A DNA stretch of 64,000 nucleotides, taken from sequence record OP778610. One strand, given 5' to 3'. The first letter of the stretch is position 1, and each line of letters begins with the position of its first letter. The position numbers were made by a program, and so were the translations under genes. Shown piece after piece: positions 1 through 64,000 of the stretch. The notes below the pieces were generated by a model. It searched no databases and was not told where the DNA came from. It worked only from the letters and a program-made list of their open reading frames with translations. This DNA comes from Escherichia phage W70.

Positions 1-343
1 ATTGGAAAATTTTTTATATCCACAAAAATATAGGGCTTGTCAAGGTCTTTGATAAGAAATTTTCAGGAGGTGAGAATTATTCTCATTTGCAGAATAACGG
101 GCAGGGGTGGTGATTGCTTCGTGAAACCGTCCTCATCACCATGAATATATAATAGCACCGTTTTTGATTAGAAAGCAACAACATTTTAAAAATATTTTTC
201 GGTAAATTTTGGCCGAGCCACCGGCGATCCACCTTACAACCTGGCGGCGATGCCTGGTATGTTAGCCCCGCCTTTACGCCGTGGGGATGGCGATTGTTTT
301 CCTATGTAAGCATTATGGCCCCCTGGCGGGGCCGTTGTCAAGA

Positions 344-610
344 TTATTTTTTGTTTTCTTGCCAGGCCAGGACACCTAACCAAAAAATAGGATAACCGCG
401 TTTATCTTTTGGTATGTTGCTTTCCCCGCCACCGCCTTGCATCCATTCTACGCCACTGTTAAACATTTCAAGCTGATAAAGGTCGGTTATCTTTGTATCC
501 TTAAGGTTAAGGATTGTTTCAACCTTTAAGCCTGTTGCACTCGCCACTTGGTGGACCGTTCCACCTTGCCATTTTAAAGCGTGCATGAGGTGTAGTGTAG
601 TAGTTGTCAT
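344..610 (-). CDS. hypothetical protein (88 aa)
   Basis: Open frame on minus strand with weak RBS; no recognisable motif. Confidence 0.3.
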   Translation of the reverse strand: MTTTTLHLMHALKWQGGTVHQVASATGLKVETILNLKDTKITDLYQLEMFNSGVEWMQGGGGESNIPKDKRGYPIFWLGVLAWQENKK

Positions 611-722
611 GTTGTGTTGCCCTTTCTTTTGTTGTGCGCCCTGGTTGTCGCGGTAAAAAGACTATAAATGATCTTCCTTTATATAGCAAGGAAAAAGAAA
701 TTAAAAAAGATTAAAAATAATG

Positions 723-751
723 TTGACGTAGTGAATCTGGTAGCGTAGTAT
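723..751 (+). promoter_or_regulatory. sigma70-like promoter (TTGACG-17bp-TAGTAT)
   Basis: -35/-10 hexamers with 17-bp spacer upstream of ORF 809. Confidence 0.4.
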
Positions 752-808
752 TCATCTCATCGAACGGCGACATGCCAACAAGTAAACAAATAAAAGGGCA
801 ACAACAAA

Positions 809-994
809 ATGAATAAAAGAATTACAAACGTAAATCCTGGCGAACGTTTCCAACATGAGGGGCATTTGCACACTGTAGTAAGCAACAAAGAGCATACTGT
901 AAGAGTAAATAGAAATATCTTGCAACTTCGCGATCGTTTTGGTATCGTACAGACTTACACTTTCGAAGCAAATAAAACAGTTAAAACTTTCTGA
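809..994 (+). CDS. hypothetical small early protein (61 aa)
   Basis: ORF downstream of promoter; no recognisable motif. Confidence 0.45.
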   Translation: MNKRITNVNPGERFQHEGHLHTVVSNKEHTVRVNRNILQLRDRFGIVQTYTFEANKTVKTF

Positions 995-1005
995 GGATTT
1001 TTAAA

Positions 1006-1341
1006 ATGGCACTAGTCACTAAGTATTTCATTGAAGGCCAGCAAGCGGCGCAACAAGGTTACAGCCGTGTTACTCGTTACAAGAAAGAAGAAAACAAGAT
1101 TGAATTTTTCAAGGGTTACGATAGTGTAAACCGTGATGCAATGGTCCTACGCTTCGAATCCGATCCAGTGGGCAAGCCTGTTACCTCTTACCAGGCATCA
1201 CCGCAGATTGTTTATGTTGGTACTGTTAAAGAATGTAACGACAAGTTAATCACTTTGAAGCAGGCCGATCGTGCGGGTTACTTTGTTGTTTACACTGCTG
1301 ACGGTAAGCCTTACCAGTACGAAAGCAAATATTTTAAATAA
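1006..1341 (+). CDS. hypothetical protein (111 aa)
   Basis: ORF with GAGGA RBS 12 nt after previous stop. Confidence 0.5.
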   Translation: MALVTKYFIEGQQAAQQGYSRVTRYKKEENKIEFFKGYDSVNRDAMVLRFESDPVGKPVTSYQASPQIVYVGTVKECNDKLITLKQADRAGYFVVYTADGKPYQYESKYFK

Positions 1342-1347
1342 AAAGTA

Positions 1348-1405
1348 TTGACAGAAAGAAAGAAGTAAATTAAATTATACCACGTAACGCCGCAATCGTG
1401 CGGCA
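1348..1405 (+). promoter_or_regulatory. promoter (TTGACA) plus 5-prime stem-loop cassette
   Basis: TTGACA at 1348, AT-rich -10, hairpin CGCCGCAATCGTGCGGC before ORF 1423. Confidence 0.4.
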
Positions 1406-1422
1406 ATAAAAACTGATAGGAA

Positions 1423-1644
1423 TTGAACAAAATGGCTAAAATCATCATTAAAAAATCCCGTGTATCTTCTGTTGCTCGCGTCGAAATGGTAAACACTATG
1501 CCAGGTTACCGGACTCGCGAGGAAGCCCGAAGCGTTGCAAAACAGATTAAAGCCCGTGGCTTAACTGTAAGTGCACCGACCAAAACACAAGAAGGATGGA
1601 AGGTATCTATTAAATCCGGTACACTGTCGATCAATAAACACTAA
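1423..1644 (+). CDS. hypothetical basic protein (73 aa)
   Basis: ORF after promoter/hairpin cassette. Confidence 0.5.
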   Translation: MNKMAKIIIKKSRVSSVARVEMVNTMPGYRTREEARSVAKQIKARGLTVSAPTKTQEGWKVSIKSGTLSINKH

Positions 1645-1707
1645 TAGCCAAAACATTAACGGGGCAACTTTGCCCCTCACTAAATAACATTATCCAGGAG
1701 TATTAAC

Positions 1708-1866
1708 ATGACTAGCCAAAACACTAACATTGAAAAAATCAACATTACTAAAGAGCGTAAAGCATGGAATGAAACATTAAATCTGAAAGGTAAGAAGCTG
1801 AATAAAACTAAACGCGATCGCAGTACAAAGCGGGCCTTTTGTGAATTTACAGCGGATCAAGAATGA
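1708..1866 (+). CDS. hypothetical small basic protein (52 aa)
   Basis: ATG at 1708 after CAGGAG RBS; stop overlaps next ATG (ATGA); below the 60-aa ORF track cutoff. Confidence 0.4.
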   Translation: MTSQNTNIEKINITKERKAWNETLNLKGKKLNKTKRDRSTKRAFCEFTADQE

Positions 1867-2162
1867 TGATTAAAGTTATTGCACTTACTGCCTTATTGTG
1901 TATACCATTTTTGGCGCACGGTACTAAGTTTTACGGTGCTAACTTGATAGATTGTAAAGCTCATATGCTGGACCATGAAACAGGCAACAAATTTGTTAAG
2001 CCTTTCCAGATCAATCCGGCGGTGTTTACTGACGGTGTTTTATATCAGGAAGGTAAAGCCAGTACGCTGATAATCCATTACGATCCAGCGACAAAGAAAG
2101 GTAGTTTATCAATCCAGGTTGAAGGCGCGGAAGAGTTTTCAGGTAAAATAATCTGCAATTAA
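1863..2162 (+). CDS. hypothetical exported protein (99 aa)
   Basis: N-terminal hydrophobic signal-like segment MMIKVIALTALLCIPFLAHG. Confidence 0.5.
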   Translation: MMIKVIALTALLCIPFLAHGTKFYGANLIDCKAHMLDHETGNKFVKPFQINPAVFTDGVLYQEGKASTLIIHYDPATKKGSLSIQVEGAEEFSGKIICN

Positions 2163-2170
2163 TATGTTAA

Positions 2171-2199
2171 GGCCCGCCATTGTGCGGGCCTTTCTTTTA
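2171..2199 (+). terminator. rho-independent terminator
   Basis: GGCCCGC-loop-GCGGGCC hairpin followed by T-tract. Confidence 0.6.
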
Positions 2200-2222
2200 T
2201 GAAAATAATTTTGAAAATGTTG

Positions 2223-2291
2223 TTGACAGCACCGATTAAAAGCGTATGATGTATTACATCAGGACGGGGAACCAAACAAGTAACTCCCCGT
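2223..2291 (+). promoter_or_regulatory. promoter (TTGACA..TATGAT) plus stem-loop
   Basis: Hexamers with 16-bp spacer then hairpin ACGGGGA..TCCCCGT. Confidence 0.4.
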
Positions 2292-2340
2292 TAAGTAGTC
2301 CAGGAGTAAGACATACGAAAACCTCCCCTGATAAAATAGT

Positions 2341-2399
2341 TTGACAATAGTTTTTAGTACTGTATAATACATTACATCAAGGGGAGAATAGTTCTCCCC
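2341..2399 (+). promoter_or_regulatory. promoter (TTGACA-17-TATAAT) plus stem-loop cassette
   Basis: Consensus hexamers; hairpin GGGGAGAATAGTTCTCCCC; RBS then ATG 2420. Confidence 0.55.
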
Positions 2400-2419
2400 A
2401 CATCAAAGGAATCAAAACA

Positions 2420-2647
2420 ATGGCTATCGTAATCACTCGCGTATCTGGTACAGTTGGCAATGCGGCAGTAGTAGCGGTTATCACTAATAAGAAAGGTGCG
2501 GAACTACATTTTGCAATGTATAACTGGTCAGTTGATGAGTTTGGTCAGTACGCTAGTGTAGAATACATTGAAACCTATCAAGTGCCGTCGATTAGTTTAA
2601 CTGATTTGGGCGTTGAGCGTATCCTTTGCCTGGATGAATTAAATTAA
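2420..2647 (+). CDS. hypothetical protein (75 aa)
   Basis: ORF with AAGGAAT RBS after cassette. Confidence 0.5.
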   Translation: MAIVITRVSGTVGNAAVVAVITNKKGAELHFAMYNWSVDEFGQYASVEYIETYQVPSISLTDLGVERILCLDELN

Positions 2648-2655
2648 AAAAGTAC

Positions 2656-2716
2656 TTGCAAAGTAAAACGAATAACGTATAATACATTACATCAAGGGGA
2701 GAAATGATTCTCCCCA
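2656..2716 (+). promoter_or_regulatory. promoter (TTGCAA..TATAAT) plus stem-loop cassette
   Basis: Near-identical 27-mer GTATAATACATTACATCAAGGGGAGAA shared with cassette at 2362. Confidence 0.5.
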
Positions 2717-2732
2717 CTAAGAGGAAACTAAG

Positions 2733-2873
2733 ATGAAAACTTGCCAGTGTGGTAAAAAGTCTATTGCTGGTCTGCGTCGCGGTGTTGCTTTATGCCAGTA
2801 TCATTACAATAGTCAAGTATGGGGTAAAACGTGGGCTGACCAGGTTGAAGCAGCAAAGAAAGCAAAAAAGTAA
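2733..2873 (+). CDS. hypothetical Cys-rich small protein (46 aa)
   Basis: ATG after GAGGAAA RBS; CxC..C pattern; below ORF track cutoff. Confidence 0.4.
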   Translation: MKTCQCGKKSIAGLRRGVALCQYHYNSQVWGKTWADQVEAAKKAKK

Positions 2874-2930
2874 TTGACAGCAGGAAGAAAAAGAGTAAAC
2901 TGTATTACGTAGGGCGGCAATAGCGCCGCC
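2874..2930 (+). promoter_or_regulatory. promoter (TTGACA) plus stem-loop GGCGGCAATAGCGCCGCC
   Basis: Cassette similar to the one at 6724. Confidence 0.45.
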
Positions 2931-2951
2931 ACATCAAAGAGAGAAATCAAA

Positions 2952-3170
2952 ATGGCTAATATCCGCACACTGTTAAAAAATGCAAAAGAAGTTTTATTTT
3001 CTGACGATGAATATTTTAATCGCAATATCAAAGGCGTTCGGAACATTAAGGATATAAAGGAATTATTTGGAATCAAAGGTAACGTATATCGTAAAGGATT
3101 GCACGGTAATAATTTTGAATATAAGTTGGCTGATAGTGATTATAATTTTACACTGACCATCATTAGTTGA
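2952..3170 (+). CDS. hypothetical protein (72 aa)
   Basis: ORF with GAGAGA RBS after cassette. Confidence 0.5.
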   Translation: MANIRTLLKNAKEVLFSDDEYFNRNIKGVRNIKDIKELFGIKGNVYRKGLHGNNFEYKLADSDYNFTLTIIS

Positions 3171-3189
3171 AAGTTTTAATCTAGCGCTA

Positions 3190-3218
3190 TTGACTTAAGC
3201 CGATAGTGCTGGCATAAT
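3190..3218 (+). promoter_or_regulatory. sigma70-like promoter (TTGACT-17-CATAAT)
   Basis: Hexamers; cassette paralogous to promoter at 3483. Confidence 0.45.
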
Positions 3219-3250
3219 AACTTTTATCAAGAACATCAAAGGAAAGTAAA

Positions 3251-3463
3251 ATGGCTATCATTACTAAAATCAAAGTAAACAAAACACTGGTTAAGCTGGA
3301 AGAAGTGAAAGCAGGTTATAAAGTATCTTGGTGTGGCATGTATCGGATGTTCACAGATATAGACGATGCAATCAATTACTACACTAACACGATTAAAAAC
3401 TTTGTTCGTGCTGATGTGATTATTGCAGTGGAAGCACATAAAGCATCGAAAGAAAGTAAGTAA
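3251..3463 (+). CDS. hypothetical protein (70 aa)
   Basis: ORF with AAGGAAA RBS. Confidence 0.5.
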   Translation: MAIITKIKVNKTLVKLEEVKAGYKVSWCGMYRMFTDIDDAINYYTNTIKNFVRADVIIAVEAHKASKESK

Positions 3464-3482
3464 AATTATTACCACAGTACTA

Positions 3483-3511
3483 TTGACAACTACTGATAGT
3501 ACTGACATAAT
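3483..3511 (+). promoter_or_regulatory. sigma70-like promoter (TTGACA-17-CATAAT)
   Basis: Hexamers; shares CTGATAGTACTG..CATAATAACTTTTAT with promoter at 3190. Confidence 0.45.
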
Positions 3512-3556
3512 AACTTTTATTAAGTACTACAAATCAAACAAAGAGAGAATACAATC

Positions 3557-3796
3557 ATGGCTAACAACAAAACTTTTAACGGTCACAAAAACAAAACTCA
3601 TTGGAATGTTTCCTTGTGGATTAATAACGATGCATCACTGTATCGACTGGCTAATGATTTCATCGTCGCTAACACTAATCGTAACGATGCGGCCCGTCAT
3701 ATGATGTTATTTTTAGAACAAACCGGACAACATAAAACACCGGACGGATTCAAGTATAGTACTACTGCAATCCGTGCCGCGATGGTTGGGATGTAA
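3557..3796 (+). CDS. hypothetical protein (79 aa)
   Basis: ORF with GAGAGAA RBS. Confidence 0.5.
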   Translation: MANNKTFNGHKNKTHWNVSLWINNDASLYRLANDFIVANTNRNDAARHMMLFLEQTGQHKTPDGFKYSTTAIRAAMVGM

Positions 3797-3853
3797 TATT
3801 CAGTACTGAATCAATGGCGGGGAATAGTTCCCGCCTTTACTGAGGATTATCTA

Positions 3854-4138
3854 ATGAGCAAAGTAATTAATAGTAAAGTACTGAGTAAAACATTAACACT
3901 CACTGAGTGCACCAATGGCTTTTGGCTATACGATTCTACCCGTGGCATGAATATAGCTATGCAAGCGAAATCAGAGGAGGCTGCATTTGTTGAAGCCCTG
4001 GGATACTATCAGAGACGTCTACAGGAAGTAGAAAACAATTACACCAGCCTTAAAGCGAAAGTAGACCATTTCATCGGGCAAGTGGTAGAAGATGATGAGG
4101 ATGGTCACTATTGCGAACGCTGCGGATCTTACAGCTAA
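3854..4138 (+). CDS. hypothetical protein (94 aa), C-terminal CxxC
   Basis: ORF with GAGGA RBS, preceded by hairpin GGCGGGGAATAGTTCCCGCC. Confidence 0.5.
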   Translation: MSKVINSKVLSKTLTLTECTNGFWLYDSTRGMNIAMQAKSEEAAFVEALGYYQRRLQEVENNYTSLKAKVDHFIGQVVEDDEDGHYCERCGSYS

Positions 4139-4146
4139 AAAAGTAG

Positions 4147-4203
4147 TTGACACAAAGAAACAAAACAAGTAAATTAATCACATCAGGCGGGGAATGGACC
4201 CGC
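4147..4203 (+). promoter_or_regulatory. promoter (TTGACA-17-TAAATT) plus stem-loop cassette
   Basis: About 90% identical to cassette at 6264. Confidence 0.5.
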
Positions 4204-4225
4204 TAAAAGAGAAGAGAGAAATCAA

Positions 4226-4558
4226 ATGAGCTTTTTATCTATCGTACAGACTAACTTTGAAAATGATTTCATTGCTCAAGCTATCAACATCGACAAAGGT
4301 ATCCCAAATATCAATTTTGGTTACAATAGCGGTGGTTATGAAAGATACCAGTATTTTGTAACTGACGATGGAAGTGTTTTAGGTATCAATACAGTGATGG
4401 CTAATATCCAAAACATTAATTTCAATGATCCCGATGAGCGCTCATTTTATATCGTCGGTATCCAGGTAAACTATGAAGATGATACGTTAACCGATGATTA
4501 CACAGGTGAAGTATTAGAAAGTGTTTACGGTGATGAATCAGAAGAAGAAGAAGAATAA
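4226..4558 (+). CDS. hypothetical acidic protein (110 aa)
   Basis: ORF with GAGAGA RBS; C-terminal SEEEEE. Confidence 0.5.
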   Translation: MSFLSIVQTNFENDFIAQAINIDKGIPNINFGYNSGGYERYQYFVTDDGSVLGINTVMANIQNINFNDPDERSFYIVGIQVNYEDDTLTDDYTGEVLESVYGDESEEEEE

Positions 4559-4573
4559 GATTAGAAAAAGTAG

Positions 4574-4633
4574 TTGACGGAAAGAGTATAAAGAAGTAAG
4601 ATAATTAACGAATAGGGGGAAACATCTTCCCCC
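4574..4633 (+). promoter_or_regulatory. promoter (TTGACG-17-TAAGAT) plus stem-loop GGGGGAAACATCTTCCCCC
   Basis: Hexamers and hairpin before ORF 4658. Confidence 0.45.
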
Positions 4634-4657
4634 ATAAACAAAAAGAGAGATTGAAAA

Positions 4658-4840
4658 ATGACAGAACTGATTGCAACTACAAAGATCGAAGGCGTTAACG
4701 ATGTTACTTTGTCCTATGATCCTTCTACTCTGGTTTATGTTGTGAAATATGGCAGAATGATCGCAGAACTTGATTGCATTGATGAGGCTTTCGAAAAATA
4801 TTTCGAACTTATCAATATTGCTTATGATGACTACCGTTAA
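4658..4840 (+). CDS. hypothetical protein (60 aa)
   Basis: ORF with GAGAGA RBS. Confidence 0.45.
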   Translation: MTELIATTKIEGVNDVTLSYDPSTLVYVVKYGRMIAELDCIDEAFEKYFELINIAYDDYR

Positions 4841-4870
4841 TATACAACGTAAAAATAGAAAGGTGATAAA

Positions 4871-5080
4871 ATGATCAATGAAAAAACAATCAATGATGTT
4901 CGCGAGGAAGTTTTAGCCGTTGCTGTAGAATCGGGTGCACGTCAGGCATTTTGGAAAGCTACTGATCTTTACCCCGAGCAAGCCGAAAATATTCTTAATC
5001 AGGTCAGCGTTAAACTTGAACAAATAGGCAAACTGAAAACAAGTGAGCGCCTCGACCAAATCATTAAAGAAAGTTTTTGA
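4871..5080 (+). CDS. hypothetical protein (69 aa)
   Basis: ORF with AAAGGTGA RBS. Confidence 0.45.
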   Translation: MINEKTINDVREEVLAVAVESGARQAFWKATDLYPEQAENILNQVSVKLEQIGKLKTSERLDQIIKESF

Positions 5081-5144
5081 TTGACTTTTAACATTGCCCC
5101 TATTAGTATTCAGGGGCAAGATTAAAAGAAACAAGGACACAAAG

Positions 5145-5456
5145 ATGAACGATATTGTTAGCATTATAGGTTTACTGGGCGTAGGCTACGTCGCCACATC
5201 AATTACAATGAGTTACTTCAATAAAAGGCGTGATAAAATGTTTTGTTACTTTGAATACCGTTACCGTGGTAAGGTTGGATCATCCCGTGACTATGGTCCG
5301 ATGTTAGAGATTGATGCGGTTGGCGCTATGCAGTATCGCCAGTCACTAGGGGCTGAAATAATTTTTGAAGTGTACCGCAGTACAGAAGAAGAGATCCACG
5401 ACATTATTGACGAGCGTCAATATTACCACGAACAACAAACTAAACGCAGGGCTTAA
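5145..5456 (+). CDS. hypothetical membrane protein (103 aa)
   Basis: Start moved to internal ATG with AAGGA RBS; N-terminal TM helix. Confidence 0.45.
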   Translation: MNDIVSIIGLLGVGYVATSITMSYFNKRRDKMFCYFEYRYRGKVGSSRDYGPMLEIDAVGAMQYRQSLGAEIIFEVYRSTEEEIHDIIDERQYYHEQQTKRRA

Positions 5457-5459
5457 CAT

Positions 5460-5597
5460 ATGACTAATACAAACCGACAAAAAATCATCAAAACTAAAAA
5501 ACTTGATTTCAATACTTATCAAGAATGCAAGAAGAAAGTAAAAGATAAGCGAGAGAACAAGCGGCACGAATGGATAAGCAATACAATCGATCTTTAA
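5460..5597 (+). CDS. hypothetical small basic protein (45 aa)
   Basis: ATG 3 nt after previous stop; followed by terminator; below ORF track cutoff. Confidence 0.35.
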   Translation: MTNTNRQKIIKTKKLDFNTYQECKKKVKDKRENKRHEWISNTIDL

Positions 5598-5606
5598 TAT
5601 CAACCT

Positions 5607-5630
5607 AAGCCCACTATGTGGGCTTTTCTT
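5607..5630 (+). terminator. rho-independent terminator
   Basis: AAGCCCAC-loop-GTGGGCTT hairpin plus T-tract. Confidence 0.6.
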
Positions 5631-5643
5631 ATGGAGAACAGAC

Positions 5644-5871
5644 ATGATTAATATTCTTTCACTTACAGAAGTGATCCGCTTCCTCAAAAACAACGCCCTG
5701 GGAACGTCTATAACGTATCTAATCCCGCAAGGTAAGGATTATGCCAGCGTTACACGTTCAATCACTGCTACGGCTTCCAGAGAAGAAATAAAGGTCAGCG
5801 TAAGCCAATTGTTGATTGTTGATCCGTCATCTTGCGAGACTATCCAGGCAGTAAAGATAATTAGAAAATAA
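5644..5871 (+). CDS. hypothetical protein (75 aa)
   Basis: ORF with GGAGAA RBS. Confidence 0.4.
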   Translation: MINILSLTEVIRFLKNNALGTSITYLIPQGKDYASVTRSITATASREEIKVSVSQLLIVDPSSCETIQAVKIIRK

Positions 5872-5956
5872 TTTAAAAAACTTCTTGCATCCATTATTGA
5901 GAAGATGTACATTAGTTTCATCAAGACGAGATGATGACAATCAAAAGGTGATTACT

Positions 5957-6250
5957 ATGTTATACGAAGTTTTTGCGGGATTTTGTTTTTATGGTGCTGC
6001 CGCCGTTCGCCAATGTGATGATTATGTAGTTGAGTCATTCGATGATCCTTTGGCGTGTGAGATTGTTACTACGGCGTATGAGCAAGATCGCCGTTGGATT
6101 AATCCGGCCTGTATCGCATCGCCTGAGGTTGAACCTATGCCGGAAGGTGAGGAATTAACAGAGGAAGACTTGCAAGAAGTAAAAGAAGTTATGAGCTACA
6201 TGATTGATAATCTGGACGCTGAAAACTTACAACGGGCTTTGCAAAAATAA
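5957..6250 (+). CDS. hypothetical acidic protein (97 aa)
   Basis: Start moved to ATG with AAGGTG RBS. Confidence 0.45.
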   Translation: MLYEVFAGFCFYGAAAVRQCDDYVVESFDDPLACEIVTTAYEQDRRWINPACIASPEVEPMPEGEELTEEDLQEVKEVMSYMIDNLDAENLQRALQK

Positions 6251-6263
6251 TTTGAAAAAGTAG

Positions 6264-6320
6264 TTGACTCAAAGAAGCAAAACAAGTAAATTATTCACAT
6301 CAGGCGGGGAATGGCCCCGC
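6264..6320 (+). promoter_or_regulatory. promoter (TTGACT-17-TAAATT) plus stem-loop cassette
   Basis: Paralogue of cassette at 4147. Confidence 0.5.
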
Positions 6321-6336
6321 TAAACAAAAAGAGATT

Positions 6337-6717
6337 ATGAAAATGGCTAAAAATACTAACGTTTGTGATTACGCTAACCTGGTTACTCTGAATGCAGATT
6401 CTAAAATTAAACTAAGCGAGGTTGAAGCTATTCATATTCTGGCCCGTCGTTGGTTCCAACAATCATACGGCAATACTTATTTCTCTTTAAGTGTAGACGT
6501 GGAGATCGCTGGTAAATTGGTTCAAGTGGTTAGCGTGCCGTTCCAATATGGTTATGGTGATCATTTCGATACCGTGGCACTAGAAGAATTTAGCAAGGTT
6601 ATCAACATGGAAGGCAAGGAGTTTTCACGCGGTAGCTATCTATCCCGTTTTTGCCGTGACAACAATATCCCTGTTTATTCGAACGCCGTTGATGTTAAAC
6701 GCAAAAAAGATATGTAA
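6337..6717 (+). CDS. hypothetical protein (126 aa)
   Basis: ORF with AAGAGA RBS after cassette. Confidence 0.5.
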   Translation: MKMAKNTNVCDYANLVTLNADSKIKLSEVEAIHILARRWFQQSYGNTYFSLSVDVEIAGKLVQVVSVPFQYGYGDHFDTVALEEFSKVINMEGKEFSRGSYLSRFCRDNNIPVYSNAVDVKRKKDM

Positions 6718-6723
6718 TTATTA

Positions 6724-6782
6724 TTGACAGTACAAAGAAAACGAGTAAACTGTATTACATAGAAAGCGGGAACACTTCCCGC
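6724..6782 (+). promoter_or_regulatory. promoter (TTGACA..TAAACT) plus stem-loop GCGGGAACACTTCCCGC
   Basis: Paralogue of cassette at 2874. Confidence 0.45.
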
Positions 6783-6804
6783 TTATATTCTAGGAGTAAG
6801 AGAA

Positions 6805-7158
6805 ATGATCGAACAAATCAAAACTACGACGGCTAATGTAACGGGAACGGTAGCACACTTTACTAGTGATGAATCGCGGGGCGTTCCCTATTGTGCTGTA
6901 CATGTAAACACTGAGGGTAACTACTGGTTTACGGTTTACGGATCATATTCATTTGGACGGCCAGGGCATCAAAAAATTCTGGATAAAGTACAACCAACGG
7001 GTAAAAATATTACCGCTGAGATGTTTAATAAATCACTTGCAAAGTTAAAAGCACTGAAAGATTTTGGCTTTAAAGATCTAGTTATCAAACGTGATGAAAA
7101 ATTCCGCTTCCGTAATGATCTGGCAAATCGCTACTATGAAATCTATGAAGCACTTTAA
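6805..7158 (+). CDS. hypothetical protein (117 aa)
   Basis: ORF with AGGAG RBS. Confidence 0.5.
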   Translation: MIEQIKTTTANVTGTVAHFTSDESRGVPYCAVHVNTEGNYWFTVYGSYSFGRPGHQKILDKVQPTGKNITAEMFNKSLAKLKALKDFGFKDLVIKRDEKFRFRNDLANRYYEIYEAL

Positions 7159-7164
7159 TAAAAA

Positions 7165-7186
7165 GGGCCGCAATAGCGGCCTTTTC
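7165..7186 (+). terminator. rho-independent terminator
   Basis: GGGCCGCAATAGCGGCC hairpin plus TTTTC. Confidence 0.55.
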
Positions 7187-7268
7187 TATTGACACCTGCT
7201 AACCATTCCTTTAATATGCATCTTGTAGGGCAAGCAATAACGCAAGCCCACAAATAGGACAAACTATT

Positions 7269-7466
7269 ATGACCATCGCTAATGAACTGATCGCCGTATT
7301 GAATGAAGCCAAATCTAATGAAATCGATGTACAGATCAAGGAATTACCCAATGGCCTGATAGGTTGCACTTGCACCTGTATCGGAAGTGACTACACAGAG
7401 GTAAGCTCTCTAGAATCTCTCATTCGTCACTTGAAATCAATAGTTGAAGATTGGAGAATCATCTAA
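7269..7466 (+). CDS. hypothetical protein (65 aa)
   Basis: ORF; last gene of plus-strand early block. Confidence 0.45.
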   Translation: MTIANELIAVLNEAKSNEIDVQIKELPNGLIGCTCTCIGSDYTEVSSLESLIRHLKSIVEDWRII

Positions 7467-7603
7467 TAAACCAGGGGCCGCAATAGTGGCCCTTGTCATG
7501 TCCATCGGTGCGACTCTCCCAACCCTATTAATCCCTTCCCCATTTGGATCATCATAACTTACCTCATCTAATCATTAATCTAATCCCCTTTGGAATCTCT
7601 CCC

Positions 7604-8011
7604 CCACAAATCTAAACTAATCTGATAGCTTACCATAACATAATCCACAAAGAAAGAACTATTTTGCCCACAAAGAAAGGCAGTTTTAAAGAGATACCAT
7701 TGCCAGAGTATGGAGGTGGCGCGACCGTAGGGAGCGACACTATAAAACGAGTATACCCCTCCTACCGCTATGCGGTCATCGGTGATAACCGATATCGTTA
7801 CACGCTATCTGTTCTCTTCGTTTCCTCGTTTTATAGTGTCTATATGTAGTAATCTTTTATTCTTTGTCAATACATTATCGAAGATAATATTGAATTATTT
7901 AATGCTTTGTTATTCATATAAAGTGAATAGCTAGTCAATAGGAAGGCCGTTAGTGTGACCACACAAAGAGGCTATGCACCACAAAGAGAGGCCGTACTTG
8001 CCCACAAAAGG
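7604..8011. repeat. array of six CCACAAAG(A/G)(A/G) direct repeats (DnaA-box-like)
   Basis: Copies near 7604, 7645, 7668, 7959, 7978, 8001; TAATCCACA at 7642. Confidence 0.6.
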
Positions 8012-8117
8012 AGCAAACAAGCAAGGCGGTACGCCAGTTTGCTAATGAGCGTAGCTCTTTTGCTAGACAAAACTCTCTTCTCTCTTCTTTCCCAAAATAA
8101 ATTTTTTCTTGCTTTTA

Positions 8118-8285
8118 TTGCCAGAGTATGGCGGGGCGCTCAGGCTATTGATGGCCCTGATGGAGTCGCTCCTGCACAGTTGGGATAGTTCATCGTTGGA
8201 TAGTCACAAGTTGGTATTATTCTTCCCACTAGTTGGAACAGGCCAGAACTGGCGGGGCTTGGAGTCGCTCCACTTGTTGGACGGA
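8118..8285. repeat. duplicated TTGCCAGAGTATGG segment plus five GTTGG-type repeats
   Basis: TTGCCAGAGTATGG at 7700 and 8118; GGAGTCGCTCC twice; GTTGG every 15-20 bp. Confidence 0.55.
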
Positions 8286-8631
8286 AGAAGGGCGCTTGCA
8301 GTGCGTATAAGTTGTATTATGTTAAATGCAGATCGAAATCGGTATTCTAAACCAGATTCAGAAGTCAATAGAAATCTTTAACTTTATTGTTGGGGCAGCA
8401 CAACATTTTTCTTGACAAGTCGAATCAAAGATGTATTGTGGATTGAAAATAAATGAAGATAATGCTTGACTTCTTGGATATTTTGAAAACATCGGACCCC
8501 CTCCCCCTCCCCCACGGTCGCCGTGCCTGGCAGCAGTATCGATACGCTAGGATATTTTAGCCCCTACTGGACAAGACACCCCCCCGTCAGTTATAATGGG
8601 GGTATACCTATAGAAAAGTAAGGAGGTTGTA

Positions 8632-17642: not shown

Positions 17643-18102
17643 CCAACCCTGGTTTCAGTTTTGGAAGATCTCTTATAAACTCAGGATAGAGGACATTAAC
17701 GAAGTCAATCTCATCATCTGTGGGTTTTTGAATATCTTCGAAATACTCGTCAAGATTGAATATCTGCCAATCCTTACACCCTGCCTTTCGGACACCCATG
17801 AAGATTTCATTGTTACAGGTAGCCATCCAGGAGATCCTAGATCCTTTACCATTCGCATTCGGCAATGTTGAAACACAGAAGCGTGGTACTTCCTGAACCT
17901 TAAAACCCTCGTCATAGTATCCACGACCACGTTGAAATTTAAACTTGGTCTTTCCCACTCTTTGACTAATCTTCATATCTCGGCGAAAGCTGTGGTCCCC
18001 CGTATAGATCAGTTGACGAAGACACTGAGTATATCTGATCTTTTTCCAATTCCAATCTCGAATGAGTATTTCATAGACTTCCTTAAATGCTTCATACGCC
18101 AT
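17599..18102 (-). CDS. hypothetical protein (167 aa), PTDDEI..LYPE motif family
   Basis: ORF; C-terminal KPTDDEIDFVNVLYPEF. Confidence 0.5.
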   Translation of the reverse strand: MAYEAFKEVYEILIRDWNWKKIRYTQCLRQLIYTGDHSFRRDMKISQRVGKTKFKFQRGRGYYDEGFKVQEVPRFCVSTLPNANGKGSRISWMATCNNEIFMGVRKAGCKDWQIFNLDEYFEDIQKPTDDEIDFVNVLYPEFIRDLPKLKPGLDEIHKELRWRFGGY

Positions 18103-18331
18103 CGGAGGATTCCTTATCTAGAGCACCAACAATCTCGAACTTTGCTACGCCTAAAACAACCACATGACCCAAGGATTGTACACCTGTCCACGGAGTACCA
18201 TTCCTCTTAGGTCGCTTACCAGTTACATCGCAGAAATCATTCCGCATTTCTGTTGCATCAAACAACTCGCCTTTCGGAAAAACATCTTTGAAGTCAGCGA
18301 TCACGTTAAGACATTTCAGTTTCATATTCAA
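18092..18331 (-). CDS. hypothetical protein (79 aa)
   Basis: ORF. Confidence 0.45.
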   Translation of the reverse strand: MNMKLKCLNVIADFKDVFPKGELFDATEMRNDFCDVTGKRPKRNGTPWTGVQSLGHVVVLGVAKFEIVGALDKESSDGV

Positions 18332-18668
18332 ACACTCCTCTCTCTAATCTTTGTTTGGCAAGTAACTCCCTTTGTGCTCTAAGTGGCATCCTGAAAAATA
18401 TCACAACATTCTCCAAATCCGCTGCCCGTTTTTTAAGCCCTTTGGTGAATTTACCTTCCCGCTTAATTGCATCATATATACCCCTGTACTCCTCTTCAAT
18501 GGAGTTGTCTTCAAATATCTGGTTGGATACCATACTATCAATCTCCATACCGAGAGCTTCAAAGCTATACCAGTCTACATGTTCTTCTGTAACAGGACCT
18601 CTTTCTTTGTACACTTGTCCAGTTATTTCATTAACTACGATCGTTGTCATTGGAGTATCTCCTTGCAT
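18306..18668 (-). CDS. hypothetical protein (120 aa), FFRMP family
   Basis: ORF; C-terminal FFRMPLRAQRELL shared with next gene. Confidence 0.45.
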   Translation of the reverse strand: MQGDTPMTTIVVNEITGQVYKERGPVTEEHVDWYSFEALGMEIDSMVSNQIFEDNSIEEEYRGIYDAIKREGKFTKGLKKRAADLENVVIFFRMPLRAQRELLAKQRLERGVFEYETEMS

Positions 18669-18975
18669 TATACGGCATCCTGAAAAAGTTTAAAAGGTTG
18701 TAGATAGCAGCAACCCTCTCTCTTACCTTTTCGTCAGAGAAACAATCAGGACCTTCGCTGCAAAGTTTAAAATCTATATCTTCCCACTCAGCGACCACAG
18801 ATTCGTCTTCGAAAACTCCCTTTTCAAACATCATTCGAATCTCCATCTCCATACCCTTGAAGATTGTAAAAGTAACATCTTCAGGATCAAGGTATGATAC
18901 ATTGTCTATAAAGAGGCCCCTTTCGGGATAAATGACCATATGCAAAATAATCCTCCTGTGTCCAATATAATCCAC
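18631..18975 (-). CDS. hypothetical protein (114 aa), FFRMP family
   Basis: ORF; C-terminal FFRMPYNARRY. Confidence 0.45.
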   Translation of the reverse strand: MDYIGHRRIILHMVIYPERGLFIDNVSYLDPEDVTFTIFKGMEMEIRMMFEKGVFEDESVVAEWEDIDFKLCSEGPDCFSDEKVRERVAAIYNLLNFFRMPYNARRYSNDNDRS

Positions 18976-19063
18976 CCAGAAGCGATTTTGACGAGGTTTT
19001 CTTAAGATAATGATAAATCACCTTACCTCGTCGTAGACCTCGTTAGAATCGTTCTGAGAGCGT

Positions 19064-19318
19064 TTAAGCCATACCGAGCAAATTCATCTCTTTTAACAGG
19101 CCTTCCAAGGTAGCATTAAACAACACTGGCTTACCTTCCTCCAGCTTATTGAAGAAGATTTCATGAGTCTCATTGTCTATCTTCGCCATCTCTTTTACCA
19201 CTTCTTCTGACAAAAAGATATCGCTACCTCTTAACCCAGGGAACATTAAGAGGATTGCCGTTTTTGAATCAGTTGCCCAACCCTTTCCACCATCCAGACT
19301 GAATACCTTGATCATCAT
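19064..19318 (-). CDS. hypothetical protein
   Basis: Start trimmed to ATG with GGAG RBS. Confidence 0.4.
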   Translation of the reverse strand: MMIKVFSLDGGKGWATDSKTAILLMFPGLRGSDIFLSEEVVKEMAKIDNETHEIFFNKLEEGKPVLFNATLEGLLKEMNLLGMA

Positions 19319-19319
19319 T

Positions 19320-19616
19320 TTACTCCAAATTAGCCAGTGCAGTTCGGACTTCAAGAAGAGTTGCCTCTCTTGACTCATTTCTTTCCGAGAAATCACGAAT
19401 TATCATCTTGTACTTCATTTCTTCTTCAGTACGGAGAATCTTCTGTTCGATCAACTTGTAAACTTTGTCCGCTCTTTCTGGAAACAACGCTGCAAAGAGA
19501 TTCCAGTCTTCCAATCGACCTTCGTAAGACTCTCCAGAGGTAAAGTACCGATCTCTTTCGATGCTGTCAACAAAATAATAACCGAATTCACCATAACGCC
19601 AAGTTTCATTTTTCAT
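19320..19616 (-). CDS. hypothetical protein (98 aa), YFTS..EDWN family
   Basis: ORF; paralogous to 19778..20017. Confidence 0.5.
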   Translation of the reverse strand: MKNETWRYGEFGYYFVDSIERDRYFTSGESYEGRLEDWNLFAALFPERADKVYKLIEQKILRTEEEMKYKMIIRDFSERNESREATLLEVRTALANLE

Positions 19617-19774
19617 TTGATGTACCGCGCCGCAGCAGTGCCGATAAGGAATCCAGCAGGAACTGCGACGATGATAGCTTCAACCATTTTCAGGTCCGCT
19701 GCAACACAAGCTGCACCAACAACAACAGAACCAGCCCAGATAGCAATTACACGTTTCAAAAATTTAGTATTCAT
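19613..19774 (-). CDS. hypothetical small membrane protein (53 aa)
   Basis: AGGAGA RBS; two hydrophobic segments; ATGA overlap with next gene; below ORF track cutoff. Confidence 0.4.
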   Translation of the reverse strand: MNTKFLKRVIAIWAGSVVVGAACVAADLKMVEAIIVAVPAGFLIGTAAARYIK

Positions 19775-19777
19775 TCG

Positions 19778-20017
19778 TTAGTCTCCTGATTTTGTTAAGT
19801 TTTCTTTTATTTTTACGTATTCAATTAAAGAGTTTGCAAGTTCACCATCGATTTTCTCACAAACCATTAGTATCTCTCTTACCTTTTCGGGATGAACAGA
19901 CTCATAAAAGTTCCAATCCTCTGTTCTTCCTTCTGGAGTTTTAGAAGTGAAGTATTCTTCTCTGTCTTGCTCCGGTAAGAGATAATATACAAGATTCAGC
20001 CTTTTATCGTCAAGCAC
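19778..20017 (-). CDS. hypothetical protein (79 aa), YFTS..EDWN family
   Basis: ORF; paralogous to 19320..19616. Confidence 0.5.
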   Translation of the reverse strand: MLDDKRLNLVYYLLPEQDREEYFTSKTPEGRTEDWNFYESVHPEKVREILMVCEKIDGELANSLIEYVKIKENLTKSGD

Positions 20018-20026
20018 TTTATCACC

Positions 20027-20401
20027 TTATTCGTAAAAAAGTTTATCCGCTTGCTCATTCAACCAACCCTGGCGAAAAGCCCCCTTGAGTACCTCTGCCC
20101 ACTTCGGATTTGCTGCCTCTAAGAGAAGAATTTCTTCTTTCTCTATGTTCATAGGATCAGCAAAGAAATCCAAAATCTGTTCATTAAATATACCCTCTAT
20201 CAAGATCCCTTTATATTTCAACGTCAAACGTTTTGTCATAAAACCTTGAGATAACAAAGCCTCCTCCACATCGAGTTTCGTAGTTGGAGGGTTTGGAAAA
20301 GGAAAGCCCGTCATAGGTGTTGGCGATGCACCTGTCTTCACAAAGGTATTCCCTCCAGTATTATTGAAGAAACCTTTCGCATTTTTATCATAAAGCGACA
20401 T
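20027..20401 (-). CDS. hypothetical protein (124 aa)
   Basis: ORF. Confidence 0.5.
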   Translation of the reverse strand: MSLYDKNAKGFFNNTGGNTFVKTGASPTPMTGFPFPNPPTTKLDVEEALLSQGFMTKRLTLKYKGILIEGIFNEQILDFFADPMNIEKEEILLLEAANPKWAEVLKGAFRQGWLNEQADKLFYE

Positions 20402-20404
20402 ATT

Positions 20405-20842
20405 TCATACCCCCTCTTGAATTTTTATCTCTGCCTCGTCCAAAGCTTCACCCATTGCAAGGATATACCTTGAAATTTCAGGAAACAACGCTTCAAACAT
20501 CTCTATCTCTTCTTCAAGTATATCCGTTGGATCGAGGAAATACTCTTCAAGGACTATCCGCTTTGTCCCACTCTTGTTGCCATAAGTAACAAAAACGAAA
20601 CGATCAGGTTTGCCAATAGAATCTTTGGAGGTTCTCCATTGGAAAAGATGCCTGTTTGAACTTATGTTTATCCTTTTGTCAGCCTTGTCCAGCGGGATTC
20701 TAAAACTTACGGATGTTGACATTCCTTCGGATTGAGTCCATTTTTCACTCTTCTTAAAAATATTGTTCCGGTATCTGTTTTTACCTAAGGCATTAAAAGT
20801 CCACTGCCTGCTCAATCTCTCGATTATCTCTTTAGTTTTCAA
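20405..20842 (-). CDS. hypothetical protein (145 aa), PTD..EE..F.ALFPE motif
   Basis: ORF; C-terminal DPTDILEEEIEMFEALFPE. Confidence 0.5.
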   Translation of the reverse strand: MKTKEIIERLSRQWTFNALGKNRYRNNIFKKSEKWTQSEGMSTSVSFRIPLDKADKRINISSNRHLFQWRTSKDSIGKPDRFVFVTYGNKSGTKRIVLEEYFLDPTDILEEEIEMFEALFPEISRYILAMGEALDEAEIKIQEGV

Positions 20843-21360
20843 AACGGTATGTCCTCGTCAACAATAAATTTTATAGCATTCTTTACAGCCGCTTTATTCA
20901 GATGTTGAACACGCTGGAAGAACATTAGGTTCAAGTCAAGAAGAATATCATCATCTCCGTACAACGCCGTGAAAAGATCAAGCTCTTCATCTGTCGGATG
21001 CGTGGGATTCTCAAATAAGCCCTCAAACACCACCTGGGCCTCATTTCTTTTAGCCAGCGTGGTTGAGTCTCGATAGATATTTAATACCGTGTGTACATCA
21101 TCTACGCTTAGGATTTTGACACATTCCAGATCTCCTGTGTCACCATCGAGATAAAGAGTGATCGCAGGAGTTGACCAATTTGATTCACTTATTGCATAAA
21201 CGTAGATGCTTTTGCGATTACCAACTGCAATAGACTCTTCAATTTTCTTTTCTGCCGCCTTAAAGAAAGGTTGGTGTTTGATCCAATGCTCCCAACCAAT
21301 CCAACGAGCACCCTTACCATACGCATTCAGCACATGATTCTCAATGTTACGTTTACTCAT
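20839..21360 (-). CDS. hypothetical protein (173 aa), PTDEEL motif
   Basis: ORF; HPTDEELDLFTALY. Confidence 0.5.
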   Translation of the reverse strand: MSKRNIENHVLNAYGKGARWIGWEHWIKHQPFFKAAEKKIEESIAVGNRKSIYVYAISESNWSTPAITLYLDGDTGDLECVKILSVDDVHTVLNIYRDSTTLAKRNEAQVVFEGLFENPTHPTDEELDLFTALYGDDDILLDLNLMFFQRVQHLNKAAVKNAIKFIVDEDIPF

Positions 21361-21369
21361 TTAAAACCC

Positions 21370-21410
21370 CCATAAAAGAAAAGCCAGCCACCTTTCGGTG
21401 ACTGGCCTAG
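21370..21410 (-). terminator. rho-independent terminator (minus strand)
   Basis: GCCAGTCACC-loop-GGTGGCTGGC hairpin plus T-run. Confidence 0.55.
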
Positions 21411-21412
21411 AG

Positions 21413-21880
21413 TTAGCTACTAATCACCACGAATGCAGTAACTATAGCATACAGAAATCCAATTGCAACAAAAATTATCATAATGGGGTCAGAGGTTACT
21501 CGCTTAAGTTTTCCTAAGAAAGTTGATCGGTATTTGTGTTCCTTCTCCATTTTGTTTATCAAAATGATGAAAGAGTTGATATGAATATCTTCAGCACTCT
21601 CTGCAAAAGGTGTGTACTTGAACGTACCTTCTGTATTTGCAACAAAGCTGCGATGATACTTTTTACCGTCATAACTTTCTATAAGAAGACCATCCTTTGT
21701 CACCCGATAACTGACTGAACGGAACTTGTCATAAAAAACGTATGCCCTGAATCCATCTTGATCGGGAACAGCCTTTCTGACGTAGCCGTCAAAAAACTCC
21801 AATCTCTTTCCAGAATTCAGTTCCAAGTTGTCAGCTAACATAGGGAGTTGACTTACGTATGTAAAGTACATAATGATCAT
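21413..21880 (-). CDS. hypothetical tail-anchored membrane protein (155 aa)
   Basis: C-terminal TM helix PIMIIFVAIGFLYAIVTAFVVISS. Confidence 0.5.
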   Translation of the reverse strand: MIIMYFTYVSQLPMLADNLELNSGKRLEFFDGYVRKAVPDQDGFRAYVFYDKFRSVSYRVTKDGLLIESYDGKKYHRSFVANTEGTFKYTPFAESAEDIHINSFIILINKMEKEHKYRSTFLGKLKRVTSDPIMIIFVAIGFLYAIVTAFVVISS

Positions 21881-22072
21881 CCTTCCACTAAGCTGAAATC
21901 ATTTTATCATATTATGAAAAAATACAACAGCGAAGATCGGTCATGAACACTATGTTGTTAATTTTTACAACAGGACTCCAAAAAAGTATTTAAATCACTT
22001 AAATCGATTTTAATACATAGAAAATACCTATGGACCAGATCTGACCCATAGGCTATACCTTAATGTGAAATT

Positions 22073-22651
22073 TTATTCATTTCCCCGATATTTTTGAATT
22101 GCGATCGAAGTCCTTGGTTCAGCCAGTCCAGTTCCATATGCATACCATTTGCCAGTGAGTGTTTTTCGAGCACCGTAGGACCCAATCTCCATGTCGTCAC
22201 AATAAACATCGTAACCGATCGGGGTCTTAACTAAAAAGAGTACATTACGAGGAATCCCTAAGAGGGTAAACATCGATATGGCATCTTTTGCGATCTCGTG
22301 AGAAATCTTCTCTGCATTCTTTTTACTGGTTGCACTTCTAAACAGTTCCATCTTTAAGAAGATATTGAAATGAATATCATCAAGAACCATCTCATCACGG
22401 AAGCATGGGGTCACAGCCATCCAACTGCCATCTTCCAACTTCCCTTCTTTGTCGAGTTGGAGGAATGATTGCTCTGCGGAAGCCACTGCATATTTCCCGT
22501 TCTGGACAATTCGAAGATCAGTAACATCTTCGGGGCATGTATGGTCCATAGCATCATCATCCACATAGCTTGGGACAACCTTATCATTGAAACCTTTACA
22601 TTTCCACCAACTGTGGGCATCAATAAACAATGTGAAGTCGATGTTTGACAT
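22073..22651 (-). CDS. hypothetical protein (192 aa)
   Basis: Start at ATG after AAGCGAGG RBS. Confidence 0.5.
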   Translation of the reverse strand: MSNIDFTLFIDAHSWWKCKGFNDKVVPSYVDDDAMDHTCPEDVTDLRIVQNGKYAVASAEQSFLQLDKEGKLEDGSWMAVTPCFRDEMVLDDIHFNIFLKMELFRSATSKKNAEKISHEIAKDAISMFTLLGIPRNVLFLVKTPIGYDVYCDDMEIGSYGARKTLTGKWYAYGTGLAEPRTSIAIQKYRGNE

Positions 22652-22652
22652 T

Positions 22653-23156
22653 TTAGCCTCGCTTACCATTCTGGAATGCACGTTTAGTAATTTTTGACAT
22701 AACCATCAGGTCTTCTATTGAAGTGCTTGGATGATACTTATTCAGGTAGGCTTCCATAGCACCGACCAGATCAGAAAGCTCTACCAACTCCATGATCTTA
22801 CATTTTTGTTTAGCTGCATCCTTGAGTTCATCAAGTTCTTCTTGAATCTTAGTGATCTCTCCAAGCTCTCCGCGAGGGAAAGTATCCAGATGATAACCAG
22901 GTTTTTGTTCTTCAATACCCTCATGTCCGACAACACGAAATTTTCCGGCAGCGAAACGCCAAACACCTTCAAAATACACAATGTAATGTTCCGACTCTAC
23001 AATGAAGATAGTGTCGAAATTTTTAAATTTAAAAAATCCTTCGACAAGATTATCTTCTGTACTGAAACTTCCTAAGAAGTTGAGTTCTTGCTCCGTATGA
23101 AATTCCATAACCATATTTTCGTTCTGGAGTTTCGTCAGCAATTTTAAAATTTTCAT
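22653..23156 (-). CDS. putative MazG-like NTP pyrophosphohydrolase (T4 gp56-like size)
   Basis: GAGGAG RBS; C-terminal ELGEITKIQEELDELKD..ELVELSDLVGA resembles MazG EExxE/D motifs. Confidence 0.4.
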   Translation of the reverse strand: MKILKLLTKLQNENMVMEFHTEQELNFLGSFSTEDNLVEGFFKFKNFDTIFIVESEHYIVYFEGVWRFAAGKFRVVGHEGIEEQKPGYHLDTFPRGELGEITKIQEELDELKDAAKQKCKIMELVELSDLVGAMEAYLNKYHPSTSIEDLMVMSKITKRAFQNGKRG

Positions 23157-23167
23157 TTTCTCTCCTC

Positions 23168-23656
23168 TTATGGGCAACACCGTGGAGATCTTCCACAGAA
23201 GAATTGCCAATTGGTTTCTGAGTCTTTGTAATTTACAAACCCTATCCTTCCGCACCCTTGTCCACTACAAACAGCCTCACGAGGATGATAGTCTATACTA
23301 CAAGAGTGTGGATGGTCAAATGCTTCTCGTATTTCAACACATAGTCGGCTTAACCAGGCGAACATTTTTGGCATAGAAGCCTCAAGAAGTTTAAGTTCGT
23401 CGATCGTAGGTTTGTCTTTCTCAAGGAAGAAGTCATCTATCTCGGAAAACAAAATAACGTTTTGAACTATCCCGTCAGTTACCTTGTAAGAGAACTCCTC
23501 AGTAAGCCTCACGGTAACTTCCTCTATCAGTTCTTTTTCATTATCTTGATCTTTTGCCAGTCTTTCCTCAATCCATCGGATAATGAAGAATCTTTCTCTC
23601 TGAACATCCATGTTCAAAGTGTTGATTATTTTTTCATAGATTAGGTTTCCTTCCAT
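23168..23656 (-). CDS. hypothetical Cys-rich protein (162 aa)
   Basis: ORF; KPTIDELKLLEASMP motif; C-terminal Cys cluster. Confidence 0.45.
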   Translation of the reverse strand: MEGNLIYEKIINTLNMDVQRERFFIIRWIEERLAKDQDNEKELIEEVTVRLTEEFSYKVTDGIVQNVILFSEIDDFFLEKDKPTIDELKLLEASMPKMFAWLSRLCVEIREAFDHPHSCSIDYHPREAVCSGQGCGRIGFVNYKDSETNWQFFCGRSPRCCP

Positions 23657-24768
23657 ACCTTGTCTTGTGCCTCCAGGATAAGTTTTTCAACAATCTTCAG
23701 ATCTGTTTTCTTTGGTAAGCTCGATTGCTTATAAAGAACATCTGTGATCATTTTATCTTTTTCTTCAGCCCAGTCAACAATTTCTTCATAGCGGTATTCA
23801 CCATTTCGGATTGCGAGGAGTTCTTCAGCGTCTGGTCGATTCACTAAAACTTTACCTTCTGTGAGGATTTCTTCACCCATCCGAAGAAGCCGGACCAAAT
23901 GCATAGCATGTTTAGTGTCGTAACCGAACTTCTCTTCCAGTTCATGACGCTTCTCGTTACGATTCTTAACCCATTCCCAATAGTTGTGGTGTTTCTCCTT
24001 GGCCCATTTATGATCGTCAGCACAATACTTAACAATCATCAGTGTCTTACCTCTTTTAACTTCATCTGGGATTTCTTCATAGTCCAGCTTACGGATAGAA
24101 CCATCTTTGTTAAACATAGGTTCAACATTTTCACGACGATCCTCTACAACGCCGTAAATGTTACTGCCGTAATGAACCAAAGTACAGAAGCCTTCCATGT
24201 TTTTAAATTTACGAACAAAGTCTTCGTACTTCAACTCACCTTCTCCGAGATAGCTCTGCACCAGACGGAAATAGTCAAATTGAGTTGGTGGCTCTTTTGG
24301 TTGCGGATTATTAATGTGTTTGTTGTGACCCTTGATCCGCTTTAACTGAGACATTGCATAACCACTGAAGCGAAATGCAACTTCACGAGACAGTAAGGAG
24401 TAGAAATGTTCTTTCATCTCTTTCCAAGCTTCGTGCTCGTACAATGTGGCTTTCGGATCAGTAAAACCCAGTTCAATGATATTTGGGTTCATCTTCGAAA
24501 ACAGTTGAAGGAAAGTTCCCAATTCGTAGATCTTAGCATCCTCTTCACCAGGGATGTTTAATTCAGTAACCTCTTTGAATGGGGTACGAACCACATTTGG
24601 GGTTGCAACAAAAACCCCACGGATATCAATATCACTACCTTCGTTATTCGTACCATACGCATGAGATCCTGCCAGACTCAACATCAGTACCTTCGCCACG
24701 TCTGGATGATTTTCCATCTTCTCTACGATACTTTTTACCTTTCCAGCACTCACAACTGAATTTTCCAT
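23641..24768 (-). CDS. Pol-beta superfamily nucleotidyltransferase (375 aa)
   Basis: GS-x11-DIDI motif (LSLAGSHAYGTNNEGSDIDIRGVF). Confidence 0.6.
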   Translation of the reverse strand: MENSVVSAGKVKSIVEKMENHPDVAKVLMLSLAGSHAYGTNNEGSDIDIRGVFVATPNVVRTPFKEVTELNIPGEEDAKIYELGTFLQLFSKMNPNIIELGFTDPKATLYEHEAWKEMKEHFYSLLSREVAFRFSGYAMSQLKRIKGHNKHINNPQPKEPPTQFDYFRLVQSYLGEGELKYEDFVRKFKNMEGFCTLVHYGSNIYGVVEDRRENVEPMFNKDGSIRKLDYEEIPDEVKRGKTLMIVKYCADDHKWAKEKHHNYWEWVKNRNEKRHELEEKFGYDTKHAMHLVRLLRMGEEILTEGKVLVNRPDAEELLAIRNGEYRYEEIVDWAEEKDKMITDVLYKQSSLPKKTDLKIVEKLILEAQDKVWKET

Positions 24769-24858
24769 TTATCCTCCAATCATGTAAGTCACACAAGCCA
24801 ACCCAGTTGGCCTGTTTAATCTTTATAAAGTTTACGCAGCTTGTGCAGTCTTTTTTAT

Positions 24859-25254
24859 TTATAGGCATTTCACACCATAAATGATCATCAATACAACAAG
24901 TGTCAGTGTATAGATCAAACTCCCATAAAGTCCATGACTGGTGATTTTAAGCTTTTTCTTAAAGCACATCATTGTACTATAAATTACACCAGTCCAGTGA
25001 ATCACTAAAATCGCGGTGGCAATATCTGAAACATTACCCGCCCAAAGCATCAGAGAGTATGAGAGGTACATTGCAAAACCTGATAGCAGGAATGTAAACA
25101 AATAACCAATTACACTTTTCTTTTTCTGATATACGATTTTATTTTTCATGGTATCGATGTTCAGATTGTAATAGGCAACTGCCACTATCTGGATAATCAG
25201 CCCCAAGATAAAGAAAGAGATCAGTGTAACGTATTCAAAAATTGGTGCAGTCAT
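24859..25254 (-). CDS. hypothetical integral membrane protein (4 predicted TM)
   Basis: Four hydrophobic helices. Confidence 0.5.
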   Translation of the reverse strand: MTAPIFEYVTLISFFILGLIIQIVAVAYYNLNIDTMKNKIVYQKKKSVIGYLFTFLLSGFAMYLSYSLMLWAGNVSDIATAILVIHWTGVIYSTMMCFKKKLKITSHGLYGSLIYTLTLVVLMIIYGVKCL

Positions 25255-25652
25255 TATAATTTCTCCTCAATAATTTCAGAAATGAGATTCGAGATCTCGA
25301 AAGTTTCTAACTCTTCGACGTGTGACAAGCGCTGGAGGCGCTCGATAACAAAGTCTTTCTTCACAAATACATCCGACAAATGCTCAATGTCCTGCTTACC
25401 ACGCATTCCGCTAACCAACTGCTTGTATCGGATGAGTTCAATATACTCCTCTTTAGACATTACTGTCAAGCGTTCATCTGCACAAATATGCAAAAATACT
25501 TGCTTGCTGTCCCAGTCAAATCCTCTGTACACTGCCTCTACTTCACGGCGTGGTGTCCCGCCCAGTGTTACATGACCAACCTCAACAGGGATAGATACCT
25601 GATCATCAGGTCGGCACTGCTGCAACTCCTCAATCAATTCAGAAACTTTCAT
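25254..25652 (-). CDS. hypothetical protein (132 aa)
   Basis: ORF. Confidence 0.5.
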   Translation of the reverse strand: MKVSELIEELQQCRPDDQVSIPVEVGHVTLGGTPRREVEAVYRGFDWDSKQVFLHICADERLTVMSKEEYIELIRYKQLVSGMRGKQDIEHLSDVFVKKDFVIERLQRLSHVEELETFEISNLISEIIEEKL

Positions 25653-25654
25653 AG

Positions 25655-26110
25655 TTACCCCTGCTTAAGCTTGAAAGATTTAAATGCTTCGATAAAGTCC
25701 ATTTCTTTTTGCGTATACTTATGATCGATTGTATCAGCGAAAAGAGGGCAACGACCATCAACCAACTTCACATCCCACAGATGTTGAGGGAGAATAAATG
25801 CAATGGCTGTAAGTGCACCATTCAAAGAATCATTCTCCTCGCAGAAAAATGCGTAAGGAATCTTCTCTATGTTTGGAGCTAAAAATCCTTCTGCAAAATT
25901 AAGCATCTTAGATTGATAGCCTCCGTTCAACAAGATCATTGTTTGGTCTTTGCTTTGCCACTGATCTACAAGGTTGTATCTGTCATCATATCGATCGGCA
26001 TAGGCAAAGCCATAATGACCTACAAGGTTTGCTGCTGCATGTGCTGCTTGGATACCTGCTTGGATTCCCATCATATAGCTGTTTACCAATACGTACATCC
26101 GAGTTTTCAA
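25655..26110 (-). CDS. hypothetical protein, possible Pth2-like peptidyl-tRNA hydrolase fold
   Basis: N-terminal MYVLVN..MGIQAGIQAAHAAANL resembles the Pth2 MGKGKxAAQxxHA region (recalled, weak). Confidence 0.35.
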   Translation of the reverse strand: MKTRMYVLVNSYMMGIQAGIQAAHAAANLVGHYGFAYADRYDDRYNLVDQWQSKDQTMILLNGGYQSKMLNFAEGFLAPNIEKIPYAFFCEENDSLNGALTAIAFILPQHLWDVKLVDGRCPLFADTIDHKYTQKEMDFIEAFKSFKLKQG

Positions 26111-26427
26111 TTCTTACCTCCGAAAATTCTTTTTGCAAATTTTTCATTACCTAACGTCATGTTGTAGAAAACTATAATTGAATAGACAATCCACGCAAGG
26201 ACATAAAATAAAATCAAGAAAGGCCAGCCCACAAACCAAAACACTGTCATTATTAACCAGCCCGTCATAAGGAGTTTATAATTAACATTCCCGTGATTTA
26301 AAGGGTCAAGTAAGTTACTGTTCTCTGGCAGGGTGATACGAAACCCACCTTGACGAAGCTTGATCAAAAAGAACCAAGCAGCAGAACTTATAATGCAACA
26401 TAAAATATATATCAGTAATCCTGTCAT
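26107..26427 (-). CDS. small membrane protein, tandem paralogue A (106 aa)
   Basis: Shares FLIKLRQ.GF.I..P and three TM helices with the next gene. Confidence 0.5.
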   Translation of the reverse strand: MTGLLIYILCCIISSAAWFFLIKLRQGGFRITLPENSNLLDPLNHGNVNYKLLMTGWLIMTVFWFVGWPFLILFYVLAWIVYSIIVFYNMTLGNEKFAKRIFGGKN

Positions 26428-26753
26428 TTTTTAACTCCGAAGATCTTAGATAGTAATTTATCATTCCCGATAGTTACACCACAAAAACTTTTTACTCCGT
26501 ATACTAGATACGACCCGATTGTAACACAGATAATGATCGGATAAACAAGATACCAAAAGAATGTTGCAAGTATCCACCCTGCCATCACCATACGTAAATT
26601 TACATTTTCGTTATTCAGTGGCTCCAGGATATAAATATCCTCACAATCTTTTGGGAAGGGGATGTTGAACCCCTTCTGCCGTAATTTGATCAGTAAGAAC
26701 CAAAGTGGGCAACTAATAAGACAACCTATTAAATAACCTTCAACCATTTTCAC
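26424..26753 (-). CDS. small membrane protein, tandem paralogue B (109 aa)
   Basis: Paralogue of 26107..26427. Confidence 0.5.
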   Translation of the reverse strand: MKMVEGYLIGCLISCPLWFLLIKLRQKGFNIPFPKDCEDIYILEPLNNENVNLRMVMAGWILATFFWYLVYPIIICVTIGSYLVYGVKSFCGVTIGNDKLLSKIFGVKK

Positions 26754-27990
26754 TCTCCTTCAACTTGTCAAGATATTGTGTAACGTATCTTACTTTTACA
26801 TTTCGGATTCTGCTCTTGATCTCATCTGGACGTCCCGCGAATTTTTCAGAAATCTCTTTACTTTCTTTTGAGATTGCAACACTGTTCTGAATAATCCCCG
26901 CCAGTGCTGAGAATAATACCAGTGGTTGACTGTAGTTGTCAAACATTTTTTCAGGTCCACGCCCACGAGCATCACAGATGCAAGCGTCAATAAATTCAGA
27001 GAGGAATGCTTGGTCCTTTTCACCACGTAAGGCTACTAACAAGTCATAAACTTTCTTTGGCTTCATTTCTTTGATACGGTGAAGTCGTGTATGATGCTCA
27101 GTTACAGCTAAAGCCAACTTCTTCCAATTATTGGGGACACCAAAGCGATCACAAACTTGTTCAGTTAACTTGATACCATGTTCTTCGTGACCGTGCAGTT
27201 TACCCGTTAGCCAATAAATACATTTACCTAAGTCGTGACAAAGGACTGCCCACTTCACAGCCTCACTTGCACGAGTCGCCTGGGCATAATCCATGCAAAG
27301 TAAAGTGTGAACAAATGCATCACCTTCAGGATGGTGCTCCTTGGGTTGAACAACATCGTATAAATCCACAAGCTCAGGAAATTCTCCCAGTTGAGTCAAC
27401 ATACGGATCATTACCGAAGGTTTATTCATTTCTGACTGATCACTGAAGCATTTCTTAATCTCTGCAAATTTACGCTCTTTTGGCAATGCACTTAAATCCA
27501 CACTCCGACACATTAGCCAAGTGTCAGGATCAATTGTAAACTCACCGCCGTATCTGGCATGTAATCTGGCTAGTCGGTACACACGTAAAGGGTCTTCGAT
27601 AAATGCTTTAGTGGATACACAACGTAACCGACGAAGTTCAATATCCATTGCACCATTACAAGGGTCGATAATTTCGCCCGTGGAAATATCCTTGGCGATC
27701 GCATTAATGGTTAAATCTCTTCGCATCAGGTCTTGTTCAATTGTAACGTCTGGAGAGAACACAACTTCGAAATCGTGATAACCAGGGCCTGTTGATCTTT
27801 CCGTTCGAGCAAGAGCATACTCTTCTTTAGTGTTCGGTTCAAGGTACACAGGGAAAGCTGCACCAACCTTAGTAAATCCCTTCTCAATCATTTCTTCATG
27901 GGTCGCTCCAACTACAACGTAGTCACGATCCTTGCTTTCAACACTCATTAGTTCATCGCGAACTGCACCACCTACCAAGTAAACTTTCAT
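26740..27990 (-). CDS. cca: CCA tRNA nucleotidyltransferase with HD domain
   Basis: MKVYLVGGAVRD..DRDYVVVG head motif; HDLGK HD motif; close to recalled E. coli Cca. Confidence 0.9.
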   Translation of the reverse strand: MKVYLVGGAVRDELMSVESKDRDYVVVGATHEEMIEKGFTKVGAAFPVYLEPNTKEEYALARTERSTGPGYHDFEVVFSPDVTIEQDLMRRDLTINAIAKDISTGEIIDPCNGAMDIELRRLRCVSTKAFIEDPLRVYRLARLHARYGGEFTIDPDTWLMCRSVDLSALPKERKFAEIKKCFSDQSEMNKPSVMIRMLTQLGEFPELVDLYDVVQPKEHHPEGDAFVHTLLCMDYAQATRASEAVKWAVLCHDLGKCIYWLTGKLHGHEEHGIKLTEQVCDRFGVPNNWKKLALAVTEHHTRLHRIKEMKPKKVYDLLVALRGEKDQAFLSEFIDACICDARGRGPEKMFDNYSQPLVLFSALAGIIQNSVAISKESKEISEKFAGRPDEIKSRIRNVKVRYVTQYLDKLKESENG

Positions 27991-28028
27991 TCCTTCTTCT
28001 CCCATTCTTTCCAATTCTGCATGTCCGC

Positions 28029-28193
28029 TCATAGCCATCCCCTTTCTTTATACCCTTTTGTAAATCCTGATTCCCAATCTTGAAATTGCTCCGGCATGGT
28101 GTTTGGATTATACGGGTTGTTTCTCTTGAACATCCCAAACTTGAATCCAGCGGCTCGGCCCTTCTCGTATGCTGAACTGCTTTTTCTTGTCAT
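28029..28193 (-). CDS. hypothetical small basic protein (54 aa)
   Basis: Start at ATG after AAGAGGAGAA RBS. Confidence 0.4.
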   Translation of the reverse strand: MTRKSSSAYEKGRAAGFKFGMFKRNNPYNPNTMPEQFQDWESGFTKGYKERGWL

Positions 28194-28519
28194 ACTCTTT
28201 CTCCTCTTAAATTTAAAGACCAATCTTTTATTTCTTCTTTCCAGTTCGTATTTCTCTTAATGTCTTGCTTTTGACCGCGAAGATAGTTAATGATCTCAAG
28301 CGGGTCTTGCTTAACAAAAGAAATATTGTCGATCGGGCACTCAACTAACTTAAGCATCCTTTCAAAACGATTATACTCATCTTCTGATTTCGGTGCAACA
28401 GGAATAACATCATAATCTTCAAGATTGTCGAGAGTTTCAAGGGTAACCCTCATCTCGTAGCCTTCTAATCTCTTTGTCTTGATACCAAACACTCTTCGAA
28501 AGTAAATGTAATATTTCAT
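28190..28519 (-). CDS. hypothetical protein (109 aa)
   Basis: ORF. Confidence 0.5.
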   Translation of the reverse strand: MKYYIYFRRVFGIKTKRLEGYEMRVTLETLDNLEDYDVIPVAPKSEDEYNRFERMLKLVECPIDNISFVKQDPLEIINYLRGQKQDIKRNTNWKEEIKDWSLNLRGERV

Positions 28520-28572
28520 TATGTTCTCCTACTTAATGATCATCATTATACACATCCCTGAATTCAAGTCAA

Positions 28573-28600
28573 CAAAAAAGGCCACCCGAAGGTGACCTTT
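28573..28600 (-). terminator. rho-independent terminator (minus strand)
   Basis: GGTCACC-loop-GGTGGCC hairpin plus T-run. Confidence 0.55.
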
Positions 28601-28604
28601 AAAT

Positions 28605-29114
28605 TTAAGGGTGAATCCAGTAAAAAGGTTTTGTTAAACCAAGTTTACCTTTCGGGTCCCAAATGAAGTAGGCATACGCCGCACCATCTGTTTTCCCATC
28701 CTCAGTAAAAGAGGGTCGCTTGGATAGAGTAACCAAGTGATCAACAGGATATTCCTTCCAGAACTCCACACGTTTGGTACTCTCAAGGAAACCTAAACGA
28801 AGCAGCATTATCACCACATCAGCATCCTTGTGAGCCTTCTCTACAAACTCTTGAGCTAAATTATAAGGTGGGTTAGTTAACACACAATCTACCTTATTGT
28901 ATTTAGTTGCAAGATAATCAACACCTTCTTGAATCTCTCCCCAAGCTGAACCAATTGGCATTTCATTATAAAAACGTCCAGAGGCTCTGCAAGGTTCCAG
29001 ATAAGTCCAATCCTGACGGATTGGAACTAAATTCAAGAAAGCATCTACTGCCCATTTCGGAGTTTCATAGCGATCATTTTCACGGCGCTCTGCTTTAGGT
29101 TTCAATGCTGCCAC
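28605..29114 (-). CDS. putative phage Dam-type DNA N6-adenine methyltransferase (169 aa)
   Basis: NPPY catalytic motif (CVLTNPPYN); small size. Confidence 0.5.
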   Translation of the reverse strand: MAALKPKAERRENDRYETPKWAVDAFLNLVPIRQDWTYLEPCRASGRFYNEMPIGSAWGEIQEGVDYLATKYNKVDCVLTNPPYNLAQEFVEKAHKDADVVIMLLRLGFLESTKRVEFWKEYPVDHLVTLSKRPSFTEDGKTDGAAYAYFIWDPKGKLGLTKPFYWIHP

Positions 29115-29116
29115 TC

Positions 29117-29962
29117 TTATTTGCCCCCTTCTTTCGCCGCAGTGATGATCTGTTCAATTAACTCATCACGATAATAAACGTACTGTTCAACACCGAAACA
29201 TTCCGCAATCTCGTCTAGTTCGTCGAGGTTGTACTCGTCAAAGTCTCGTGGGTTAAGAGTAAAGATGTTGAATTTTTTGGCGTAGCCTTCGTCGAGGACG
29301 ATTTCAAATTCTCCCTCTCCGATTTCCTTCGCATCATCAACATCACTCGATTCGATTGACCCTTCAACCTTAATCCCCCCTGTATTTTGTTGATCGGCTT
29401 CCATTTGCTTTTTAATTGCTTCATCTTCAGCGGTCAAACGGGCTTGCATCTGAGAGGAAGTGAAGTAAATTTCGCCAGCACGATCAAACAGTTCAACGAG
29501 TTCATCTTCTGTCATAACACCCTTGTACAGATCGTAGTATTTCTCTTTGAACAGGTCTTTGTAGAAATCGCTACGTTTAAATACCAGTGCTGAATCACCA
29601 CCCATACTCATCTGAACGTTGTGGAACATGTAATGAGAACCTGGACGACAAATTCGAACATGACCAGACAAGAAGATCATTGTTGCAGCACTTGCCACTT
29701 CACCAATACCGTGTGTTACAACAGTCGCCTTTGTTTCAGAGATCGCTGTCATGTACATATCTGCGATATCACAATAACCACCACAAGAAGTAATGTACAG
29801 ATTTACAATATCACCTTCAGGTGCTGAACGAATCAGGTCAACAGCCTCGATATGTGCTTCAGGTGAATTGTGCAGATCCGTAACATAAATACGCCAATCG
29901 TTAGAAGTTACTGGAGACACCCAAATGTTTTTTGCCGGACCATTCATTACGATTTCTTCCAT
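29117..29962 (-). CDS. ClpP/S14-like serine protease
   Basis: YITSCGGY..THGIGEVASAATMIF..HNVQ resembles the ClpP core. Confidence 0.55.
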   Translation of the reverse strand: MEEIVMNGPAKNIWVSPVTSNDWRIYVTDLHNSPEAHIEAVDLIRSAPEGDIVNLYITSCGGYCDIADMYMTAISETKATVVTHGIGEVASAATMIFLSGHVRICRPGSHYMFHNVQMSMGGDSALVFKRSDFYKDLFKEKYYDLYKGVMTEDELVELFDRAGEIYFTSSQMQARLTAEDEAIKKQMEADQQNTGGIKVEGSIESSDVDDAKEIGEGEFEIVLDEGYAKKFNIFTLNPRDFDEYNLDELDEIAECFGVEQYVYYRDELIEQIITAAKEGGK

Positions 29963-29974
29963 ATTAATTCCCCC

Positions 29975-30445
29975 TTAGCTAATTAAAGTACGGATGCGGG
30001 TAGCGTTTTGCAGAACCCAGTCTACTACGACAGAATGATCAGAGTCAACAATTACTTCATGATGACGTTTGAACATATCAAGAATCTTTGCTGCTTCGGC
30101 AGTATAAAGTGCCGCACGATCTAAAAAGATAATCTGCTCTTTAAGTTCTTCTGTAATCGGACATAACTTACTTGGGACCTTGATGGCTGACAAATGTTCT
30201 ACCAACTCTTTTCGAGTAGAGAACATAATATCAACTTCCTGATCGATACTAAGAGAGCCTAAGAATAAGCGAGAAAACCATCCACGATACTCATCGTTGT
30301 TTTTACGCAAAGTCTTAATTCCAAATATTAACTCTTCGAACAGGGCTGTTGCAATTTCTTCAATACGATCAGGAACAATAGCCCCACAATTTTTCAATTC
30401 CATCAGTTTACGATGATCAACTGTTGCGTACATACCCTTATCCAT
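29975..30445 (-). CDS. hypothetical protein (156 aa)
   Basis: ORF. Confidence 0.5.
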   Translation of the reverse strand: MDKGMYATVDHRKLMELKNCGAIVPDRIEEIATALFEELIFGIKTLRKNNDEYRGWFSRLFLGSLSIDQEVDIMFSTRKELVEHLSAIKVPSKLCPITEELKEQIIFLDRAALYTAEAAKILDMFKRHHEVIVDSDHSVVVDWVLQNATRIRTLIS

Positions 30446-30453
30446 ATCACCCC

Positions 30454-30771
30454 TTAAATTCCGATTAAATATTTAAACTTCCCGTCGTTCTCTGCGATCT
30501 TGTGGATTACATAGAACCAATTTTCAATTCCGTCTTCATCTTCCTCTTTCACACGATCACCAGTTTTTAACTCAACCTCGGAAACGTACTCCTTACTTTC
30601 AAGGAAATACTTCCACTGAACCATGTCTTTAAAATTACAGATTAGTTTATTTTTGCCATCTGTCGTCCAAAGGTCCTGATTGACCCACATACCAACAACG
30701 AAATTCTTTTCTTTCTTAGGACGACCAAGTGCATAAGTGTTGTTTAACATCTTTGCTTTATCTAAGACCAC
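30454..30771 (-). CDS. hypothetical protein (105 aa)
   Basis: ORF. Confidence 0.5.
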   Translation of the reverse strand: MVLDKAKMLNNTYALGRPKKEKNFVVGMWVNQDLWTTDGKNKLICNFKDMVQWKYFLESKEYVSEVELKTGDRVKEEDEDGIENWFYVIHKIAENDGKFKYLIGI

Positions 30772-31375
30772 GTTTTGACTCCAAGTTAACTAAGAAACTC
30801 TCAAGCACTGCGATGTTGTCTTCTTTCCAAAGATTAAGTGTTCTTACACCATTCTTCTTTGCCAGATTGACTGCTGTTGCAGTGCCGCCTTTAGGATTAC
30901 CCGTCTTTGTTTCCTTTGCGTAGTATATCACAAATTTACTTTGCATCAAGTAGGCATTTGAAAGATTTTTACCAAAAATTTGGTGTACGTTTCTTTCGTG
31001 TAATTTCCTTGCCCCTTGACTCAACTTGTCCCATCCACCATGAACTTCCTTTATCCATTCCCATCGCATTTCTGTATGTTCTGGAAATTCTTTATCAATC
31101 GTGTTCAGGGAGATATTATACAGATCTTTAAGTCCTTGTCCACCTTTAAAGTTGTCCCAAGGAACATATATCTCTGCAAGTTTGCTCGGTGATTGAGTCA
31201 TATTGCAATCTTCATGAAACTTCTGCATACCTCTTTGGAAAGCTGCATCTGCACCATCTGCACCGCCAGATCGTAATGTATATCCGACCCTTGCTAATCT
31301 CCAACCCGCATCTTCCATAATTTTTAATACTTCTTCAGGGGCCTCCCTTGAACCTATTCCTGTATAAGCTGGCAC
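30758..31375 (-). CDS. DprA/Smf-like (SLOG) Rossmann-fold protein
   Basis: GIGSREAP..LRSGGADGADAAFQRG; start set at GTG after AAGGAGG RBS to avoid overlap with nrdG. Confidence 0.45.
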   Translation of the reverse strand: MPAYTGIGSREAPEEVLKIMEDAGWRLARVGYTLRSGGADGADAAFQRGMQKFHEDCNMTQSPSKLAEIYVPWDNFKGGQGLKDLYNISLNTIDKEFPEHTEMRWEWIKEVHGGWDKLSQGARKLHERNVHQIFGKNLSNAYLMQSKFVIYYAKETKTGNPKGGTATAVNLAKKNGVRTLNLWKEDNIAVLESFLVNLESKRGLR

Positions 31376-31376
31376 T

Positions 31377-31859
31377 TTAACCTCCTTCATCTTCAGTTGA
31401 CCAGTACCCATTAACTTTTTTCCAAAGTCTTTGGTTATCTGATCCCCTGAATCTTTTAGTTGTAGGTTTGTTTTCATCATACTTGCCATCCATGATTAAG
31501 TCAACGTATTTCTTTATTTCCTCATCTAAGTCTTGAAAAAGATACCCTGTCCACACCATGATATCTTTACTCTCACCAAAGCACGACTTTACTTCCTTGA
31601 TAATTCTTTTTACAACATCAATATTCTCAGGGTCAAGAGGTTCTCCACCCATAATTGACAATCCACTGATAAAATTTCGAGAAAGATCTTTTTTCAAACT
31701 CTCCATATCTTCATCTGTGAATTCTTTCCCATACCTGTATGACCAAGCCTTTTGGTTAAAACAACCCTTACACTTATGACTGCATCCACTAACCCAGAGA
31801 GAGGTTCTTACCCCCTCTCCATTGATGAAGTCTGTTCTTTCATATCCGCAAATGTTCAA
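31377..31859 (-). CDS. nrdG: anaerobic ribonucleotide reductase activating protein (radical SAM)
   Basis: CSHKCKGC cluster; 4-nt overlap with nrdD. Confidence 0.85.
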   Translation of the reverse strand: MNICGYERTDFINGEGVRTSLWVSGCSHKCKGCFNQKAWSYRYGKEFTDEDMESLKKDLSRNFISGLSIMGGEPLDPENIDVVKRIIKEVKSCFGESKDIMVWTGYLFQDLDEEIKKYVDLIMDGKYDENKPTTKRFRGSDNQRLWKKVNGYWSTEDEGG

Positions 31860-33934
31860 ACGTGTTTTTCCCTTTGTAAGACCTCCTGCATCTTACCTTT
31901 GTTATAAGGTCTTGCATTTGGTGCAGATAAATAACCAGAAACCCTTCGGATTACTGAAATTGTTCCCTCTTCTTTGTTACCGCAACAAGGGCATTCAAAA
32001 CCTTTAGCCGTTGCATCGAACTCCCCGCTAAAGTTACATTTAAAGCACTGGTCTACAGGTTGATTAACACCGAAGTAAGGTATGGTTTTATAACCGTAAT
32101 CGATCAACGTTTCAAGTGCCTTCATATTATTTTTCAAGTTTGGCGTTTCAACATAACCAATATTACCGCCTGAACTTATTGTTGCGAAACCGGATTCATA
32201 CTTCCACTTAGCGAAAGGATCTGAATGTTCCCAAACAGGTGCATGAAAAGAGTTTGTAAGATAGTCTCGCTTAATGGCTTCTGGATATTTTTCCTTAAGC
32301 TTGGTGGCGAAACGATAACATAAACTCTCAGCGGGTGTTCCGTAGAGGCTAAAGGAAATACGTGAACGCTCTTTAAATTCATCACATTTGATTTTCATGT
32401 GATTGAGGATCATTACCGCTAAAGCCTTATGCTTTTGCCCCACCATAATATCAACTGCTTCCGATAAGCCTACATATCCAATACTGATCGATGCGTACCC
32501 GTCATAGAATAACTTACTAATCTTTTCATCAGCACCCAATCTTGCTAAAGCACCCTCCATAAACAGGGTTGGGTTTTGAGATGCTTTCACATTCTTGAGT
32601 CTATTGACACGAACCATATGCGATTCATATGCGTTTTCCATGTGCTGGTCAAGAAGTGCATAAAAATTACCACCTTTGGCTTTATACTCTGCCGCAATCA
32701 ATGGGAGGTTGATCGACACAACACCAAGGTTGAACCTTCCATCATACTTCTCTCCATGTTCTGTCGTAAATTTGGAAAGGAAGCTCCTACAACCCATACT
32801 TGTAACTTTCCCATCTGAAGATCCAGTAACCTCTTTATTTAATGGCACAGAGATGAAGTCAGGATAGATCCTTTCAACACAGCACTGCATTGCTATTTGT
32901 TTAAGGTCATAATTAACATCACCAGGTTTCAGGTTTACACCATCTTGCAAAAAGAAGACAACCTTCGGAAAAACTGGAGTTACCTTATCCTTGCCAAGCC
33001 CCTCAGTATGGACCTTTAGATAGTTTTTGGTAATCATCCTACCAAACTCTGAAGTTTCAAGACCCATACTGATCGTAATGAAAGGCGATTGACCGTTAAC
33101 ACTCATTAAAGTATTAACCTGATAAACCAGAGTCTGCATTGCATCATACACATCTCGGTCTGTCATTTCCATTGCTAAAGATTCATTAGGTTTTCCGATC
33201 TTTTCTAAAAACTCGATATTCTTTTTGTGACTCATCTCAACATATGTTTTCAAACCCTCATCGATATGAGCACATGTTTGTCCTCCGTATTGACTGGATG
33301 CTACAGCCTGAATGATTTGAGTCAGAACTGTTGTTGCAACACCAATCGACTTAGGTTTTTCGATCTTCGCATTTCCAATCTTAAAACCATTTTCAAGCAT
33401 GTCCCGATAGTTAACAAGACAACAGTTAGTTAATGGACTAACCAAATAATCCAAGTCGTGAATGTGACCATAACCTTCATTGTGCCAAGCAGCGAGGTCT
33501 TTTGGCAAGATCTGATTAATACTGACATGCTTGCTTAAAATACCTGCCAGCAAGTCCCGATGAGTATTTACCAAATTGCTAGGTTTGTTTGCATTCTCAC
33601 GAGTAAATTCTTCAGCCGTTTGATCCAAAAATCCGCTAATATCTGAATAAAGTTTACCTTTGCCTTCACGAACTGAATCCCGATCATGACGGTATTCAAT
33701 ATAGCATCTGGCAACATCTTGAAGATTTTTCTGACTCATTAAGGTATTCTCAACAACCTTATGAATCTCTTCTACAGATATACGATCTTTATCTTCAATC
33801 TGACTAACGACTTCAGTAATGAGTTTATCAACATCGGCTTTAGTGCCTGCGGATAAAAGAGCGCCCCGAAGGGCTGCTCCGATCTTATCCGTGCACAAGG
33901 TTTCTTCACGCCCGTCACGTTTTGCAATAATCAA
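31856..33934 (-). CDS. nrdD: anaerobic ribonucleoside-triphosphate reductase
   Basis: Glycyl-radical motif RRVSGYLS; C-terminal CxxC..CxxC; 692 aa uninterrupted. Confidence 0.9.
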   Translation of the reverse strand: MIIAKRDGREETLCTDKIGAALRGALLSAGTKADVDKLITEVVSQIEDKDRISVEEIHKVVENTLMSQKNLQDVARCYIEYRHDRDSVREGKGKLYSDISGFLDQTAEEFTRENANKPSNLVNTHRDLLAGILSKHVSINQILPKDLAAWHNEGYGHIHDLDYLVSPLTNCCLVNYRDMLENGFKIGNAKIEKPKSIGVATTVLTQIIQAVASSQYGGQTCAHIDEGLKTYVEMSHKKNIEFLEKIGKPNESLAMEMTDRDVYDAMQTLVYQVNTLMSVNGQSPFITISMGLETSEFGRMITKNYLKVHTEGLGKDKVTPVFPKVVFFLQDGVNLKPGDVNYDLKQIAMQCCVERIYPDFISVPLNKEVTGSSDGKVTSMGCRSFLSKFTTEHGEKYDGRFNLGVVSINLPLIAAEYKAKGGNFYALLDQHMENAYESHMVRVNRLKNVKASQNPTLFMEGALARLGADEKISKLFYDGYASISIGYVGLSEAVDIMVGQKHKALAVMILNHMKIKCDEFKERSRISFSLYGTPAESLCYRFATKLKEKYPEAIKRDYLTNSFHAPVWEHSDPFAKWKYESGFATISSGGNIGYVETPNLKNNMKALETLIDYGYKTIPYFGVNQPVDQCFKCNFSGEFDATAKGFECPCCGNKEEGTISVIRRVSGYLSAPNARPYNKGKMQEVLQREKHV

Positions 33935-33936
33935 CC

Positions 33937-34683
33937 TTAATTACCTCCTTTAAGATCCTTTTCACGAGCCTTGACAACTGCCTTACAGAATGGACTACGA
34001 ACGATTTCTTCACTAGTCGCTTCAACATAATCGGCAAAGTCGTAAAGTTCATGACGATCAATGAATTCGATTGCCCATTCTAATCCAGTTTCACGATTAC
34101 GCATATCGTTCTGTGTGATATCGCCTAAGCAGAACAGCTTAGAACTTTCACCTTTACGAGTCATGATCGTGTAAGCCGTATCTTCATCTGTGTTCTGAAA
34201 CTCATCGACAATAACAACCGCATTATCGAAAGAACGCCCACGGATATATTCCAGAGGAACAAATTCAATGTTACCACAACCCAACTGAGTTTCAAAGAAA
34301 CCGTGACCGTAGCGTTGCTGAATAACCTGAATAAGTGCCTGAAGGAAAGGCTCGAATTTCTCACGGATAGTCCCAGGTAGTAACCCGAGGCTGTTCCCCA
34401 TTCCCAATGTTGGTCGAGTAAGGACGATCTTTTCAATCTTACCTTGCTTCAGCCAATCAATAACGGTACTCATAATGACAAATGTCTTACCTGTACCCGC
34501 CGGAGCGTTAACGAAAACAACTTCCTTCTCGTTAACCAGAGATAACAATTCCTTTTGGAATCGGTTCTTTGGAGTAATAGGTTTTTTCAACTCTTCATAG
34601 GCTTTAGGTGTTACCTGACGGCCTTTTGAACGCTTCTCTTCACGACGATCCTGACGAGATTTACGATTAGTATGACGTTGCAT
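33937..34683 (-). CDS. phoH: PhoH-like ATPase
   Basis: Walker A GTGKTF; Walker B VIVDEFQN. Confidence 0.85.
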   Translation of the reverse strand: MQRHTNRKSRQDRREEKRSKGRQVTPKAYEELKKPITPKNRFQKELLSLVNEKEVVFVNAPAGTGKTFVIMSTVIDWLKQGKIEKIVLTRPTLGMGNSLGLLPGTIREKFEPFLQALIQVIQQRYGHGFFETQLGCGNIEFVPLEYIRGRSFDNAVVIVDEFQNTDEDTAYTIMTRKGESSKLFCLGDITQNDMRNRETGLEWAIEFIDRHELYDFADYVEATSEEIVRSPFCKAVVKAREKDLKGGN

Positions 34684-34698
34684 AGAGTACCTCGCTTC

Positions 34699-35082
34699 TT
34701 AAGGGTAGAGTTTATGAGGGAGTTGGAAATGAGGACCATCTTTAAATGAAGTCCAATCACCGCCCCACTCAATCGGGATGTTTAATTCTTTTGCTGCATC
34801 CTTAACAGCTTCTGCCATCGGGTAATAATATTTCCAGTCCCAAGTAACCGATCCGTTAACCAAAGGCCACAAATCTACAGCATGTCCGGTCAGATGACGA
34901 CTATTCATCGTTTTACTCTTACCTTCTGCAACATACTTACGTTGGGTTTCTATTGTACGTAGACCTTCACCAACAGTAAAGTCAATCGTACTCTTTTTGA
35001 TTGCCAGTTTCACAACTTCAACCAAGTCGGGATGAACGCCCTTAAGACGTTCAATACTCCGTTTACCTAATACAAATCCCAT
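34699..35082 (-). CDS. endolysin, L-alanyl-D-glutamate peptidase (M15 family)
   Basis: SRHLTGHAVDL zinc motif; size and layout as recalled for T5 Lys. Confidence 0.8.
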   Translation of the reverse strand: MGFVLGKRSIERLKGVHPDLVEVVKLAIKKSTIDFTVGEGLRTIETQRKYVAEGKSKTMNSRHLTGHAVDLWPLVNGSVTWDWKYYYPMAEAVKDAAKELNIPIEWGGDWTSFKDGPHFQLPHKLYP

Positions 35083-35090
35083 TAAGTCTC

Positions 35091-35501
35091 CTAGTGAGTA
35101 ACTTCAGTTTTTACATACCCCAAGATCAAATCATCTTGGATCTCTTTCATCGCCACAGACATTTTCAACTGAACTTCAGCGATAGCTTCTGAATATTCAA
35201 TTTCGTCTACAAAGCGTTGAAGATGTTCAGTGGATAACGAATCCATATTTTCCACGATCGCATTCTGCATTACCTTTTCGTAATTTTCAGAAGTCATCGC
35301 TTCAACGATCTTCTGTTGATTTCGGACCTTAATGATATCTTCTTCTGTCTTATCTTCAATACCTTTCAGGAAGTCCAGCGTCATCACTGCCACTTCAAGG
35401 TTTGCGTCAATTGCCTTACCAACAACGTACTTTGCAATTTTATGAAGCAGACGCTCACGATCAGTCAGTTCTTTTTCAATTTTATCAACGGTATTAGTCA
35501 T
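35091..35501 (-). CDS. hypothetical protein (136 aa)
   Basis: ORF. Confidence 0.5.
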   Translation of the reverse strand: MTNTVDKIEKELTDRERLLHKIAKYVVGKAIDANLEVAVMTLDFLKGIEDKTEEDIIKVRNQQKIVEAMTSENYEKVMQNAIVENMDSLSTEHLQRFVDEIEYSEAIAEVQLKMSVAMKEIQDDLILGYVKTEVTH

Positions 35502-35794
35502 TACAGATCTCCCAGGTCATCGTTATTGAAGTCAAGTTCTACTTTGCTCGGCAAATTCTTTGCTACCAGTTCAGTGTAGCCACCAACGTACTCACTGTCA
35601 ATAAAAATCTGAGGAACTGTACGTGGAACATAACCAACAGCATCGCTTACCTTTTTAACCATCTCTTGCAGATTGCCAGAGTTTGCACCCACGTCAATAT
35701 ACTCATACTCATAACCTTTCTGATCAAGGAGGGTTTTTGCATTGTCACAGAATGGGCAGTTTACTTTACCAAAAATCACATTACTCATTATCAA
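35501..35794 (-). CDS. nrdC: glutaredoxin (T4 NrdC-like)
   Basis: CPFCDNAKTLL active site; TVPQIF and GG motifs. Confidence 0.85.
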   Translation of the reverse strand: MIMSNVIFGKVNCPFCDNAKTLLDQKGYEYEYIDVGANSGNLQEMVKKVSDAVGYVPRTVPQIFIDSEYVGGYTELVAKNLPSKVELDFNNDDLGDL

Positions 35795-35825
35795 TCTCCT
35801 TTATCCAGAAAACAAAACTATTTAA

Positions 35826-36017
35826 TCACACTTCTTTGAACGTTGCAAGCACTGTTGATTCAATTTCGTAATAATTTTCACGAACTTTGATATCTTCATT
35901 CAATGCCCAAGGTACACCAAGGTCAGTGCTTACATATTGGAGATCATCTGATCCATCATAAACAGAATTCTGTTCAAACACAAAACCTTCCACTGCAAAA
36001 GTACAAATAAGTTTTTT
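35826..36017 (-). CDS. hypothetical protein (about 63 aa)
   Basis: Possible GTG start after GGAG; uncertain. Confidence 0.3.
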   Translation of the reverse strand, partial: KKLICTFAVEGFVFEQNSVYDGSDDLQYVSTDLGVPWALNEDIKVRENYYEIESTVLATFKEV

Positions 36018-36060
36018 CACTTTTAGAATCTCCAGGTTAAGGGCCTTTCGGCCCAGCTTA

Positions 36061-37158
36061 TTAAAGTTCGAAATCGAAGTCAGATGCACTTACTGAAGAG
36101 TCAACCTGACCAGACAGATATTGACCATTTTCTAGTTCCTGTGGAGTCACCTGGACGTTTTTAGTATTCAGGTGGCTATTGATCCAAGGGATCGGATTCT
36201 TCAGTGGCTTACTGATGAAACTATCTAAACCAACTGCTCGCATACGTTGGTCAGCCATATAATCTACGTATTGCCACAGGATCTCTTTATTCAGTCCAAC
36301 CATCGAACCATCTTTGAACAGGTATTCTGCCCAATCACGTTCTTGCTGTCGTGCCTGTAAGAACAACTCACGGGCTTCATCTTTACAATCTTCTGCAACT
36401 CGTGCAATAAGGTCACCTTCACGACCACTCTGCATTTCGTTCAGAATATACTGAGTACCCGACAAATGCAAGGCTTCATCACGAGCGATCAGTTCAATAA
36501 TGTTGGTGTTACCAGTCATGATACTACGCTCACCAAATGCAAACGAACATGCAAAGCTCACATAGAAACGGATTGCTTCCAGAGCATTAATGCTGTGCAT
36601 ACACAGATACAGTGCTCGTGCATGTGCATAACGATCAACTGACAAGTTCAAAGCGTAACGACTGTTCAACTGGAATAAATCGTCATACAGCCTCGTAACC
36701 GCATCTGCACGTTCCAGAATTTCTGGAGTTTTCATGATCTCATCAAGAATTGCAGAAGGATCACTAAATACATTTCGAATAATGTGTGTATATGAACGGC
36801 TGTGGATTGTTTCACTGAAACCCCAAGTCTCAATCCAAGTTTCCAAAGCTGGATCAGAAACAATTGGAAGTAATACTGCATTCGGGCCACGCCCTTGAAC
36901 TGAATCAAGCAATGTTTGATACTTAAGGTTACTAATGAAAATATGTTTTTCATGATCAGGTAATCCCATAAAGTCAATTCGGTCGCGGGTCACATCGATC
37001 TCTTCCGGCCGCCAGAAGAATGCCAACTGCTTTTCTGTCAGCTTTTCAAATTTGTTGTGTTTTTGCTTGTCGTAACGAGAAACGTTAACAGACTCGCCAA
37101 AGAACATCGGTTGTTCCATAAAATCAAACTGGTTTTTGTTAAAAGTTGTGTAACTCAC
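36061..37158 (-). CDS. nrdB: ribonucleotide reductase class Ia beta subunit
   Basis: Strong similarity to recalled E. coli NrdB ([26 protein letters not shown]). Confidence 0.95.
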
Positions 37159-37213
37159 TTATTATCTCCTCTTCGCTAATCTGAAAACCATTATACCTAA
37201 ACTTACCAGGAAA

Positions 37214-37555
37214 TCAATAGTTATTTCTTAAAATTTCAATCCCATACCGCTTAAAGACTTCCTTTGCTGCCATAAACTTTTGTGCTGCACTTGGATTTGA
37301 AGTGTGAACAAACAGAACAGCAGGATACAGGATCGGTTTGCCAAACACAAGTTTTTCTTCTAACATTTCTAAGCAACGGTAACCTTCTTTTGAATCTTCA
37401 CCAAGATCATTGTCGAAATGCCATTCTGTTACCCGACGATACATTTTATTAGGGTCCTCAAGGAACTCTATAAACTGGTCAGAATTTTTAAACCAGATGG
37501 CATCATCATGCCCGTAATCTTTCGGATCTCTCAAATCATCAAGCCAAATCTTCAT
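37214..37555 (-). CDS. hypothetical protein (113 aa) between nrdA and nrdB
   Basis: ORF. Confidence 0.5.
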   Translation of the reverse strand: MKIWLDDLRDPKDYGHDDAIWFKNSDQFIEFLEDPNKMYRRVTEWHFDNDLGEDSKEGYRCLEMLEEKLVFGKPILYPAVLFVHTSNPSAAQKFMAAKEVFKRYGIEILRNNY

Positions 37556-37611
37556 CCTTTCCTCCTGTCTCGTTTATGTGATTTATTATACGGATTACTT
37601 TACCAAAGTCA

Positions 37612-37637
37612 ATAAAAAACCGCCCCAAAGGGCGGTT
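37612..37637 (-). terminator. rho-independent terminator (minus strand)
   Basis: ACCGCCC-CAAA-GGGCGGT hairpin plus T-run. Confidence 0.65.
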
Positions 37638-37641
37638 AATT

Positions 37642-37830
37642 TCAATTGTACTTGTTGAGAATCTTAAACATATCTTTTGCAATATATTTATTGTCTCGAC
37701 AACCAGCAAGGTTGTTACGAAGTGCAGCCATATAGATCTCTGTACCACAACCTGGGTATTTCGTTCCGAATCTTTTTGCCTGCCGTTTAAATGTCCAACG
37801 ATCAATAAAGAACCACGAGATAAACTTCAT
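37642..37830 (-). CDS. hypothetical protein (62 aa)
   Basis: Start at ATG after GAGGAGG RBS. Confidence 0.45.
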   Translation of the reverse strand: MKFISWFFIDRWTFKRQAKRFGTKYPGCGTEIYMAALRNNLAGCRDNKYIAKDMFKILNKYN

Positions 37831-37870
37831 ATTCCTCCTCAGAACCACCCCAAAGGGTGGCTATTCATTG

Positions 37871-40129
37871 TCACAATTTGCAAGCACCTGATTCGCAACC
37901 ATCATCCTCTTCATCTTCACCATCGCGAGTTTCTTGATAGTAAACAGTTTTCAAGCCAATCTTGTAAGCATACATCAGGTCACGCAGTACAATCTTAATT
38001 GGCAGTTTGCCACCTGGATAATCCCAAGGTTTGTAGAAGGTATTGGTCGAGATCGACTGGTCAATAAACTTCTGGATGATAGCCATCAGGTTAAGATAAG
38101 CTGTCGGTCCGTTCATATCCCATTTGTACTCGTACACCACACCTTCCTCACCAACACCAGGAACCAGCGTCGGAAGCATACCCGCAGGTGACTTCTTAAA
38201 CGTCACCGGACCACGAGGAGGTTCAATCCCGTTGGTAGAGTTGGTGATCTGGCTTGATGTTTCACAAGGCATCATTGTGGACAACGTTGAGTTACGTAAT
38301 CCGTGCAATGCGATATCCAGACGCAAACTTTCCCAATCTTGTTGCAATTCTGCGGTATGCAACTGATCAACTTCTTTCTTGTAGCGATCGATAGGTAAGA
38401 TGCCACGAGAATAAGATGTTTGATCGTACCACTCACAAGAACCACGCTCTTTTGCCAACTGAACAGAAGCTTTCAGCAGGTAGAACTGGAATGCTTCCGC
38501 GAGTTTATGAACTTCATTGGCAGCTTCTGGCGAACTATATTTGAGTCCACGTTTAGCTAAGTAATACGCCAAGTTAGTCCAGCCAATACCCAAAGTACGA
38601 CGCAGTAACGTTTTCTCTGCTGCAAGAACAGGGTAGTTCTGATAATCAAGCAGGTTATCAAGAGCACGTACCGTGATCATAACAGGTTCTTCTAAATCTT
38701 CAAGCTTCTCGATCTTTCCGAGGTTGATTGCTGATAAAGTACACAGTGCAACTTCACCAGAATCTTTCGGGTCCTTAATGTTATTGATCGGGGCCGTAGG
38801 TAATGCAATTTCCATACACAGATTAGACTGCTTAATCGGAGCCACATCAGGAAGGAACGGACTGTTGCTATTGCAGTGGTCAACGTTCTGAATATAAATA
38901 CGACCTGTCTGGCTACGTTCTTGAGCTAAACGAGTGAAAGCATCCGTCGCTTCAAGCTCTTTGCGAGGAATGGAAGGGTCTGCTTCCAATTTCTCATACA
39001 GTTCTGCAAATGCTTCTTGATCCGAGAAGAAGTGTTTATACAGATCGCCGTTTGCTACGTTTGGATGGAAGAAACTGATCTTGCCACCTTTCTGTAAACG
39101 AGTATAGAAGAACTTGTTGATCTGAACACCATAGTCAACATGTCGTGCACGGGTGCTTTCAGTACCACGGTTGTTCTTCATTACGATCAGATTTTCAAAG
39201 TCCCAGTGCCAAATCGGGTAGAAGTAGTTAGCTGAAGCTTTACGCAGACCACCTTGAGATGCCCAACCTAAAGATTCTTGATACATTCGAACAATGCCGA
39301 CCGTACCTGCATGTTTAACTTCCCCGCCGCGAATAGGAGCGTCCTGTCCACGAATAGCACCAAAGTTCAAACCGATACCTGCTCGCTGTGCTGCATACTT
39401 ACCTTGTGCTTCAACTGCGGCAAAGATCTGGTTAATATCATCACCAGATTCAATCAGTACACAAGAACTGAATTGGCGAGTCGGAGTTCGTACACCACCC
39501 ATAATCGGAGTAGGCAGAGAAACCTTCATGGTAGAAACCATATTGTACAGATCAATCACTTTTTGTAGACGCTTCTTAGGATCTTCTTTACTCATCAAGC
39601 ACATTGCGATCAGCATCAGTGCTGTCTGAGGAGATTCAAAGATTTCACCTGTTACACGATCCTTGACCAGATATTTATCTTCGTACTGACGCATAGCTGC
39701 GTAAGTGTAATCAAAATCACGGTCATGATCGATAACTGTATCTAAAAATTCAATCTCTTCTTTCGTGTAATCTGAAATCAGATGTTCATCGTATTTACCG
39801 CGAGCCACAGTCATAAGAATGTGAGCGTACAGTGGACGAGGTTCAAAACCACCATAAGCCTGCTTACGCAGTTTAAACAGAAGCAGACGTGCTGCTGGAT
39901 ACTGATAGTTTGGACTTTCTACACTAATTAGGTCCGCTGCGGACTTGATCAGGGTATCGTGGATCGCGTCTGTTTCTACACCATCATACATCTGAATCTG
40001 AGATTTCATCAGGATATCAGAAGGACTTACATCATTAACCCCTTCACAAGACCAAACTACAACACGGTTGATTTTCTCAGCTTCGAATTTCTCTACAGAA
40101 CCATTACGCTTACGAACAGTAATACCCAA
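37871..40129 (-). CDS. nrdA: ribonucleotide reductase class Ia alpha subunit
   Basis: 752 aa; ATP-cone and catalytic motifs; close to recalled E. coli NrdA. Confidence 0.95.
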   Translation of the reverse strand: MGITVRKRNGSVEKFEAEKINRVVVWSCEGVNDVSPSDILMKSQIQMYDGVETDAIHDTLIKSAADLISVESPNYQYPAARLLLFKLRKQAYGGFEPRPLYAHILMTVARGKYDEHLISDYTKEEIEFLDTVIDHDRDFDYTYAAMRQYEDKYLVKDRVTGEIFESPQTALMLIAMCLMSKEDPKKRLQKVIDLYNMVSTMKVSLPTPIMGGVRTPTRQFSSCVLIESGDDINQIFAAVEAQGKYAAQRAGIGLNFGAIRGQDAPIRGGEVKHAGTVGIVRMYQESLGWASQGGLRKASANYFYPIWHWDFENLIVMKNNRGTESTRARHVDYGVQINKFFYTRLQKGGKISFFHPNVANGDLYKHFFSDQEAFAELYEKLEADPSIPRKELEATDAFTRLAQERSQTGRIYIQNVDHCNSNSPFLPDVAPIKQSNLCMEIALPTAPINNIKDPKDSGEVALCTLSAINLGKIEKLEDLEEPVMITVRALDNLLDYQNYPVLAAEKTLLRRTLGIGWTNLAYYLAKRGLKYSSPEAANEVHKLAEAFQFYLLKASVQLAKERGSCEWYDQTSYSRGILPIDRYKKEVDQLHTAELQQDWESLRLDIALHGLRNSTLSTMMPCETSSQITNSTNGIEPPRGPVTFKKSPAGMLPTLVPGVGEEGVVYEYKWDMNGPTAYLNLMAIIQKFIDQSISTNTFYKPWDYPGGKLPIKIVLRDLMYAYKIGLKTVYYQETRDGEDEEDDGCESGACKL

Positions 40130-40140
40130 TTTATTTCTCC

Positions 40141-40389
40141 TTATTTAGTTTCAGTTTTAGTTGCAGACTTGTTGATCAGGGTATCATATTTATCGACATT
40201 TTCAAGTGTCGGTTCACCTAATCGAACAGTTAATCCAGAATATTGATCGTGGTAAGTGTCGTCATAACCAAACGAGTCATCAACCAGATCATTAAACTGC
40301 AACCAACCTAAGTATTCATGCTTGCTTGCAAAACCACGCTGGAACCATTTAGTTTGTTCAACCGGAACTGTTAATTTAGATTTACCCAT
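40141..40389 (-). CDS. hypothetical protein (82 aa)
   Basis: ORF. Confidence 0.5.
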   Translation of the reverse strand: MGKSKLTVPVEQTKWFQRGFASKHEYLGWLQFNDLVDDSFGYDDTYHDQYSGLTVRLGEPTLENVDKYDTLINKSATKTETK

Positions 40390-40403
40390 AATATCTCTCC
40401 TTA

Positions 40404-40877
40404 TTATTTAATCAGTGTTTCAGAAAACTCAGGAAGATCCATAACGATTGTTTCGGAACGATCTTCTTTTCGTGTGTACTTACGGGTATTCACCTTTTCA
40501 ACAACCGGAATATCAAAATCTAAAGAGTTAACAAAAGCTGTTGCTTTTGAACTTCTAACATCCAGAATGTCCATCTTTTCATAGATATCTACCAGCGGGA
40601 ATTCTGATTTGTCACGTAGACGTCCAGAAAACACTGTTGTTTCACGGCAAAGGTACGGCTTGTCGATACAACGCACATTCACTCGGTTAATTCGGTCAAT
40701 CTGGCAAGGTTTATATTCACCAGTCTCTTCATTCAGAATTGAAACTTGGAAACCGATCAGGTGAAGGACTTTACGAAGAGTTTTGTCATCCTTCGGGTCG
40801 AAGTTCATGATTTTTGCACATTCCAAAATGAAATCCAGAGTTACTGCACCGTATTTAACTTCTTTCTTAAAACCCAT
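40404..40877 (-). CDS. hypothetical protein (157 aa)
   Basis: Start at ATG after GAGGAG RBS. Confidence 0.5.
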   Translation of the reverse strand: MGFKKEVKYGAVTLDFILECAKIMNFDPKDDKTLRKVLHLIGFQVSILNEETGEYKPCQIDRINRVNVRCIDKPYLCRETTVFSGRLRDKSEFPLVDIYEKMDILDVRSSKATAFVNSLDFDIPVVEKVNTRKYTRKEDRSETIVMDLPEFSETLIK

Positions 40878-40964
40878 TTTAATCTCCTCGTACAACATTT
40901 TAAAAGTGGGGCAACATGCCCCAGCGCCGATAATGATATAAAATTAACTAACCAATGTCAATAA

Positions 40965-41987
40965 TTATTTTGCAACATGTCCAGGAATTAACTGACGATG
41001 TTGAACAAACCCTTTCAGGTTACCACTCCAGAAGTTACCGTCGCGATCTACGTGAGTAATGCCTTCTTCCCAAGATTCTGGACACCACGGCACGTTCACC
41101 ATGCTCTGCCCTTCTTCAACATCCTCACACGTTTCCTGGATCTCCTTCGCCTGATGCTCGAATGGAGAAGCGTGAACCTTTTTACCCGATACAAGCTTGG
41201 CATAAATATCCAGAGCCTTATCTTTCGTATTGTTAAGACGACGATAACTTACCTGCCCACAACAAGAGGAAGAGATAGACAAAGCTTCTTCTTCAGACAG
41301 CATAATATGATTACCATCTTCATCCTGTACACAATACCCTGCGAAAATATGTCCATCGCCCAAAGGTCCAGAGTCGAAGCAATGATCTACGTAAGGAGTA
41401 TGCCACACCCCAGGCTGTAACCATTCTGGAGTAGAAGCTTTATAAGCTTCGTGCATTTTCTTAGCCAATACTTCGATCGTTGGATCTGCATCTGCATCAA
41501 CACGTAGCCAGAAGAAGTTTTCAAATTCCGTTGCTGTAACGATAGTCTTCATCATCTGGAACGGTTCGATCAATCGGTTAGCAATCTGCTTATGGAACCC
41601 TGCCGTCTCGAAACGTTCTGCCCATTCACAGGCATTTTCCGCAGCCTTGGCCCAAGCTTCTCGTCCGGTACAGTACAGTTCATGACACACGCCACTTGTA
41701 TCTTCCACCCAATCATACCATACTTTACCATCATGTTCTGTTCCTTTATCCTGCATACCAGGTTGGTTAGCACCAAATCGAACAGGCATTGCCATATTTT
41801 CACGGATCAGTTTAACCATTGTCTTGATCGGCACTGCACGAGAAGACATTGCATTTCGGCTAAACAGTCGGTGCGTCATAAGTTCTGAGTGAATGAATCG
41901 AGGATAGGTCAATTCAAACGTGGTGATACGAGCTTTACTACGGTAGCCAACAGAATCTGCAATAATACGGGCTTCAATCATGGACAT
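40965..41987 (-). CDS. ThyX-like (flavin-dependent thymidylate synthase family) protein, atypical
   Basis: N-terminal FELTYPRFIHSELMTHR-x7-SSR aligns with ThyX RHR-x7-SxR region; TPFEH-like HASPFEH lies near the C-terminus. Confidence 0.5.
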   Translation of the reverse strand: MSMIEARIIADSVGYRSKARITTFELTYPRFIHSELMTHRLFSRNAMSSRAVPIKTMVKLIRENMAMPVRFGANQPGMQDKGTEHDGKVWYDWVEDTSGVCHELYCTGREAWAKAAENACEWAERFETAGFHKQIANRLIEPFQMMKTIVTATEFENFFWLRVDADADPTIEVLAKKMHEAYKASTPEWLQPGVWHTPYVDHCFDSGPLGDGHIFAGYCVQDEDGNHIMLSEEEALSISSSCCGQVSYRRLNNTKDKALDIYAKLVSGKKVHASPFEHQAKEIQETCEDVEEGQSMVNVPWCPESWEEGITHVDRDGNFWSGNLKGFVQHRQLIPGHVAK

Positions 41988-42003
41988 TCAAATCTCCTCT
42001 CTA

Positions 42004-42210
42004 TTAATTTAAATCTTCAACAAATTGTGGCAAGTAATCTTCAATTGGGCGACTCAAATCATTTTCTCTTACAATTTCCAAGTTAGCAAGTCTTTTCTTT
42101 GCCAAGTAAGAAATAAATTCCTTAGTATCTACCCTGTGCCCTTCTAGTGCCAACTTACCGTCAATATAAACACCTTCCCAATCTTCACCTTCGAAAAATA
42201 CTATTTTCAT
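42004..42210 (-). CDS. hypothetical protein (68 aa)
   Basis: ORF. Confidence 0.45.
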   Translation of the reverse strand: MKIVFFEGEDWEGVYIDGKLALEGHRVDTKEFISYLAKKRLANLEIVRENDLSRPIEDYLPQFVEDLN

Positions 42211-42392
42211 TTTATTTTCCTGATTTTGTAATCAACACGAACATCATACATAACGTGAAGATACATGTCAAACATTTCTTTGCACATATCGCTTTTTACT
42301 TTGAAGGAAGCCAAAAGGCTTCCATTTTCTTTAGAAAGGATCTCTACATAATCCCCTTCCCTAACTACCCACCTTCCTTTACCACATCTCAA
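42207..42392 (-). CDS. hypothetical protein (61 aa)
   Basis: ORF. Confidence 0.4.
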   Translation of the reverse strand: MRCGKGRWVVREGDYVEILSKENGSLLASFKVKSDMCKEMFDMYLHVMYDVRVDYKIRKIK

Positions 42393-42994
42393 GATTCTCT
42401 CTCCAAAATAAATTCAGCAATCGATGCCCAATCGCTAGTTACCAAGTCGTAACATCCGATCTCTTCTTCATCTTGACTGAAGGGTGTATCATACTTGATT
42501 TTTACTACCTTGTCACTAAATTGATTCAAAAATTTATTACGATCATCAATGATGTAATCACCCGAAACTCCAGCCTTGTACTTTGTAGCATAAAATCCAC
42601 ACCCGTCTGTTCCATTTTCAAGGTCCAGGTTAGGGAAGTGTCTCTTCAAGAAACGAACCTTACTGCTAAAATGACCTTTCTTGCAATAAGAAACAAACCG
42701 AATAGGGAATCCTGCGGCATGTAACTTGTTGATTGCATCTACCGCCCCCGCAATAGGGAACATCTTATCATACAAGAAAGGATCTTCCCAATAATCATAA
42801 GGAGGGATAGCCTTCTTACAGCGATCAGGGAAGTACCGAGAAAGATTGTAATCAAAATACCCATTCTCGCTAATGTCCTTGTCCATAAGGTCAGAATCAG
42901 CCTCCATATTATAGATGCTTTCCATCCAGTGCAACCAAGGCCATCCAGAATCAACGATAGTTAAGTCAACATCCACAATGATCGCTTTTTTCAT
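42389..42994 (-). CDS. HAD-superfamily phosphatase, possible 5-prime deoxynucleotidase
   Basis: Motif I IVDVDLTIVDS; motif IV GDYIIDD. Confidence 0.5.
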   Translation of the reverse strand: MKKAIIVDVDLTIVDSGWPWLHWMESIYNMEADSDLMDKDISENGYFDYNLSRYFPDRCKKAIPPYDYWEDPFLYDKMFPIAGAVDAINKLHAAGFPIRFVSYCKKGHFSSKVRFLKRHFPNLDLENGTDGCGFYATKYKAGVSGDYIIDDRNKFLNQFSDKVVKIKYDTPFSQDEEEIGCYDLVTSDWASIAEFILERES

Positions 42995-43633
42995 TTACTC
43001 TTTCCCCTCTGAGAGTTTGATAATTAATTTTGCAGTTTCAGTTAGCTTACCATTAACGTTTTCAACGTCGAAATCTCTAGGTCGTGCACTTTCAGGGAAA
43101 TTCTCAGAGTAAATATAATTACGAGAATCACCTTCAAAAGTTAATTTATTACCTGTTCGTGGATCAGTACGATGTAAACGGATCAGGGTGTAATCACCAT
43201 TTACCGCTTTAACTACCGGAACACTTTCATGAATAAATCCACCATCAGAGCTAATAAATGTACAAGTATAACCATCCATTTCCATACTTTTCGCAATATC
43301 TTTAACACGCTTGGCAAGAGCAACACCGAAGTATTCTTCCCCGAAGAGAGGCTTCGCAACATTCTCCGAGATGTGGATCAGCCAGTTACGTGGGGACACT
43401 TGTTTACCTGCAACATTAAAATATGGTTGAGGTACTTCTTTATAATCACGGTGGTAAAGTGCATCCCACAGTTCACGATTAATACCTGCAATACGAATAG
43501 CTAGATCGATAAGGGAACCTTTAAACTCCACATGAATACCCACGTTGTTGCCTACGGTAACTAACTGAGCGATCTCACCAGCAAGAGCATCTTTACCAGA
43601 AAAAGCAGGACCATTCAAATTGATAAATTTCAT
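42995..43633 (-). CDS. deoxynucleoside monophosphate kinase (T4 gp1-like)
   Basis: P-loop MKFINLNGPAFSGKD matches recalled T4 gp1 N-terminus MKLIFLSGVKRSGKD. Confidence 0.7.
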   Translation of the reverse strand: MKFINLNGPAFSGKDALAGEIAQLVTVGNNVGIHVEFKGSLIDLAIRIAGINRELWDALYHRDYKEVPQPYFNVAGKQVSPRNWLIHISENVAKPLFGEEYFGVALAKRVKDIAKSMEMDGYTCTFISSDGGFIHESVPVVKAVNGDYTLIRLHRTDPRTGNKLTFEGDSRNYIYSENFPESARPRDFDVENVNGKLTETAKLIIKLSEGKE

Positions 43634-43656
43634 ATTAATCTCCTCTCAGTTTCACA

Positions 43657-43682
43657 ATAAAAAACCGCCCCGAAGGGCGGTT
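43657..43682 (-). terminator. rho-independent terminator (minus strand)
   Basis: ACCGCCCCGAAGGGCGGT hairpin plus T-run. Confidence 0.65.
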
Positions 43683-43691
43683 AAATCAAAA

Positions 43692-44786
43692 TTACAGAAT
43701 GTTTGCCAGCGTTTTCTTCATCGCTGCCTTCTCGCGAACATTCTGACGATCTCGTGCACAAGAACCACATTCTTGACAACGATAAATCTTGAACTTAGAC
43801 AAGAACGTTACTGCTGACTTACCTTCCTCAATAACCAGGTCGTCACTACCACAACGAACACAACGCATTGCCGTCTGATCTTTGTGGAACAATGCAATGT
43901 TCGGATGTTTACGCATGAAAGGTCGTACAGTCAGATACAGTTCTTCCAGCGTTGGAATATCACCAATGTTATATTCTTCCATCTCTTCAAATGCGGTTGG
44001 GTCACCTTCAACACAACGTCGCCACAGACTGAAACCTTCGTGCGACAGCTTACGACTATCAAGTTCAAAATAGTTACATGCTGCTTCAAGTGCATTTGAA
44101 GGAAGAGAGAAAGCTTCTTTCAGTGCAGCCAATGTATCGATCGTAATGTAAGGACTTGGTGGTTGCATACCGTAGTATGCGAAACGCTGATTTGCCCAAC
44201 CACGGTCAAAGCGAGCATTATGTGCGATGAAGATATCACATTCATCCAGAACTTTCCACAGGTCTTCGATCAACTTACGATCTGACTGGTGATCTCGTGC
44301 AAACTCTTCTGGATAATCCGTCAGCTTACGGCTGAAGATCGACGGGTTGTGCAACCACTTACCAGCGAATGTCAGCATGTACGGTTCCATAATTACCTGC
44401 TTCGGTGCAATGAACTGTTTAAATCGTCCAAACGAATATGCAACAGAAGGAGATGTTTCAACGTCACCAAGGAAAACTTTAGCACCTGGGTTCTGCTCTT
44501 TGATCTTTTCAATGAAATCTTTTTGAATCTTAGCAACAGGTTCACCACTCGACTCTTTCTGCTGCATATATTCCGCATAGTTTTCGTAATCTTCATAGGC
44601 CGGAGTAATTTCAAGGAGTTCCTTAACACTTGAAACATCATTCTTTTCAATTTCACGACGGATCATATTACGAACCGTGGATTCCTGAGACTCTTTACCC
44701 AATTGGCGAGCTACTTCACGCTGAGACAGACCGTGTTTCATCAGTTGCAGAACTTGTTCAACAGTAAAAGTTACTTTATTAGTCAC
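43692..44786 (-). CDS. DEDDh 3-prime-5-prime exonuclease with N-terminal HTH and C-terminal zinc ribbon
   Basis: Exo I GDVETS; Exo II HNARFD; HTH LSQREVARQLG; CxxC..CxxC. Confidence 0.6.
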   Translation of the reverse strand: MTNKVTFTVEQVLQLMKHGLSQREVARQLGKESQESTVRNMIRREIEKNDVSSVKELLEITPAYEDYENYAEYMQQKESSGEPVAKIQKDFIEKIKEQNPGAKVFLGDVETSPSVAYSFGRFKQFIAPKQVIMEPYMLTFAGKWLHNPSIFSRKLTDYPEEFARDHQSDRKLIEDLWKVLDECDIFIAHNARFDRGWANQRFAYYGMQPPSPYITIDTLAALKEAFSLPSNALEAACNYFELDSRKLSHEGFSLWRRCVEGDPTAFEEMEEYNIGDIPTLEELYLTVRPFMRKHPNIALFHKDQTAMRCVRCGSDDLVIEEGKSAVTFLSKFKIYRCQECGSCARDRQNVREKAAMKKTLANIL

Positions 44787-44796
44787 TAAAAACTCC

Positions 44797-45042
44797 TTAT
44801 TTAAAAAATTCGATTACATCGGCAACAGCAAAGTCACGGATATCTTGTTTATCTACATCATACGCTTTCATAAACCACTGTTCGCCACGATGATAGGGCG
44901 ATTCACCATACCACATCACTGGCGTTCCAGTTACAGTACGATAACCACACTCACCTTTCCAATTGCGATAATAAAACCGCAGGGTTGGTAAACCGTAGGT
45001 GTTATGGTCAACTTCTTGACTCATACAAATAACCCTCCTCAA
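44797..45042 (-). CDS. hypothetical protein (81 aa)
   Basis: ORF. Confidence 0.45.
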   Translation of the reverse strand: MRRVICMSQEVDHNTYGLPTLRFYYRNWKGECGYRTVTGTPVMWYGESPYHRGEQWFMKAYDVDKQDIRDFAVADVIEFFK

Positions 45043-45586
45043 GTTTATCGATAAACGCTTTTACATAAAGAGTTATCATCTCTCCTTTATCCAAGCTCTC
45101 ATCGATAACTACATTGTATCTCAATAAAGCGTTCGTTGCAATTGTTTCTTTCTTTAATCTCTTCAAATATTTTTTCAGGTCAGCAACAATCTCACCATGA
45201 AATTTCCTTGAAGAGTAATCCCTTTCGAGATAGTCAGCCATTCTACGCAGAACTTCACTCATTGTCAAGTCTGTTTTATCTTCCATATGTTTAGACCAAA
45301 GTTTTTGTACACCACCTTCGAAAAGGTTAAGAGTGCTTCCAATAACGCCCCTTACCTTTCCGTCGAAGTGGTCATGGTCCAAACAAGGCTTCTCCATAAC
45401 TTCACCCAGTATAGCACAAACTCCTTGTTGGTCAAGCAATATTTCATCACGATATTTTGCTATTTCTTTTGACCCACTTACCCAAAGATCCTTATTTAGT
45501 TTCACACGGATAGGTGTAGTCGCCTTATCCTTTGCTGTGAATAGAGGCTTCTTTGACCGCCGCTTCCTCACTCTCGGTACTCGCAT
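45008..45586 (-). CDS. recombination endonuclease VII (T4 gp49-like)
   Basis: CAILGE..CLDHDH..GKVRGVI matches endo VII zinc/HNH core. Confidence 0.75.
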   Translation of the reverse strand: MRVPRVRKRRSKKPLFTAKDKATTPIRVKLNKDLWVSGSKEIAKYRDEILLDQQGVCAILGEVMEKPCLDHDHFDGKVRGVIGSTLNLFEGGVQKLWSKHMEDKTDLTMSEVLRRMADYLERDYSSRKFHGEIVADLKKYLKRLKKETIATNALLRYNVVIDESLDKGEMITLYVKAFIDKLEEGYLYESRS

Positions 45587-46193
45587 GTACTCCCTCCAAG
45601 GCTAAAGCCATTAATAACTCACCATGTGTTGGTTCAAGAGGGTTTTCAAAATACTCTTCCATTCCGAAACGATAAAGTGACATTGGGAAGTTTATACTAC
45701 TAAACAAGCTGTTGTCAACATTATTTTTAAATTCCGGTGGAACGTTCGTATCAAATTCCCTAAAGAATTCAGATCGACTAGAGTTTATAAAAACCCTTAG
45801 AGCATTATCAAAAATTGGATTACCTTTTTGCTTAGTCAGATAAAGCAATTCTTTTAGCGAAGCCTTATCAGAAACAGACTTAAAAGAATATCCACTGATG
45901 ATGATCTCGTCAAAACACATACCCCTGACTTTTTGCCAGAAAGACCACTGTGCAGAACTGATCGTCTGAATGTGCATGTTCAGCTTAGATCGTTCATTAA
46001 ACAGGTTTATATCGTAACCACTACGATCTTTCTGATAAGAACCAAACCCCAAGCTATTTGCAGTGTGCTTCAGTTTAGCAATGAAATCCCCCCTTTCGAG
46101 GGTATTCCAACAGATCACTAATTTCTTACTCTGGTAAAACTCTTCAGATTCATAGCGTTCAATAACCGTTTCGTTCAAGGTAGCATCTCCCAA
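45525..46193 (-). CDS. hypothetical protein (222 aa)
   Basis: ORF. Confidence 0.5.
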   Translation of the reverse strand: MGDATLNETVIERYESEEFYQSKKLVICWNTLERGDFIAKLKHTANSLGFGSYQKDRSGYDINLFNERSKLNMHIQTISSAQWSFWQKVRGMCFDEIIISGYSFKSVSDKASLKELLYLTKQKGNPIFDNALRVFINSSRSEFFREFDTNVPPEFKNNVDNSLFSSINFPMSLYRFGMEEYFENPLEPTHGELLMALALEGVHASTESEEAAVKEASIHSKG

Positions 46194-46737
46194 TTAAGTA
46201 GGCATCTGCAAGATCTGTAGACCCGCCGTTCTTACCCGTCTTTGAATATCCAGCTAAAAACCCAGGTTCCATCAACTCGCAAACCTTCATCATTTGATCT
46301 TTATCCATTTTAATTTTTTCCATCTTCGTACCTTTTGCATTCATCACTTCTTGTTCTTCACCAGGTAACTTACCTCGTGCCCAAGATTTAACGGATGTTG
46401 GTGCAATTGTGTGTATGTTGTCCATACTATACCCATCTCGAAGCAGTGTCAACTGAATACAGAAAAATAATCCTGCAAGATCCCTTGTCGCATTACCAGC
46501 AGAGCCGAAACTCAAAGACTCCAATACGATCTTCTCAACCTTAAAAGATTCACAAATATCTGCAATGTGTCTAGAGATGTATGCCATCTGCTCGACAGGG
46601 TTGTCAAATCGAATCTGCCAGTCCTTGGCATTTGCAGATCCAGTGGTTTTTAATACCTCTTTAAAGATCGGTTCATTACCGTCAAAAACTACACATGCAC
46701 AAGAAGCCATACTCTGATCGATGGATAAAATTTTCAC
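46159..46737 (-). CDS. RuvC-like Holliday junction resolvase
   Basis: MKILSIDQS N-terminus; C-terminal DLADAYLIG acidic motif. Confidence 0.6.
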   Translation of the reverse strand: MKILSIDQSMASCACVVFDGNEPIFKEVLKTTGSANAKDWQIRFDNPVEQMAYISRHIADICESFKVEKIVLESLSFGSAGNATRDLAGLFFCIQLTLLRDGYSMDNIHTIAPTSVKSWARGKLPGEEQEVMNAKGTKMEKIKMDKDQMMKVCELMEPGFLAGYSKTGKNGGSTDLADAYLIGRCYLERNGY

Positions 46738-47045
46738 GCTGATTCCCCTTCTTCGGTATTATCAAGATAATGATACTGGTCGATTAAGAACACATAGTTC
46801 TTTACTTCTCCGTCCATGTAAACCATAAAAGTTACATATTTCTCATCATAGAACGGATCACCAACAACATAGATCTGGCAGATAGAATCAACACGTTTGT
46901 CAAACCACTGGATTCGCCAAGGCTCCTCAAGCATAGTCCAAGGTTCTTCAATCTTGTAGACCTGGCGCTTTGCGCCAGGAACGAGTGCTGCACGAATTTC
47001 GTCAGCGATCATAACATCATCAAAACTCTCAGAAAAACCCGACAT
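46734..47045 (-). CDS. hypothetical protein (103 aa)
   Basis: ORF. Confidence 0.5.
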   Translation of the reverse strand: MSGFSESFDDVMIADEIRAALVPGAKRQVYKIEEPWTMLEEPWRIQWFDKRVDSICQIYVVGDPFYDEKYVTFMVYMDGEVKNYVFLIDQYHYLDNTEEGESA

Positions 47046-48154
47046 TAAATACCTACCCGTTTTAAAGTTGAGGCTAATGTTGTCTTATCATTTTCTGTAC
47101 GCTTCATATAAACACACTGGAAAATGACAGAAGCCCACTGACCCGCCGAAAACTTACGATGATTACCTAAATGATCTGTGTATTCAACACCATCAGGAAA
47201 CCACTTCTTATATTGATCAATAATAGCCAACCACATACTCTTCTCGTCTGCACAAGGGGAGATGACCTGGAAAGCCGATGTTTCACCAAAGCGAAGACCC
47301 TCGAAGGTTTGATATGGTTTAACGTTATCCGCTGCATCACCAAATAGCATTTGGTAACCGAAGAATTTCTTACCCCAACCTTTTACCTTACCAGACTCCA
47401 TCCAGATCTCACCCATAGAATCATCGATCAACCAAAGTTCAGGATGTTTCCATGTACGCTCTGTTGAGTCACGCATTGTGTTAAACAACAAAGAAGGAAC
47501 CTGAACCTGATCCTTATCGAATGATGCCACAATATGACTAAACTTTCCAGTCTTCCGATAATTTAAATATCCTTTATATCCAAGGATCGATAAATAATCA
47601 TCTGCCTCAATACCATCCACAATGATCGCACCATACTTCTGCTGAACATATCGACGAGTCTCCCCAAGCAACAGAGGACGTAAAGTATCTTCACGGTTAC
47701 CCTTATAGATCTCAGGGGTCGGGAGTGCAAGACGGAAGTTACCACTCCCACCTAAAACACCAAGCCCGTTTGCTGATCCTACGTGTTCAAGAATAGCATT
47801 GATCTTAATCTTCAATAAGTGAAGACAGTTCTCCACTGGTTCTGGAGTTTGCTTTTCAATGATCTCGAAATCATCACGGGTCCACGGAGTAAATTCTTTT
47901 CCGCGAGCAACCGCTTTTGCTTCCATATTAATGTTTTGGTCTTTTAACCATCCACCAACAACATTCTTTTGGCGACCCCAGAATTCTGTTCGATTTTTAA
48001 ACTCTTTCTCTCGGCCTGTTTCTTTGTGCCGAGCAATGATCGTTCGCTTCTCTGCACCTGCCGCAGCCACGTATGCTGTCTGGTCCAGATCCAATGCCAC
48101 GACAACATTATCTTCGACAATACCTGACCAATCTTTAATTACCGGATAACCCAT
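47045..48154 (-). CDS. 5-prime-3-prime exonuclease / flap endonuclease (RNase H-like)
   Basis: VVALDLDQTAY, GIEADDYL and FGDAADNV motifs typical of FEN/T4 RNase H. Confidence 0.65.
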   Translation of the reverse strand: MGYPVIKDWSGIVEDNVVVALDLDQTAYVAAAGAEKRTIIARHKETGREKEFKNRTEFWGRQKNVVGGWLKDQNINMEAKAVARGKEFTPWTRDDFEIIEKQTPEPVENCLHLLKIKINAILEHVGSANGLGVLGGSGNFRLALPTPEIYKGNREDTLRPLLLGETRRYVQQKYGAIIVDGIEADDYLSILGYKGYLNYRKTGKFSHIVASFDKDQVQVPSLLFNTMRDSTERTWKHPELWLIDDSMGEIWMESGKVKGWGKKFFGYQMLFGDAADNVKPYQTFEGLRFGETSAFQVISPCADEKSMWLAIIDQYKKWFPDGVEYTDHLGNHRKFSAGQWASVIFQCVYMKRTENDKTTLASTLKRVGI

Positions 48155-48168
48155 GAAATCTCCCCTTA

Positions 48169-48687
48169 TTAAAATGCTTCGCCGTAATCTTCGTCTTCTT
48201 TAACTTCTTTTACTGGTCGCTTAAATTTGAAATCTTGACCCATGTATTCATACAGATAATCAATATTCAAAGACCATTCTTGCTTACTTCTTTGTCGCCA
48301 TAAACTAAATTCTTCTTTCAAATAATCAATCGCCTGATCACGAGTGATGTTGTTAACCTTCATGAATTGACGAATTGCCCTTTCAAGGTGTCCATTCTTT
48401 TGTGCTAACCCAGGATGCATGAATTCATGACAAGGTGGGCAAAGACACATAAGGCCGACAAGTTTAACCTCTCCATTTTCAAAAGTCCACTCTTCATGAC
48501 ATTCTACCGCATGTTTTCTTCCATTACCTCCCTGACCGTTACATATCTGACAATGCCAGTTGTGCTCTGCATAACTTTTCTTGCGGATCTTATCCCATTG
48601 GGACTGAGTAAGATATGAACGTAAATTGTTATTCCATGCTGTCTGTGGGATTATGCAAATTTTATGTTTTATATCTACCATTTTCAT
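48169..48687 (-). CDS. HNH-type zinc-finger nuclease-like protein
   Basis: HCQICNG..ECHEEW..CPPCHEFMH. Confidence 0.5.
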   Translation of the reverse strand: MKMVDIKHKICIIPQTAWNNNLRSYLTQSQWDKIRKKSYAEHNWHCQICNGQGGNGRKHAVECHEEWTFENGEVKLVGLMCLCPPCHEFMHPGLAQKNGHLERAIRQFMKVNNITRDQAIDYLKEEFSLWRQRSKQEWSLNIDYLYEYMGQDFKFKRPVKEVKEDEDYGEAF

Positions 48688-49193
48688 TTTCCTCTAAAGT
48701 TGCCTTCCAGTTCAGGGTATTTTTCATTTTTTAGATCGAGGTAAGCTTGTTTTGCTTCCTCTTCTGTTTTGCAATACTTCACGTACTCTCGACCACCCCT
48801 GTTAAGTCTTGCTTGCCAGCAATTACTCTTTTTATGCCAACGATAACCTTTACTCAGTGACCTGTTTACGTTGTTTGCAGATCTATCGACTTCTCGCAGA
48901 TTCCAACCTGCATTATTTTGTCTATTCCCGTCTATGTGATCAATATCTCCAAGAGGCCAATACCCATTAAGAATGAAAAACACAACTCTATGCGCCCTAT
49001 AAGTTTTGTCATTAAGATTCCCGTAAAAATAATTACGATCTCCTTTCTTACATGTTGTGAAGGCGGGATCTCCTATCTCAGACCTTATTCTCTTTATCTT
49101 CCAACGAAGACCTGTATAACTTGACTCATCAACCCCCAGCGATAACTTTATATTTTCAAGTTCCTCCTCGGTTGGGACTCTAACTTTTGTCAT
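48684..49193 (-). CDS. HNH homing endonuclease (HNH_3/AP2-type)
   Basis: YTGLRWK; DHIDGNRQNNAGWNLREVDRSAN. Confidence 0.8.
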   Translation of the reverse strand: MTKVRVPTEEELENIKLSLGVDESSYTGLRWKIKRIRSEIGDPAFTTCKKGDRNYFYGNLNDKTYRAHRVVFFILNGYWPLGDIDHIDGNRQNNAGWNLREVDRSANNVNRSLSKGYRWHKKSNCWQARLNRGGREYVKYCKTEEEAKQAYLDLKNEKYPELEGNFRGK

Positions 49194-49745
49194 TTAATAT
49201 GCCTCACATTTACCAATCATATTCATAGCTTCAGAAACATCGATAATCATATCGGTTGCTTCGTCCCAAGCTTTCCCCAAGAGATTCTCACCATACCAGA
49301 AACTTTCATCATCTACCATAGGGTGATTCTCATCCATACCGATCCCCCATATACGATCTCTCGGAGAAGCCTCTACAAACTTTAAACCCTTTTTACGGTA
49401 ACCTACCGCAAGTTCACGGAGATTACCATTATCACACATACGACTATACACTAAACGGGTTACAATGTTAAATTTATTTTCATCCCAAACTGCCTGATCA
49501 AAATCCTTAACTTTACGACCTAGCCTTTTAGCACCTTGTGGAGTTACAGATTTAAGGATTCTTTCCGCTGAAGCTTTGTCACCGAAAAGCATAGCCTTTT
49601 CATACATCATGTAATGCTCACCTGTGTGGAAATAAACCCCTTTCATCTTCTGGTCGAAGTTTGAAAACGGAGAGATCTCCTGGTAATGATTACTAAAAAC
49701 ATCACGAAAAGAATAAAAGAACACATGTTTATCAGTGACTCGCAT
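49194..49745 (-). CDS. NADAR/YbiA-like (DUF1768) domain protein
   Basis: FFYSF..FSNH..P, KFVEASPRDRIWGIG; start at ATG after AGGAG RBS. Confidence 0.55.
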   Translation of the reverse strand: MRVTDKHVFFYSFRDVFSNHYQEISPFSNFDQKMKGVYFHTGEHYMMYEKAMLFGDKASAERILKSVTPQGAKRLGRKVKDFDQAVWDENKFNIVTRLVYSRMCDNGNLRELAVGYRKKGLKFVEASPRDRIWGIGMDENHPMVDDESFWYGENLLGKAWDEATDMIIDVSEAMNMIGKCEAY

Positions 49746-49881
49746 AAAAACTCCTATAGATCTAATGCAGATATTGAAATCAAGAATAGCACTACCGAAA
49801 GTAATCCGTCCGGCGTACTGAAAAATCCAATCCAGCACGCTCTTGTGAACAGGTAGAATGCCAGTATTAAAACGATAACCC

Positions 49882-50118
49882 CTAAGAATGTTTCGATTTT
49901 TCTAACTCCCGAGCCATAATCTTCGTAATGTCAGCAAACGCAACATAAGCATGTTTGTAACAACCTACATCAACATTGAGAGACTTGATCTCCTCTTCTA
50001 ATGAATTTATTACATGAAGTGTTTGACGAATAAGATCAACATCCTTAGTCGTTACATTGGGCGAAGCTGTCATCAACTTAAGCCTTTCTTTAATCGTTTC
50101 GATATCTTGATTATACAT
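49882..50118 (-). CDS. hypothetical protein (78 aa)
   Basis: ORF. Confidence 0.45.
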   Translation of the reverse strand: MYNQDIETIKERLKLMTASPNVTTKDVDLIRQTLHVINSLEEEIKSLNVDVGCYKHAYVAFADITKIMARELEKSKHS

Positions 50119-50443
50119 TCACAATCTCCAGTAAAGATCCAGGAATTGAAACAGAACAGTTTTCTGCCATCGGGAATTTAGCAATCCAATCTGAAAGGCT
50201 GCAATAGGCAGACCAATCAAAGTCTTCGTCGAAAACGACAATATTATTAAATTCCACACCATCAAGATTAACAATCTTTTTAATAATCAGGTCTTCGATC
50301 TGACTTGCCTTAAAAAGACCACAGATTTTGGATGGCAAGTTAAGTCCCCACCGTTCACGAAATTCAGAATCTTCAAACTTGAAGAAACCAACTGCCTTTG
50401 CCAAGTCTGCTGCACGGACCTCTAAAATAACCAATTTACTCAT
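50111..50443 (-). CDS. hypothetical protein (110 aa)
   Basis: ORF. Confidence 0.5.
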   Translation of the reverse strand: MSKLVILEVRAADLAKAVGFFKFEDSEFRERWGLNLPSKICGLFKASQIEDLIIKKIVNLDGVEFNNIVVFDEDFDWSAYCSLSDWIAKFPMAENCSVSIPGSLLEIVNV

Positions 50444-50656
50444 TTAATTTTCTCCTCGATCTGTGTAGTGCTGTATAATCTCATTTAAACATTTACCTGT
50501 CAACGAAAATTTCTTAGCTACGTAGCATTCGAGAATATGCTCTTTCAAGTCTTCAGAGTCAGTGTATCCCATCTTCACAATGAAGTTGCGAATCTTAGCC
50601 TTATCTTTATCATTTAAAGAATTAAAATAATCACTTTTAGAATTAATTATCCTCAT
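50444..50656 (-). CDS. hypothetical protein (70 aa)
   Basis: Start at ATG after AGGA RBS. Confidence 0.4.
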   Translation of the reverse strand: MRIINSKSDYFNSLNDKDKAKIRNFIVKMGYTDSEDLKEHILECYVAKKFSLTGKCLNEIIQHYTDRGEN

Positions 50657-50915
50657 TTTCAAGTTTCCTGATCTGATAGTAAAGAGAGTCAATGATCTCT
50701 TCGTTGGCCTTAATGTACATATCCCGTAAGAAAGGTTTCAACCCATCACGCAAAATATTTCCATCACAAGCATCGTTCAGGTATGGATGACCTAGAGCCT
50801 CCCAGGCAGGTTGATTGGTATAAGTGCCCCAGCCTTCATTCATCATCTGGTTAAGATACTCGATTTGTTTTATCTTAAGCTGCAAAGCTTCAATAGTAAG
50901 CTGTTTAATGTTCAT
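50643..50915 (-). CDS. hypothetical protein (90 aa)
   Basis: ORF. Confidence 0.45.
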   Translation of the reverse strand: MNIKQLTIEALQLKIKQIEYLNQMMNEGWGTYTNQPAWEALGHPYLNDACDGNILRDGLKPFLRDMYIKANEEIIDSLYYQIRKLENEDN

Positions 50916-51379
50916 CAGTAAAGGTCCTCCGAGTAAAGTTCTTTCTCACTTCCACCACGTTCGATACGTACCTGTCCGGCATAAGTTGCAATAACCATTG
51001 CTTCTTCACGAGTCCAGTAATTTGAATATTGATCAATAAAGCCTTGATCATCACCACAAACTTGTTGTGAAACTAATTGGGGACCAACCACATCAAGCAC
51101 TTCAGCCATATCTTTAGAGTAATGACGAGCACCAGGAATGACTATAGTTCCACCATCCTTCAATTTAAACCGATTAGCAGCACATACAATAGTACGTTGA
51201 ACTTTTTGATCATTATTCCAATGACATGTTTGCCAACAGATCTCAGGAATATCGTCCATCATATCTTCGAAAGAGTAATCAGCATTTCCGTATGACTGTA
51301 GTTTTTCAAACAAACTCTCTGGAGTTTCACGAGACAAAGCTTTATCCAATAATTCCAGACGTTCTTTAAAAGTTTTCAA
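50915..51379 (-). CDS. hypothetical protein (154 aa)
   Basis: ORF. Confidence 0.5.
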
Positions 51380-51383
51380 TTGA

Positions 51384-51572
51384 TCACCCCTCTGTAGTAG
51401 AATCTTGCTTGGTCATTTCACGAAGAATAAGTGCTCCAACATTTTCAAGAAGTGTTACGAGAGAGTCAACTTCAGGTAACTTAATACTCTTAGATTCTTT
51501 ACTCATCCCATCACGAACTGACGAAATTTGCATAAACACGGCGATCATTTCTTTTGTAAGCTTAATATTCAT
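51384..51572 (-). CDS. hypothetical protein (62 aa)
   Basis: ORF. Confidence 0.4.
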
Positions 51573-51647
51573 TTTATCCTCTTTAGTTAGTAGATGAATC
51601 GTTGATCATGGTTGTGGCCCAAGTTGAACAATCTGAAGTAATTTATA

Positions 51648-51869
51648 TCAATTTCTCTTGATGTGTTTACTAGGACAGGCTCCCGCACCGTCTTTATATA
51701 CCACAGCAGACGATCGACCGTTGCTATAAACGCATACAGTTTGGCTACCGTCGCGGTATGAATCTTCTAAGTCTAACGTCTGACTGGCGTGAGCCTCAGG
51801 GAAGTTTAGTACACTCGTAATTAGGCAACCAAGTGCAAAACCCATAATCAGTGCTCTATTTTTGCGCAT
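51648..51869 (-). CDS. hypothetical secreted small protein (73 aa)
   Basis: Signal peptide MRKNRALIMGFALGCLITSVLNFPEAHA; Cys residues. Confidence 0.5.
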   Translation of the reverse strand: MRKNRALIMGFALGCLITSVLNFPEAHASQTLDLEDSYRDGSQTVCVYSNGRSSAVVYKDGAGACPSKHIKRN

Positions 51870-51940
51870 TATTTCATATCCTCTTCGTTGGTTGATATAA
51901 GGATTATACAGGATTGGTGGCAGGTGTCAATAGATAGATA

Positions 51941-51965
51941 AAGAAAAACCGCCCCGAAGGGCGGC
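51941..51965 (-). terminator. rho-independent terminator (bidirectional hairpin)
   Basis: CCGCCCCGAAGGGCGG hairpin flanked by A and T runs. Confidence 0.65.
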
Positions 51966-51975
51966 TTAAAAATTT

Positions 51976-52218
51976 TTACCAATTTGCGTAACCATCTTGT
52001 TCATCAGTGTCACGATCTACGATTCGTGGCTTTGGAGTTAGATCCATATGAGCAAGAGGCGTACCTTCTGGAATATCATTCAGTGAATATTCAACATTTA
52101 CCAGTTGACCTGTAAGCTCATCCATCTTTTGGGAGATATACGCTGCAACTGATCGACCTTCCAGAGTAGCCAGGTATTTCAGTTTTTCGTAAGTCGCGTC
52201 ATTAAAATTGATATTCAT
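51976..52218 (-). CDS. hypothetical protein (80 aa)
   Basis: ORF. Confidence 0.5.
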   Translation of the reverse strand: MNINFNDATYEKLKYLATLEGRSVAAYISQKMDELTGQLVNVEYSLNDIPEGTPLAHMDLTPKPRIVDRDTDEQDGYANW

Positions 52219-52280
52219 ATTTGTATCTCCTTTTTGTATTTTTCATTATAAGGGCCACACTAACGTGGCCCGATCGTTAC

Positions 52281-52502
52281 TTAAGCTACCAGTTCTAAAT
52301 CTTCAGCTTCTGCGTAGAAACCATCAACGATAACACCATCCTGACGTGTGAATGCAACAATAACATCTCCCCAATCTTCATCGACGAATTCAACAACGCC
52401 AATATCTCCAAATCGAACACCAGACAAACTGTAGCGGTCTTCATAATTACCTAACGGACTGAACTTAACTGTCTGACCTGGATTAACTTCTTTGATATTC
52501 AC
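52281..52502 (-). CDS. hypothetical protein (73 aa)
   Basis: ORF. Confidence 0.5.
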   Translation of the reverse strand: MNIKEVNPGQTVKFSPLGNYEDRYSLSGVRFGDIGVVEFVDEDWGDVIVAFTRQDGVIVDGFYAEAEDLELVA

Positions 52503-52544
52503 AGAATTTCTCCTTATACAACTTTAAGATATTAGCTTTCTATA

Positions 52545-52859
52545 TTATTCACCAAAAGCAACTTCACGACCCATCAGGATATCAAGCTCATTCAGTTGCT
52601 CAATCTGACTTTCAAGCGCTGCACGTTTCTTCTCTGCTGCATCTTGCTTATCGTATTCACCGTTGATCAGGGTACGCAGGAATTTAGGGTCGATGTTCAG
52701 GTCTTCTTTAGTGATCGCCAGTATGCTTTTCAGATCTTCAGCGGCATCTTTCTGACGACGAACAGCTTCAACACCTTCCTGAACAATGTTAGCCAGACGC
52801 TTACGAACTTCCAGGTCAGAAGGCAGGGTAGTGATCAGATCAGTTTTAGATTTAGCCAT
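52545..52859 (-). CDS. hypothetical protein (104 aa)
   Basis: Start at ATG after AGGAGAA RBS. Confidence 0.5.
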   Translation of the reverse strand: MAKSKTDLITTLPSDLEVRKRLANIVQEGVEAVRRQKDAAEDLKSILAITKEDLNIDPKFLRTLINGEYDKQDAAEKKRAALESQIEQLNELDILMGREVAFGE

Positions 52860-52875
52860 TTTTTTATTTCTCCTA

Positions 52876-53376
52876 TTATTTCCAATAAAATTTACCATTA
52901 AGATGAGGGTAGAGTTCAAGTTTCTTTTTCTCGTACCACTCCCTCGCTTCTTTTTCACTTAAGGTGTTTTTAGTATACACCCTAACTCCGCACTTTACAA
53001 CACTTCTCCAACAATTTTTCTCTGTACACCAAAAATAACCACGAGCTATTTTATTAGCACCGTTATCCAAATGATCAACCTCTCGGAGATTATCAGGATT
53101 GTTGTTACTTTTATCTCTGTCTATATGGTCTATTATACCACTAGGCCAATAGCCTCTGTCAAGAAAAAATACAACTCGGTGACAAAGATACGGCTTATTC
53201 AAAAATCTACCAGAGAAATACCCACTCTTTGTTACTGTGGTCATTGCTGGGTCACCAACCAAAGCCCTTGGCCCAGGTGATAACTTCCAACGAAGAAAAC
53301 TTATACTTGTGTCATCTACGAAAAGATAATCATTGATTGCATAAAGTTCCTTATCACTTGGGATGTATATTTTCAT
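52876..53376 (-). CDS. HNH homing endonuclease (HNH_3/AP2-type)
   Basis: SFLRWK; DHIDRDKSNNNPDNLREVDHLDN. Confidence 0.8.
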   Translation of the reverse strand: MKIYIPSDKELYAINDYLFVDDTSISFLRWKLSPGPRALVGDPAMTTVTKSGYFSGRFLNKPYLCHRVVFFLDRGYWPSGIIDHIDRDKSNNNPDNLREVDHLDNGANKIARGYFWCTEKNCWRSVVKCGVRVYTKNTLSEKEAREWYEKKKLELYPHLNGKFYWK

Positions 53377-53436
53377 AAAATAACACCTCTATCTTTGCTT
53401 CGATGGGGTAAATAATACCCCATTCAATATCTTCTG

Positions 53437-53781
53437 TCAAGCAGGATTTTTAAGTTCTTTAAAAACAACCTGAAAGACTGGAATTTCATCACTGATCTCT
53501 GACACAAGCAGAGCTACAGTTTCACAAGGTAAAGTACACGTTGCAAATGTTTCATAACCCGTATGGATCTTCAAGGTTAAATTACCTTTTAGTCCAATTT
53601 GGAACTGACGGACAAAAGGACTTAATGCACTGACATAGATCTCATGATAACCGTTTGGACGACGAGCATATTTTTTACCACTCGCAAGACCTGTAATAAC
53701 TAAACCATCAAAAGAAATTTTAGTCTGAGAACCATCATACACAGGTAAGCCAGGTTTTTCAACATCTTTTTCTTGATTCAT
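53437..53781 (-). CDS. hypothetical protein (114 aa)
   Basis: ORF. Confidence 0.5.
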   Translation of the reverse strand: MNQEKDVEKPGLPVYDGSQTKISFDGLVITGLASGKKYARRPNGYHEIYVSALSPFVRQFQIGLKGNLTLKIHTGYETFATCTLPCETVALLVSEISDEIPVFQVVFKELKNPA

Positions 53782-53789
53782 AATTCCCC

Positions 53790-53966
53790 CTATCGTACAA
53801 ACATTTTACCCTGGTCACAATAACCGTTTTTAATTCCTCGTGGAGCAGACAAACATTTTACTGCAATCTCTCCACACTTGCAAGGAGCATTTTCACGTTC
53901 TGCAATCTTTCGATTCTGATCGAAAACTTCACCACATTTTTCACATTTGTAAGAATACAACGGCAT
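53790..53966 (-). CDS. FmdB-like zinc-ribbon protein (58 aa)
   Basis: MPLYSYKCEKCGEVF..CKCGE; below ORF track cutoff. Confidence 0.45.
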   Translation of the reverse strand: MPLYSYKCEKCGEVFDQNRKIAERENAPCKCGEIAVKCLSAPRGIKNGYCDQGKMFVR

Positions 53967-53969
53967 TAA

Positions 53970-54707
53970 TTACATACCCTCCAGGTTTGCTTCAAAATAA
54001 GTGATTGGCTTCATGATCTTGCCATTCTTATCTTTAAATACTACACGATCCATACCATCACCACCTTTTACGATGCTTCCCTTTACACCTTGATAACGGT
54101 TACGGTTACGCAGTTCAATCTGTTCAGCTTCCAAACGCAACATGGCATCAATATCAAAATCAGCTTCTGCAAAAAAGTAATACGTCTTGTAGAAACATTC
54201 CGTAAATTCTTTCACGGTTGGGATCTTGGAATCATTTGAATCCAAAACCTCATTTAAAGCACGACGAGCATTAAAGTTGGAGTTCTGCATGATTGCAACA
54301 ACCGCCATAACGATCCCGTTTGTATTGTCACTCTCGATAAATTGATCAAGAGTTCGATAAAGCGAAGTCAGATTATACGTACCAACATTGTCAGCAGGAC
54401 AGATGTTTTCAGAACCACCTTTCAGGAAGTTGTAATATGATCCAACTACAAACAGGTCGCAAAGTGCATCTATGATTTCCTTACGATTCTTTTTAGTTAA
54501 ACCAAGATCATAAAGTTCATTGTACTCTTCCATAACAAGAGTTTTTTGGAATTTTGAAACATCTTCAGAGAAGTCATGAAAACCACGAGCAACAAAATTC
54601 CAATTTTTTACTCGCTCTGCTGCTTCCCGAAAGAAGCTATTGCCCTTAACATCAATCATCTCGGAAATAAAGGTTTTTTGATCAGTACTCAATTCTTTGT
54701 ATTTCAA
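53970..54707 (-). CDS. hypothetical protein (245 aa)
   Basis: ORF. Confidence 0.5.
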   Translation of the reverse strand: MKYKELSTDQKTFISEMIDVKGNSFFREAAERVKNWNFVARGFHDFSEDVSKFQKTLVMEEYNELYDLGLTKKNRKEIIDALCDLFVVGSYYNFLKGGSENICPADNVGTYNLTSLYRTLDQFIESDNTNGIVMAVVAIMQNSNFNARRALNEVLDSNDSKIPTVKEFTECFYKTYYFFAEADFDIDAMLRLEAEQIELRNRNRYQGVKGSIVKGGDGMDRVVFKDKNGKIMKPITYFEANLEGM

Positions 54708-54760
54708 TTTAATCTCCTTTCGTTTAACTTGGGGCCATTATACATGACCCCTTATCATTG

Positions 54761-55222
54761 TCAACAGTCTTTATAAGTTTCTAGTGCAACTTTACGTGCT
54801 TCATCCTTTTCAATCTCAAACTTAGATCGCTTGTCCTTTCTTGAAGCCTTGTTACGGCGTTTAATGATCCGACGGCAAGCATGATAAAGGCGTGTACCTT
54901 CGTAATCATTCATCCAGAACAGATCGCCATTTACAAAAAGGCTGTCGGAGAAAATACCACAAACCTTTTCAATGTAAGTAACCTTACCTGTGACCGTATC
55001 AACAATTGTATAATCAACATACCAAAGATCATCATTGTCTTCACAAGGGTCTTCATGACCTTCAGGAACAAAAACTCCAGAATGTATCTCAAACCGAGGA
55101 GATCCTTTACGAATCAACTTCAAGATCTTACCTGCTGGCTTACGAGTCATCAGCACAGGAGCGCCCAAAATTAAAGAAAGGTAAAGCGCAATCCCCACAA
55201 CAGCGATAATTAAAGCTTCCAC
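54761..55222 (-). CDS. hypothetical membrane-anchored protein (153 aa)
   Basis: N-terminal TM helix then Cys-containing domain. Confidence 0.5.
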   Translation of the reverse strand: MEALIIAVVGIALYLSLILGAPVLMTRKPAGKILKLIRKGSPRFEIHSGVFVPEGHEDPCEDNDDLWYVDYTIVDTVTGKVTYIEKVCGIFSDSLFVNGDLFWMNDYEGTRLYHACRRIIKRRNKASRKDKRSKFEIEKDEARKVALETYKDC

Positions 55223-55224
55223 TA

Positions 55225-56592
55225 TTAAACCTCCTCTGCAATTTTACGAAGAAGATCCAGAAGAGAGTTCGATGCTTCGATCACTTCTTCCAGGCTGTTG
55301 GCTACGCTCTTATCAAAGCGAAGTTCAACAAACTTATAATTTAAACGAGGCAAAAACAGAGATTTCAGATCTTTGTTCTCTGCATCAGTAATGTCATTAG
55401 CCTTGATCGTAATAATCTGCCCAATGAAATACTCACTCGGTTTTTTACGAAGAGCATCAGTAAGTCCAGACCCTGCACCAACTTCAAGAAGTCCATCACG
55501 AGTACGGCAGATCAGAGATCCAATAAGCCCAGGCTTCTTTTTGTGAGGCGTTGTCGCCACAACTTCAAGATCAACATCGAACTCATTTTTAAGTTTGATC
55601 CCTTTCTTAGTTTTGTTATCTCCCCAAGGCATATTCGCTTCTTTAAGAACCGTACCCTCTTTCTTCTGCAAACGCATTTCGATAAAGTGGTCAATAGCCT
55701 CTTTAAGACTGCCAATCTGACGACCACGGATCATCTGGAAATGAGAAGACTCATCAACATAGTTGACAATATTTTCAACCTGCTTACGACGGTCTTTATA
55801 TTTTTTCTTGGATTTACGTGCGATATACTCGTCCATAGAAACAACATCCCAAACAACCAAACGTACCAGATTAGGATCAATGTTTTCAGGATCTTGGTTA
55901 AGATATCCGTTACCGATCTCTCGTGGTTGAACCCCGTGCGGGTATGACAGGTCAATAACTAAACCTTCCCCGTGCATAACAAAAGGACCATCAGAATTGG
56001 CTTTTTCTTTCAGGTTTTGCTCAAGTGAAGGAATACACCGGAAATTAAGCTCTTTCCCTGATCGTGAACGATAAATGATCTGCTCAGGCCAAACCATAAT
56101 GTCTGCATAAAGTCCGTCCATCTTCTCGTCGGAGAAAGCACCCTCGTAGTTGAAATTACGAAGGAGATCCTCTTTGAAAAGGGTGTAGCTCTGGTAAGGA
56201 GGCTCTGTAACCAGATCCTTCCAAACCTTGTTGGTCAGAGTTGTCTGGATACCACACTCAAGATCGCGGTTAATGATCTTCAGCAGTGTTTCTGGTTCTT
56301 CGCACAGTTGAACAGCATTCGTGAGAACATCACGGGCTTCATGCCCAGTATACATACGACTTGCAACATCGTTGACGATAAGATCAATACTCTCTTGCAG
56401 ATTCCGATTCCCTTGGTGGAAAGTTGCAGGATCAACCTTAAAACTGCGAACAAAGAAGTTTAACTCTTTGCTGTATGCAACCCGAAATACTTCACGCAGG
56501 CCATCATTGTCCGCATGGCTACGTAAGATCGCTTCTTTTTCTTTTGTTGATCCGGTTGCTGCCAGTTGTTCGATAATCTTAGTTACGCTCAT
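55225..56592 (-). CDS. ATP-dependent DNA ligase (T4 gp30-like)
   Basis: KxDG motif EKMDGLYADI; N-terminus GSTKEKEAIL and RDLECG match recalled T4 ligase. Confidence 0.9.
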   Translation of the reverse strand: MSVTKIIEQLAATGSTKEKEAILRSHADNDGLREVFRVAYSKELNFFVRSFKVDPATFHQGNRNLQESIDLIVNDVASRMYTGHEARDVLTNAVQLCEEPETLLKIINRDLECGIQTTLTNKVWKDLVTEPPYQSYTLFKEDLLRNFNYEGAFSDEKMDGLYADIMVWPEQIIYRSRSGKELNFRCIPSLEQNLKEKANSDGPFVMHGEGLVIDLSYPHGVQPREIGNGYLNQDPENIDPNLVRLVVWDVVSMDEYIARKSKKKYKDRRKQVENIVNYVDESSHFQMIRGRQIGSLKEAIDHFIEMRLQKKEGTVLKEANMPWGDNKTKKGIKLKNEFDVDLEVVATTPHKKKPGLIGSLICRTRDGLLEVGAGSGLTDALRKKPSEYFIGQIITIKANDITDAENKDLKSLFLPRLNYKFVELRFDKSVANSLEEVIEASNSLLDLLRKIAEEV

Positions 56593-56601
56593 AGTTTCTC
56601 C

Positions 56602-56937
56602 TTAGTTTGCTTTGATTTCTAATGTGTATTTTGCCAGACCAAGATTAATCTTGTCAAGATCTTCTATTGATTTTTTAACCTCTTCAAAGACCTCTTTGGT
56701 TACATTCTTGCCATTAACAATATACTGTATCTCAGGGCTTCCCTCCTCCACAACTTCGAAATCATAGTCCTTAAAAAATACGATCACTCCGGCTGCACCA
56801 TTCTCGTCACTACCAGATAGCATGATTCCCTCTTCATTAGCAACTTCAAAAATTCGATCTTTGAAATCATATACCTTACCAACAACAAACTTAAGAGAGT
56901 TAAATTTAGTCTTGTAGCCTTTAAATCGGTATTTCAT
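56602..56937 (-). CDS. hypothetical protein (111 aa)
   Basis: ORF. Confidence 0.5.
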   Translation of the reverse strand: MKYRFKGYKTKFNSLKFVVGKVYDFKDRIFEVANEEGIMLSGSDENGAAGVIVFFKDYDFEVVEEGSPEIQYIVNGKNVTKEVFEEVKKSIEDLDKINLGLAKYTLEIKAN

Positions 56938-57155
56938 TTAGTCTCCTTTAGTTTTCCACAAAGAGCACCTTCAACATAATCAGGATTCTCTTTAAAGAAC
57001 TGATCATTCTTTTTAATGAAACCACCAATGTTCCGACGGAGAAATGCGAATGCTTTGATCCCTCGATACCAAGCATCAAAGCTTGATTTCTTCAGTTCCC
57101 CACCCATATAGACATTGGTGAAATAAAACGGATGAGTCTTCTTACTTATCCTCAT
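56934..57155 (-). CDS. hypothetical protein (73 aa)
   Basis: ORF. Confidence 0.45.
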   Translation of the reverse strand: MRISKKTHPFYFTNVYMGGELKKSSFDAWYRGIKAFAFLRRNIGGFIKKNDQFFKENPDYVEGALCGKLKETK

Positions 57156-57164
57156 TGTTTCCTC

Positions 57165-57518
57165 CTAAACAGAGAAAAGAACCTCTTCTTTCTCCACATG
57201 AAACTCAAAACCGTCCACAAGATTAGATTCTCGATCCTTACTTTCATGATAACTACACGTCCAACGGTAAACACCAGGACCAGAATCTGAATCAGGTGGA
57301 AGACCAATATACTCCGCTTCAGGACCCTCGTCAAGCAATGCAGGATGAATATTTGGTGCTTTAAGGACGGTTACCCGTCCACTGTAATCAACAGCCACAA
57401 TCCAAACACTTCCATTCGGAGATTCGAAAACTTCCTCTTTTGGATCTTCTTTGATAAGAGCTTTGTTTGGCTTTTTCAAGCAGGTTGCCAATCCAGAATC
57501 AATCCACTGGTTTGACAT
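57165..57518 (-). CDS. hypothetical protein
   Basis: Start uncertain; longest form overlaps the upstream gene. Confidence 0.35.
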   Translation of the reverse strand: MSNQWIDSGLATCLKKPNKALIKEDPKEEVFESPNGSVWIVAVDYSGRVTVLKAPNIHPALLDEGPEAEYIGLPPDSDSGPGVYRWTCSYHESKDRESNLVDGFEFHVEKEEVLFSV

Positions 57519-57537
57519 TCCTGCATTAAGCCATGTT

Positions 57538-57906
57538 TCAGACAGACTTTTTCTTTTTGACGGCACGTTTCTTCTCCTTAACCTGTTCAACAGGTTTTCT
57601 CTTAGGCTTAGGTTTTGGTTTGTACGGTTCCTCAGGCTTCTGGTAAAGCCCAAGAACAACTCTTTCTATTGCACTCATAGGTACGGTTGTCATCTTCCGT
57701 CTCTTAGCGTCAGGAAGCTGCAATTCCCAAATACCCAACCAATAAGACAGATCGTCGATACGATCCTGTACCCAAGGGTCCGGCTTCGGAATAGTTAGTA
57801 GTCTACTTAACTCTTCATTACATGTCAACAAACATTCTTCAAGTTTTTCAACTGGCGTATTAAAAACAAAGGCAGTCTTGTCAAAAGGCTTCTTCTCTGT
57901 CGTCAT
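57538..57906 (-). CDS. hypothetical protein with Lys/Pro-rich C-terminus (122 aa)
   Basis: KPKPKPKRKP tract. Confidence 0.5.
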   Translation of the reverse strand: MTTEKKPFDKTAFVFNTPVEKLEECLLTCNEELSRLLTIPKPDPWVQDRIDDLSYWLGIWELQLPDAKRRKMTTVPMSAIERVVLGLYQKPEEPYKPKPKPKRKPVEQVKEKKRAVKKKKSV

Positions 57907-57910
57907 AGCA

Positions 57911-58102
57911 TCACTCTTCAGTATCGTAAGTGTTATTCTTGATTGCTTCCAGTAATACGTCCAAAGGAACAGTGAATGACTCTACAGTGTCCATCCCACC
58001 AACCTTATAGCCGTGAACAATCTCACCACCTTCACGATTGCATACCAGAAGAGAATACCCACCAGCAATGTTCTCACTGATCTCGATATCAACAACTTTC
58101 AT
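57911..58102 (-). CDS. hypothetical protein (63 aa)
   Basis: ORF. Confidence 0.45.
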   Translation of the reverse strand: MKVVDIEISENIAGGYSLLVCNREGGEIVHGYKVGGMDTVESFTVPLDVLLEAIKNNTYDTEE

Positions 58103-58331
58103 CTTTAGTCTCCTTCTTGTTCTCTACCCAACCATAAGCCTTCATACACCCCTGGTAATTAGGCCACCTTTTATTTACAACGTTCTCAAGCCACTCAAGA
58201 TCCGTACTTACATGAATGTATTCACTATACAGTTCATCAAGAGTGTCAACAAGGTCAGGGCGATCTTTCAAATACTCTCGAACATCACTGATCCTTTTTC
58301 CAAGCTTACAGTTATCACATTCACAAGTCAT
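58089..58331 (-). CDS. hypothetical protein (80 aa)
   Basis: ORF. Confidence 0.45.
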   Translation of the reverse strand: MTCECDNCKLGKRISDVREYLKDRPDLVDTLDELYSEYIHVSTDLEWLENVVNKRWPNYQGCMKAYGWVENKKETKDESC

Positions 58332-58627
58332 CCCATATGCTCCAAAACAAGAAGGTGCTTATAACGATGATTATGTGCATAGACCAATAGGGCCATATCC
58401 ATCCAAGCAACCTCGTCAGCGTCACCAATCACAGAGAGGCATAAGTTGTCACAGTTCTGTCTTACTTTCGCCACAGTGAGTTCTACACCCCTTCCTTCTA
58501 GGATTTCTTCAAGATATTCAAACTGGTCATTCAGTTCCATAGACCACAAGTAGAATCGTGGCTTCTCCTGTGCACGAAAGATGTTTTCCAACTGCTCGCT
58601 TAATTCATCACTAAAGATCAATTTCAT
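58328..58627 (-). CDS. hypothetical protein (99 aa)
   Basis: ORF. Confidence 0.5.
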   Translation of the reverse strand: MKLIFSDELSEQLENIFRAQEKPRFYLWSMELNDQFEYLEEILEGRGVELTVAKVRQNCDNLCLSVIGDADEVAWMDMALLVYAHNHRYKHLLVLEHMG

Positions 58628-58767
58628 GATTTACTTTTCCTCTCTCCAATACCTTTGTTAAGATACTTAACCAAACTGATACCAAATGCTATCATGATCA
58701 GAAACCACACTGTACCAAACTCAACAATGTTCAATCCAAACGCAACAACATCGTTACACTCTTTCAT
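58624..58767 (-). CDS. hypothetical small membrane protein (47 aa)
   Basis: GGAGA RBS; one TM helix; ATGA overlap downstream; below ORF track cutoff. Confidence 0.4.
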   Translation of the reverse strand: MKECNDVVAFGLNIVEFGTVWFLIMIAFGISLVKYLNKGIGERKSKS

Positions 58768-59048
58768 CAGATCATCTCCAAAGTTATTAGTACATTATCC
58801 AAATCTTCAGCCACAAGCTGTAAGTCAGGTTTCATACTATCTTCCACACGATGATAAATCAAGCCTTTTTCCACATAAGGATTCATTACCCCGTAATAGT
58901 TCCCCAAAATGGTGTACCAGTCACATTCGTAAACAGTCACAACACATACTTTCAGTCCAGCTTTTGCTGAATGCCAAGCTTCTCTCATAGCTTGAAGGTG
59001 ACTTAGTTCATTTTCTGATAACTTTTTACATTTATTATTCAAAATCAT
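58767..59048 (-). CDS. hypothetical protein (93 aa), first gene of minus-strand block
   Basis: ORF next to divergent control region. Confidence 0.5.
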   Translation of the reverse strand: MILNNKCKKLSENELSHLQAMREAWHSAKAGLKVCVVTVYECDWYTILGNYYGVMNPYVEKGLIYHRVEDSMKPDLQLVAEDLDNVLITLEMI

Positions 59049-59139
59049 TATAAAAATAACCTGTTGTTTGTTAAAGTAAGAGCACTATACCTATGTAAAA
59101 ACTCCATGTCAAGACTTTAAATTTAAAAAATTTAGTATA

Positions 59140-59375
59140 AAATCTATAAAAGATCCTTTAAGATCTATAGATCATACATAAAAAGATCTTATAAAAGATC
59201 TTGTTTTTATTGTTTTTAATAATAATTATGAATGTAATGAATAATTATTATATAATTTATGAATGTAATGAATAAATTATAAAGATAAAGGGTTTGGCGA
59301 GAGGCTTCGAGCCAGGGAAATCTAATATAGTATTGTATGCCTAAACGGGCATAAAGGGTTTGACATGTTGGGATA
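59140..59375. repeat. AT-rich control region with GATC cluster and direct repeats
   Basis: Five GATC in about 50 bp (59152-59200); 19-bp TTATGAATGTAATGAATAA twice; ATAAAGGGTTTG twice. Confidence 0.6.
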
Positions 59376-59415
59376 GTCATGTAAGATAGCGAATGTAAGG
59401 TTAAGAGGAGGGACT

Positions 59416-59802
59416 ATGTTTGAGATAAACACCTCTGTTGGGAAGAAAACTTTTGAAGACGATGCATTCGCCATGCTTCCTCTTCGTTGGGTTACTGAAA
59501 TGTCCGGCGAGGATTTAAAGAGGATGATACTTTTGAGGTGGAGATTTTCATTCTTTGCGGAGTTTGCTTCTCGACAGGGCGAATCAGTGGAAACGTGTTT
59601 CTATGAATCACAGGTGGCATTGTGTGAGTTGTTTCAAATGTCACCGACCAGTCAAGCTAAGGTAAGTGCATTCCTTAAGAAGATGGAGACTGGTGGTTAC
59701 ATCAGGATTTACAGAGATAAGGTGATAATCAACGGGAAGTCGAAACCACGTCATTACATTGTGGTTAACGACCCAATACTTAAAGAGAAGTACGGATATT
59801 GA
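59416..59802 (+). CDS. hypothetical protein (128 aa)
   Basis: ORF with AGAGGAGGG RBS. Confidence 0.55.
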   Translation: MFEINTSVGKKTFEDDAFAMLPLRWVTEMSGEDLKRMILLRWRFSFFAEFASRQGESVETCFYESQVALCELFQMSPTSQAKVSAFLKKMETGGYIRIYRDKVIINGKSKPRHYIVVNDPILKEKYGY

Positions 59803-59813
59803 CGGAGGTAATC

Positions 59814-60044
59814 GTGAATCAGGTTTCAGAATGCCGTTTAAACGCAATAGGAAGCTCTCTCACGAAAGAAACAGATGAAGTTATGTCTTTTCTTGACTGG
59901 AGTGCAATGAACGCTCAAATCGTTTCTGAGAGAGTTTATGCCGATATGGCATCTCAGTTTATGATACCCTGTAAGGAGATTCAGGTTGAATCTAAGCTTG
60001 AAGAAGAAATATCTGGACTTCTTCAATCGTTTGAGTTACATTGA
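59814..60044 (+). CDS. hypothetical protein (76 aa)
   Basis: GTG start after GGAGG RBS. Confidence 0.45.
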   Translation: MNQVSECRLNAIGSSLTKETDEVMSFLDWSAMNAQIVSERVYADMASQFMIPCKEIQVESKLEEEISGLLQSFELH

Positions 60045-60102
60045 CTATCATTGGTTATGCCAGTAAAATGGAGGTATACTTTTATTTAACTGGTTAACTA
60101 AT

Positions 60103-60351
60103 ATGAAAAACTTTAAACTTGCACTGGAATACGGTGCTGCTGGATACGTAACGGAAGAGTATATCGATATCTTTGACAGCTATGACGAAGCCTTTGATGA
60201 AGGTAACGACATTGCCTTTGAGAGTACAGGCTTTTCTCTGGAGTGCTGGAAAAAGATTGACTTTGGAAAAGGAAATCGAATATACTTCTTCTACCCCAAC
60301 GAGGGTGATTTAACTTCTCGTTATAAAATGACTTTTATGGAGGCAAAATGA
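60103..60351 (+). CDS. hypothetical acidic protein (82 aa)
   Basis: ORF. Confidence 0.4.
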   Translation: MKNFKLALEYGAAGYVTEEYIDIFDSYDEAFDEGNDIAFESTGFSLECWKKIDFGKGNRIYFFYPNEGDLTSRYKMTFMEAK

Positions 60352-60572
60352 AATTTAGCATTACACTGAACTTTACCGTAGACAAGTCCAATGAAACTCT
60401 TGCCAAAGAGATGAAAGAAGCTGCTGAACGTCAAGGTATTACAGTTGAAGAAATCTACAAGACATTCCCACAGCAATTCCTTCAGGGTTTTGTAGAACAG
60501 TTCCCTAATGACGATTCTGAGTTCCCTGGGTTAACTACAGAAGTTACTGTTTCGGAGATCACCAATGACTAA
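60348..60572 (+). CDS. hypothetical protein (74 aa), tandem paralogue
   Basis: Similar to 60565..60783 (EEI[YF] motif). Confidence 0.45.
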   Translation: MKFSITLNFTVDKSNETLAKEMKEAAERQGITVEEIYKTFPQQFLQGFVEQFPNDDSEFPGLTTEVTVSEITND

Positions 60573-60783
60573 ACAGGTTGTAGAACTCAAGGTCACTTAT
60601 GAAATTGACTACACTAACGAAGATATGGCAGAGATGTTAAAGGCTAAGATGGAAAAATCTGGCTTGAGCATCGAAGAAATTTTCGAAGCTGTAGAAAAAG
60701 AACTTATCGAAGGAACTCTCGAATCTATGGAGTTAGAGTGCAAAACTCTACCTGGTTTCAGTGTCGGCGTTGTTAAACTGTAA
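60565..60783 (+). CDS. hypothetical protein (72 aa), tandem paralogue
   Basis: Similar to 60348..60572. Confidence 0.45.
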   Translation: MTKQVVELKVTYEIDYTNEDMAEMLKAKMEKSGLSIEEIFEAVEKELIEGTLESMELECKTLPGFSVGVVKL

Positions 60784-60891
60784 TAGGGGTAAGATACATG
60801 ATTGGATACGGAGAAGGTTGATGAAAGATGAATTTGATGGTTTCGTAGGATTCGGGGAGGGAATCATTAACGAGGAGAATTGGGATGTGTG

Positions 60892-61062
60892 ATGAAAGAC
60901 CAGACCTTTGAATCTCTAAGTTTCGATGACCCTCGTAATCATGAAAAACAAAAAGGTTACATGTGTCAGTGTTTTGTTTGTGGTTACAAATTTTTAGGGC
61001 CTAAGCGATCAGTGATGTGCAATCTTTGCCTTATTGGTAAAAAGACTGTTGACAATAGCTGA
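60892..61062 (+). CDS. hypothetical Cys-rich small protein
   Basis: CxCxxC..CxxC pattern; start uncertain. Confidence 0.35.
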   Translation: MKDQTFESLSFDDPRNHEKQKGYMCQCFVCGYKFLGPKRSVMCNLCLIGKKTVDNS

Positions 61063-61315
61063 TTAAATATGTAAGATTATCTTGTCGCCTGAGAGATTAG
61101 TCATCTTAATGGCTGGGTGGATAAATATAAGTTGGAACCATTATACCACCGACGCGATTTACGCTTTTGGTTGACTGTGACTAAATGGGATGCCCAGTCC
61201 ATCCTTCTTTAAAACGGGGAGCCGTCGAAGATTGTCTGATTAGTGATTTACGGATCATTATAGTTTTAATACCACGACAATCTTTTACGGTGTACCCCTT
61301 GTAAGAGAATTTAGC

Positions 61316-61394
61316 GCGGGTGTATCTCAACGGTCTTCTAAACCGTCGTTAATCGAGTAATTGGAGTATGAAGGTTCGAGTCCTTCCTCCCGCG
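61316..61394 (+). ncRNA. tRNA-like element (noncanonical; possible pseudo-tRNA or stable RNA)
   Basis: Canonical T-arm GAAGG-TTCGAGT-CCTTC and 7-bp acceptor-like helix with one mismatch; anticodon-like hairpin with loop CTTCTAA (TCT); no clean D-arm. Confidence 0.4.
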
Positions 61395-61413
61395 CTAAGT
61401 TCTTTTGAATATA

Positions 61414-61485
61414 GGCCCTGTAGCTGGACGGTTCAAGCAAGCGACTCATAATCGCCAGACGGTGGTTCGATTCCACCCAGGGCCA
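61414..61485 (+). tRNA. tRNA with anticodon CAT (Met or Ile2)
   Basis: Acceptor GGCCCTG/CAGGGCC, T-arm GGTGG-TTCGATT-CCACC, loop CTCATAA, CCA encoded. Confidence 0.8.
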
Positions 61486-61621
61486 CCATACAAAGTCGGG
61501 TAGCTCCCGATAAGTCGTCGGACTGATGTTCCCTGACTATGAGTTCTCTCAACGATAACGACGTAGATCACAGCAGAAACGGCGCACCCTATTATATTTC
61601 TTAATACATTTCAATAAGTTC

Positions 61622-61650
61622 TTGACATAATCCTATTATACTGCTAATAT
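61622..61650 (+). promoter_or_regulatory. sigma70-like promoter (TTGACA-17-TAATAT)
   Basis: Hexamers upstream of ORF 61678. Confidence 0.5.
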
Positions 61651-61677
61651 AGATATATCGACTGAATTGAGGTGTTT

Positions 61678-62052
61678 ATGGCTAAAGCTGAAATCGTTAC
61701 TCGAAAACGCGGTCGGCCTACTACAGAGGAAAGCATTGCAATCAATACTGAGAGAGCAATTCTTCATGCTCGTTCCGAGTTTGCAAGACTTACTCCTCAA
61801 GCAATTAAAACTCTGGAAGGTCTACTGACTTCCGGTACAGAGAAAGTTAAAGAAACTACTGCGAAGTATATTCTTGAGCAAGCTGAAAAGGCAAACAATC
61901 TGTACACAATGGAAGATAATGAAGAGGATCTGGCAGGAGGAACTACTTCTGCAAATTCAGAAACTCATCAAGGCCCTTCTGATGCATTTAAAGATGCTAT
62001 CCCATTAACTACTCAGATTCGTGAGTATAAAATGGCAGAAGGTGAAGATTAA
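61678..62052 (+). CDS. hypothetical protein with AT-hook-like KRGRP motif
   Basis: ATG after GAGGTG RBS; RKRGRPTT. Confidence 0.5.
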   Translation: MAKAEIVTRKRGRPTTEESIAINTERAILHARSEFARLTPQAIKTLEGLLTSGTEKVKETTAKYILEQAEKANNLYTMEDNEEDLAGGTTSANSETHQGPSDAFKDAIPLTTQIREYKMAEGED

Positions 62053-62075
62053 GGCTCGCAAGGGCCTTTATTAAG
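62052..62075 (+). terminator. terminator-like hairpin with GCAA tetraloop
   Basis: AGGCTC-GCAA-GGGCCT followed by T-rich tract. Confidence 0.45.
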
Positions 62076-62297
62076 AAGTTTTCTTTAAGGTAGTTCTTAC
62101 TTTAGCAGAGTAAATCTTCGGCAAGTGGCGGTAACCACTTTACCGATACCTCATAGTCAGTGCTGCAAACACTGGCTACCTTAAAGAGAATTTAACTCGT
62201 CGAATAAGGAAGATGCTGATCTCAAAGTGAGGTCACTTACCGCAAGGGGTGTGCATAGACTCCCGCTTCCGAATAGACTATGTGGCGAGATGTATTT

Positions 62298-62376
62298 GGG
62301 GACGTGGCAGAGCGGTCGAATGCGCCTGACTGTAAATCAGGTATCCCACACGGTGGTTCGAATCCATCCGGCCCCA
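62298..62376 (+). tRNA. tRNA-Tyr (anticodon GTA)
   Basis: AC arm CCTGA-CTGTAAA-TCAGG; T-arm GGTGG-TTCGAAT-CCATC; acceptor with one A-G mismatch; CCA encoded. Confidence 0.7.
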
Positions 62377-62382
62377 CCAAAT

Positions 62383-62455
62383 TTTCCGTTAGGCTTACAG
62401 GATAAGATTCCCACAACATATCGTTGTGATACTGGTTCGAATCCAGTACGGAAAC
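62383..62455 (+). ncRNA. tRNA-like element (noncanonical anticodon arm)
   Basis: Perfect acceptor TTTCCGT/ACGGAAA and T-arm ACTGG-TTCGAAT-CCAGT; internal hairpin CACAAC-ATATC-GTTGTG. Confidence 0.45.
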
Positions 62456-62582
62456 CAAATTAAGCCGTGATGTGATGTAATCACTGACCTCTTTGAAGGA
62501 TCATGGCATTTTATACAAAAACCTGAATAATTTAGGTTTTAATTCCTGGGGTTCGTAGCCCTATTACTAAGAGGACTTAACT

Positions 62583-62792
62583 ATGTTTACTATTAAAATT
62601 ATTGATATCGATGGAAATGAGACTGGTGTTTCAACAAGGCACTATAGATGGTACTCAAAAATGAATATTTTTGATCTGGAGGGTGGTGAATCTGTTTCTG
62701 TACCACCAAAAAGTCGTGCTTATGTAATGAATGACAAAGGAATAACCATCGGTAGATACACAAATACAGCGGATCAACGCGTTCTTAATTAA
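62583..62792 (+). CDS. hypothetical protein (69 aa) inside tRNA cluster
   Basis: ORF with AAGAGGA RBS. Confidence 0.5.
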   Translation: MFTIKIIDIDGNETGVSTRHYRWYSKMNIFDLEGGESVSVPPKSRAYVMNDKGITIGRYTNTADQRVLN

Positions 62793-62793
62793 A

Positions 62794-62865
<72 letters not shown>

Positions 62866-62966
62866 CCAAACCTCTATCCATCTGACGCGTTTATGGGGTT
62901 GACCTGATCACTCTTCTCCTAATCTCGTGTGAAGACACCATGATTGTTGGGATGGATAAACTTCTT

Positions 62967-63038
62967 TTGGGGATTAGCCAAGCGGTAAGGCATCGGATTT
63001 TGATTCCGACATTCACTGGTTCGATTCCAGTATCCCCA
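62967..63038 (+). tRNA. tRNA-Gln (anticodon TTG)
   Basis: Acceptor TGGGGAT/ATCCCCA (U1-A72); AC arm TCGGA-TTTTGAT-TCCGA; T-arm ACTGG-TTCGATT-CCAGT. Confidence 0.9.
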
Positions 63039-63046
63039 GCCAATTA

Positions 63047-63121
<75 letters not shown>

Positions 63122-63174
63122 CCAATTTACCCTCATATAATAACAATAATATAATCTCCTCTCCTTCGCCTCAG

Positions 63175-63200
63175 CCTCCCTCATTTGGGAGGCTTTTTTA
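63175..63200 (+). terminator. rho-independent terminator
   Basis: CCTCCC-TCATTT-GGGAGG hairpin plus TTTTTT. Confidence 0.7.
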
Positions 63201-63241
63201 TTTGTGCTTTCGGTGATAAAATATCCAAAAGGAGGATTTAT

Positions 63242-63601
63242 ATGTTACCCGCTAAAAAATATTTCATTTACGCAATGATCGGCGTTGCGTTATTTACGTC
63301 TGGAAAACTGTATCTCGGACACGTCGAGTCTGTGGGATATGACAAAGGCTACGATGCTGCAAACACGGCTTGGATAAAGAAAGCTACTGAGTACAAAGGA
63401 AAGCTTGACTCTACATTGGAAGAGAATAAGAGGTTGAATGAAGAACTTTCTTATGCAAATGCAAAACGGATCATCGCTGAGGAAAAATTACGTGATGAAG
63501 TAGAGGCAATGAGAATCGACTATGCAAAATCTAAAAAGGGACAAGAAATATTTATGGATGATGAGATAGTTGATATCTATAACAAATCACTGGGGGAATA
63601 A
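63242..63601 (+). CDS. putative i-spanin (Rz-like)
   Basis: AAAGGAGGA RBS; N-terminal TM helix then coiled-coil-like charged domain. Confidence 0.55.
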   Translation: MLPAKKYFIYAMIGVALFTSGKLYLGHVESVGYDKGYDAANTAWIKKATEYKGKLDSTLEENKRLNEELSYANAKRIIAEEKLRDEVEAMRIDYAKSKKGQEIFMDDEIVDIYNKSLGE

Positions 63602-63900
63602 TGAAGAAGATTATCGCCGGAATTATCCTTTGTTTTGGTCTTGTTGGTTGTCAGAGTAAAGAAATTTGTGGGCCTACTGAAGAAGTTAAGATAGAAAAGC
63701 TGATCGAAAAGCCGGATCTTGAACTTATGAAGAAAGAAGGTCCTAAGCTGGTTATGGAAAAACGCTCTGCAAAGACAACTGTTGCTGACGTTCTTAGTCA
63801 TAACAATCTTCGTGCTGCAAGAATAGAAAGGCGTGCTGAAGGATTACAGACCTACGTTTGTAATATTTTTAAAGAAAATCCACCAGAGTTCTGCAAATAA
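63601..63900 (+). CDS. putative o-spanin lipoprotein (Rz1-like)
   Basis: Signal peptide with lipobox LVGC; ATGA overlap with upstream gene. Confidence 0.55.
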   Translation: MKKIIAGIILCFGLVGCQSKEICGPTEEVKIEKLIEKPDLELMKKEGPKLVMEKRSAKTTVADVLSHNNLRAARIERRAEGLQTYVCNIFKENPPEFCK

Positions 63901-64000
63901 TGTTGACAAGGTCAGTGCTTTTATGCATTGGCCTTTATTTTTTATCCTTTTTATGGTAATATACCTTTTATCGGTTCAAGTCAAGAACTAAAGGAGAATT

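What the first reader, a model, noticed from the sequence alone, without database searches (positions are those of the whole stretch)
61316..61394. tRNA-like element lacking a canonical cloverleaf (TCT anticodon-like loop)
The element has a textbook T-arm (GAAGG-TTCGAGT-CCTTC), a 7-bp acceptor-like helix with one U-U mismatch, and an anticodon-like hairpin ACGGT-CTTCTAA-ACCGT that would read Arg(TCT). There is no room for a D-arm, and a 23-nt segment separates the hairpin from the T-arm. It may be a degenerate tRNA or a tRNA-derived stable RNA, comparable to the small stable RNAs in the T4 tRNA region.
Basis: seen in the sequence. Interest (0 to 1): 0.5.

Follow-up and report, generated by a model that had tools for sequence, protein, structure and literature searches.

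The report
Rearranged-core arginine tRNA of phages
The odd tRNA-like element is not a decayed gene: it belongs to a large family, found here only in phages and not described in the papers I could search, of arginine tRNAs whose D-arm parts are all present but joined in a different order, making it a candidate natural non-cloverleaf tRNA used in bacterial cells.

Summary
Window 61316-61394 (+) has a 7-bp acceptor stem, a UCU anticodon hairpin and a standard T arm, but no D hairpin.

It is not degenerate. I collected 290 distinct relatives from more than 340 viral contigs, and at least 249 sequenced phage genomes carry it. Acceptor, anticodon and T stems are 98-100% paired with abundant compensatory changes.

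The "missing" D arm is rearranged. Nucleotides 11-13 pair with 40-42, so this short helix encloses the anticodon arm. In a prospective test, pairs 11:42 and 12:41 were Watson-Crick in 290 of 290 members, using all four pair types. The next strand (UAAUUGGAGUAU) carries the D-loop hallmarks in order: A14, R15, G18, G19, A20, A21, Y48. It also shows Levitt-pair-like covariation.

Every member carries an arginine anticodon (UCU, CCU, ACG, UCG, CCG or GCG). In phage tRNA clusters the rearranged and canonical forms of the same anticodon almost never co-occur. None was found in 5,426 E. coli genomes.

Best reading (0.7): a working tRNA-Arg(UCU) for AGA/AGG codons, charged by host ArgRS. Expression, folding and charging are inferred, not shown. 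I found no published description, and GenBank records label it inconsistently.

The parts
61049..61077 (+). Sigma-70-like promoter (TTGACA, 17-nt spacer, TAAGAT) that probably drives the non-coding unit: leader, rearranged tRNA-Arg, tRNA-Met.
   Evidence: Consensus scan, 10 of 12 matches. No ORF of 60 aa or more lies between it and 61672. Function is inferred.
61084..61315 (+). 232-nt non-coding leader. It is strongly structured, and its 3' hairpin (about 61209-61310) is shared with T4-like phages.
   Evidence: MFE z = -3.08, 0 of 200 shuffles fold as well. BLAST gives 80-85% identity to more than 600 phage records, mostly T4-like; in RB14 the match lies in the rIII/30.9 intergenic region. The A73/RB14 alignment shows compensatory changes. 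It is unknown whether it belongs functionally to the tRNA.
61316..61322 (+). Acceptor stem, 5' strand (positions 1-7, GCGGGUG).
   Evidence: Pairs with 61387-61393. All 7 pairs show compensatory changes across the family; 98.5-98.7% of cells are paired.
61323..61325 (+). U8-A9-U10 connector.
   Evidence: U8 and A9 are invariant in alignments that did not force them. UAU occurs in 280 of 290 members. U8 is proposed to pair with A44, as U8 pairs with A14 in a normal tRNA (inference).
61326..61329 (+). Helix H2, 5' strand: C11 U12 C13, plus A14 (which lies opposite C39).
   Evidence: Pairs with G42 A41 G40. Pairs 11:42 and 12:41 are Watson-Crick in 290 of 290 members with all four pair types; 13:40 is paired in 70%.
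61330..61346 (+). Anticodon arm: stem ACGGU/ACCGU and loop CUUCUAA, with anticodon UCU at 61337-61339.
   Evidence: Stem is 98.8-100% paired and all pairs have compensatory changes. The loop is identical to that of E. coli argU.
61347..61354 (+). 3'-side bulge CGUUAAU plus C39, the subtype-specific linker between the anticodon stem and the H2 3' strand.
   Evidence: Bulge length is 2-9 nt across the family (3 nt in 128 members, 4 nt in 84, 7 nt in 54). The 7-nt CGUUAAY form is conserved from E. coli phages to a Streptomyces phage. Its role is unknown.
61355..61357 (+). Helix H2, 3' strand: G40 A41 G42.
   Evidence: See the H2 5' strand. Register-shift controls reach at most 0.62 paired, and the maximum of 1000 shuffles is 0.61 / 0.53 / 0.56, against 1.0 / 1.0 / 0.70 observed.
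61358..61369 (+). D-loop-like single strand U43 A44 A45 U46 U47 G48 G49 A50 G51 U52 A53 U54. Proposed equivalents: A14, R15, 16, 17, G18, G19, A20, 20a, 20b, A21, Y48.
   Evidence: U43, A44 and G48 are invariant, and A45, U47, G49, A50, A53 and U54 are at least 90% conserved, in the 86-sequence alignment. A53 occurs in 286 of 290 members. Positions 45:54 covary as A:U 284, G:C 3, A:C 2, G:G 1 (Fisher p = 1e-5). The argU D loop is AGUUGGAUA. The tertiary roles are inferred.
61370..61386 (+). T arm: stem GAAGG/CCUUC and T loop UUCGAGU.
   Evidence: 99.1-99.4% paired with compensatory changes; G59-C67 and UUC.A are invariant.
61387..61394 (+). Acceptor stem 3' strand CUCCCGC and discriminator G. 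No CCA is encoded (CUA follows).
   Evidence: In the family the discriminator is G 120, A 112, U 53, C 5, and CCA is encoded in 191 of 290 members.
61414..61488 (+). Canonical tRNA-Met(CAU), 19 nt downstream, probably co-transcribed.
   Evidence: ARAGORN and Rfam at 60.3 bits.

Best explanation
Window 61316-61394 encodes a working arginine tRNA (anticodon UCU) with a rearranged core.

Architecture. [quoted passage not shown] In place of a D hairpin, C11-U12-C13 (directly after U8-A9-U10) pairs with G40-A41-G42, which lies 3' of the anticodon arm. This short helix encloses and lengthens the anticodon arm. The nucleotides that normally form the D loop follow as one strand (A44 A45 U U G48 G49 A50 .. 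A53) and run through U54 straight into the T stem.

Proposed fold (inferred). Layer by layer this could rebuild the usual anticodon/D limb of the L shape:
- the 5-bp anticodon stem;
- a non-Watson-Crick 14.39 layer, equivalent to 26.44;
- four helix layers, including U10.U43;
- U8.A44(.A53), equivalent to 8.14.21;
- A45.U54, equivalent to the Levitt pair 15.48;
- G48 and G49 docking on the T loop.

Proposed function (inferred). The RNA is made from the promoter at 61049-61077 together with tRNA-Met. Host RNase P and 3' trimming process it, and host CCA addition is needed because CCA is not encoded here. Host ArgRS charges it with arginine through A50 (the A20 equivalent), C35, U36 and G73. It then reads AGA (and AGG), codons the phage uses far more than E. 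coli does and for which the phage has no other tRNA.

Shown here: the four helices, the arginine-only anticodons, the restriction to phages in the collections searched, and the mutual exclusion with canonical isoacceptors.
Inferred: transcription, processing, the L-shaped fold, charging and decoding.
For: 1. Conservation and covariation.
- At least 249 phage genome records carry the element over at least 80% of its length, and I found 290 distinct variants in 342 loci.
- Acceptor, anticodon and T stems are 98-100% paired; 15 of 17 pairs show compensatory changes; 0 of 500 shuffles match this.
- RNAalifold independently recovers these three helices.

2. Helix 11-13:40-42, tested prospectively.
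- Scans forced position 11, 12 or 13 away from the consensus while leaving 39-42 free.
- Results: 11:42 = CG 192, GC 42, AU 30, UA 26; 12:41 = CG 121, UA 84, GC 64, AU 21. That is 100% Watson-Crick. 13:40 is paired in 70%. Controls are far lower.

3. D-loop-like strand.
- The string UAANUGGA..AU is invariant or nearly so.
- 45:54 covaries like the R15:Y48 Levitt pair (p = 1e-5).
- Total length is 73-84 nt without CCA, close to that of a normal tRNA.
- After re-ordering the segments in silico, ARAGORN of 86 members tRNA-Arg with the right anticodon, against 0 of 86 native sequences.

4. Arginine specificity.
- 290 of 290 anticodons are Arg.
- An anticodon-free scan gave 68 of 68 Arg among real members.
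- No GCU or ACU (Ser) anticodon appeared, although the scan patterns allowed them.
- C35, U/G36 and mostly A/G73 match the bacterial Arg identity set A20, C35, U/G36, A/G73 (PMC9976931).

5. Substitution for canonical isoacceptors (Fisher tests). In 74 loci with at least 15 canonical tRNAs:
- UCU: rearranged only 28, canonical only 25, both 2 (p = 6e-6).
- ACG: rearranged only 35, canonical only 19, both 0 (p = 3e-7).
- Loci with several copies always carry different anticodons.

6. This phage.
- ARAGORN finds only five tRNAs and no tRNA-Arg in the A73 record and the window.
- AGA is 17.3% and AGG 8.7% of Arg codons, against an AGA share of 3.6% in E. coli K-12 (PMC9965538).

7. Feasibility. 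The E. coli ribosome, EF-Tu and HisRS accept an engineered tRNA that lacks the D arm (PMC11551756).
Against: - There is no direct evidence of transcription, processing, aminoacylation or decoding for any member.
- The A73 copy has a U6.U mismatch in the acceptor stem and no encoded CCA. The flanks can extend the acceptor helix by 3 bp (AGC/GCU), which could hinder RNase P.
- The A20 equivalent sits in a non-canonical backbone context, so recognition by ArgRS is not assured.
- RNAalifold does not predict the 11-13:40-42 helix on energy grounds.
- Pair 13:40 is unpaired in 30% of members, and 14:39 is mostly non-Watson-Crick.
- The re-ordering test discriminates only moderately: 46 of 86 sequences with the D region shuffled are still called.
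- Most loci are partial contigs, so 'no canonical isoacceptor' refers to the fetched stretch only.
- Exact mimicry of the host anticodon loop would also suit a decoy.
Confidence: 0.7

Rival explanations
1. A tRNA mimic that does not take part in translation. For example, it could act as a decoy or sponge for a host tRNA-Arg-directed anticodon nuclease or another tRNA-targeting defence, or as a regulator that binds ArgRS or tRNA-modifying enzymes.
For: - It was found in phages and absent from 5,426 E. coli genomes. In 185,579 species genomes it turned up only on four MAG contigs.
- Its anticodon loop is identical to that of host argU, while the body differs radically.
- Phage tRNAs are known to counter tRNA-targeting defences (PMC10264068 and PMC11464382, seen).
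Against: - A decoy should be independent of, or co-occur with, the phage's canonical isoacceptor. Instead the two forms of one anticodon exclude each other.
- Multi-copy loci carry complementary anticodon sets like an ordinary isoacceptor family.
- 191 of 290 members encode CCA and keep an Arg-type discriminator.
- The conserved core nucleotides are those needed for an L-shaped, ArgRS-readable tRNA.
Confidence: 0.15
2. A charged tRNA with an amino-acid identity other than arginine, for example serine as with the D-armless mitochondrial tRNA-Ser(UCU). This would recode AGA/AGG, or CGN in relatives, during infection.
For: - The rearranged core removes the normal context of A20, the main E. coli ArgRS determinant (PMC9976931).
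- A long segment occupies the variable-arm position.
- Discriminator G is the commonest.
- D-armless tRNAs with a UCU anticodon are serine tRNAs in nematode mitochondria (PMC7609411).
Against: - The scaffold carries six different arginine anticodons and nothing else. This is what anticodon-dependent ArgRS recognition (C35, U/G36) predicts; SerRS does not read the anticodon (my own knowledge).
- There is no paired variable arm: the candidate hairpin 38-41:46-49 is not supported.
- A73 uses AGA/AGG at 26% of Arg codons in ordinary ORFs. Wholesale substitution would be harmful.
Confidence: 0.05
3. A decaying tRNA pseudogene, or a chance tRNA-like fold, specific to this phage.
For: - ARAGORN does not call it.
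- The single-sequence fold is unremarkable (z = -1.08).
- The acceptor stem has a U.U mismatch and no CCA is encoded.
- Most GenBank records do not annotate it.
Against: - Hundreds of diverged copies in unrelated phages show compensatory changes in four helices and invariant core nucleotides.
- The copy is identical in phage LTH01, whose flanks are 94.6% identical.
- U.U at 6:67 and the lack of CCA both occur in other family members.
Confidence: 0.02
4. A processed, stable small RNA with another role, for example a primer, a processing signal for the neighbouring tRNA-Met, or a partner of the upstream T4-like hairpin.
For: - It lies in a non-coding unit, between a structured leader shared with T4-like phages and tRNA-Met.
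- In some phages it sits next to HNH endonuclease genes.
Against: - The neighbours differ between phage groups: Leu and Cys in KpS8, Ser in 121Q, HNH in Roth37 and wV8, no tRNA nearby in Kuravirus 1-6af. Any function therefore travels with the element itself.
- An arginine-only anticodon set and exclusion of canonical isoacceptors have no explanation under this reading.
Confidence: 0.06

Closest known systems
Canonical bacterial and phage tRNA-Arg, e.g. E. coli argU tRNA-Arg(UCU)
   Same: - 7-bp acceptor stem with a G or A discriminator.
- 5-bp anticodon stem with the same loop, CUUCUAA.
- 5-bp T stem with a UUCGA T loop (argU: GCAGG-UUCGAAU-CCUGC).
- U8-A9.
- D-stem-like CUC/GAG pairing.
- A D-loop string, AAUUGGAGUA, against AGUUGGAUA in argU.
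- Similar total length.
   Different: The order of segments differs.
- argU: U8 A9, GCUC, D loop, GAGC, A26, anticodon arm, variable loop, T arm.
- This element: U8 A9, UCUC, A, anticodon arm, bulge, C-GAG-U, D-loop string, U, T arm.
So the D-stem-like helix closes the anticodon arm and there is no D hairpin. ARAGORN with default settings called only 9 of 365 copies.
D-armless mitochondrial tRNA-Ser(AGY/AGN) of animals, e.g. bovine tRNA-Ser(GCU) and Ascaris tRNA-Ser(UCU)
   Same: - Three-armed secondary structure with no D hairpin.
- A short connector after the acceptor stem.
- Reads AGN codons, in some cases with a UCU anticodon (PMC7609411).
   Different: - The mitochondrial tRNAs are eroded: short or atypical T arms, flexible non-L shapes, and a need for co-evolved synthetases and EF-Tu.
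- The phage family keeps a textbook T loop, the GG dinucleotide and the other core nucleotides, has normal length, works in a bacterial cytoplasm, and carries arginine anticodons only.
Circularly permuted tRNA genes of Cyanidioschyzon merolae and some other algae and archaea (my own knowledge)
   Same: tRNA segments are encoded in a non-standard order.
   Different: In those genes the 3' half precedes the 5' half, and processing through a circular intermediate restores a canonical mature tRNA. Here the acceptor strands are at the two ends as usual. Only internal blocks are exchanged, so the mature RNA itself must have the new connectivity.
Engineered D-arm-less 'mini HisT' in E. coli (PMC11551756)
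   Same: It shows that an E. coli synthetase, EF-Tu and the ribosome can use a tRNA without a D hairpin.
   Different: That tRNA is artificial, lacks the D-loop nucleotides altogether, and needed a host pnp mutation to be usable. The paper states that all known bacterial tRNAs are cloverleaf-shaped. The phage family is natural and retains the D-loop nucleotides.
   Same: Small non-coding genes embedded among phage tRNA genes.
   Different: No sequence relationship: BLAST with the element found no T4-like phage among the listed hits or organism tallies. I know of no arginine anticodon arm or comparable core in those RNAs (my own knowledge).

Membership tests
tRNA (Rfam RF00005, cloverleaf) | Score at or above the curated gathering score. 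| tested here: met
   35.8 bits against a gathering score of 29, at 61316-61394, model positions 1-71.
tRNA (Rfam RF00005, cloverleaf) | 7-bp acceptor stem, 5-bp anticodon stem with a 7-nt loop (U33, purine 37), and 5-bp T stem with a UUCRA loop. | tested here: met
   Sequence. Covariation: 98-100% of cells paired and 15 of 17 pairs with double changes.
tRNA (Rfam RF00005, cloverleaf) | D arm: a hairpin at positions 10-25, between the acceptor and anticodon stems. | tested here: not met
   Only 7 nt separate the two stems. The Rfam alignment deletes the D arm (4 nt in place of 15). ARAGORN called 0 of 86 native sequences tested in isolation and 9 of 365 copies in their loci.
tRNA (Rfam RF00005, cloverleaf) | Expressed, processed, carries CCA and is aminoacylated. 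| not testable with these tools
   CCA is not encoded in this copy (CUA); it is encoded in 191 of 290 relatives. No expression data are available.
Bacterial tRNA-Arg (identity set A20, C35, U/G36, A/G73; PMC9976931) | C35 and U36 or G36 in the anticodon. | tested here: met
   UCU in this copy. 290 of 290 family anticodons are NCU or NCG arginine anticodons, and an anticodon-free scan gave 68 of 68 Arg.
Bacterial tRNA-Arg (identity set A20, C35, U/G36, A/G73; PMC9976931) | Discriminator A73 or G73. | tested here: met
   G at 61394. In the family: G 120, A 112, U 53, C 5.
Bacterial tRNA-Arg (identity set A20, C35, U/G36, A/G73; PMC9976931) | A20 in the D loop, directly after G18 G19. | tested here: inconclusive
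   An A (A50, 61365) follows the conserved GG in every family member from the scan that did not constrain this region. It lies on a strand 3' of the anticodon arm, so recognition by ArgRS is an inference.
Animal mitochondrial D-armless tRNA-Ser(AGN) | No D hairpin, and reads AGN codons. | tested here: met
Animal mitochondrial D-armless tRNA-Ser(AGN) | Reduced core: no G18G19/T-loop elbow, an atypical T arm and shortened length (PMC7609411). | tested here: not met
   The family has a canonical T loop, a conserved GG, a length of 73-84 nt, and Levitt-pair-like covariation.
Circularly permuted tRNA genes (C. merolae type) | The 3' half is encoded upstream of the 5' half, and the acceptor strands are joined through an intervening sequence. 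| tested here: not met
   The acceptor 5' strand is at the 5' end and the 3' strand at the 3' end of the gene.
T4 stable RNAs C and D | Sequence homology to the T4 genes. | tested here: not met
   No T4-like phage appears in the listed hits or organism tallies of the BLAST searches with the element.

The most novel reading that the evidence does not exclude
A widespread natural class of tRNAs whose backbone connectivity differs from the cloverleaf. The D-stem strand plus D loop and the anticodon arm have exchanged places, yet the RNA folds into an essentially canonical L shape and is charged by the host ArgRS. It is used by phages of Enterobacteria, Actinobacteria and many uncultured hosts. 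This would be the first non-cloverleaf tRNA known to work in bacterial translation.

A further, more speculative step: the rearranged body is kept because it lets the phage's arginine tRNAs escape host (or phage-encoded) nucleases or other factors that recognise the normal tRNA-Arg body.
Probability: 0.55. Interest if true: 0.9.

Novelty: new variant of a known kind. Interest (0 to 1): 0.82.

Why it matters
A 2024 paper states that all known bacterial tRNAs are cloverleaf-shaped (PMC11551756). Non-cloverleaf tRNAs are treated as a peculiarity of animal mitochondria.

- If this family is functional, it would be a natural counter-example. The same tertiary core could be reached with a different chain topology, and the E. 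coli synthetase, EF-Tu, ribosome and processing enzymes would tolerate it.
- Phage tRNA inventories would need correcting. Standard finders miss the gene or mislabel it as Leu, Val, 'OTHER' or 'TERM'. Counts of phage tRNA-Arg, and codon-compensation analyses for AGA/AGG/CGN, are therefore biased.
- It offers a ready-made scaffold for orthogonal tRNA engineering.
- It gives a concrete handle on why phages carry their own tRNAs, for example resistance to tRNA-targeting immunity.

The hypothesis can be tested directly in E. coli with well-known phages (Felix O1 relatives, 121Q, A73).

Tried and rejected
1. A variable-arm hairpin, U38-C39-G40-A41 with U46-U47-G48-G49 and a GUAA loop, was suggested by RNAfold. 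Rejected: position 46 varies without compensation, pairs 38 and 39 break in the Kuravirus and 'type C' members, and G40-A41 are demonstrably paired with 12-13 instead.

2. Pairing of C11-U12-C13 with G49-A50-G51. Rejected: 49-51 are invariant while 11-13 vary.

3. ARAGORN with relaxed and mitochondrial settings gave only artefacts.

4. The single-sequence MFE fold gives a different, non-significant structure.

5. RNAalifold recovers only the three classical helices, so the new helix rests on covariation.

6. The idea that the single 'tRNA-Arg(TCT)' reported for Kuravirus phages (PMC9965538) is this element could not be shown. Only 5 records, three to five of them Kuravirus-like, carry that version of the element, and ARAGORN finds no tRNA near it.

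7. A search of 5,426 complete E. coli genomes found no match. A scan of 185,579 species genomes gave 11 pattern hits, of which only 4 loci, all MAG contigs, hold real members.

8. Seven literature searches found no description (one was spoiled because 'armless' matched 'harmless'). Subscription journals are not covered, so earlier mentions cannot be excluded.

9. BLAST with a divergent ACG-type member found only two Microbacterium phages. BLAST is too insensitive to count the family among isolates.

10. The in-silico re-ordering test is only moderately specific: 46 of 86 shuffled controls still pass.

11. A truncated copy in Klebsiella phage K18PH07C1 was looked at but not pursued, because that record's annotation is unreliable.
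Full report
**1. What is in the window**

- The Rfam tRNA model matches exactly these coordinates at 35.8 bits (gathering score 29). It does so only by deleting the D arm and inserting 20 nt before the T arm.
- ARAGORN misses it with default settings. With relaxed settings it gives only artefacts.
- The region 60800-62300 is 100% identical to Escherichia phage A73 (OP778609.1, Vequintavirinae).
- Sampled positions from 10001 to the window end match that record. The first roughly 10 kb are only partly collinear with it and include a deletion of about 7.5 kb, so the source is A73 or a very close relative.

**2. It is not a one-off**

- BLAST finds the element at 85-100% identity in at least 249 phage genome records.
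- The carriers are unrelated groups: Felixounavirus, Mydovirus, Justusliebigvirus, Asteriusvirus jumbo phages, a roughly 110-kb Klebsiella phage group, a few Kuravirus, and a Streptomyces phage.
- Similarity starts and stops at the edges of the acceptor stem.
- Pattern scans of IMG/VR, followed by a structure-based parser, gave 290 distinct sequences from 342 loci.
- GenBank records mostly leave it unannotated. Others call it tRNA-OTHER, tRNA-Undet, tRNA-Leu(taa), tRNA-Val(aac) or tRNA-TERM.

**3. The three classical helices are real**

- In 32 close relatives, 98.9% of cells are paired, 15 of 17 pairs carry double changes, and 0 of 500 shuffles reach this.
- In 86 diverse members the acceptor stem is 98.5% paired, the anticodon stem 100% and the T stem 99.1%.
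- RNAalifold recovers the same three helices on its own.

**4. Where the D arm went**

*The new helix*
- Divergent members showed that C11-U12-C13 changes together with G40-A41-G42. Examples: CUU/AAG, CUG/CAG, CGG/CCG, CGC/GCG.
- I tested this prospectively. I scanned IMG/VR for members in which position 11, 12 or 13 is not the consensus base, leaving 39-42 unconstrained.
- Over all 290 members:
  - 11:42 is CG 192, GC 42, AU 30, UA 26.
  - 12:41 is CG 121, UA 84, GC 64, AU 21. Both pairs are Watson-Crick in every case.
  - 13:40 is paired in 70%.
  - 14:39 is mostly C.A, A.C or G.A.
- Register shifts give at most 62% pairing. The best of 1000 shuffles gives 61%, 53% and 56%.
- So a short helix encloses the anticodon arm and lengthens it. 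A bulge of 2-9 nt sits on its 3' side; in A73 it is 7 nt, CGUUAAU.

*The D-loop-like strand*
- The strand after the helix is the most conserved part of the molecule: U43 A44 A45 N U47 G48 G49 A50, then 2-3 nt, then A53 U54, then the T stem.
- Read against E. coli argU (D loop AGUUGGAUA), this is A14 R15 N Y G18 G19 A20 .. A21 followed by Y48.
- Positions 45 and 54 covary as A:U 284, G:C 3, A:C 2, G:G 1 (p = 1e-5). This is the behaviour of the R15:Y48 Levitt pair.
- Members are 73-84 nt long without CCA. Nothing is missing; the parts are joined in another order.
- If the blocks are re-ordered in silico, ARAGORN of 86 members tRNA-Arg with the correct anticodon, against 0 of 86 native. However, 46 of 86 with the D region shuffled also pass, so this test is only supportive.

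*Structural inference*
The stack would run: anticodon stem, 14.39, 13:40, 12:41, 11:42, U10.U43, U8.A44(.A53), A45.U54, then G48 and G49 docking on the T loop. This reproduces the layers of a normal tRNA: anticodon stem, 26.44, four D-stem pairs, 8.14.21, 15.48 and the elbow.

**5. It is an arginine scaffold**

- All 290 members carry arginine anticodons: UCU 152, ACG 75, CCU 32, UCG 25, CCG 4, GCG 2.
- A scan that did not constrain the anticodon gave 68 of 68 Arg among real members.
- The later patterns allowed GCU and ACU (Ser), and none appeared.
- C35, U/G36 and mostly A/G73 match the bacterial arginine identity set. The A after GG is the counterpart of A20, the main E. coli ArgRS determinant (PMC9976931).
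- The loop CUUCUAA is identical to that of argU.

**6. It behaves like an isoacceptor**

- In 74 loci with at least 15 canonical tRNAs, for UCU the counts are: rearranged only 28, canonical only 25, both 2, neither 19 (p = 6e-6).
- For ACG: rearranged only 35, canonical only 19, both 0 (p = 3e-7).
- The 23 loci with two or three copies always carry different anticodons.
- The family is absent from 5,426 complete E. coli genomes. In 185,579 species genomes it appears only on four MAG contigs.
- The A73 genome has only five ARAGORN tRNAs (Met, Tyr, Gly, Gln, Pro) and no tRNA-Arg.
- Yet AGA is 17.3% and AGG 8.7% of its arginine codons. The AGA share in E. coli K-12 is 3.6% (PMC9965538).

**7. Context in the window**

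- A good sigma-70-type promoter lies at 61049-61077.
- It is followed by a structured 232-nt leader (z = -3.08), the element, and 19 nt later tRNA-Met (61414-61488).
- The next promoter-like site (61622-61650) precedes an ORF at 61672-62052.
- The A73 copy has a U6.U mismatch and CUA in place of CCA. Both features occur in other members.

**8. Most likely mechanism and rivals**

- Best reading (0.7): a functional tRNA-Arg(UCU) with a rearranged core, processed and CCA-tailed by host enzymes, charged by host ArgRS, and supplying AGA/AGG decoding.
- Shown here: the helices, the arginine-only anticodons, the restriction to phages in the collections searched, and the exclusion of canonical isoacceptors.
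- Inferred: expression, the L-shaped fold, charging and decoding.
- Rivals:
  - A non-translating decoy or regulator (0.15). The mutual exclusion argues against it.
  - A tRNA with non-arginine identity (0.05). The anticodon set argues against it.
  - Another kind of stable RNA (0.06).
  - A pseudogene (0.02). The comparative data contradict it.

**9. Relation to what is known**

- It works like a tRNA-Arg. It fails one defining feature of the cloverleaf, the D hairpin.
- It resembles the D-armless mitochondrial tRNA-Ser(AGN) only in outline. Those are eroded molecules, whereas this one keeps the full core (PMC7609411).
- It is not a circularly permuted gene of the algal type, because its acceptor strands are at the two ends of the gene.
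- A 2024 paper states that all known bacterial tRNAs are cloverleaf-shaped. The same paper shows that E. coli can use an engineered D-armless tRNA (PMC11551756).
- I found no description of this family in the searchable literature. I therefore rate it a new variant of a known kind, of high interest, pending expression and charging data.

Noticed in passing
window 61209-61310 (within the leader 61084-61315): A long hairpin RNA immediately upstream of the element matches more than 600 phage records, mostly T4-like, at 80-85% identity over about 95 nt. In RB14 the match lies unannotated between rIII and 30.9. The A73/RB14 alignment shows compensatory changes, for example CCGU..ACGG against CCAU..AUGG. 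The whole leader folds with z = -3.08. No Rfam family matches it.
   Followed up: partly
window 61181-61330, minus strand: GenBank annotates a 49-aa 'hypothetical protein' (A73_157) that overlaps the conserved hairpin and the first 15 nt of the tRNA. It is probably a spurious gene call over non-coding RNA.
   Followed up: no
L074:7728-7814, L058:8792-8878, L156:1793-1879: One subtype has an extra GUC directly after the anticodon stem and a GAC just before the T stem. These could form a 3-bp helix across the rearranged region, a pseudoknot-like closure where a variable loop would run. All three copies have the same sequence there, so there is no covariation to test it.
   Followed up: no
window 61347-61353; L173:1495-1573 (Streptomyces phage Yaboi): The 7-nt bulge CGUUAAY of the A73 subtype is conserved from E. 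coli, Salmonella and Klebsiella phages to a Streptomyces phage, although other subtypes manage with 2-4 unrelated nucleotides. Its role is unexplained. In 121Q it was misread as a UAA anticodon (tRNA-Leu), and in Yaboi the gene is annotated tRNA-Val(aac).
   Followed up: partly
L005:1589-2098, L006:1815-2219, L177:1501-1550: HNH endonuclease genes lie downstream of the element in Klebsiella phage Roth37 (directly adjacent) and in the Felixounavirus wV8 (about 230 nt away). In Klebsiella phage K18PH07C1 only the first 50 nt or so of the element are present, under an HNH annotation. This suggests homing-endonuclease traffic at this gene.
   Followed up: no
window 61313-61315 with 61394-61396: In A73 and LTH01 the flanks AGC and GCU extend the acceptor helix to 10 bp and include the discriminator. 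This is not conserved in other phages. It might affect RNase P and 3' processing of this particular copy.
   Followed up: no
window 1-10000: The first roughly 10 kb of the window are only partly collinear with the A73 GenBank record (scattered non-matching stretches and a deletion of about 7.5 kb). Sampled positions from 10001 to the end match it. The window therefore comes from A73 or a very close relative, not necessarily from the deposited record.
   Followed up: partly
window 61489-61621: About 130 nt of non-coding sequence follow tRNA-Met, before the next promoter-like site (61622-61650). They contain a small GC hairpin (61496-61510). I did not examine it further.
   Followed up: no

What the first reader, a model, noticed from the sequence alone, without database searches (positions are those of the whole stretch)
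62383..62455. Second tRNA-like element with perfect acceptor and T-arm but aberrant anticodon arm
A 73-nt unit sits immediately 3-prime of tRNA-Tyr. It has a perfect 7-bp acceptor (TTTCCGT/ACGGAAA) and T-arm (ACTGG-TTCGAAT-CCAGT). The central hairpin is CACAAC-ATATC-GTTGTG, a 6-bp stem with a 5-nt loop, and the variable region is only 2-3 nt. It could be a decoy, a pseudo-tRNA or an unusual tRNA.
Basis: seen in the sequence. Interest (0 to 1): 0.5.

Follow-up and report, generated by a model that had tools for sequence, protein, structure and literature searches.

The report
Anticodon-less tRNA look-alike in coliphages
Next to tRNA-Tyr, this E. coli phage carries a conserved RNA gene that keeps the shape of a tRNA but has no usable anticodon. 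It cannot read codons and may act as a tRNA mimic, though its function is untested.

Summary
Window 62383-62457 (+), in Escherichia phage A73 (Vequintavirinae), folds as a four-arm cloverleaf. It has a perfect 7-bp acceptor stem and a canonical T arm. Its D-like arm carries G18G19. Its central hairpin has 6 bp and a 5-nt loop, where a tRNA has a 5-bp stem and 7-nt anticodon loop.

Software does not accept it as a tRNA. ARAGORN makes no call at default settings, and the Rfam tRNA model scores 26.4 bits against a threshold of 29.

It is not a one-off. Orthologues occur in the four A73-like phages found (A73, A7_1, LTH01, UPEC06), in about 70 Phapecoctavirus genomes (there between tRNA-Ile and tRNA-Met, always unannotated) and in phiEB49. 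The helices are kept through three compensated double substitutions. Among 12 distinct Phapecoctavirus sequences, no shared polymorphism breaks a helix. The central loop varies freely in sequence and length (3-5 nt), and the 3' CCA is not conserved. Its nearest relatives are phage tRNA-Arg genes.

Best reading: a non-decoding tRNA-shaped RNA derived from tRNA-Arg, released from the tRNA array transcript. It probably acts as a tRNA mimic or decoy, but that step is inference only. The main rival is a decaying tRNA relic kept only for clean array processing. No description of it turned up in the literature searches.

The parts
62298..62379 (+). Upstream neighbour tRNA-Tyr(GTA), with encoded CCA. 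It lies in the same array and presumably on the same transcript.
   Evidence: ARAGORN; Rfam tRNA 58.2 bits.
62380..62382 (+). 3-nt spacer AAU. U at position -1 is the base preferred by bacterial RNase P. That preference is from my own knowledge; cleavage was not tested.
   Evidence: Sequence. The orthologues in Phapecoctavirus also have T at -1.
62383..62457 (+). The whole tRNA-like unit: 72 nt to the end of the acceptor stem, plus CCA.
   Evidence: Family covariance model R1 scores 91.1 bits. Rfam tRNA scores 26.4 bits, below the threshold of 29. ARAGORN makes no call at default settings.
62383..62389 (+). Acceptor stem, 5' strand UUUCCGU. It pairs with 62448-62454.
   Evidence: Pair 3:70 covaries, U-A to C-G.
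62392..62411 (+). D-like arm. GG (62392-93) pairs with CC (62410-11). CUUA (62394-97) pairs with UAAG (62403-06). The loop CAGGA (62398-62402) carries G18G19 and A20. AUU (62407-09) is a bulge.
   Evidence: RNAalifold predicts the CUUA/UAAG hairpin. Pair 11:28 covaries, G-C to A-U. A 27-nt stretch (62386-62412) is 100% identical in phiEB49.
62412..62428 (+). Central hairpin CACAAC-AUAUC-GUUGUG, in place of an anticodon arm. The stem is conserved. The loop varies in sequence and length.
   Evidence: Loop variants seen: AUAUC, GUAUC, GUCUC, CUUA, UUUA, CUA, UUU.
62429..62430 (+). 2-nt linker AU where a tRNA has a 4-5-nt variable region.
   Evidence: Sequence. Position 48 is polymorphic, U or C.
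62431..62447 (+). T arm ACUGG-UUCGAAU-CCAGU.
   Evidence: Pair 49:65 covaries, A-U to G-C. The loop is invariant.
62448..62454 (+). Acceptor stem, 3' strand ACGGAAA.
62455..62457 (+). CCA directly after the 7th acceptor pair, with no discriminator. It is not conserved in Phapecoctavirus, which has ACCU, ACAU or ACCC after a 1:72 mismatch.

Best explanation
The element is a conserved, non-decoding tRNA-shaped RNA that descends from a phage tRNA-Arg-type gene.

Shown:
- It keeps the acceptor/T-arm minihelix, the T loop and a D-type loop with G18G19, which are the features of the tRNA 'elbow'.
- The anticodon arm is replaced by a short hairpin with a conserved stem and a freely varying 3-5-nt loop, so there is no anticodon.
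- The helices have been preserved by selection after the anticodon loop was lost.

Inferred:
- It is co-transcribed with the tRNA array. RNase P cuts it out at its 5' end, and 3' trimming follows.
- The stable L-shaped product acts in trans as a tRNA mimic. It would occupy a host or defence factor that recognises the tRNA body, acceptor end or D loop rather than the anticodon, as a decoy or an uncleavable competitor.

Confidence that it is a structurally constrained, non-decoding tRNA-like RNA is about 0.8. The figure below is for the whole statement, including the trans-acting mimic step.
For: 1. Structure. The cloverleaf is both the MFE fold (z about -2.8) and the RNAalifold consensus. 93.9% of pair cells are standard pairs, against 35-45% when the partners are slid by 1-3 columns.
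2. Covariation. 3:70 changes U-A to C-G, 11:28 changes G-C to A-U, and 49:65 changes A-U to G-C. Six of the 8 substitutions between A73 and ESCO37 form these three compensated pairs. Random placement gives three or more with frequency 5e-5.
3. Constraint after loss of the anticodon. Among 12 distinct Phapecoctavirus sequences, all lacking an anticodon loop, 6 shared polymorphisms fall in 29 unpaired sites. None that breaks a helix falls in 44 paired sites (Fisher p = 0.003). The only shared change at a paired site is A-U to G-U.
4. No decoding. The loop is 3-5 nt with variable sequence. Relaxed ARAGORN gives four different 'anticodons' for the orthologues. Default ARAGORN, the Rfam threshold and a record annotated with tRNAscan-SE all miss it.
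5. It does not look like a drifting relic. It is 83% identical between A73 and ESCO37, while the shared Gly, Gln, Pro and Met tRNAs are only 56-75% identical. It occurs in three unrelated phage lineages in three different array contexts. It is absent from the sister groups tested: phi92-like, rV5-like, Certrevirus and Seunavirus.
6. Ancestry. The best non-family hits of model R1 are tRNA-Arg genes of JEP1, phiEB49 and T4, at 38.1, 37.7 and 30.0 bits. The only E. coli matches are T arms of tRNA-Arg genes.
7. Plausible targets exist. Many E. coli defences act on tRNA bodies, stems or tails, and phage tRNA arrays counter them (PMC12445682, PMC12851939, PMC11555353, PMC11464382).
Against: - No expression, processing or binding data exist. 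The trans-acting decoy step is pure inference.
- All three compensated pairs lie on one branch (A73-like versus Phapecoctavirus). They could predate loss of decoding if the two lineages lost the loop independently. The A73-type arm still has 5-bp + 7-nt dimensions if C32-G38 opens.
- Within Phapecoctavirus the element is the most variable unit of its neighbourhood: about 12 variable sites, against 1 in tRNA-Ile and about 5 in tRNA-Met.
- The 1:72 pair and the CCA have decayed in Phapecoctavirus.
- Other aberrant or pseudo tRNAs occur in these arrays, so gene decay is common here.
- A stoichiometric decoy against an enzyme would need very high expression.
Confidence: 0.42

Rival explanations
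1. It is a relic tRNA (pseudo-tRNA-Arg) with no function of its own. It lost decoding because another tRNA-Arg(UCU) is present. It persists because a compact, foldable, RNase P-cleavable unit inside a polycistronic tRNA array is harmless, or mildly useful in cis. It could give the upstream tRNA a clean 3' end and avoid mispairing with neighbours.
For: - The loop, the 1:72 pair and the CCA decay in Phapecoctavirus.
- The element varies more than the flanking tRNAs.
- These arrays hold other aberrant or pseudo tRNAs.
- A73 has a separate tRNA-Arg(UCU)-like gene at 61316-61394 with an intact anticodon loop.
- LTH01 and UPEC06 still show UCU in the loop.
- Only 2-3 nt separate the element from the preceding tRNA's CCA.
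Against: - Shared polymorphisms avoid helices (p = 0.003), and compensated pairs are present.
- Identity between subfamilies is higher than for the real tRNAs.
- It has been acquired or retained in three lineages.
- In Phapecoctavirus it lies between two tRNAs that each have their own RNase P site, so it is not needed as a processing handle.
Confidence: 0.35
2. It is a genuine decoding tRNA with a non-canonical anticodon arm. The C32-G38 pair would open to give a 7-nt loop, with anticodon UAU in A73 and UCU in LTH01.
For: - The A73-type arm is exactly 17 nt, which fits 5 bp + 7 nt.
- Relaxed ARAGORN calls the LTH01 copy tRNA-Arg(UCU).
- From my own knowledge of E. coli ArgRS identity elements, the LTH01 copy has A20, C35 and U36, and an A before CCA.
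- The phiEB49 relative has a normal-looking loop UUAACAA and is called tRNA-Val(AAC).
Against: - Position 33 is A or G, not U. Position 37 is C, not a purine. C32-G38 closes the loop to 5 nt.
- The 'anticodon' differs between near-identical phages: UAU in A73 and A7_1, UCU in LTH01.
- The Phapecoctavirus arm is only 13-14 nt with a 3-4-nt loop, and those copies encode no CCA.
- It falls below the Rfam threshold and gets no default ARAGORN call.
Confidence: 0.06
3. It is a tRNA-like RNA that is charged through its acceptor end or D loop and used outside translation, or that serves as a substrate or regulator of a tRNA-modifying or CCA-adding enzyme.
For: - The acceptor/T-arm minihelix is intact and CCA is encoded in A73-like phages.
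- The D-loop sequence GGAUA with A20 is invariant.
Against: - CCA and the 1:72 pair are not conserved in the largest clade.
- It has no G3:U70, no long variable arm and no G-1. From my own knowledge, these are the features that allow anticodon-independent charging in E. coli.
Confidence: 0.07

Closest known systems
Bacteriophage T4 stable RNAs, species 1 (rnaC) and species 2 (rnaD), in the T4 tRNA cluster
   Same: They are small stable RNAs encoded inside a coliphage tRNA array, directly downstream of tRNA-Arg. The phiEB49 relative of our element also follows a tRNA-Arg. The 3' part of rnaC has a tRNA-like acceptor stem and a T arm, CCGGGUUCGAAUCCCGG, but no canonical anticodon arm. Their function is still unknown (my own knowledge).
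   Different: There is no sequence homology beyond the T arm: model R1 gives only 12.7 bits on rnaC's T arm. The T4 RNAs are 119-139 nt, not tRNA-sized. Our element is a complete 72-nt four-arm cloverleaf.
Canonical bacterial or phage tRNA (Rfam RF00005), specifically phage tRNA-Arg(UCU/CCU)
   Same: It shares the 7-bp acceptor stem, the 5-bp T stem with a UUCGAAU loop, U8 and A9, G18G19 and A20, and a position in a tRNA array. Its nearest sequence relatives are tRNA-Arg genes.
   Different: - No 7-nt anticodon loop, no U33 and no purine at 37.
- A 2-nt variable region.
- The D stem is offset by two extra bases, with a 5-nt loop.
- No discriminator in A73, and no CCA in Phapecoctavirus.
- Rfam score of 26.4 bits, below the threshold of 29.
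Viral and cellular tRNA mimics that are processed like tRNAs but do not decode (murid herpesvirus 68 vtRNAs, mascRNA, the tRNA-like domain of bacterial YrlA Y RNAs)
   Same: The concept is the same: a cloverleaf or L-shaped RNA with acceptor and T arms, recognised by tRNA-processing enzymes, with a degenerate anticodon region. This comparison rests on my own knowledge and on PMC4201824 for YrlA.
   Different: There is no homology. No match to the YrlA or mascRNA models fell on the element. The element has no Ro60-binding helix. It is the only one of these encoded in a lytic coliphage tRNA array. Processing was not tested here.
Phage tRNAs that evade or replace tRNAs hit by host defences (T5 tRNA-Lys versus PARIS, phage tRNA-Tyr versus retron Eco7 and Septu, phage tRNA-Thr versus P2 OLD)
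   Same: The genomic setting is the same (phage tRNA arrays of coliphages), and so is the arms-race logic. Changes concentrate in the anticodon arm (PMC11464382, PMC11555353, PMC12445682, PMC10264068).
   Different: Those are working tRNAs that still decode. This element cannot replace a cleaved tRNA, so any anti-defence role would have to be as a mimic or inhibitor. That mechanism has not been shown for any phage tRNA-like RNA in the literature I could search (one search found none).

Membership tests
Canonical tRNA (Rfam RF00005 / ARAGORN) | 7-bp acceptor stem and a 5-bp T stem with a T-psi-C-type 7-nt loop | tested here: met
   UUUCCGU/ACGGAAA and ACUGG-UUCGAAU-CCAGU.
Canonical tRNA (Rfam RF00005 / ARAGORN) | Anticodon arm of 5 bp plus a 7-nt loop, with U33, a 3-nt anticodon and a purine at 37, and the anticodon conserved among orthologues | tested here: not met
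   A73 has a 6-bp stem and a 5-nt loop; Phapecoctavirus has a 5-bp stem and a 3-4-nt loop. Position 33 is A or G and position 37 is C. Relaxed ARAGORN gives the orthologues four different anticodons.
Canonical tRNA (Rfam RF00005 / ARAGORN) | D arm at positions 10-25 with G18G19, and a variable region of 4-5 nt or more | tested here: not met
   G18G19 and A20 are present. The 4-bp stem starts two bases late, the loop has only 5 nt, a 3-nt bulge follows and the variable region is 2 nt.
Canonical tRNA (Rfam RF00005 / ARAGORN) | Score at or above the curated detection threshold | tested here: not met
   Rfam gives 26.4 bits against 29, and 24.6 bits for the phiEB49 relative. ARAGORN makes no call at default settings. 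A record annotated with tRNAscan-SE omits the orthologue.
Canonical tRNA (Rfam RF00005 / ARAGORN) | Discriminator base followed by 3' CCA, and aminoacylation | tested here: inconclusive
   A73-like copies have CCA directly after pair 7, with no discriminator. Phapecoctavirus copies have a 1:72 mismatch, then A, then CC, CA or CCC. Post-transcriptional CCA addition and charging cannot be tested with these tools.
Neutrally decaying tRNA pseudogene | Substitutions fall without regard to base pairing | tested here: not met
   No shared polymorphism breaks a helix in 44 paired sites, against 6 in 29 unpaired sites (p = 0.003). Three compensated pairs have a chance frequency of 5e-5. The sample is small and all the covariation lies on one branch.
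Neutrally decaying tRNA pseudogene | Derived from a tRNA gene and no longer able to decode | tested here: met
   The nearest relatives are tRNA-Arg genes. There is no anticodon loop.
tmRNA (tRNA-like domain) | Acceptor and T arm joined to a tag-peptide reading frame and pseudoknots | tested here: not met
   ARAGORN finds no tmRNA. Rfam finds no tmRNA match. The unit is only 72 nt.
YrlA / bacterial Y RNA | tRNA-like domain plus a Ro60-binding helix, and a match to RF02553 | tested here: not met
   No RF02553 match falls on the element. The weak 22-bit hit at 62990-63104 lies on tRNA-Gln and tRNA-Pro and is far below the threshold of 69 bits.
T4 rnaC/rnaD-type stable RNAs of phage tRNA clusters | Sequence or structure homology to T4 species 1 or 2 RNA | tested here: not met
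   Model R1 matches only the T arm of rnaC, at 12.7 bits. The resemblance is in position and concept only.
Trans-acting tRNA mimic or decoy (functional class) | Accumulates as a stable processed RNA and binds a tRNA-recognising factor | not testable with these tools
   This needs RNA-seq or northern blots, RNase P assays, pull-downs and phage genetics.

The most novel reading that the evidence does not exclude
Coliphages of at least three lineages carry a dedicated anticodon-less tRNA mimic, evolved from tRNA-Arg. It would neutralise a tRNA-targeting host immunity or toxin system by acting as an uncleavable, tRNA-shaped competitive inhibitor rather than as a replacement tRNA. That would be an RNA-based anti-defence mechanism not yet described for phage tRNA arrays.
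Probability: 0.2. Interest if true: 0.8.

Novelty: new variant of a known kind. Interest (0 to 1): 0.5.

Why it matters
Phage tRNA arrays are now understood partly as counter-measures to bacterial immune nucleases that destroy tRNAs. Every case known so far involves working replacement tRNAs. A conserved array member that keeps the tRNA body but has discarded the anticodon would point to a second strategy, molecular mimicry by RNA. It would also give a tractable coliphage model (phAPEC8-like or A73-like phages on E. coli K-12) for the old question of what non-tRNA stable RNAs in phage tRNA clusters, such as T4 species 1 and 2, are for. On the practical side, the element is missing from the annotation of every phage record inspected here, and its phiEB49 relative is annotated as tRNA-Val(AAC), which is doubtful. 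If it proves to be a relic, it is still a clear example of a tRNA gene caught after loss of decoding while selection still acts on its fold.

Tried and rejected
- Standard tRNA. Rejected by default ARAGORN, by Rfam below threshold, and by relaxed ARAGORN giving mutually inconsistent anticodons.
- Annotated tRNA-Ile. The 'tRNA-Ile' label on the blast hits is only a 1-nt overlap with the preceding true tRNA-Ile(GAT). The element itself is unannotated.
- Wider family. Pattern scans of IMG/VR, JGI metagenomes and GTDB genomes returned only Phapecoctavirus-type copies, phiEB49, ordinary tRNAs and chance coding matches. Model R1 found no member in rV5-like JEP1, Certrevirus PBES02, Seunavirus GEC_vB_MG, phi92, a Klebsiella Stephanstirmvirinae phage or T4.
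- Host copy. There is none in 5,426 complete E. coli genomes, only T-arm matches of 20-24 nt in tRNA-Arg genes.
- A partner protein shared with phiEB49. Local tblastn found only HNH homing endonucleases and one small ORF, which is uninformative. Pfam on neighbouring ORFs gave nothing relevant.
- Literature. Seven full-text searches found no description of this element or of any anticodon-less tRNA mimic in phage arrays. The 'pseudo-tRNA' mentions are generic tRNAscan flags.
- A naive paired-versus-unpaired test that counted 1:72 and 35:41 as pairs in Phapecoctavirus was not significant (p = 0.34). The test became significant only with the clade's own structure and shared polymorphisms. The evidence is therefore moderate, not overwhelming.
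- A minus-strand ORF annotated over the orthologue in UPEC06, and window ORFs 62227-62463 (+) and 62237-62458 (-), are artefacts of translating through tRNA genes.

Full report
**Where it is.** The window is the right end of Escherichia phage A73 (OP778609.1, Vequintavirinae). The finding lies in a plus-strand tRNA array. ARAGORN calls five tRNAs there: Met, Tyr, Gly, Gln and Pro. A promoter-like site lies at 61622-61650, and a terminator-like hairpin at 63173-63194 follows tRNA-Pro. No feature is annotated over 62383-62457 in A73 or its relatives.

**Checking the observation.**
- The acceptor stem is perfect: UUUCCGU (62383-89) pairs with ACGGAAA (62448-54).
- The T arm is ACUGG-UUCGAAU-CCAGU (62431-47).
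- The central hairpin is CACAAC-AUAUC-GUUGUG (62412-28).
- A 2-nt linker (62429-30) joins the hairpin to the T stem.

I add two points. The 5' region forms a D-like arm: CUUA pairs with UAAG around the loop CAGGA, which holds G18G19 and A20, and GG pairs with CC across a 3-nt bulge. CCA (62455-57) follows the seventh acceptor pair directly, so there is no discriminator base. ViennaRNA returns this cloverleaf as the MFE fold, with z = -2.8.

**Does software call it a tRNA?** It does not.
- ARAGORN at default settings makes no call.
- Rfam's tRNA model is silent on a 3-kb scan at E up to 10. On the isolated stretch it gives 26.4 bits, below the gathering score of 29. It reaches that score only by skipping most of the D region and the loop.
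- With ARAGORN thresholds relaxed to 90% or 80%, the orthologues are called tRNA-???(CAUA), tRNA-Arg(UCU) and tRNA-Ser(ACU), and the phiEB49 relative tRNA-Val(AAC). There is no conserved anticodon.

**A family, not an accident.** BLAST finds the element in three groups.
- Four A73-like phages (A73, A7_1, LTH01, UPEC06), always 3 nt after a tRNA-Tyr, even where the tRNA-Tyr allele differs.
- About 70 Phapecoctavirus genomes (Stephanstirmvirinae). There it fills an unannotated 78-nt gap between tRNA-Ile(GAU) and tRNA-Met. One of these records was annotated with tRNAscan-SE.
- A more distant relative in phiEB49 (Drexlerviridae), 1 nt after tRNA-Arg(CCU), annotated tRNA-Val(AAC). It shares a 27-nt stretch of the D region at 100% identity but has different, compensated acceptor pairs and a 7-nt loop. 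Rfam scores it at only 24.6 bits.

Scans of IMG/VR, JGI metagenomes and GTDB genomes found no further kinds. A family covariance model found no member in rV5-like, Certrevirus, Seunavirus, phi92-like or T4 arrays. E. coli genomes hold no copy.

**How it evolves.**
- On a 15-sequence alignment, 93.9% of pair cells are standard pairs, against 35-45% when partners are slid. RNAalifold independently recovers the four arms.
- Three pairs changed on both sides: 3:70, 11:28 and 49:65. These account for 6 of the 8 substitutions that separate A73 from ESCO37 outside the loop. Random placement produces three or more compensated pairs with frequency 5e-5.
- Inside Phapecoctavirus every copy already lacks an anticodon loop. 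The shared polymorphisms sit at positions 27, 35, 39, 48, 72 and 75, all unpaired. None of them breaks a helix (0 of 44 paired sites against 6 of 29 unpaired sites, p = 0.003). The one shared change in a stem is A-U to G-U.
- The loop of the central hairpin is free to vary: AUAUC, GUAUC, GUCUC, CUUA, UUUA, CUA and UUU.
- In Phapecoctavirus the 1:72 pair is a U.U or U.C mismatch, and the tail reads ACCU, ACAU or ACCC rather than NCCA.
- The element is 83% identical between the two myovirus subfamilies. The isoacceptor tRNAs they share are 56-75% identical.

Caveats: the covariation lies on a single branch. The sample is 15 distinct sequences. A cruder version of the site test was not significant. 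The element is also the most variable unit of its immediate neighbourhood.

**Origin.** The best non-family matches of the model are phage tRNA-Arg genes: JEP1 UCU at 38.1 bits, phiEB49 CCU at 37.7 bits and T4 at 30.0 bits. The only E. coli matches are T arms of tRNA-Arg genes present in 90 of 5,426 genomes. LTH01 and UPEC06 still carry UCU in the loop. The element is therefore most likely a derivative of a phage tRNA-Arg.

**What it most likely is and does.**
- Shown: it is a tRNA-shaped RNA gene that cannot decode, and its helices and elbow-forming loops are under purifying selection.
- Inferred from position and from established tRNA biology: it is transcribed with the array and released by RNase P. 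U at -1 and the 12-bp acceptor/T stack fit a substrate. The 3' end would then be trimmed.
- Hypothesis: the product works as a tRNA mimic that engages a factor reading the tRNA body rather than the anticodon. The setting makes an anti-defence role attractive, because E. coli defences cut tRNA anticodon arms, variable loops, acceptor stems and CCA tails, and phage arrays counter them (PMC12445682, PMC12851939, PMC11555353, PMC11464382, PMC10264068). Nothing here tests that role. I give the full statement about 0.4, and the core claim (a constrained, non-decoding tRNA-like RNA) about 0.8.

**Rivals.**
- A relic tRNA-Arg retained only because a foldable unit is harmless or helps array processing, about 0.35. 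It is favoured by the decay of the CCA, the 1:72 pair and the loop, and by the presence of other aberrant tRNAs in these arrays. It is disfavoured by the helix-sparing polymorphism, the cross-lineage retention, and the fact that in Phapecoctavirus both neighbours have their own RNase P sites.
- A true but odd decoding tRNA, about 0.06.
- A chargeable tRNA-like RNA used outside translation, about 0.07.

**Comparison with what is known.** The closest analogues in position and concept are the T4 stable RNAs rnaC and rnaD. They also sit just after a tRNA-Arg in a tRNA cluster, and rnaC carries a tRNA-like acceptor/T-arm domain. There is no homology beyond the T arm, and their function is also unknown (my own knowledge). 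The element fails the defining tests for canonical tRNA, tmRNA and YrlA, and it fails the neutrality expectation for a plain pseudogene. Literature searches found no description of it.

**Verdict.** This is a real, conserved feature that I could not find described, and a new variant of the known kind 'viral tRNA-like RNA'. Interest is moderate at 0.5: the anatomy and evolution are clear and unusual, and the function is open.

Noticed in passing
window 61316-61394 (+): A second non-canonical tRNA-like gene. It has an intact 7-nt anticodon loop CUUCUAA (UCU, Arg), only about 5 nt where the D arm should be, and a 23-nt 'variable' region. Rfam tRNA scores it 35.8 bits but ARAGORN misses it. It is 99-100% identical in A7_1 and LTH01. 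It is 87% identical in an unannotated gap of phi92 (L044 132-198), where the anticodon stem is fully compensated (ACGGU/ACCGU to CCUGA/UCAGG). It is probably a functional, structurally odd tRNA-Arg(UCU).
   Followed up: partly
window 62076-62297 (+): The spacer upstream of tRNA-Tyr is about 90% identical to the spacer that follows tRNA-Ser(GCU) in Phapecoctavirus. That is unusually conserved for non-coding DNA between subfamilies. No Rfam match was found. It could be a structured or regulatory RNA.
   Followed up: no
L005 598-674 (phiEB49, NC_023743.1 43830-43906): The gene annotated tRNA-Val(AAC) belongs to this aberrant family. It has the same odd D region and scores 24.6 bits on the Rfam tRNA model, below threshold. 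A34 in a Val anticodon would also be unusual for bacteria. The annotation is doubtful. No other record in the phage collection gave a full-length match at high identity.
   Followed up: partly
L041 4523-4621 (JEP1); L044 (phi92) 275-364 and 2248-2322, plus unannotated slots at 130-211 and 1028-1099; L045 642-717, 2403-2478 and 2595-2668: tRNA arrays of related myoviruses contain several further aberrant or unannotated tRNA-like units. These include an ARAGORN 'tRNA-???' with a 4-base anticodon, two tRNAs flagged as pseudogenes in phi92, and weak R1 hits in gaps. Degenerate or non-canonical tRNA-like genes seem common in these arrays.
   Followed up: no
L046 1909-2047 (-) (T4 rnaC, NC_000866 70908-71046): The 3' ~90 nt of T4 species 1 RNA aligns weakly as a tRNA-like unit. 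It has the acceptor pairing ACGGAACG/CGUUUCGU and the T arm CCGGGUUCGAAUCCCGG, without a canonical anticodon arm. It is a long-known parallel case whose function is also unknown.
   Followed up: partly
window 52876-53376 (-), 48708-49184 and 8698-8967: HNH homing-endonuclease genes (Pfam HNH_3) resemble two phiEB49 ORFs. Homing endonucleases could explain the mosaic exchange of tRNA-array segments between unrelated phages.
   Followed up: no
L042 5727-5802 (Cronobacter phage PBES 02): ARAGORN calls a normal tRNA-Asn(GUU) in a gap of the record's annotation, where the tRNA numbering skips R006.
   Followed up: no
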